From positions 1 to 23,330 of the forward strand of contig JBHLQH010000042.1 of NCBI GenBank assembly GCA_048884965.1: a stretch of DNA of 23,330 nt, read 5' to 3'. This stretch comes from Candidatus Thorarchaeota archaeon. GTDB lineage: Archaea; Asgardarchaeota; Thorarchaeia; Thorarchaeales; Thorarchaeaceae. The translations under genes and the position numbers were made by a program. Below, one piece after another: positions 1-23,330 of the stretch; position 1 is the first letter of the stretch; every line of letters begins with the position of its first letter. Below the pieces are notes generated by a model. It saw nothing but the letters and a program-made list of their open reading frames with translations, did not search any database and was not told the origin of the DNA.

Positions 1-77
1 CGATTGCAAACAAATGAGTGATTCGTCTAGCTTGAACTGACATTTTCTCTCTTTCCCCTTCCACTACAATTTCTAAT

Positions 78-241
78 TCGGTGATTCTACCAGAGCTGCC
101 AGACCTTCAGAGTGTGACGATAGAGAATGGCACGCTGCAGGAACTAGACCTCTCACCTTTGAAGGAAACGAGACTTGAGGAGCTTGCCATCACAGGGAAT
201 GGACTGAAACAGCTTGACCTCTCCATTCTTCGAAACGAGCC
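78..241 (+). repeat. Direct repeat copy 1 (pairs with 1194..1357)
   Basis: Ungapped alignment at offset 1116. I count 12 mismatches over the 146-nt core 78-223. Confidence 0.95.
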
Positions 242-278
242 TTCCAAGCTTGTAGTTGATGAATTATGCAAGGTATAA
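81..278 (+). pseudogene. Fragment (C-terminal LRR units) of a paralog of the LRR protein at 321..1394
   Basis: The translation VILPELPDLQSVTIENGTLQELDLSPLKETRLEEL nearly equals the C-terminus of 321..1394. The frame upstream has TGA at 15-17 and 33-35, so no intact 5' part exists in this frame. Confidence 0.6.
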
Positions 279-320
279 ATAGTGATAATGATTTTCACAT
301 TTGAAGTGTGGAACTGAACT

Positions 321-1394
321 TTGTCGGATGGTGAGAGTGAGGAAAGGGTTCATTTGTCGTGGCTAGTATTGAGACGTGAGATCAATTATTACTCCTATAG
401 AGGAGATAGACCATTCAAACCCCTTTCGAGGGAAGTATCGCGCTTGTCAATTGACCTTGAATATGACAGGTATGACTATGATACTTCAACAGTCCCCCAT
501 ACCAGAATGGAAATGGTGAATCTGTCATTCATGAAGGAACTAAAGCAACTTACAAGCCTAAATATAGAGATAATTCATCCAAAATTGGGATCAATCTATA
601 GAGTTCCAAGCAAGATCGATTTCCCATCGATTGCGAGCATGCCTAATCTCGAGGAGTTGACCATTATCGACCCAGTGGGGGACCTTGACCTCTCGCCGCT
701 CACTAACAGGGAGAGCAAGCTGAGAAGCATCACGATCAAGTGCGTCAGGGCTTTCCGAGGGTCCTACATCAGCTTCGTCCTGATGCCAAATGGTCGTCTT
801 CCTAGAGTCAAGGACATCATAGCCCACACTGAAGGCATTGAGGTCGTACTCGATAATGGACGCACCATCCATGCTGCCTCAAGGGAGGAGCTGACTCCGA
901 ACATCACAGGGACTGGACCAGGTATAGGACCAAGAGGATTTGGCTTCGATTGTGAAACAGAACCAATGGGATATGGGAGCTTCAGACCACGTCTATTTGA
1001 CATAGTCTGGACCAAGGGAGAAATGACTGTCAATCCAGTGTTGTCTGATGATATCGAGAGAGAAGCTAGAACAGAGTTCATTGCCCCCGAGCCACAACCG
1101 CCCCACTTTGATGACTACTCATCCTCGTACAGATACTCGGTCAAATTGATCATAGAAGAAAAACCTGAGATATTCCCAGCAAAACGCTTCGACTCGGTGA
1201 TATTGCCAGAGCTACCAGACCTCCGGAGTGTGACGATAGAGAACGGCACGCTGCAGGAACTAGACCTCTCACCTTTGAAAGAAACAAGACTTGAGGAACT
1301 TGTCATCGCAGGGAATGGACTGAAACAGCTTGACCTCTCTGTGCTGAAACATGAACCAAACACGGTCACTCTGGATGAGCCGAATCTCATCTAG
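321..1394 (+). CDS. Leucine-rich repeat protein (Asgard-type LDLSPL repeats) with a central non-LRR insert
   Basis: Repeats LKQLTSLNI, MPNLEELTI..DLDLSPL, KLRSITI, DLRSVTIENGTLQELDLSPL and RLEELVIAGNGLKQLDLSVL; TTG start. Confidence 0.8.
   Translation: MSDGESEERVHLSWLVLRREINYYSYRGDRPFKPLSREVSRLSIDLEYDRYDYDTSTVPHTRMEMVNLSFMKELKQLTSLNIEIIHPKLGSIYRVPSKIDFPSIASMPNLEELTIIDPVGDLDLSPLTNRESKLRSITIKCVRAFRGSYISFVLMPNGRLPRVKDIIAHTEGIEVVLDNGRTIHAASREELTPNITGTGPGIGPRGFGFDCETEPMGYGSFRPRLFDIVWTKGEMTVNPVLSDDIEREARTEFIAPEPQPPHFDDYSSSYRYSVKLIIEEKPEIFPAKRFDSVILPELPDLRSVTIENGTLQELDLSPLKETRLEELVIAGNGLKQLDLSVLKHEPNTVTLDEPNLI
1194..1357 (+). repeat. Direct repeat copy 2 (pairs with 78..241)
   Basis: See copy 1; lies in the 3' end of the LRR gene. 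Confidence 0.95.
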
Positions 1395-1492
1395 GATACA
1401 GAAGGATATGAGAATCATTCTCCATCCCATCATGGAAGAATAATCCAAGGTTTCGCTTACTCCTTGCGACTCTAATAATATCTGAGGGCATT

Positions 1493-2014
1493 TCAAGGCG
1501 TAAAGGGGGTGTAGTTGTCTGGGTCCTCAGGATATCGATCACGATGAAGGTCCAGAAGCCGCTCAGCACATTCCTCGGGGGACTGCTCTAAGAGACTGAT
1601 GAACCATAGCTCAGAGAAATCCTTTACTGGCGTATCTTCTACCAAATATTCTTCATACTCAAGAAATCTCCAAGTAATCCCATCTGTGAGCACGAAGAAT
1701 TCATACCCAAGCATCTTGATATAGAACTCCAATCTATAGAGTGTGCTTCCATAGATGTCCCATTGTGTGCCAACAGGCATGATATCAAAAGCAATCAATT
1801 CTTTCTTTGGAGATATCCTAAGAGAGAGGTCAATCACACCAACATGATACTTCAGTACTATTTCACGAAAAGAGGTGGAAGACCATCCTAGACTACGAAC
1901 CATAGGTTCGACCAGATCCTCCCGAACATACTTTTTCTTCTTATATCGTGCAGGTTCGTTTTCTATCAGATTGAGGATGTTGTTGATAGTGAATTGAATT
2001 AGTGCCGTATTCAG
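1493..2014 (-). CDS. HsdR N-terminal-like (PD-(D/E)xK fold) protein, probably catalytically degenerate
   Basis: The frame is open upstream of the track ATG (1903) to a stop near 2045. It adds VREDLVEPM in front of VRSLGW, giving the HSDR_N-type R..L+.P+++.LGW motif. FFVLTDGITWRF is also present. Candidate CTG start at 2014 preceded by GGGGAG. Confidence 0.6.
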   Translation of the reverse strand: MNTALIQFTINNILNLIENEPARYKKKKYVREDLVEPMVRSLGWSSTSFREIVLKYHVGVIDLSLRISPKKELIAFDIMPVGTQWDIYGSTLYRLEFYIKMLGYEFFVLTDGITWRFLEYEEYLVEDTPVKDFSELWFISLLEQSPEECAERLLDLHRDRYPEDPDNYTPFTP

Positions 2015-2083
2015 CTTGAATCTCCCCTGTTTGGAATACTCATTTCAGTATAAAAACAGATTTGCTAATCTTGGAGAAGGAGA

Positions 2084-2188
2084 TGGGGCCCAGGGGGGGA
2101 ATTGAACCCCCTTCAAGGGAGTGTTGCTATTCATTCGAGATGAAGGAATATCCACAATCCCTTATGCTGCCGGTACACCACCTAGGCC
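2084..2188 (-). tRNA. tRNA-His(GUG) with a 30-nt intron at 37/38 (intron 2122..2151), encoded G-1 and CCA
   Basis: Acceptor GCCTAGG/CCTGGGC with G-1:C73; anticodon stem AGGGA/TCCCT; anticodon GTG at 2153-2155; T-arm GGGGG-TTCAATT-CCCCC; 3' CCA. The intron forms a canonical bulge-helix-bulge. Confidence 0.95.
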
Positions 2189-2442
2189 ATTGCTACAGGG
2201 GGTAGCGTTGGCAAGCACGCAGATTTTTGCTTATTAGCTTATCCATGAAGCGGGTGTATCATACAGTTCGCAATGCGCTGAAATATCCACTGCAATTGTT
2301 GAAACGGGACAGATACTCGTTTTGATAACTAGCACTACCTTCGGAGGTTTAGCTGTTTTAGGAATCGTATTCAAGAGGCATGAATCAAATACTTGACTTC
2401 AGAAATCTCCTTATGGTATGAAAGTACTATTTTCGAGGAGGA

Positions 2443-2997
2443 ATGAACATGGATAGGCTCATGAAGGCATTGGATAGAATCTCAACTCCTCGCAATCTGG
2501 TCATTGCGATAGTGTCTGCAATTGTAGTCGTGTCTCTAATGGGCACTCTTACGCAGACCTTTGTGTATGGTGTATACGGGGATGCAAACATGCCAGATAC
2601 GAATTTTGGATACACGTTTGCTCAGATTCAAGAGGCATTTGATACTCTAGGAAGTGAGGGTCTCCAGATCTGGTTACAGGTCCATCTTCTCGATCTCCTT
2701 TTTCCACTGACTTATGCATTCTCAATGGTGTTTGGCATCCTAATGGAGCTACGAGCTTCTATTCCTGAGAGAAAGAATCTTCGACTTCTTGCACTGCTTC
2801 CAATAGGCGGGGCTTTTGCAGATTACATAGAGAACACACTAATTGCATCTCAAGCCTATGCATATCCAGCATTATCGGAGTCTGTGATAGCAATAGCAAG
2901 TCTTGTGACAATATCAAAATGGCTTCTGTTATATGCAGGATTCATTGTCATCTTCCTTCTGTTGATACTAGTTATAATACAAAAGGCACGTACATGA
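2443..2997 (+). CDS. Uncharacterised integral membrane protein (about 4 TM helices)
   Basis: Hydrophobic segments; LDLLFPLTY and ADYIEN motifs; GAGGAGG SD upstream. Confidence 0.75.
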   Translation: MNMDRLMKALDRISTPRNLVIAIVSAIVVVSLMGTLTQTFVYGVYGDANMPDTNFGYTFAQIQEAFDTLGSEGLQIWLQVHLLDLLFPLTYAFSMVFGILMELRASIPERKNLRLLALLPIGGAFADYIENTLIASQAYAYPALSESVIAIASLVTISKWLLLYAGFIVIFLLLILVIIQKART

Positions 2998-3037
2998 GAT
3001 GCACTGGATAAACAATGAAACATAGGTAGTAAGAGAG

Positions 3038-3562
3038 ATGTCCGAGTGGCGAGGAGTAAAGGTCGTGCCATACAATTCAGAATGGCCAATAATGTTTGAA
3101 CAGGAAAAGAAAATCCTACAAGCAATCCTCTCGGATCTACTTGTTGAGATACATCATATCGGTAGTACTGCAATACCGGGCATCTCTGCAAAACCCGTGA
3201 TAGATATCTTGCCAGTTGTCAAGGAGATAGTCAAAGTTGATGAGATGACAAAGGAGTTTGAGAGATACGGATATGAGGGAAGAGGAGAGTTCGGGTTGCC
3301 AGGTAGACGCTATTTCACGAAGGGGAAATCTGAGCGAACTCATCATATCCACATATATGAGAGAGGTAACCCGGAAGTAATTAGACATCTTGCTTTTCGC
3401 GATTATATGATAGCGCACCCATTGGAGGCTAAGGCATACAGCGAGTTAAAGGAAAAACTAGCAAAGGAATTCGCTAATGACAGGGATTCATATATTGACG
3501 GAAAGGAGGAATTTGTGAAGGAAAGGGAACGAAGAGCCCTTCTCTGGCGGGATTCCAAATAG
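3038..3562 (+). CDS. GrpB / UPF0157 family protein (nucleotidyltransferase-like)
   Basis: VVPYNSEWP..FE.E, IHHIGSTAIPG+.AKP+IDI, HHIHI, FRDY+..HP..A..Y..LK and Y..GK motifs. Confidence 0.92.
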   Translation: MSEWRGVKVVPYNSEWPIMFEQEKKILQAILSDLLVEIHHIGSTAIPGISAKPVIDILPVVKEIVKVDEMTKEFERYGYEGRGEFGLPGRRYFTKGKSERTHHIHIYERGNPEVIRHLAFRDYMIAHPLEAKAYSELKEKLAKEFANDRDSYIDGKEEFVKERERRALLWRDSK

Positions 3563-3604
3563 ATCAATGATCCTGAGTCGGTTGCATCGGCAATTCATCC
3601 ACGT

Positions 3605-3952
3605 CTAGGTCCCTGAGGTTTGCTTCAGTTCTTCAAGTGCCTCATCCAATTCATCGACTTTCTTGTGAAGCTCGAGTATTTCGTTGATCAGCACTGAAAT
3701 AAGATATCCATACCTCACCTTGTAGAGACCCTCATCACGCTCAATAACACTAGCATCCTCAAGTCTACGAGCAGAGTTAGTAATCGATTGCTTTGAAACC
3801 CCCGGGATGATCTTCTCGACTTCTTTTCTCACGTCAGAGGGTTTCATCTTGGGGCCATCAAGAGAGTCGAGGAGACTATGAAGAACCATGAGACCAGTTT
3901 TCATCAGGGGATTCCGCAATTTATCGACCGTTTTATCCAAATCGTCGCGCAT
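3605..3952 (-). CDS. Small winged-helix protein with a C-terminal coiled coil
   Basis: HTH-like KPSDVRKEV...SKQSITNSARRLEDASVIER, wing DEGLYKV, heptads LHKKVDELDEALEEL; SD GAGGAG. Confidence 0.7.
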   Translation of the reverse strand: MRDDLDKTVDKLRNPLMKTGLMVLHSLLDSLDGPKMKPSDVRKEVEKIIPGVSKQSITNSARRLEDASVIERDEGLYKVRYGYLISVLINEILELHKKVDELDEALEELKQTSGT

Positions 3953-4131
3953 TTCTCCTCACTCCGAATATTAACCAACTAGAGTAAACGTTACACCAGT
4001 CAAAAATCTTCTTATTGCATTCTAGTATCCAAATATGGCAGAATTCTACAAGTTTTGGCGACCTACACGTTTACACCTCTAATGCATTGTAGGAAAAGGA
4101 CAAAAGGTAGTAGGGAGCTCATCCTCGTGTT

Positions 4132-4824
4132 GTGCGTCTATTGAGCAAAGAACTGGAGAGAGTCGTTTTCGTTCCTGTTATTCATACTGATGTGGACAGT
4201 GTCGAGAATGCAAGATCTATTGTGCTAAAGACAGCACCAGATGTTGTCGCAGTAGAGCTGGACAGAACTCGTTACCAGCAGCTTCTAAATCCACAAACTG
4301 ATGAGATGATACCTGCAGCTGCAACTGGAGATAGCATAGCGGATCTAATGAATCAGATTGCAGGTCTTGAGAAAAGTCTTGGACAGATGACTGGCTCTAT
4401 GGCAGGAGATGAAATGCTAGCGGCCATAGAAGCAGGGAGAGAAGTCAATGCAAAAATCGCTCTCATTGATAGACCTATTGAAATCACTGCGCAGGCTCTC
4501 ATGCAAGTGCCACTATCTGAAATCTACAAGCTTACAGAGATGATTCCAGATGCTGCCAATGAAGTCAAAGAAGGAGGCTCAGGAGACCTGATGGATCTCT
4601 TACGGGACGCAGATAATGTGGACAGCTTAATGATAGAATTCAAGAAGGAGTTTCCCATGCTCTCAAGTGTCCTTATCGATCAAAGAGACTACTACATCGC
4701 GAGGGCTATCAAGTCAATCCTATCAGATGTTGAAGGCAAAATCGTAGTTGTGCTAGGGTCAGGTCACATCGAAGGAGTGACCAAAACCCTAAGAGCGCTA
4801 TTAGAAAATGATGTGGCAAGCTAG
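4132..4824 (+). CDS. TraB/PrgY/GumN (Tiki-like) family protein, soluble domain only
   Basis: VPVIH, PDVVAVELD..R, G.EM..A, IALIDR.I..T, LID.RD.YIA and VVVLGSGH..G motifs. Confidence 0.88.
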   Translation: MRLLSKELERVVFVPVIHTDVDSVENARSIVLKTAPDVVAVELDRTRYQQLLNPQTDEMIPAAATGDSIADLMNQIAGLEKSLGQMTGSMAGDEMLAAIEAGREVNAKIALIDRPIEITAQALMQVPLSEIYKLTEMIPDAANEVKEGGSGDLMDLLRDADNVDSLMIEFKKEFPMLSSVLIDQRDYYIARAIKSILSDVEGKIVVVLGSGHIEGVTKTLRALLENDVAS

Positions 4825-5471
4825 AGTCCAATTCCCTTGATCAGTCGATCCAACCCTTCACCTGTTTTCGAGCTGACACGATACACAGGTAGTTTCGCAT
4901 CTACCTCGCGGATATCATTCTCCAAAGCATCGATATCAAAGTCAAGTGCCTTAGCAAGGTCAATCTTATTGATGACTACCATGTCGGACCGTTTGATGGT
5001 AAGAGGGTGCTTTCGAATCATATACGGACCTTCTGTCACACTAACTACTACAATCTTCTTACTTACTCCAAGTGAATAGCCAGCGGGACAAATCAGATTG
5101 CCTACATTCTCTATGAATACCACCTTATACTTGGAGAGATCTACATCACTTAGTGCAACTTGTATCATTCGAGCGTCGAGATGGCAAGCTGTTCCAGTGT
5201 TAATCTGCACTGTATCCACTCCATGTTTACCAACACGGTCGGCATCTATCCGTGTATCTAGATCACCAGCAATCATGAGAATAGGATAGTCCTTGGATAT
5301 TCTCTCACATAGAGATTCAATAAGCTGTGTCTTCCCTGTACCGACAGAGCCCATTATATCCACTGCAATGATGCCGTGCTCTTTGAATATTGAATCATTC
5401 TTTGCTGCGGCATCCTCATTAGCACCAAAGAGATCCTTTTTGATGTCAATTCGCAGAGTCTTGTCAGTCAT
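4821..5471 (-). CDS. hypB: Hydrogenase nickel-incorporation GTPase HypB
   Basis: GSVGTGKT P-loop, DA.R, QINTG..CHLDA, IENVGNLICP, SVTEG...+.K.P and NKID. Confidence 0.95.
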   Translation of the reverse strand: MTDKTLRIDIKKDLFGANEDAAAKNDSIFKEHGIIAVDIMGSVGTGKTQLIESLCERISKDYPILMIAGDLDTRIDADRVGKHGVDTVQINTGTACHLDARMIQVALSDVDLSKYKVVFIENVGNLICPAGYSLGVSKKIVVVSVTEGPYMIRKHPLTIKRSDMVVINKIDLAKALDFDIDALENDIREVDAKLPVYRVSSKTGEGLDRLIKGIGL

Positions 5472-5473
5472 TA

Positions 5474-6040
5474 CTAGGAGGTCTCCGTCTTGTCCAATAG
5501 TTGTATTCCAGCATCAGGATAGAGATAGTGTCCTGCAATAGGACGAATGATCATCCTCTCCAAGATAATTGCTACTGCAGCCCAAATAAATCCTTGAATC
5601 ATATCTATAACTGCCAACAGAAAAGCAGCCTCCAGGGTTTCACTCAGGAACAGAAAGATCGTCATATCAGGTATGAATCCACCAATTAGCCCGCCTCCAA
5701 GAATCGCCATAACCGCATACTTCATGCTATCTCTTTCTTTAGTGATGTGAATGGCATAACCTGTCCCAATTCCTAGGAAGATATTGCCAATCAATGGAAT
5801 AAGGGAGAACTCTCCACCACCCAAAGCTCCGCCGATACCTACAGCCAACCCAACTAGAATTCCACCAAAGATGCCACCTATTACACCCCCGAGTTCTGAG
5901 AAGAGAAAGCCCGGAGTTATTTCCACCAACTCTGGGATGATGGTGATTCGAATAAGATATCGCATGAGAAGACCAAGCGCCGCTATCACTGCCAGTATAG
6001 CCAATGCTGCAGTATTTTTCTTCAATGGTATAGTTTCCAT
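5474..6040 (-). CDS. ECF transporter S-component-like membrane protein
   Basis: About 6 TM helices; AxxxA motif in helix 1 (LAVIAAL); Gly-rich GGVIGGIFGGILVG; 2-nt gap to hypB. Confidence 0.65.
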   Translation of the reverse strand: METIPLKKNTAALAILAVIAALGLLMRYLIRITIIPELVEITPGFLFSELGGVIGGIFGGILVGLAVGIGGALGGGEFSLIPLIGNIFLGIGTGYAIHITKERDSMKYAVMAILGGGLIGGFIPDMTIFLFLSETLEAAFLLAVIDMIQGFIWAAVAIILERMIIRPIAGHYLYPDAGIQLLDKTETS

Positions 6041-6061
6041 TACAGTATCCTCAAAATGTGG

Positions 6062-6454
6062 TTATTTCTGAGCTGGCTCCGGCCATGTTTCCAACAAGTA
6101 CTTTCTGGTTTCACGATACCATTGGTCAAGTTGAGAGAGCATTTTCTTACGAATTTCTTCAGAAGAGTTTCTTCTGTAAACATGATAGTATCCCCCTCGA
6201 TCCAACGAAATTGTATCTCGAAGTACAAGTGAAGGTTTGAGGTCAGGATTACTAAGCTCTTGGAGGTACCTCTGGACCACGCTCCGCTCCTTGCCTACCT
6301 TTTCTGCCAGTTCCTCTACTGTCATGGGAGTGTCACGAAGTTCAAGGTAGATCTTTGCAGCACTTGTCTTGACTCCAAAGGCACAACACAGCAATCCACA
6401 TGGCTCAGTTATACTATTGACCAAGAGCCCCTTCATTCCATTCTGAGTTGTCAT
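6062..6454 (-). CDS. Archaeal HTH transcriptional regulator (TrmB/COG3355-like) with a Cys cluster
   Basis: C.FG+....KIYL.L, MTVEELAEKVGKERSVVQRYLQEL HTH, GGYYHVY wing; N-terminal PCGLLCC. Confidence 0.85.
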   Translation of the reverse strand: MTTQNGMKGLLVNSITEPCGLLCCAFGVKTSAAKIYLELRDTPMTVEELAEKVGKERSVVQRYLQELSNPDLKPSLVLRDTISLDRGGYYHVYRRNSSEEIRKKMLSQLDQWYRETRKYLLETWPEPAQK

Positions 6455-6489
6455 TTCATTTTATTCACTCTTTGGTTATTGATAAGAGT

Positions 6490-6508
6490 TGTGTAATGTG
6501 TCTACACA
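6490..6508. promoter_or_regulatory. Inverted repeat TGTGTA-N7-TACACA, candidate operator between divergent HTH genes
   Basis: Perfect 6-bp arms at 6490-6495 and 6503-6508 in a 119-nt divergent intergenic region. Confidence 0.45.
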
Positions 6509-6573
6509 GACGTATTTAGGATAATACTGCAGTTCAAAAGAGATTCTACCACTGATAGTAATGGTGTTCATGA

Positions 6574-7038
6574 ATGGATTTCAGGTCTGCACGAGACGAA
6601 TATGAGAGAGAGCCATGGTCCTATGGAGACCCAAGTAGACAAGTATCAAAGCCAATCAATCTTGCTCCTTTGAAAGGAGCGTTGGAATCAGATCCAGTCA
6701 GGTCAAAGATTCTACGTATACTGATTGAGAATGGAACTTGGGTAACCACAGCAGATCTACTTCGAGCTGCTAGGCAAGTCAGACCGGTTGTTGGTGCTGT
6801 AACCATTGGCACAATACTCAATGGCCTGAATGAATTAGTATCCTCCAGATTGATCCTTAGCAGGATGTCTATGACAAGTGGCATTGATTGGGCAGAATGG
6901 AGAATTAATCCTGATTGGTTAGATCCCACCAGAAAGTTGCTGAACATGCTGATTAGAACACGTAAGGCTCCGGCGGATCAAAAAGTACACAGTGAAGTCC
7001 AAAGACTTCTGGAAAAGGTCGATGATACTCAATATTGA
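6574..7038 (+). CDS. ArsR-like winged-helix protein
   Basis: ALESDPVRSKILRIL followed by helix-turn-helix and wing (EWRINPDW). Confidence 0.65.
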   Translation: MDFRSARDEYEREPWSYGDPSRQVSKPINLAPLKGALESDPVRSKILRILIENGTWVTTADLLRAARQVRPVVGAVTIGTILNGLNELVSSRLILSRMSMTSGIDWAEWRINPDWLDPTRKLLNMLIRTRKAPADQKVHSEVQRLLEKVDDTQY

Positions 7039-7158
7039 GTATATAGTTACCGTTGAGTAAAGTACTTAAGAGGGCTTCTTTCGAAATGGAACATCCGATT
7101 CCTATAAGGAGGTCCATAGGTGTATTCACAAGCTGATAACTATCCAGAGGAAGCGCCA

Positions 7159-7740
7159 ATGCATCTGGTAGAGGGAGATTCTTCTGCTGAGAGATCAAAG
7201 AAAGTTGCTGTTTCTGCAGTCTTAGGAGCAGTATCAATTGCATTAGGTGCAACTGCATCATTCATTCCACGGATTCCCGGGTGGGGGATTGCACTTTTTG
7301 ACCCGGTTTCCATTGTATGGGTGATCGCATTCCTTATTGGGGGAATAGAAGTCGGAATCATAACCACTTATGCGGGCTTCTTTGGTCTGTTCTTGTTCGA
7401 CCCTACAGGAGTCGGACCTATTTTCAAGTTCCTCGCGACAATTCCCCTGATTTTGATTCCTTGGATTGGAATGAAGTGGTCAGGTGCAAAGCATGATGGA
7501 GGACACCTTTCTATTCGTAGGAACTATGTGAGATATATGCTGGTGGCATATCTAGTCAGACTCTCGCTCATGATGCCGTTGAATCTGGTTATCGTGCCTG
7601 CTCTCTTTGGGATTTCAGATGTGTCATTCATCATAATGTACACCCTGATTCTAAACACTCTACAAAGTCTATGGGACACACTTGTTCCATTCCTCATTGT
7701 ATACAGAACACGTATTTTCGATGAGTTTCGGATGTGGTAA
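7159..7740 (+). CDS. ECF transporter S component (RibU/PanT-like), solitary
   Basis: KVAVSAVLGAVS (AxxxA), P.IPGW..+.FDPVS+..+IAF++GG; about 6 TM helices. ATG 7159 follows GAGGA (track start 7120). Confidence 0.75.
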   Translation: MHLVEGDSSAERSKKVAVSAVLGAVSIALGATASFIPRIPGWGIALFDPVSIVWVIAFLIGGIEVGIITTYAGFFGLFLFDPTGVGPIFKFLATIPLILIPWIGMKWSGAKHDGGHLSIRRNYVRYMLVAYLVRLSLMMPLNLVIVPALFGISDVSFIIMYTLILNTLQSLWDTLVPFLIVYRTRIFDEFRMW

Positions 7741-7742
7741 AC

Positions 7743-7774
7743 GGTTAGGAAGGGGGGAGACCCTTTCCCTAACC
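7743..7774 (+). terminator. Strong G-rich hairpin directly after the stop codon
   Basis: GGTTAGG-AAGGGGG-GAGA-CCCTTTC-CCTAACC; can close a GAGA (GNRA) tetraloop. Confidence 0.5.
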
Positions 7775-7861
7775 AGTATAACCCAACCGGTAATTGCTTA
7801 AATAGCCAGACCTCCAGTGATAAGTAGTAACGCCACGATAAACACACTTGGAGGCAATGAA

Positions 7862-8695
7862 GTGCGTCGATGTGAATTCTGTGACTCTCCGGTCCCAGCA
7901 GATGCCGTAATTTGTCCTGTATGTAGAGAGGAGATCGCAGAAGAAACCCTTGAAAGGATTCTTCCTCTATTGAAACGACCAGAAACTCCAGAAGTGCGTG
8001 CGCTGGGGATCTTTGACCGCCTTTGGGGTGTGATACGTAGACCTGCCGCGACATATCGAGATATTGGTCAACGACCAGACTATGCAGGACCTTTCTTCAT
8101 CATATTCGCGAATGCTTTGGTGATGGCAGGCTTTTTCATTGCGATTTCATCGAAGATGACCAAAGTAGTATATCTGAATCAAACGCTGGGACAAACAGCA
8201 ACAGTTAGCATACTAGGTCTTCCAGAGGGAATCAGCTTCATGCTAACTGCTTTGATGAGCATTTTGCCAAATGTCCTAATAGGAATGGTCTATCTTGTAA
8301 TTGGAAGTGCATTTGCCCATCTGGCGTTCAAAGTAACTGGAGGAGTCGGAAGAAAGGGTAAGACGATCGCAATCGTCGGTTATAGTATGCTTCCAGTGAT
8401 AATCTTCAGATTGATTGGACTACTAGTAATTCTCTTGCAACCAGGAACATACCCAGTCTATGTCAATGATGCGCTTAATCGAAACGGGACTCCAGTAGTG
8501 TCAATCATCGCAGCCATATATGCTTCGCCAACTTGGATTCTCATCGACTATTTAGTCACTGCATCATTTGTGTGGGTCGGTTTCTTGCTTGTGTTTGGAA
8601 TTAGGGAGGCGCATAATACTTCAACATCATGGGCAATCTTGGTCTCAATTGCCTGTATGATTGTGCTGGTTTGGACCTTCTGGCAGATACATTGA
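7862..8695 (+). CDS. Zinc-ribbon + Yip1-domain membrane protein
   Basis: CEFC..VP..A.ICPVC ribbon; WGVIRRPAATYRDI...D..GP; about 5 TM helices; +VGYS.LP; GIREAH..S...A. GTG 7862 follows GGAGG (track start 7817). Confidence 0.82.
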   Translation: MRRCEFCDSPVPADAVICPVCREEIAEETLERILPLLKRPETPEVRALGIFDRLWGVIRRPAATYRDIGQRPDYAGPFFIIFANALVMAGFFIAISSKMTKVVYLNQTLGQTATVSILGLPEGISFMLTALMSILPNVLIGMVYLVIGSAFAHLAFKVTGGVGRKGKTIAIVGYSMLPVIIFRLIGLLVILLQPGTYPVYVNDALNRNGTPVVSIIAAIYASPTWILIDYLVTASFVWVGFLLVFGIREAHNTSTSWAILVSIACMIVLVWTFWQIH

Positions 8696-8709
8696 CGATT
8701 TTGATACCC

Positions 8710-9633
8710 TCAGAAGAACGGTATGAGCATGAAGGCAATTAGTCCTACAAGAGCTCCAATCTTGTCCAATGTGCTTCCGATAAGCAACCGCTTCTCATTG
8801 TCAGGTCCTGTAAGCGGTGCGATTGCAGCTCCAAGGACTACACTCCCACCAAGTAGCAAAAGGGGCCAAAGTATCAAAGAAGCATACCCCATGTACCAAA
8901 CAAGAACATAACACGTTACACCGATGATATTCAATAGAGCTGCAACAATCGCGGCAGCTTTGTAGCCATAGATTCTAGCGATAGTGCGCACATTCCTTAG
9001 AGCATCACCCTCAACATCCTCAGCGCCTTTGATGGTTTCACGCGCTTGTAGAATCATGAATGCAGTAATGAAGAAAAGCCAAGATGGAATCGGGATGACA
9101 ATATTCCCAATGCTTTCACCATAGATTATAGACCCGTAGATTATACCAAATGCAAAGGAAAAGGCAACCATAAAATTACCAGCAAGTCCAAGTTGCTTGA
9201 CCTTTGATGCATATGCATATCCTACTAGAAGGAAAATTATCACAACAATAGCTCCAATGGTTCCGTTCAGCCATGCAAAGACGACTCCGAGTATACCTAG
9301 GAAAAGAACATAGAACCACGCCTGCTTGATGGTCATGCGTCCACTGGGCAGCGCACGATGTGGGCGATTGATCTTATCGATTTCGATATCAAAAATGTCA
9401 TTAACGACATTGCCGCCAGCGGCAACAAGGAAGTAGGTGATATAGCCGAAAAGGAATTGTAGGAGCAACTGTGTGGTGTCAACAAAGCCTGTATCTACTT
9501 TTGCTGCGATCCCAATCCCTGCAAGGACCGTAATTCCTCCAATTATACAGTTCTGAGGCCGAGTTATAGATAGGAATGCCTTCAAATCAATCCTACTTGT
9601 TTTAGAAGGTGAGTTGCTCTTGATTTCATCCAT
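8710..9633 (-). CDS. UbiA-family prenyltransferase, digeranylgeranylglyceryl phosphate (DGGGP) synthase-like
   Basis: RPQN, NDIFDIEIDKINRPHRALPSGR and ARETIKGAEDVEGD Asp-rich motifs. Likely start ATG 9633 (track 9711). Confidence 0.88.
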   Translation of the reverse strand: MDEIKSNSPSKTSRIDLKAFLSITRPQNCIIGGITVLAGIGIAAKVDTGFVDTTQLLLQFLFGYITYFLVAAGGNVVNDIFDIEIDKINRPHRALPSGRMTIKQAWFYVLFLGILGVVFAWLNGTIGAIVVIIFLLVGYAYASKVKQLGLAGNFMVAFSFAFGIIYGSIIYGESIGNIVIPIPSWLFFITAFMILQARETIKGAEDVEGDALRNVRTIARIYGYKAAAIVAALLNIIGVTCYVLVWYMGYASLILWPLLLLGGSVVLGAAIAPLTGPDNEKRLLIGSTLDKIGALVGLIAFMLIPFF

Positions 9634-9743
9634 TGATACGCCGCACCCATCTTCAAGGTCATCGCACCGTTGATTAAAGGGTTTCGGGAGTTGAAGATTA
9701 GTGACACCCAATGACTCTTATCTAGTGACCTAATCGCAAGTAG

Positions 9744-10265
9744 ATGGGGCTGAATCAAATGTTTGAAGATCTTCCAAAGGAATCTCTCCTAAGAATCATC
9801 GATATGTATGCAAAGGCATGGCAAGCCATGGATGGAGCATACTTCCTCTCCTTGGAAAAGGAATTTGGAATGGATGTCGCAATTCAGATGGACAAGGAAG
9901 CATGGCGTATATTTTCTCCAATAGAGGCAAAACGGATCATGCAAGTAATGGGCATCGAAGAGAATGGAGGACTTGAAGCACTAGCAAAGGCGCTTGAGTA
10001 TCGTGTATATGCTGTATTGAATTCACAAAAGATAGAATGGAAGCACGATAACATGTTATTGTTTACTATGGAATCCTGCAGAGTGCAAGTGGCAAGAAAT
10101 AGAAAGGGATTGCCAGACTTTCCTTGCAAATCAGTGGGACTCATAGAGTATGAGGAATTTGCAAAAGCCATTGATCCAAGAATCAAGTCCAGATGCGTAT
10201 TCTGTCCTCCTGATGCGCATCCTGAGAACGCATATTGTCAATGGGAGTTCACTCTGGAGGAATGA
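9744..10265 (+). CDS. DUF6125-like protein (V4R/H-NOX-like fold, Cys-rich C-terminus)
   Basis: W.A.DG.YFL..E..FG.D.A, CRVQ.AR.RKGL..FPCK and C..CPPD.HP...YC.W.F. Confidence 0.75.
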   Translation: MGLNQMFEDLPKESLLRIIDMYAKAWQAMDGAYFLSLEKEFGMDVAIQMDKEAWRIFSPIEAKRIMQVMGIEENGGLEALAKALEYRVYAVLNSQKIEWKHDNMLLFTMESCRVQVARNRKGLPDFPCKSVGLIEYEEFAKAIDPRIKSRCVFCPPDAHPENAYCQWEFTLEE

Positions 10266-10269
10266 TTCC

Positions 10270-11115
10270 CTGGAAGACGTGCTATTCGGACCAGCTGGAT
10301 ATCCTGAAGATGCCAAGGGAAATCCAAAGAGAGTGTTTGAAATCATCAAAGAAAGTGGACTCAACGCACTTGAGTATGCTGCGGTCCATGGATTGCGGAC
10401 CAAAGAAGAAAAAGCACGTCTTATTGGCGAATTGGCAAAGAAGCAAGGGATTTCGATGAGCATGCATGCTGCATACTACATCAGTTTGGCCTCAAAGAAT
10501 CCAGAAACACGAGAGAGGTCAAAGCAGCGGCTCGTAAAGGCTCTTACATTCGCCCCTATGATGAGAGTGAAACGAATCGTATTTCATGCGGGATCCTACG
10601 GAGGACTGACTCCAATTGATGCACATCAGGTAATCCGGAAAGCATTACAGGAAATATGGGAAGAGGCAGGACATCTTGGTGAAGGTGCAGTCCTTGCACC
10701 TGAGATTGCTGGAAAGATCAATGTCTATGGGTCAGTTGACGAAATCATTAGACTCTGTGCAGAGGTCGAGGGATGTATCCCAACCATCGATTGGGCACAT
10801 TTGTACGCAAGGAGTCAGGGGAATATCAATGACAAAGAGAATTATCTAAGAATCCTCGAACAATTCGAAAGGAGTCTTGGAGACGCTTTCACGAGCAACC
10901 TACATTTTCACGTTAGTGGAATCGAATACACAAAGGCAGGAGAATCAAGACATAGACCTCTAGGTCAACAATGGGGACCTGATATCCTTCCACTCGTTGA
11001 AATCGTAGATGAAGTTGGTTACAAGCCAACATTCATTTCCGAAAGCCCTCAACCAATAATAGGCGCACTATACACCAAATACCTATTCGAAGGATTGGAG
11101 AAGTACCGAAGTTGA
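10270..11115 (+). CDS. nfo: Endonuclease IV (AP endonuclease family 2, TIM barrel)
   Basis: FGPAG, S.HA.YYI.L.S, VFHAG.Y, PE..GK...YGS, IDWAHL.AR, LHFH.SGIEY...GE.RH and ISESP. Start is likely CTG 10270 (SD GGAGG) or GTG 10279; the track start 10150 overlaps the upstream gene. Confidence 0.9.
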   Translation: MEDVLFGPAGYPEDAKGNPKRVFEIIKESGLNALEYAAVHGLRTKEEKARLIGELAKKQGISMSMHAAYYISLASKNPETRERSKQRLVKALTFAPMMRVKRIVFHAGSYGGLTPIDAHQVIRKALQEIWEEAGHLGEGAVLAPEIAGKINVYGSVDEIIRLCAEVEGCIPTIDWAHLYARSQGNINDKENYLRILEQFERSLGDAFTSNLHFHVSGIEYTKAGESRHRPLGQQWGPDILPLVEIVDEVGYKPTFISESPQPIIGALYTKYLFEGLEKYRS

Positions 11116-12455
11116 CAGATCTAGTATTCATTTTAGGAAAAAACTGGCTGCTCTCGCTAGCAGAGATGATCGTACTCTTAGAGGACAAAGGGATTCTCAA
11201 ATCACTAAAGGATTTCTCCAAGACCACTGCTATCGTTTCATTATCTGAACCTGTACGTGATGAGGATATTGTAGATATTCAAAGCGCTCTGGGAGGGTGC
11301 TTTAAGGTTGGTCGACTGATCGAAACCTATGACATCGAAGTTGCGAGAAAGGCGTTCCCACCTAAGGGCTCACACACTAAGAGAGACCGTGATCTCCTGA
11401 GCAAATGTACATGGGCTCCAGCAGTATGGGGGAAGCCGAGAGGAAAGAAGATCAAATATGGAGTGTCTTCATACCCATCTGGTGAAGAGAACACGACAAT
11501 CGATATGAAACGGTTTACAAGAGGCGTGAACGATTTCATAAAGACCCATCTCCTTGGTGAGAATGCCAGAAGGGCAGACTATGTTATCTATGACGAACCT
11601 GACAGAAGAGACCCTAGTCGGTCAAACACAGCTCTGTGGCCTCAAACCATATCAAAGCACGGGCTTCTCAAACCACCTAATGCAGAGATACTCGCAGCAT
11701 TCACAGAAACCAATCTCTACATCGCAAAGACGGTCGCTGTGTATGACTCGATGCTTCAACAATACAGAGATGAGTCACGACCCTTCATCTCATCAGAAAT
11801 CAGTACAAGTCCCAAGATCTGTAGAACCCTATTGACCCTTGCAGGTGCCAAAACAGGGGATTCCGTATTAGACCCATTCTGTGGAACCGGGACCTTGCTC
11901 ATGGAAGCGGCATTATTGGAGATGAAATGCATAGGGATAGATCTTGATAGCAATGCAGTAGAGGGGGCTCAGACAAATCTTAGATGGCTTGGAAAGGAAC
12001 TCGGGACCTATCTGGATATTACACTGATAAAGGGAAACGCTACGGATGCGGACAAGCTGGTTGGAAAAGAAGTGGATGCTATTGCGTTTGAACCGCACCT
12101 GGGACCTGTATATCGAGGCAAACCTGATACTCAAGAGGCAATCGATGTCATGGAGGAACTTACAGTTCTTTATCGAGATACCTTGAAAGCATTAGTGAAG
12201 ATTTTGAGACCTGACGGACGAATTGCTATGACAGTTCCAGTGATTCGGGCCAAGGAAAAAGAAATCACCATTGATTTCAATCAGATGCTGAAAGGAACAG
12301 GACTGCAGCTCTACAGATTCCTCCCTGAGAAAATCATTGATGATAAATCAGAGCGACCGCGGTCTATTCGAATCAACCCTAATAGAGGTGCATTGCCTGA
12401 GAGGAAACGTGGACAAGTTGTTCAAAGACAGGTTATCATGCTTGGAAGGGGCTAG
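11112..12455 (+). CDS. Trm11/Trm-G10-like SAM-dependent RNA methyltransferase
   Basis: RD..RP, SPK+.R.L+.LA, VLDPFCGTGTLLMEA and IGIDLD; motif IV variant FEPHLGP; 4-nt overlap with the nfo stop. Confidence 0.8.
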   Translation: MTDLVFILGKNWLLSLAEMIVLLEDKGILKSLKDFSKTTAIVSLSEPVRDEDIVDIQSALGGCFKVGRLIETYDIEVARKAFPPKGSHTKRDRDLLSKCTWAPAVWGKPRGKKIKYGVSSYPSGEENTTIDMKRFTRGVNDFIKTHLLGENARRADYVIYDEPDRRDPSRSNTALWPQTISKHGLLKPPNAEILAAFTETNLYIAKTVAVYDSMLQQYRDESRPFISSEISTSPKICRTLLTLAGAKTGDSVLDPFCGTGTLLMEAALLEMKCIGIDLDSNAVEGAQTNLRWLGKELGTYLDITLIKGNATDADKLVGKEVDAIAFEPHLGPVYRGKPDTQEAIDVMEELTVLYRDTLKALVKILRPDGRIAMTVPVIRAKEKEITIDFNQMLKGTGLQLYRFLPEKIIDDKSERPRSIRINPNRGALPERKRGQVVQRQVIMLGRG

Positions 12456-13285
12456 AAGAGATACCGGACGACATCATCGAGAATGGCATATGTTTCAAGA
12501 CGATTGAGGTCGCGTTTTACGTAGACCATCGCATGCTCAAAGATCATATCACGGAATGCTTCCTTATCTGCCAGGTCCTTGGTCGCTGTGGCTACGATTC
12601 TTAGCAAATCCTCTAGGGCATCACGAAGCTTGCTATAATTAGTCTTGTAGACGTCTATGCTCAGAACCTCTACACCATTCTCATCGATAGTCACTTCTTG
12701 AAGGCATTGATTGGACTCGATGACAGGCTCGGAGAGTTCCTTAATCCGTTTCATGAGCTTCTTTTTGGTCTTCTTATCTAGCTTAATACTGAGTATCGCT
12801 CTAAAGAGATGGCTATAGACCTCCAGACAATCCATGCTCTTTCCAGCTAGAAGCGCTTCATCGGTTTCTTCAAACTGATTGACCAGTTCATCGACGAAGT
12901 TCCCAAAACGATTGAAGGTCTGGGGATTTCCATGCCAGCCGCTCAGGATTTCGTCTACAGTTTCGCCATCAGGAATCTCATTTCGCATGAACTCATTCAG
13001 AGCGTACTCAAGGATGAACCGCATATGCCCTATACGTGCTGCTTTTGATACTACCATAACAAAAAGGAGGTGCTCATTCTCCTGCCAGACGTAACGACTT
13101 GTCTCAGTATCTATGATTCGAAGGTTCTCATGAGAGGCTTTATCGATGAAGGTATGAGTAGCAGAAAGAAAGGGAGCTATCAAATCCATGTCAATCTCAA
13201 TGCCACTATAGGCTCGAGAAACGAGATTCCTACCTGTCGTCCGTTCTATCAACCAGACGCCTTGTATCAATCGTCTATCAGACAT
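12452..13285 (-). CDS. Asgard longin-like domain protein with a helical C-terminal domain
   Basis: IQGVWLIE..TGRNLVSR.Y...+DMDLIAPFLSA..TF, then beta strands LRIID/RYVW/LLFVMVV and a helix, matching the longin b-b-a-b-b-b-a-a pattern. ATG 13285 follows GAGGA. Confidence 0.7.
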   Translation of the reverse strand: MSDRRLIQGVWLIERTTGRNLVSRAYSGIEIDMDLIAPFLSATHTFIDKASHENLRIIDTETSRYVWQENEHLLFVMVVSKAARIGHMRFILEYALNEFMRNEIPDGETVDEILSGWHGNPQTFNRFGNFVDELVNQFEETDEALLAGKSMDCLEVYSHLFRAILSIKLDKKTKKKLMKRIKELSEPVIESNQCLQEVTIDENGVEVLSIDVYKTNYSKLRDALEDLLRIVATATKDLADKEAFRDMIFEHAMVYVKRDLNRLETYAILDDVVRYLF

Positions 13286-13422
13286 GGATTCCTCATCTTT
13301 TCTCTGGTATCTAAGTATGATAAGCATATGTGGGATTTAGCATCAAATTATATACTAGTGTAATATTCTCGAGAGAAAATATCCTGATAGAAAATATGAG
13401 ATATTTTGATTGATGAGAAAGG

Positions 13423-13460
13423 AATAGTTGGGATGGGGCGCCAACCCCATCCATACTATT
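13423..13460 (-). terminator. Strong hairpin 3' of tfb
   Basis: Plus strand AATAGT-TG-GGATGGGG-CGCCAA-CCCCATCC-AT-ACTATT, 18 nt after the tfb stop. Confidence 0.55.
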
Positions 13461-13478
13461 GGAAAAGGCTTCAAACTG

Positions 13479-14435
13479 TCACGTTGTGGATATGCGCAGT
13501 TTATCGACCATTTCCTTGTAACGGTTTCTCACCGTCACCTCTGTCACTCTTGCAGTTCGAGCAATCTCTAGTTGAGTGCGTCTGGCTCCTGTCAGGATGC
13601 TAGCAACATAAATCGCTGCAGCAGCCATGCCCTTAGGATCCTTCCCGATTGTCAGTCGCTCCTGTTTCGCCAACTGTAGAATTTCGATCGCCTTTGCCTT
13701 TGCCTCACCAGGGATTCCCAACTCAGTGCCGAATCTGTGTATAAAGTCGATTGGCGATGAATGTGGAATCTTTAGGTTTAGATATCGAAGAATCAATCGT
13801 ACACAGAGACTCAGCTCCTTCCGAGTAATGTGTATCTGATCTGTGATTTCTTCCAGAGGTCGAGGAACCTGATGAACCCTACACGCTAGGTACAATGAAG
13901 CCGCAATCATACCAAGAATAGTACGACCGCGAGTCAGACGTTTTCGTAATGCTTTCCTGTAGATGACAGCAGAAGTCTCTCGAATTGAGTAGGGAATGCT
14001 CAATTGAGAACTGATTCTATGCAACTCAGTCATCGCTACTGCTAAGTTGCGTTTATCAGAAGAGTGAACTTTCGTTCGTATCTGCCACTTTCGCAATCTG
14101 TGAATCTGTGCTCTTCGAGTCGAGGTAAGCTTCCTCCCTGCAGCATCAACATTCTGTCTGCCAATAATGGTGGTAAGCCCTTGATCGAACTTACTCCAGT
14201 CAGCGGGACCTCCTACTCGTTGACGAGAATTCTGCTCATCAGCAGTAAAGGCACGCCATTCTGGACCCATGTCAATAGACCTGTCAGACAAAACTAAGCC
14301 ACAATTGGAGCAAATAACCTCACCACGTGTATCATCATGATACATAGAGGTTGAAGAACAAGCAGAACAGACATAACTGGCAGTGGACTCTTGCTGTTTC
14401 CGAGATTTCGCTTGTTTACTGGCCAGTCCAATCAT
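13479..14435 (-). CDS. tfb: Transcription initiation factor IIB (TFB)
   Basis: CSAC..GEVICSNCGLV Zn ribbon, D.GPEWRAF, R.RVG, RLRKWQ.R, two cyclin repeats and VTEVTVRNRYKE. Alternative CTG start at 14426. Confidence 0.97.
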   Translation of the reverse strand: MIGLASKQAKSRKQQESTASYVCSACSSTSMYHDDTRGEVICSNCGLVLSDRSIDMGPEWRAFTADEQNSRQRVGGPADWSKFDQGLTTIIGRQNVDAAGRKLTSTRRAQIHRLRKWQIRTKVHSSDKRNLAVAMTELHRISSQLSIPYSIRETSAVIYRKALRKRLTRGRTILGMIAASLYLACRVHQVPRPLEEITDQIHITRKELSLCVRLILRYLNLKIPHSSPIDFIHRFGTELGIPGEAKAKAIEILQLAKQERLTIGKDPKGMAAAAIYVASILTGARRTQLEIARTARVTEVTVRNRYKEMVDKLRISTT

Positions 14436-14590
14436 CTCCCTGCATCTCTACCGAGGGAACGTAGAGTTGCTGTTCGAGCGTTGTGTGTACCGATGTTGCA
14501 TCGCTCATGGCGTCTGAACGAAGCATCTATGTGGGGCACGAGCGGGGGATTGCGTTCTCGAGAGAGAACTGGTTTCGTCAAGCAACAAAT

Positions 14591-14606
14591 ATATATAATG
14601 GTTTGC
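14591..14606 (-). promoter_or_regulatory. Candidate BRE-TATA promoter of tfb
   Basis: Minus strand GCAAACCA-TTATATAT at the edge of an AT-rich tract; implies a ~130-nt leader. Confidence 0.55.
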
Positions 14607-14841
14607 ACGGAATTTTGCTTTCTATTTAGGATTATTTTATTAAAATCTCTTTTGAACTTTTGTTTTCTTTTAAAACATCGCTTATATTCGATATGTCGAT
14701 ATTCGACATTCTGAATGTTCGTATGTCACTAAGTGTAAATTACTACACACTTTCCCGATATGGCGATTGTACCAGGGACCTTTGAGCGCATCGTTTATGA
14801 AGAAACGAGTACGTTCTAGAGAATGATGGTGAAAGTTCCTC

Positions 14842-16734
14842 ATGAATCCATGGAAGACATTCTACAACGAAACAATCGAATTTCTAGCTGAAGCAGCTTC
14901 AGTGGATAGTAGGACCATGGAGAGATACATAGAGATTCCACCCGACCCCAGATTAGGGGATATGGCATGTACGATAGCCTTTCATCTTGCTAAAGAGCGA
15001 AAAGAGAAACCGTTCCCAATCGCGAATGAGATCGTGACTTCAATAAAGAAGAATATCAAAAACATCCCTCTACTAGAGAAAGTTGAATCCAAGGGTCCGT
15101 ACATCAATCTCTTCTTTGACAGGTCAGAATATGCAAAGCGTACGATACAAGCCGTCCTAGAACAAAAGGGCAATTATGGAAACACGGATGAGTTCGCTGG
15201 AAAGAGGGCACTCATAGAATCTCCTGCTGTGAATCCTTCAAAGCCTTGGCATATTGGACACACGCGAAATGCAGTTCTTGGAGATACTCTTGGGAATGTC
15301 CTGAAGGCTGCAGGATGGGATGTCGTCAAGCTGGATTACATCAATGACCTTGGACTTCAGATAGCCCAACTTGCTTGGAAGATAATGCAGCCCGATGTTA
15401 AGGCGAGTGGTGAAAAGTTCGACCACTTTCTTGGACTCCTCTACGTTAGTATACAAGAGGCGTTTGAGAACGATGAGAGGGTCAATGCACAGATCAGAGA
15501 GGTCTCTCGAAAACTGGAAGATCTGGAATCAGCAGAGTCACAAGCTAGTCTCAGAATGGTGACCGATTGCGTTAAGGCTCAGAATCAAACGGCTTATAGA
15601 CTGGGCATCTTCCACGACTATCAGGTATGGGAAAGTGCAATAGCGCACAGTGGGCTTTTGGATATCGCAAAGGAGATCATGCTGAAGGCTGAGAATATCA
15701 CCATTCTTGAGGAGGGCGAAAAAGCTGGATGTGTTGTAGCACGTCTCGATACTCTAGACGAATTCAAGGATATGCAGGACCCTAACAAGGTCCTCTTCAG
15801 GTCAGATGGGACGAGGACATACACTGGAGCGGATGTAGCGCTGCAGATGTGGAAATTTGGTATACTGAAGGACCCATTCAAGTACACACTCTTCGAAAGT
15901 CAGCCAAATGGAAGGGATGTTTTCCGGACATCCTTAGATGGCGAGGATATGCATCTTGGTAAATTCGATGCAGTCTTCAACGTTATCGGTTCATCACAAG
16001 CCCATCCTCAACGACTTATCTACGTAATTCTAGATTTATTGGGCTACAAAGAGCAGAGCGAAAATTCACATCACATCTCCTATGAATTTGTAGGGCTTGA
16101 GGACACGGGATTCTCAGGACGAAAGGGAACCTGGATTGGGTATTCAACTGATGTTGTCCTCGACAGAGCACAGGAGCTGGCGAAAGAGGAAGTCGCAAAG
16201 AGGAATGCTGACGAAACTGAAGAGTTCAAAGAAACTGTCGCAGAACAAGTTGGCTCTGGAGCTGTTCGATATTTCCTCCTAAATGCATCGCCGGATAGGA
16301 AGATAACATTCAGATGGAAGGAGGCATTGGACTTCAATGGTGACGCTGCACCATACTTGCAATACTCCCATGCAAGAGCCTCGAGAATTCTAGAAAAAGC
16401 TTCAGTCGAAGACATTGGAAAAGCTAATCTAGCACTCTTGACTCATGATGCTGAATTTGCTCTTTCTAAAGCTATAGCAAGATTCCCGGAAGAGATTCTT
16501 GAAACAGTAAGAGGCTTACAAAAGAATACATGGGGAACTAGTTTCCAGTCGAACAAACTCACAACCTTTTGCTACTCGCTCGCCACACTGTTTAGCAGAT
16601 TCTATGACTCTTGTCCAGTGTTGAAAGCAGAGGGAGATCTAAAGGCAGCAAGATTAGAGTTGGTGAGAGCCTTTAAGGTCACAATGGCGAATTGCCTCTC
16701 ACTTCTGGGTATTCCAGTCATCAATCGGATGTGA
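14842..16734 (+). CDS. argS: Arginine--tRNA ligase
   Basis: GD+A, GPYINL, NP.KPWHIGH.RNAVLGD, YINDLG.Q, RSDGT..Y...D+A, FSGRKG, G...PYLQY.HAR and FY..CPVL. Confidence 0.97.
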   Translation: MNPWKTFYNETIEFLAEAASVDSRTMERYIEIPPDPRLGDMACTIAFHLAKERKEKPFPIANEIVTSIKKNIKNIPLLEKVESKGPYINLFFDRSEYAKRTIQAVLEQKGNYGNTDEFAGKRALIESPAVNPSKPWHIGHTRNAVLGDTLGNVLKAAGWDVVKLDYINDLGLQIAQLAWKIMQPDVKASGEKFDHFLGLLYVSIQEAFENDERVNAQIREVSRKLEDLESAESQASLRMVTDCVKAQNQTAYRLGIFHDYQVWESAIAHSGLLDIAKEIMLKAENITILEEGEKAGCVVARLDTLDEFKDMQDPNKVLFRSDGTRTYTGADVALQMWKFGILKDPFKYTLFESQPNGRDVFRTSLDGEDMHLGKFDAVFNVIGSSQAHPQRLIYVILDLLGYKEQSENSHHISYEFVGLEDTGFSGRKGTWIGYSTDVVLDRAQELAKEEVAKRNADETEEFKETVAEQVGSGAVRYFLLNASPDRKITFRWKEALDFNGDAAPYLQYSHARASRILEKASVEDIGKANLALLTHDAEFALSKAIARFPEEILETVRGLQKNTWGTSFQSNKLTTFCYSLATLFSRFYDSCPVLKAEGDLKAARLELVRAFKVTMANCLSLLGIPVINRM

Positions 16735-16735
16735 C

Positions 16736-18082
16736 CTACCCAGAGGTAATCTTTGCCGAACTCACGACGATGGAAGGGCTCATGATTGAGAAGGTTTCCC
16801 GCACATCAGCTCCAATCCTTTCAATGCGCATGAGAAGGTCCTTCATATTGATACCGATCAGGGTGTTCTTTACAGGATACTTAATCTCTCCTCGTTCGAT
16901 GTAGAAACCTTCCATGATCATAGCACTGAGGTCACCTGTTGTCATATTTGGTCGGTCCCCAGTATTTCGACATAGAACACCACAATCGATCTCGCTAACA
17001 AGCTCATCAAGGGTTCCTCTATCAGGTTCAACGATGAAATTCGAGGTGGAAATCGATGGAAGTCCAGCATATGAAGGTCTACTTGCATTCCCAGTGTTAT
17101 CCACACTGTCTTTGAATGCAGTATATGAATTATGGAGGAGTGATTTAAGAATGCCATTCTTCAGAACGATGGTATGTTGTGAAGGGTATCCTTCTGCATC
17201 GAAAATTCGTGACCCTGTCGCTCCTTCAAGTACTCCATCATCAACGATTGTGATCTGTTCTGAAGCGATCCTTGAGCCAAAGGCATCTGAAATGTAGGAT
17301 CGTCCATATTGTACTTCTTCGGCATTGACTGCTCGAGCAAATCCACTTCCAAGGATTGTGCCAACTGCTAACGGTGTGAAGATCACAGGAAGGCTTCCTC
17401 CTTCAATCACCTTCCCACCAAGATTATTGATTGCATTTTGGGATGCTGTGTTGCCAATCCATTCGGGGTTCAAAGTATTGAGTTTTCGAGTGACTTGATA
17501 TTCAAAGCTTGAAGTTTGATCGTCATCAGATTTTATTACTGGATAGGAATACATCATAGCAGATGTGCTTCTTGCAGTCTGTGAAATTCCAATGGAGTTC
17601 ACGAGAGCCTTGGACCCTGTTGATGCGGAGAGCTGTGCTTCTATAGATGTCTTGTATTTGCCCATTGATTCGAGAGAAGCATCCACCGTTCGTACAATTA
17701 GGTCTGCCGCGTCCTCAGATGTAAGGTTTGAGATGCTAGAATCAAATAGACCTCCAACATCGGGATATGAACCTTCAAATGAGGGAAGGCTGACAAAATC
17801 CGGATCTGGCAATGAGGCCTTTGCAAGTTTGACCGATTTCTCTACAGCCTCGACATAGTCTGATTCTTGAATCGTTGTGACATACGCAAAACCAATCTTC
17901 TTGCCTACAACGGACCTGATACCAATCCCTGAATCATGACTTTCCTCAGCGGATTTAATGGAGTTGTTCTCCACTTCTATAGAGAAGGACTTCGCGGATG
18001 CTGCATAAGCTTCAGCTTCATCAGCGCCTAGCGCAAGTGCTCTCTTTACTGCGTCTTCAGCTATCTCCAGTAGTATTTCCAA
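16736..18082 (-). CDS. TldE/PmbA family protein
   Basis: GADEAEAY, G+GIR...G.+IGF, FDAEG.P, TGNA.R, N..TGD+S and G++IE.GE+..PV; no HExxxH. TTG 18082 follows GGAGGTG, 1 nt after the tldD stop (track start 18133). Confidence 0.9.
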   Translation of the reverse strand: MEILLEIAEDAVKRALALGADEAEAYAASAKSFSIEVENNSIKSAEESHDSGIGIRSVVGKKIGFAYVTTIQESDYVEAVEKSVKLAKASLPDPDFVSLPSFEGSYPDVGGLFDSSISNLTSEDAADLIVRTVDASLESMGKYKTSIEAQLSASTGSKALVNSIGISQTARSTSAMMYSYPVIKSDDDQTSSFEYQVTRKLNTLNPEWIGNTASQNAINNLGGKVIEGGSLPVIFTPLAVGTILGSGFARAVNAEEVQYGRSYISDAFGSRIASEQITIVDDGVLEGATGSRIFDAEGYPSQHTIVLKNGILKSLLHNSYTAFKDSVDNTGNASRPSYAGLPSISTSNFIVEPDRGTLDELVSEIDCGVLCRNTGDRPNMTTGDLSAMIMEGFYIERGEIKYPVKNTLIGINMKDLLMRIERIGADVRETFSIMSPSIVVSSAKITSG

Positions 18083-18083
18083 A

Positions 18084-19469
18084 TTAGACACCTCCAACTG
18101 GAATAGCTCGTAATCTAGCATGAGGCCCCCCACTATTATCAGGGATCATCTGGCCGGACTTGCCACAGGTGCCAGCTTCAAGCTCGAAATCGTTGGCAAC
18201 TGCATCAACCTTTGGAAGAATCTCTAGAATCTGGCCTGCAAGAGATACGTCACGAATCATCTTTCCTAGCTCGCCATTCTCGATAATGTATCCATAGTTT
18301 GCTTGGAACATGAATTGCCCCTTGGCGGAATCAGTGTAGCCATAATTAAAACTGCAAAGAAGCAACCCCTCACGCGTATCCTCTATGAGTTCACCCACAG
18401 CCCAATCCCCAGGCTCCATGAATGTATTACTCATTCTTGGCAGTGGAACGCTCATGAATGACTGCGCTCTAGCGGCACCATTGGGCTTCATTCCAAGACG
18501 ACTAGATGTTTCCAAGCTATGAAGTAACTCGACTAGGGTGCCGTCTTTTACTAGATGGTGCTTTGCTGTCTTTGTGCCTTCCCAATCAAACTCAAAGGTC
18601 CCTCGTTGATTGGGCAAGGTTGGATCATCACTTATGTTCAAATGATCAGGTCCAACTGATTCTCCAATTTTGTCTTCTAGAACTGTTGAATGTGCTGGCC
18701 AATTGTCAGCCTCGCAAGCATGTCCAAATGCCTCATGCACCATCACACCGTTGAGAATCGGATCGAGAATAACATCGAAAATCCCGCCCTCAACAGCTTC
18801 GCTGTCAAGTAAATCAATAACAAGCTCTGCAGCCGATGTGCCAAGGTTCAACGTGGATTCTTTCTGATACTGCTCATATCCACCTTGTAGGCCTATTGAT
18901 TTGAAGGCTCTTTGCCGATTCGGACCATCCTTAGCTGTTGGCGCAGAAATAATACGTGGTAGTGAATGCTCGATATAGATGGAAGTGCCCAATGTATTGG
19001 CAATGTATAGTTCAGTCCAAAGATCACCGTAGACTGTTCGAGTGTTTACGATTCTGGAATCATGATCCCTTGCTTGATCATCGATGGACTTTGTATATGA
19101 GATTTTGTCCTCAATAGGCACATCATCAAAGTGAAGCTTCACGCTGAATTTGGATTTTCCTGAAAAGCTAGGTCCATCGATTGTGAATTTCTCTGACACC
19201 TTCTCGCGTGTTGCCAAAGCGAGTTTGGCCACTGAAGCAGCTGTATCTCTCATTCCAGAAAGGGTCAAGTCAGTCGTTTGACCAAAAGCCCACGCTCCAT
19301 CAATGAATGCTCGAATACCAGCACCTTTCAATCGAGAAGCCATGGACCGCTTTGTTACACCATCCGAGATCTCGATAATGGTTGTGACTGTGTTTTCAAT
19401 CCGAACATCTGCAAAGGAAGCACCTGTTTGTTGAGCAGCTTCTATTGCAGCCTGAGCCAATTCTTCCAT
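18084..19469 (-). CDS. tldD: TldD family metalloprotease
   Basis: FADVRIE, G.GIRA..DG.W.F, HEAFGHACEAD zinc motif, D.EG, NG.ARA, PRMSNT and CGKSGQ...GGPH. Likely start ATG 19469 or 19475. Confidence 0.93.
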   Translation of the reverse strand: MEELAQAAIEAAQQTGASFADVRIENTVTTIIEISDGVTKRSMASRLKGAGIRAFIDGAWAFGQTTDLTLSGMRDTAASVAKLALATREKVSEKFTIDGPSFSGKSKFSVKLHFDDVPIEDKISYTKSIDDQARDHDSRIVNTRTVYGDLWTELYIANTLGTSIYIEHSLPRIISAPTAKDGPNRQRAFKSIGLQGGYEQYQKESTLNLGTSAAELVIDLLDSEAVEGGIFDVILDPILNGVMVHEAFGHACEADNWPAHSTVLEDKIGESVGPDHLNISDDPTLPNQRGTFEFDWEGTKTAKHHLVKDGTLVELLHSLETSSRLGMKPNGAARAQSFMSVPLPRMSNTFMEPGDWAVGELIEDTREGLLLCSFNYGYTDSAKGQFMFQANYGYIIENGELGKMIRDVSLAGQILEILPKVDAVANDFELEAGTCGKSGQMIPDNSGGPHARLRAIPVGGV

Positions 19470-19609
19470 ATACATCGCCCAATTAGCGTTTGACTGCAAA
19501 ATGACGACAATATAACTTAAGCTAAGGCTGCATATTGTATGTGGTCTTGGTAATACACACGTTATTCTTAGCTATTTCAGTGATAAGATATGATACTGGA
19601 GGCACTCAA

Positions 19610-21184
19610 TTGAGAGAAGATTCGATTAGAACACCATGCCATGAATGTGATTCAAATCAAGGCACTCACCTGTGTGAAGATTGCGGCGTTGTTCTATGCG
19701 CAGGATGCCTTGAAACAAAGACAACCCAGTATACCGTTTGCAATGAGTGCCATGCAAATCTTGGTATGCCTAGTCACGGAGAACAGATCGAGTTCTGCAG
19801 CGAATGCGAATCAACAAATCTAGGAAAAGGAAGAAGAGTTGAGGAAATATGCCCTCAATGTCATTCCTCACGAATCGTCAGTATTGAAGAGAAGAGGAGA
19901 GGGCTTGCCCAGGATCTACGTAGCGCAATCATGAGCCTCCACTACGGTCACACAAAACTACGTGAATTCAACAGCTCGCTAATCTCTGCCAAACGCCTCC
20001 TAGTTTCACTCAGGATGGCAAGCTTTCTTCATTACAAGTGGCTAGAAGACAACATTGAGAGCCTGCAAGAAGAAACCTCTGCATTGAAGAATCGGATCAT
20101 GAATCAAGCAGAAATCATCTCGAAAAGAATTGCTGCTGAAACAAAGGGTCTGATTGATTATAACAGATGGACAACTGCGCAATTCCCATTCATAGAAGGT
20201 ATCACACACCGGGTCACTCAGATAGGCGACCAATACAAAGGCAATGTGGACGACGCGCTGAAGACAGCAAGAATTGCTCTTGATGATATTATCAAGCAAC
20301 TTGAAGGCTTGGACTATTACAGGAAGCGATTTTCAGGATTCTATGAGGTCACAGAGCTATCGGTCAATGAGCTTCCTGTCTGTGCACTTCCAGAAATAAG
20401 GATCACAGGTAGTGATTTCCTTAGAAATGACAAGGCTACCGGAACCTTGTACATCACCAATAGAAGGATTGTGTTCATAGCCGAAACGGGTCTTGTCCGC
20501 AAGAAGATGGAGATTATCTTTGACTTTCCGCTCCTCTACTTAACGTCGATTGAGGAGGATGGAAGATTCAGAAAACGACTGGTTCTGAAGATGAAGCAAG
20601 GAGAGGTCAAGATAGCATGTAATGAACAGACTCAGAGGGTTCTTCCAGATTACGTTGAGATAGGAAGGAAATTCGATAGATATCAGCAAACAGATCTTCA
20701 AAGAGTCAGAAAGATTGAGCAGACTGATGCTAACATAAGCGACGTGCGTATTAAGATAGAGAGCTTGGTTTATTCATTGCTATCGCCTGGCACTCAATCA
20801 ATGGATACATCTTCACAATCTAGAGACCGTTTGCCATATAGGGACTATAGAATATATGAGCAGCCAAGACCGCAAAGGCGATTCTCAGGCAACGACTATG
20901 GAGTGCCCGATTATCGTCAAGACCCTAGAATTCAAGAAGACAGAAGGAGAGAATTGCCTGTCACTCGGCCTAGTCACTATAAGACAGATCTCTCTGCCTT
21001 GCAAAGAGATGCAATGGATCTTGAGGACGCTCTTACAGCGACGAAAGAGCTTTTCAGAGCAGGCAGAATCGTTCCTGAGGACTTCATAAGAAGATACAAG
21101 GTCCTTATGAGAAACTCATATGATACAAGACAAGCAATCCAGAGACTGCAGAGCGATACGAGAACTCCAAAGTGGGAGTACTAG
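19610..21184 (+). CDS. Multidomain protein: Zn fingers (6 CxxC), helical bundle, GRAM/GLUE-like PH domain and steadiness-box-like C-terminus (putative ESCRT-I-like adaptor)
   Basis: CHEC, CEDC, CAGC, CNEC, CSEC and CPQC; long heptad helices; GTLYITNRRIVF; LEDAL...KELFRAGRI..EDFI..YK.L.R..Y..R. TTG 19610 follows GGAGG (track start 19535). Confidence 0.7.
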   Translation: MREDSIRTPCHECDSNQGTHLCEDCGVVLCAGCLETKTTQYTVCNECHANLGMPSHGEQIEFCSECESTNLGKGRRVEEICPQCHSSRIVSIEEKRRGLAQDLRSAIMSLHYGHTKLREFNSSLISAKRLLVSLRMASFLHYKWLEDNIESLQEETSALKNRIMNQAEIISKRIAAETKGLIDYNRWTTAQFPFIEGITHRVTQIGDQYKGNVDDALKTARIALDDIIKQLEGLDYYRKRFSGFYEVTELSVNELPVCALPEIRITGSDFLRNDKATGTLYITNRRIVFIAETGLVRKKMEIIFDFPLLYLTSIEEDGRFRKRLVLKMKQGEVKIACNEQTQRVLPDYVEIGRKFDRYQQTDLQRVRKIEQTDANISDVRIKIESLVYSLLSPGTQSMDTSSQSRDRLPYRDYRIYEQPRPQRRFSGNDYGVPDYRQDPRIQEDRRRELPVTRPSHYKTDLSALQRDAMDLEDALTATKELFRAGRIVPEDFIRRYKVLMRNSYDTRQAIQRLQSDTRTPKWEY

Positions 21185-21810
21185 ACACCCAATTCACGTT
21201 CTAGTGCTTTTATCGCCTCTTCAAGTCGCTCCGTTTCGCTAATCGGTTTAGTAACAGGACCAGTGGATTCGCCTATGCCAGCTTCCGCATCAATCTCAGC
21301 CATGGCTGCAGCTAAGTCTTCTGTTGTGATCTGAGCATCGCCAGTCGAATCAAATGCCTCGCCGGTGATTCCACTTTCTATCTCAAATTCCTCCAAACGG
21401 CGAGCAATCTCATCAACATTTTCGACTACCTTGGTCACATCGGTCGCGTCACCAAGAAGACCTAGTATCTTTGCCACTTGGTTCAGCGCTTGAGATGCTT
21501 GTGCAGTGGTCTGAGCTCGAGTTACATGTGCGAGAATCTTAAGGATCTGCAAACGGGATTTGTCTACTCCTAAAGCAAACCTTCGGAAGCGGATCATCTC
21601 TCCGGCATAGGTTTGATACGCTTCCATATTCCCAGTCTTTCTAGCACGTATTGCTCGGGCTTTTGTATCGCGCTCTTCTTTCTCTAGCTTGTTCCTTTGT
21701 CGCTCAAGCTGCTTTGACAGTACACGTAATTGAGATGTAACCTCATTGATATCGGGTTTCTTTCTACCCCAAGACAATGCTTTTCGTATTGGACCCAAGA
21801 TTCTCACCAT
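21181..21810 (-). CDS. ESCRT-III (Snf7 family), Vps2/24/46-like
   Basis: N-terminal amphipathic/basic helix, L..Q..KLE+EE hairpin, G..EA...YA.E+IR.R, acidic C-terminal half and MIM1-like ERLEEAIKALER tail. Confidence 0.88.
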   Translation of the reverse strand: MVRILGPIRKALSWGRKKPDINEVTSQLRVLSKQLERQRNKLEKEERDTKARAIRARKTGNMEAYQTYAGEMIRFRRFALGVDKSRLQILKILAHVTRAQTTAQASQALNQVAKILGLLGDATDVTKVVENVDEIARRLEEFEIESGITGEAFDSTGDAQITTEDLAAAMAEIDAEAGIGESTGPVTKPISETERLEEAIKALERELGV

Positions 21811-22040
21811 CTATAGCAGTATGTGCCCTATCCAGACAAATTGCACGTGCCCATTTAACATTTCGCAGAGCATTTCCAATCGTCACTAATATTCCCTAAA
21901 GCGCCTACTTTTTTAGTGATGCTCTGAAAAAGCCAACTAATAAGAGTGGATGGACTGTAGGTAAGAATACCCGAAGCAAGATACTTCAATAGACAATAGA
22001 AGTTCTTAACAGTCTTCAGCTCTAGGAAACGTGAGGGAAA

Positions 22041-23270
22041 ATGTCATCGAATGGTCCAGATCGCGTCGATCAAGGTTTAAAGAATCTCCTAGACAGAGCA
22101 ATAGAGCTCGATAATCGTGGGATGAAGAAAGAAGCATGCCAGCACTATCTCAAAGCAAGCAAGATCCTCATCAAATTATCAAACTCAGCCTCACTGCCAT
22201 CCGTCAGGAAGCACTATCTGAAAAGAGCACAGGAATGTGTTGATCGCGTCCGATTCATTTCAGGAATCAAGAATATTTCAAGCGACTCAGTTGAGGGATT
22301 GAGCAAACCTGTACAAAGGAGTGGACCATCAGAGTCCACTGATACAGGTAGACGAGCAGAAGCTATCACTGAAGATGATGAAGATACCAAACGACTAAAG
22401 GACATGGTTTCTGACACAATAATCTACGAGAAGCCAAATGTCAAGATGTCCGAAGTTGCAGGCCTAGAAGATGCTAAACAAGCAATCACAGATGCAATCA
22501 TAGCTCCTATGAAACATCCAGAGCTATTCAAGGGAAAAGCAAGGCAACCTTGGAGAGGAATCCTGTTCTATGGACCAGCAGGTTGTGGTAAGACTCTGAT
22601 TGCAAAAGCAGTTGCATCTGAAGTCAATGCTACTTTCTTTAATGTTTCAGCTGCAAATATCGTGAGTAAATGGTTGGGAGAGTCTGAAAGACTTGTCAAA
22701 AGCCTATTTGAAATGGCTAGGATGAATCAACCAGCGATTGTATTCATAGATGAGCTTGATTCAGTAGGCGGCGCTCGTTCAGGTGATGATGTAGGTGGGG
22801 AACGTCGCCTCAAGACTCAGTTGCTCACCGAGATGCAGGGCCTTGCGAGTGATTCTGAAGATAGAGTCACAGTCATTGGAGCGACGAATCTGCCTTGGGA
22901 AATCGATTTTGCCCTGCGCTCTCGTTTTGAGAAGCGCATTCATGTTCCTCTACCAAATCGAATCGCGCGAAAGCAAATATTCGAGATCCATATGGAAGAC
23001 GTTGAAGTCGATGAGAATGTGGAATATGGGGAGATGGCAGACCTTAGCGAAGGATACAGTGGAAGAGATATCAGTGTGATATGCAGAGAAGCTGCAATGG
23101 AACCCATTAGGGATCTTCAAGTTACAGGACGCATGGACGAGGATCAAGAGATTGTTGAGCTGCGAAAGGTATCCAGAGAAGATTTCCTTAGAGCGATAGA
23201 GAATATCAGACCCGCAACCTCTCCCGAAGATTTGAAGAAGTATACTGATTGGGCAGAGGAGGGTTCCTAA
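22041..23270 (+). CDS. vps4: Vps4 AAA+ ATPase with an N-terminal MIT domain
   Basis: MIT (RAIELD..G...EA...Y..A..+L), EKPNV...+VAGLE.AK, PWRGIL.YGP.G.GKT, VSKWLGESERLVK.LF, IVFIDELD, ATN.PW.+D, EGYSG.DI and a C-terminal helix. Confidence 0.93.
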   Translation: MSSNGPDRVDQGLKNLLDRAIELDNRGMKKEACQHYLKASKILIKLSNSASLPSVRKHYLKRAQECVDRVRFISGIKNISSDSVEGLSKPVQRSGPSESTDTGRRAEAITEDDEDTKRLKDMVSDTIIYEKPNVKMSEVAGLEDAKQAITDAIIAPMKHPELFKGKARQPWRGILFYGPAGCGKTLIAKAVASEVNATFFNVSAANIVSKWLGESERLVKSLFEMARMNQPAIVFIDELDSVGGARSGDDVGGERRLKTQLLTEMQGLASDSEDRVTVIGATNLPWEIDFALRSRFEKRIHVPLPNRIARKQIFEIHMEDVEVDENVEYGEMADLSEGYSGRDISVICREAAMEPIRDLQVTGRMDEDQEIVELRKVSREDFLRAIENIRPATSPEDLKKYTDWAEEGS

Positions 23271-23273
23271 TCC

Positions 23274-23330
23274 GTGGGTATGCGAGAGAAGCGCAGAGAG
23301 AAAAAGAGCAAGGCAAAAGCTGAAGACGAG
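23274..23330 (+). CDS. Partial ORF directly after vps4 (truncated by the window end)
   Basis: GTG 23274 / ATG 23280 after GGAGGG; reads MGMREKRREKKSKAKAEDE with no stop. Confidence 0.5.
   Translation, partial: MGMREKRREKKSKAKAEDE

Follow-up and report, generated by a model that had tools for sequence, protein, structure and literature searches.

A Thorarchaeial Ortholog of the Asgard Znr_CC_PH_SB Family Encoded beside ESCRT Genes

A stretch of 23,330 nucleotides from a Candidatus Thorarchaeota archaeon (referred to here as the window) carries a long open reading frame next to the genes for ESCRT-III and Vps4. What kind of protein does this frame encode, and how might such a protein be connected to the ESCRT machinery? 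A preliminary description, made from the letters of the DNA, had proposed an ESCRT-I-like adaptor that ends in a steadiness box, lacks a UEV domain and was implied to be new.

The adaptor gene and its family

The adaptor gene is a single open frame of 524 amino acids on the forward strand (19610..21184). Its start codon was read from the sequence as TTG, with a GGAGG ribosome-binding site (19598..19602, forward strand) 7 nt upstream. With TTG as the start, the protein retains its first CxxC pair, and the same pair is present in 31 of 34 aligned homologs. The published gene model of ThorAB25_08990 begins at an internal Met and is without this first pair; TTG is the corrected start codon relative to that model.

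Does the adaptor belong to a known family? The homolog search retrieved 169 proteins, and conservation was assessed on an alignment (A1) of 34 of these with 48–84% identity. Over its full length, the adaptor is 55% identical to the gene at locus L040 of Thorarchaeota AB_25, the translation of which agrees at its start and end with ThorAB25_08990|SB as printed in Supplementary Data 1 of Hatano et al. (PMC9192718). The family profile also reaches Lokiarchaeial proteins of 650–700 aa (E 1e-33 to 1e-45). The surroundings of these Loki genes (L35Ae, the adaptor homolog, MetE and then ESCRT-III on the other strand) agree with the Lokiarchaeum GC14_75 neighborhood listed for cog.011556 by Makarova et al. 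(PMC10936438). As an ortholog from Thorarchaeia, the adaptor belongs to the Asgard family published as Znr_CC_PH_SB (asCOG cog.011556; ThorAB25_08990 ‘SB’): all four traits of the family were found, namely three Zn modules, helices followed by a PH domain, a steadiness-box hairpin and homology to published members. The parts stand in the same order (three CxxC Zn modules, coiled coil, PH domain, C-terminal steadiness box) and in the same ESCRT neighborhood. Nothing essential sets the adaptor apart from the family, in which Loki members are 650–790 aa long with a longer region between PH domain and hairpin. Among the sampled genomes of the phylum Asgardarchaeota, 205 of 301 contain a member.

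Znr_CC_PH_SB was described as a likely component of ESCRT-I, with a PH domain inferred to be membrane-associated (Makarova et al., 2024, mBio; PMC10936438). ThorAB25_08990 appears under the name ‘SB’ among the proteins employed in a study that included yeast two-hybrid tests (Hatano et al., 2022, Nat Commun; PMC9192718). The architecture and the assignment to ESCRT-I are thus already published, and the window contributes a further ortholog rather than a new type of protein. The implied novelty of the preliminary description does not stand. What is added here are gene-order and distribution numbers, the corrected start codon and a testable hypothesis on binding between the C-terminal hairpin and Vps22.

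Zinc module, helices and PH domain

The AlphaFold2 model of the full adaptor has a mean pLDDT of 79.5. Its N-terminal part is a Zn module (C10–C84; 19637..19861, forward strand) delimited from Pfam, the domain model and conservation. Six CxxC pairs (C10/13, C22/25, C30/33, C44/47, C63/66 and C81/84) lie where the preliminary description had seen them, and they suffice for three Zn sites. All 12 cysteines are invariant or at least 90% conserved in the 34 homologs. The proposed likeness to FYVE and B-box cysteine spacing was borne out at the level of the family, with matches that are singly below threshold. The Pfam family zf-B_box was matched by 31 of 31 members (best E 5.3e-7), an ANCHR-like B-box by 27 of 31 and FYVE weakly by 26 of 31 (best E 0.0061); the double zinc ribbon (DZR) was likewise matched by all 31. 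On the window’s own adaptor, zf-B_box reaches 16.3 bits, where 24.1 would be needed. The basic PI3P motif R(R/K)HHCR is absent, as had been noted before; the FYVE-equivalent site reads THLCEDCG (family consensus ATHxCEDCG). The domain model (pLDDT 83.8) gave no significant structural match with Foldseek (best E 0.036) or VIA-wide (best Z 3.8), and its top structural rows are zinc-ribbon proteins with Z ≤ 3.8, below significance. The Zn module resembles a B-box by sequence and a zinc ribbon by predicted structure. The Zn parts of the family have been described as three Zn ribbons (Makarova et al., PMC10936438).

The Zn module is followed by three long helices (residues 92–136, 143–178 and 189–240; 19883..20329, forward strand), modeled by AlphaFold2 as a coiled-coil or three-helix-bundle region. 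PLDDT values there mostly lie between 85 and 96 by block, and the region is strongly conserved in the family. A TRIM-like coiled coil or a BAR-like bundle had been suggested for this part. The long helices were recovered in the model; the BAR alternative was not supported, with no BAR chain among the Foldseek or VIA matches listed for the helical region. The matches listed were to DH domains only (rmsd 12–22 Å). Kinship with RhoGEF proteins was considered and rejected: the top whole-model Foldseek rows are DH-PH proteins with a TM of about 0.2 and an rmsd of 17–26 Å, which amounts to a generic likeness of helices followed by a PH domain.

The PH domain (residues 242–360; 20333..20689, forward strand) belongs to the GRAM/GLUE subclass according to AlphaFold2, VIA-align, Foldseek and Pfam. 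A seven-strand sandwich with a C-terminal helix was modeled at residues 256–358. The strand GTLYITNRRIVF, which starts at G278 (nt 20441) and had been read earlier as the signature of a GRAM/GLUE-type PH fold, was confirmed in its place, and the Pfam counts and structural matches agree with that reading. With VIA-align, the domain matched the PH-GRAM domain of MTMR2 (Z 12.3, rmsd 2.9 Å over 107 residues), Lam6 (Z 11.3) and the GLUE domain of EAP45 (Z 11.1, rmsd 3.6 Å over 107 residues, 17% identity), and with Foldseek it matched 2hth_B (TMt 0.60). By Pfam, bPH_3 was matched by 32 of 34 members, GRAM by 21 and Vps36 GLUE by 15, in each case below the curated cut-off. The PDB search with the PH-domain profile gave nothing under E 0.8.

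The adaptor thus shares with Vps36/EAP45 a PH domain of the GLUE/GRAM subclass and, as in yeast Vps36, zinc fingers in the same polypeptide. It differs in that its zinc fingers are N-terminal rather than inserted in the PH domain and in that it has no Pfam match to the winged-helix EAP30 domains, which are encoded by a separate vps22 gene. The ligands of eukaryotic GLUE domains, PI3P and ubiquitin, are not expected in Thorarchaeota. The phosphoinositides bound by eukaryotic GRAM/GLUE domains are not known from archaeal membranes. No lipid-binding motif was identified in the adaptor. Basic residues K275, R286, R297, R319 and R321 of its PH domain are invariant.

Two conserved helices stand behind the PH domain in the AlphaFold2 model (residues 363–391; 20696..20782, forward strand), and D362, R367 and R380 are conserved in this region. 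They lead into a linker with a high content of R, Y, P, D and Q (residues 395–458; 20792..20983, forward strand). The linker had been recognized by its composition; it is predicted to be disordered (pLDDT <50) and is the sole unconserved, gap-rich stretch of the alignment, variable in both length and sequence.

The C-terminal hairpin and its predicted pairing with Vps22

The adaptor ends in a steadiness-box-like helical hairpin (residues 461–483 and 489–517; 20990..21160, forward strand), which emerges from the AlphaFold2 model, the Pfam family Vps23_core and a Vps22 docking model. The stretch that the preliminary description had likened to the steadiness box of TSG101 corresponds to residues 468–510. 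Vps23_core is the top Pfam family for the hairpin, matched by 19 of 34 members (best E 1.9e-4; E 0.0033 on the window’s own hairpin fragment), with scores of 15.3–17.8 bits that lie below the gathering cut-off of 26.8 and so do not amount to a curated match. Mod_r/Vps37 comes second (9 of 34 members); both are ESCRT-I steadiness-box families. With the family profile, the yeast Vps23 core chains 2p22, 2f66 and 2caz matched the same stretch (E 0.11–0.45), and distant members gave weak C-terminal matches to Vps23_core (E 3e-4 to 6e-3). The similarity between the hairpin and Vps23_core is real at the family level, though no curated match is reached. A generic SHOCT hairpin had been named as the outcome that would speak against a steadiness box; Vps23_core stood on top and SHOCT was absent among the 25 Pfam families listed for the hairpin. 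A helical hairpin is a simple fold.

What might such a hairpin bind? The N-terminus of this genome’s Vps22 matches positions 2–60 of Pfam VPS28 (E 0.0095), and Asgard Vps22 has been described as fused to a steadiness box (Makarova et al., PMC10936438). When the hairpin was predicted in complex with a 100-residue N-terminal piece of Vps22, the ipSAE was 0.78 against 0.00 for the best control, although the predicted complex resembles the solved yeast Vps23–Vps28 core and the score may reflect this likeness rather than real binding here. Among solved complexes, 58 of 80 reached the mark set for ipSAE, as did 2 of 110 mismatched pairs. In the docking runs, the partner had a pLDDT of 82 and the contacts agreed across three runs. 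In the predicted interface, the ASIATLD helix of Vps22, which is invariant, meets a conserved face of the hairpin made up of F492, R494, R495, Y496 and L499. The hairpin is thus predicted to dock on the Vps28-like hairpin that is fused to Vps22. In the text of the two-hybrid study, an SB–Vps28 interaction is given for Loki and Thor and an SB–Vps22 interaction for Loki only (Hatano et al., PMC9192718); the latter statement counts against a Vps22-based explanation.

Set beside the observed domain anatomy, the membership in the family and the linkage to ESCRT genes, the pairing suggests how the adaptor could work. We consider it fairly likely that the adaptor is a UEV-less, ESCRT-I-like protein that is placed on a membrane or target and forms, through contact of its hairpin with Vps22, a bridge to ESCRT-II, ESCRT-III and Vps4. 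The GRAM/GLUE-type PH domain would set the adaptor on the membrane or target, probably assisted by the Zn module and the helical bundle. The hairpin, tethered by the flexible linker of about 65 residues, would pair with the Vps28-like hairpin at the N-terminus of Thor Vps22, as Vps23 pairs with Vps28 in the headpiece of eukaryotic ESCRT-I. Vps22/Vps25 (ESCRT-II) and then ESCRT-III and Vps4 would be brought to the site without recognition of ubiquitin. Membrane binding and this order of recruitment we infer by analogy. The UEV-less, ESCRT-I-like adaptor of the preliminary description is itself supported by the domain calls and the linkage to ESCRT genes.

The likeness to Vps23/TSG101 lies in the steadiness-box hairpin at the C-terminus, behind a long helical region, and in the predicted pairing with a Vps28-type hairpin. 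Unlike Vps23/TSG101, the adaptor has no UEV match in Pfam, and its residues 1–91 are the Zn module; it lacks a proline-rich region like that of eukaryotes; its PH domain is placed between the helices and the hairpin; and its helices are modeled as an intramolecular three-helix bundle rather than a single stalk helix. It is conceivable, if short of probable, that ESCRT-I and ESCRT-II are collapsed in Thorarchaeota, with the steadiness box seated on a Vps22-fused Vps28-type hairpin and a ubiquitin-independent PH/Zn adaptor delivering Vps22–Vps25, ESCRT-III and Vps4. If true, this would be a minimal ESCRT-I/II supercomplex, and the headpiece contact would be older than ubiquitin sorting. The idea of a two-protein bridge is partly implicit in the Vps22 steadiness box of Makarova et al. 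(PMC10936438) and in the two-hybrid tests of Hatano et al. (PMC9192718).

Gene neighborhood and competing explanations

The adjacent ESCRT-III and Vps4 genes of the preliminary description were both recovered. The ESCRT-III gene (Snf7 family, Pfam Snf7 E 9e-13; 21181..21810, reverse strand), an ortholog of ‘ESCRT3A’ ThorAB25_09000, stands tail-to-tail with the adaptor gene with a 4-nt overlap. A second ESCRT-III paralog is encoded on C5. Divergent from it is vps4 (22041..23270, forward strand), with Pfam and NCBIfam matches to MIT, AAA and Vps4_C. The first 17 codons of vps25 (23280..23330, forward strand) close the window and continue on contig C30, the first 77 nt of which are identical to the window end (23254–23330). 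The reading frames of C30 match Pfam ESCRT-II (E 1.7e-11) and EAP30 (E 3e-14), and vps22 (748..1530 of locus L001, reverse strand) lies downstream of vps25 on the opposite strand. Thorarchaeota thus possess ESCRT-II (Vps25 and Vps22) beside the adaptor gene. A six-frame search of the own genome with Pfam VPS28, ubiquitin and UEV gave nothing at E ≤ 0.001, and control genomes were equally silent, which makes the search uninformative on absence.

How far is this neighborhood conserved? Across 69 Thorarchaeota species loci, ESCRT-III stands beside the adaptor in 66, vps4 follows downstream in 60 and vps25 with vps22 in 57, in the same order; the loci short of ESCRT genes all stop too early to show them, but for one. 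In four distant homologs (4/4 loci), ESCRT-III lies no more than 1.6 kb away on the opposite strand, among otherwise unrelated neighbors, and is the only neighbor retained. Synteny with vps4 had been proposed as a check, and a lack of linkage to ESCRT genes had been named as evidence against the adaptor; since the linkage is kept within Thorarchaeota and also in distant lineages, that objection does not hold. Loki-type loci keep ESCRT-III alongside the adaptor homolog and not vps22/vps25, so that ESCRT-III, and not ESCRT-II, could be the partner conserved most widely.

Could the adaptor recruit ESCRT-III directly? In Sulfolobus, CdvA recruits CdvB. The adaptor would, in the same manner, bind the membrane and recruit the adjacent ESCRT-III for division or vesicle budding, with ESCRT-II dispensable. 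This would fit a convergent ESCRT-III gene as the sole neighbor conserved across distant lineages. It is also in keeping with the C-terminus of a single distant member, which weakly matches the coiled-coil family Pfam CdvA (E 0.014). Like CdvA, the adaptor has a coiled coil and may, by analogy, be membrane-proximal, and it is encoded next to ESCRT-III and Vps4; the hairpin of CdvA has been reported to be similar in sequence to the steadiness box (Makarova et al., PMC10936438; 2023 preprint). Crenarchaeal CdvA, however, is built differently: it carries a PRC barrel at its N-terminus, binds the winged helix of CdvB through a peptide at its C-terminus and has neither Zn module nor PH domain. The Pfam scan and the AlphaFold2 model of the adaptor showed no PRC barrel and no recognizable C-terminal ESCRT-III-binding peptide. 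Moreover, the assignment of the ESCRT-III neighbor by BLASTP was ambiguous, and it may not be the same paralog in the Thor and the Loki-type loci. Direct recruitment is compatible with the Vps22 bridge, and we regard it as rather unlikely.

A TRIM-like B-box and coiled-coil scaffold or E3-type regulator, which would target proteins rather than membranes and use its hairpin only to oligomerize, is very improbable. The B-box and ANCHR-like B-box counts, the weak matches to RING, PHD and B-box chains when the PDB was searched with the profile and the word ‘RING’ in the domain key of Supplementary Figure 8, among schematics of Asgard ESCRT-I proteins in Hatano et al. (PMC9192718), would fit such a protein. 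The predicted Zn structure, however, looks more like sequential zinc ribbons than like a cross-brace, though with no significant match, and Makarova et al. (PMC10936438) speak of three Zn ribbons. Ubiquitin is reported missing from Thorarchaeota by Hatano et al. (PMC9192718), and neither the PH domain nor the linkage to ESCRT genes would be explained. That the protein is not ESCRT-related at all, with a generic C-terminal hairpin and a gene order of general Thorarchaeota synteny only, is hardly credible: every domain match is below threshold and ArgRS and the TldD/PmbA pair are as syntenic as the ESCRT genes within Thorarchaeota, but the ESCRT-III linkage persists in four distant lineages where the other neighbors are all different, Vps23_core and Mod_r lead the Pfam families for the hairpin, and its predicted docking on a Vps28-like hairpin left the controls at 0.00.

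The bridge through Vps22 is the preferred explanation for the adaptor. The family unites modules distributed by eukaryotes over ESCRT-0, -I and -II. It is prominent in Asgard lineages reported to be without UEV-Vps23, as in Loki- and Thorarchaeia, or without ubiquitin, as in Thorarchaeota, and it bears on the origin of eukaryotic ESCRT-I and ESCRT-II, a significance already stated in the literature. Elsewhere in the genome, a second match to Vps23_core was seen (C8, E 0.5).

An adaptor gene of a published family

The adaptor gene (19610-21184, + strand) is a single open frame of 524 codons that most likely starts with the TTG at 19610, and a GGAGG (19598-19602, + strand) lies 7 nt ahead of this codon. 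The preliminary description, made from the sequence alone, had proposed an ESCRT-I-like adaptor here, and this feature proved real and correctly read. Its family and architecture have already been published, and the finding is thus a correct rediscovery. Makarova et al. (2024; PMC10936438) described the family as 'Znr_CC_PH_SB' (asCOG cog.011556), in which three Zn ribbons are followed by a coiled coil, a PH domain and a steadiness box. It was reported in several Asgard lineages and in no eukaryotes. The authors considered it probably ancestral and likely to be part of ESCRT-I, and they expect its PH domain to associate with membranes. A 2023 preprint (10.1101/2023.07.25.550441) used cog.011556 as a steadiness-box family and reported that Loki- and Thorarchaeia lack UEV-Vps23. 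In Hatano et al. (2022; PMC9192718), Supplementary Data 1 prints a member as 'ThorAB25_08990|SB', listed among the study proteins with the Vps22, Vps25, Vps4 and two ESCRT-III proteins of Thorarchaeota AB_25; two-hybrid tests of the Thor set formed part of that study. The translated AB_25 gene (L040:5824-7398) agrees with the printed sequence at its start and end and is 55% identical to the adaptor.

A database search returned 169 homologs of similar length, and those that are named come nearly all from Thorarchaeota MAGs. When 34 of these, with identities of 48-84%, were aligned, the cysteines of the six CxxC pairs (C10 to C84) proved invariant or at least 90% conserved. Conservation is very strong across residues 90-392, gives way to gaps and variable sequence at residues 395-458 and returns in the last 60 residues. 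The positions first assigned to the cysteines, to GTLYITNRRIVF (G278, nt 20441) and to the C-terminal stretch (residues 468-510) were correct. In the published model of ThorAB25_08990, translation begins at an internal Met (MCEDCG), which leaves out the first CxxC pair. That pair is present in the in-frame sequence upstream; this sequence opens with TTG, as does the window gene. The same truncation was found in several database entries (P0011, P0064 and P0101), and constructs built from any of these models would therefore be without one Zn knuckle. The family profile matches 205 of the 301 genomes sampled from the phylum (71 of the 90 high-quality ones), unevenly distributed, with some families nearly saturated and others empty.

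Predicted domain anatomy

The AlphaFold2 model built from the 34-homolog alignment (mean pLDDT 79.5) comprises a beta-rich Zn region (residues 1-91), three long helices (92-136, 143-178 and 189-240), a PH fold of seven strands and a C-terminal helix (256-358), two further helices (363-391), a disordered stretch (395-458) and a helical hairpin (461-483 and 489-517). The Zn module is labeled differently by each source: three Zn ribbons by Makarova et al. (2024), 'RING finger' in the domain key of the ESCRT-I schematics of Hatano et al. (2022), and FYVE/B-box in the preliminary description. By sequence, Pfam scans of individual members match zf-B_box and the double zinc ribbon equally often (31/31 each), followed by ANCHR-like B-box (27/31) and FYVE (26/31). 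When residues 1-95 were modeled separately (pLDDT 83.8), no significant structural match was found, and the best rows were zinc-ribbon proteins. The basic motif was correctly described as absent: its position reads THLCEDCG, and a FYVE-type PI3P site is therefore excluded.

Among re-aligned Foldseek matches, the PH domain is closest to the PH-GRAM domain of MTMR2 (Z 12.3, rmsd 2.9 A, 107 residues, 17% identity), followed by Lam6 (Z 11.3); the EAP45 GLUE domain scores Z 11.1 (rmsd 3.6 A, 107 residues), and numerous further PH and PTB domains fall within 1-2 Z units. Pfam scans of the 34 members matched the PH region to bPH_3 (32), GRAM (21) and Vps36 GLUE (15), and the hairpin to the two ESCRT-I steadiness-box families, Vps23_core (19; best E 1.9e-4) and Mod_r/Vps37 (9), all under curated cut-offs; the case stands on consistency across the family. 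A generic SHOCT hairpin, the alternative raised at the outset, is not among the 25 families listed. The family profile aligns across the hairpin with the solved yeast Vps23 core (2p22, 2f66 and 2caz; E 0.11-0.45). In the distant homolog P0126 (508 aa, locus L080), the hairpin (residues 441-504) matches Pfam CdvA (E 0.014) and not Vps23_core, which agrees with the published idea that the hairpin of CdvA is related to the steadiness box.

Linkage to ESCRT genes

The adaptor gene lies tail-to-tail with an ESCRT-III (Snf7) gene (21181-21810, - strand), overlapping it by 4 nt, and vps4 (22041-23270, + strand) is divergent from the latter. Contig C30 of the same genome opens with exactly the 77 nt that end the window (23254-23330). 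The contigs therefore join, and vps25 begins at 23280 and runs on into C30, with vps22 behind it in the reverse orientation (L001:748-1530, -). Across 69 species-level Thorarchaeota loci, ESCRT-III is next downstream of the adaptor in 66, vps4 is downstream in 60, and vps25 and vps22 in 57; all loci without these genes, except L059, end before they could show. L059, on a complete chromosome (CP070658.1), is the sole locus with room where vps4, vps25 and vps22 are absent within 8 kb after the adaptor and ESCRT-III pair, and it looks like a rearrangement that split the cluster.

Unrelated upstream genes (ArgRS and two TldD/PmbA) are equally syntenic across these loci, and Thorarchaeota synteny alone is thus weak functional evidence. 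A stronger test comes from Loki-type and other Asgard genomes, which carry distant homologs (profile E 1e-29 to 1e-97). In all four loci examined, an opposite-strand ESCRT-III gene lies within 1.6 kb downstream and the other neighbors all differ; the linkage to ESCRT genes is kept both within Thorarchaeota and in these distant lineages. Two of these loci (L078 and L081) have exactly the arrangement tabulated by Makarova et al. (2024) for Lokiarchaeum GC14_75, where the family member has L35Ae on one side and MetE plus ESCRT-III on the other.

When loci L078-L081 were compared by BLASTP with the window copy and L082, the ESCRT-III beside the adaptor in Loki-type loci appeared closer to the second ESCRT-III of the window's genome (contig C5) than to the window copy, and both paralogs are adjacent in L080. 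Published names for this Loki neighbor disagree, with ESCRT-IIIA in Hatano et al. (2022) and Vps20 in the table of Makarova et al. (2024). Elsewhere in the window, a 291-aa protein (12452-13327, - strand), whose one match is a weak longin match (Fuz_longin_1, E 0.0074), may be a divergent longin-like protein; the distant Thor loci L006 and L007 carry an unannotated 277-aa gene in the same position, flanked by methyltransferase and tfb.

Vps22 as a candidate partner

The Vps22 of this genome probably starts at a Met conserved in 54 orthologs. Its N-terminal 60-residue stretch matches Pfam VPS28 positions 2-60 (E 0.0095), in agreement with the remark of Makarova et al. (2024) on a steadiness box fused to Vps22 in Asgard archaea. 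When complex prediction was applied to this piece and the adaptor hairpin (alignments A4 and A2), the pair reached an ipSAE of 0.78 vs 0.00 for the best control, a mark that 58 of the 80 solved complexes attained, as did 2 of the 110 mismatched pairs, but the yeast Vps23-Vps28 core is solved and the score may therefore reflect likeness alone. The partner pLDDT was 82, contacts were consistent in 3/3 runs, and in the predicted interface the invariant first helix of Vps22 meets the hairpin at its loop and second helix. The prediction supports, and does not demonstrate, binding of the hairpin to Vps22. In the proposed mechanism, the adaptor would sit on the membrane through its PH and Zn domains, and its hairpin would then engage the Vps28-like hairpin of Vps22, leading through Vps25 to ESCRT-III and Vps4, the whole chain operating without ubiquitin. 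The main rival is a direct, CdvA-like recruitment of the neighboring ESCRT-III by the adaptor, suggested because ESCRT-III is the one neighbor kept across lineages; it is compatible with the Vps22 chain.

Two other long open frames of this genome (782 and 700 aa) contain EAP30-like matches (G000:C5:47721-48269 and C7:58742-59074), and a 780-aa frame contains a second Vps23_core match, though a very weak one (E 0.5; C8:95147-95278). Judging from these matches, the three frames may encode multidomain ESCRT-related proteins of the kind described in Asgard archaea by Makarova et al.
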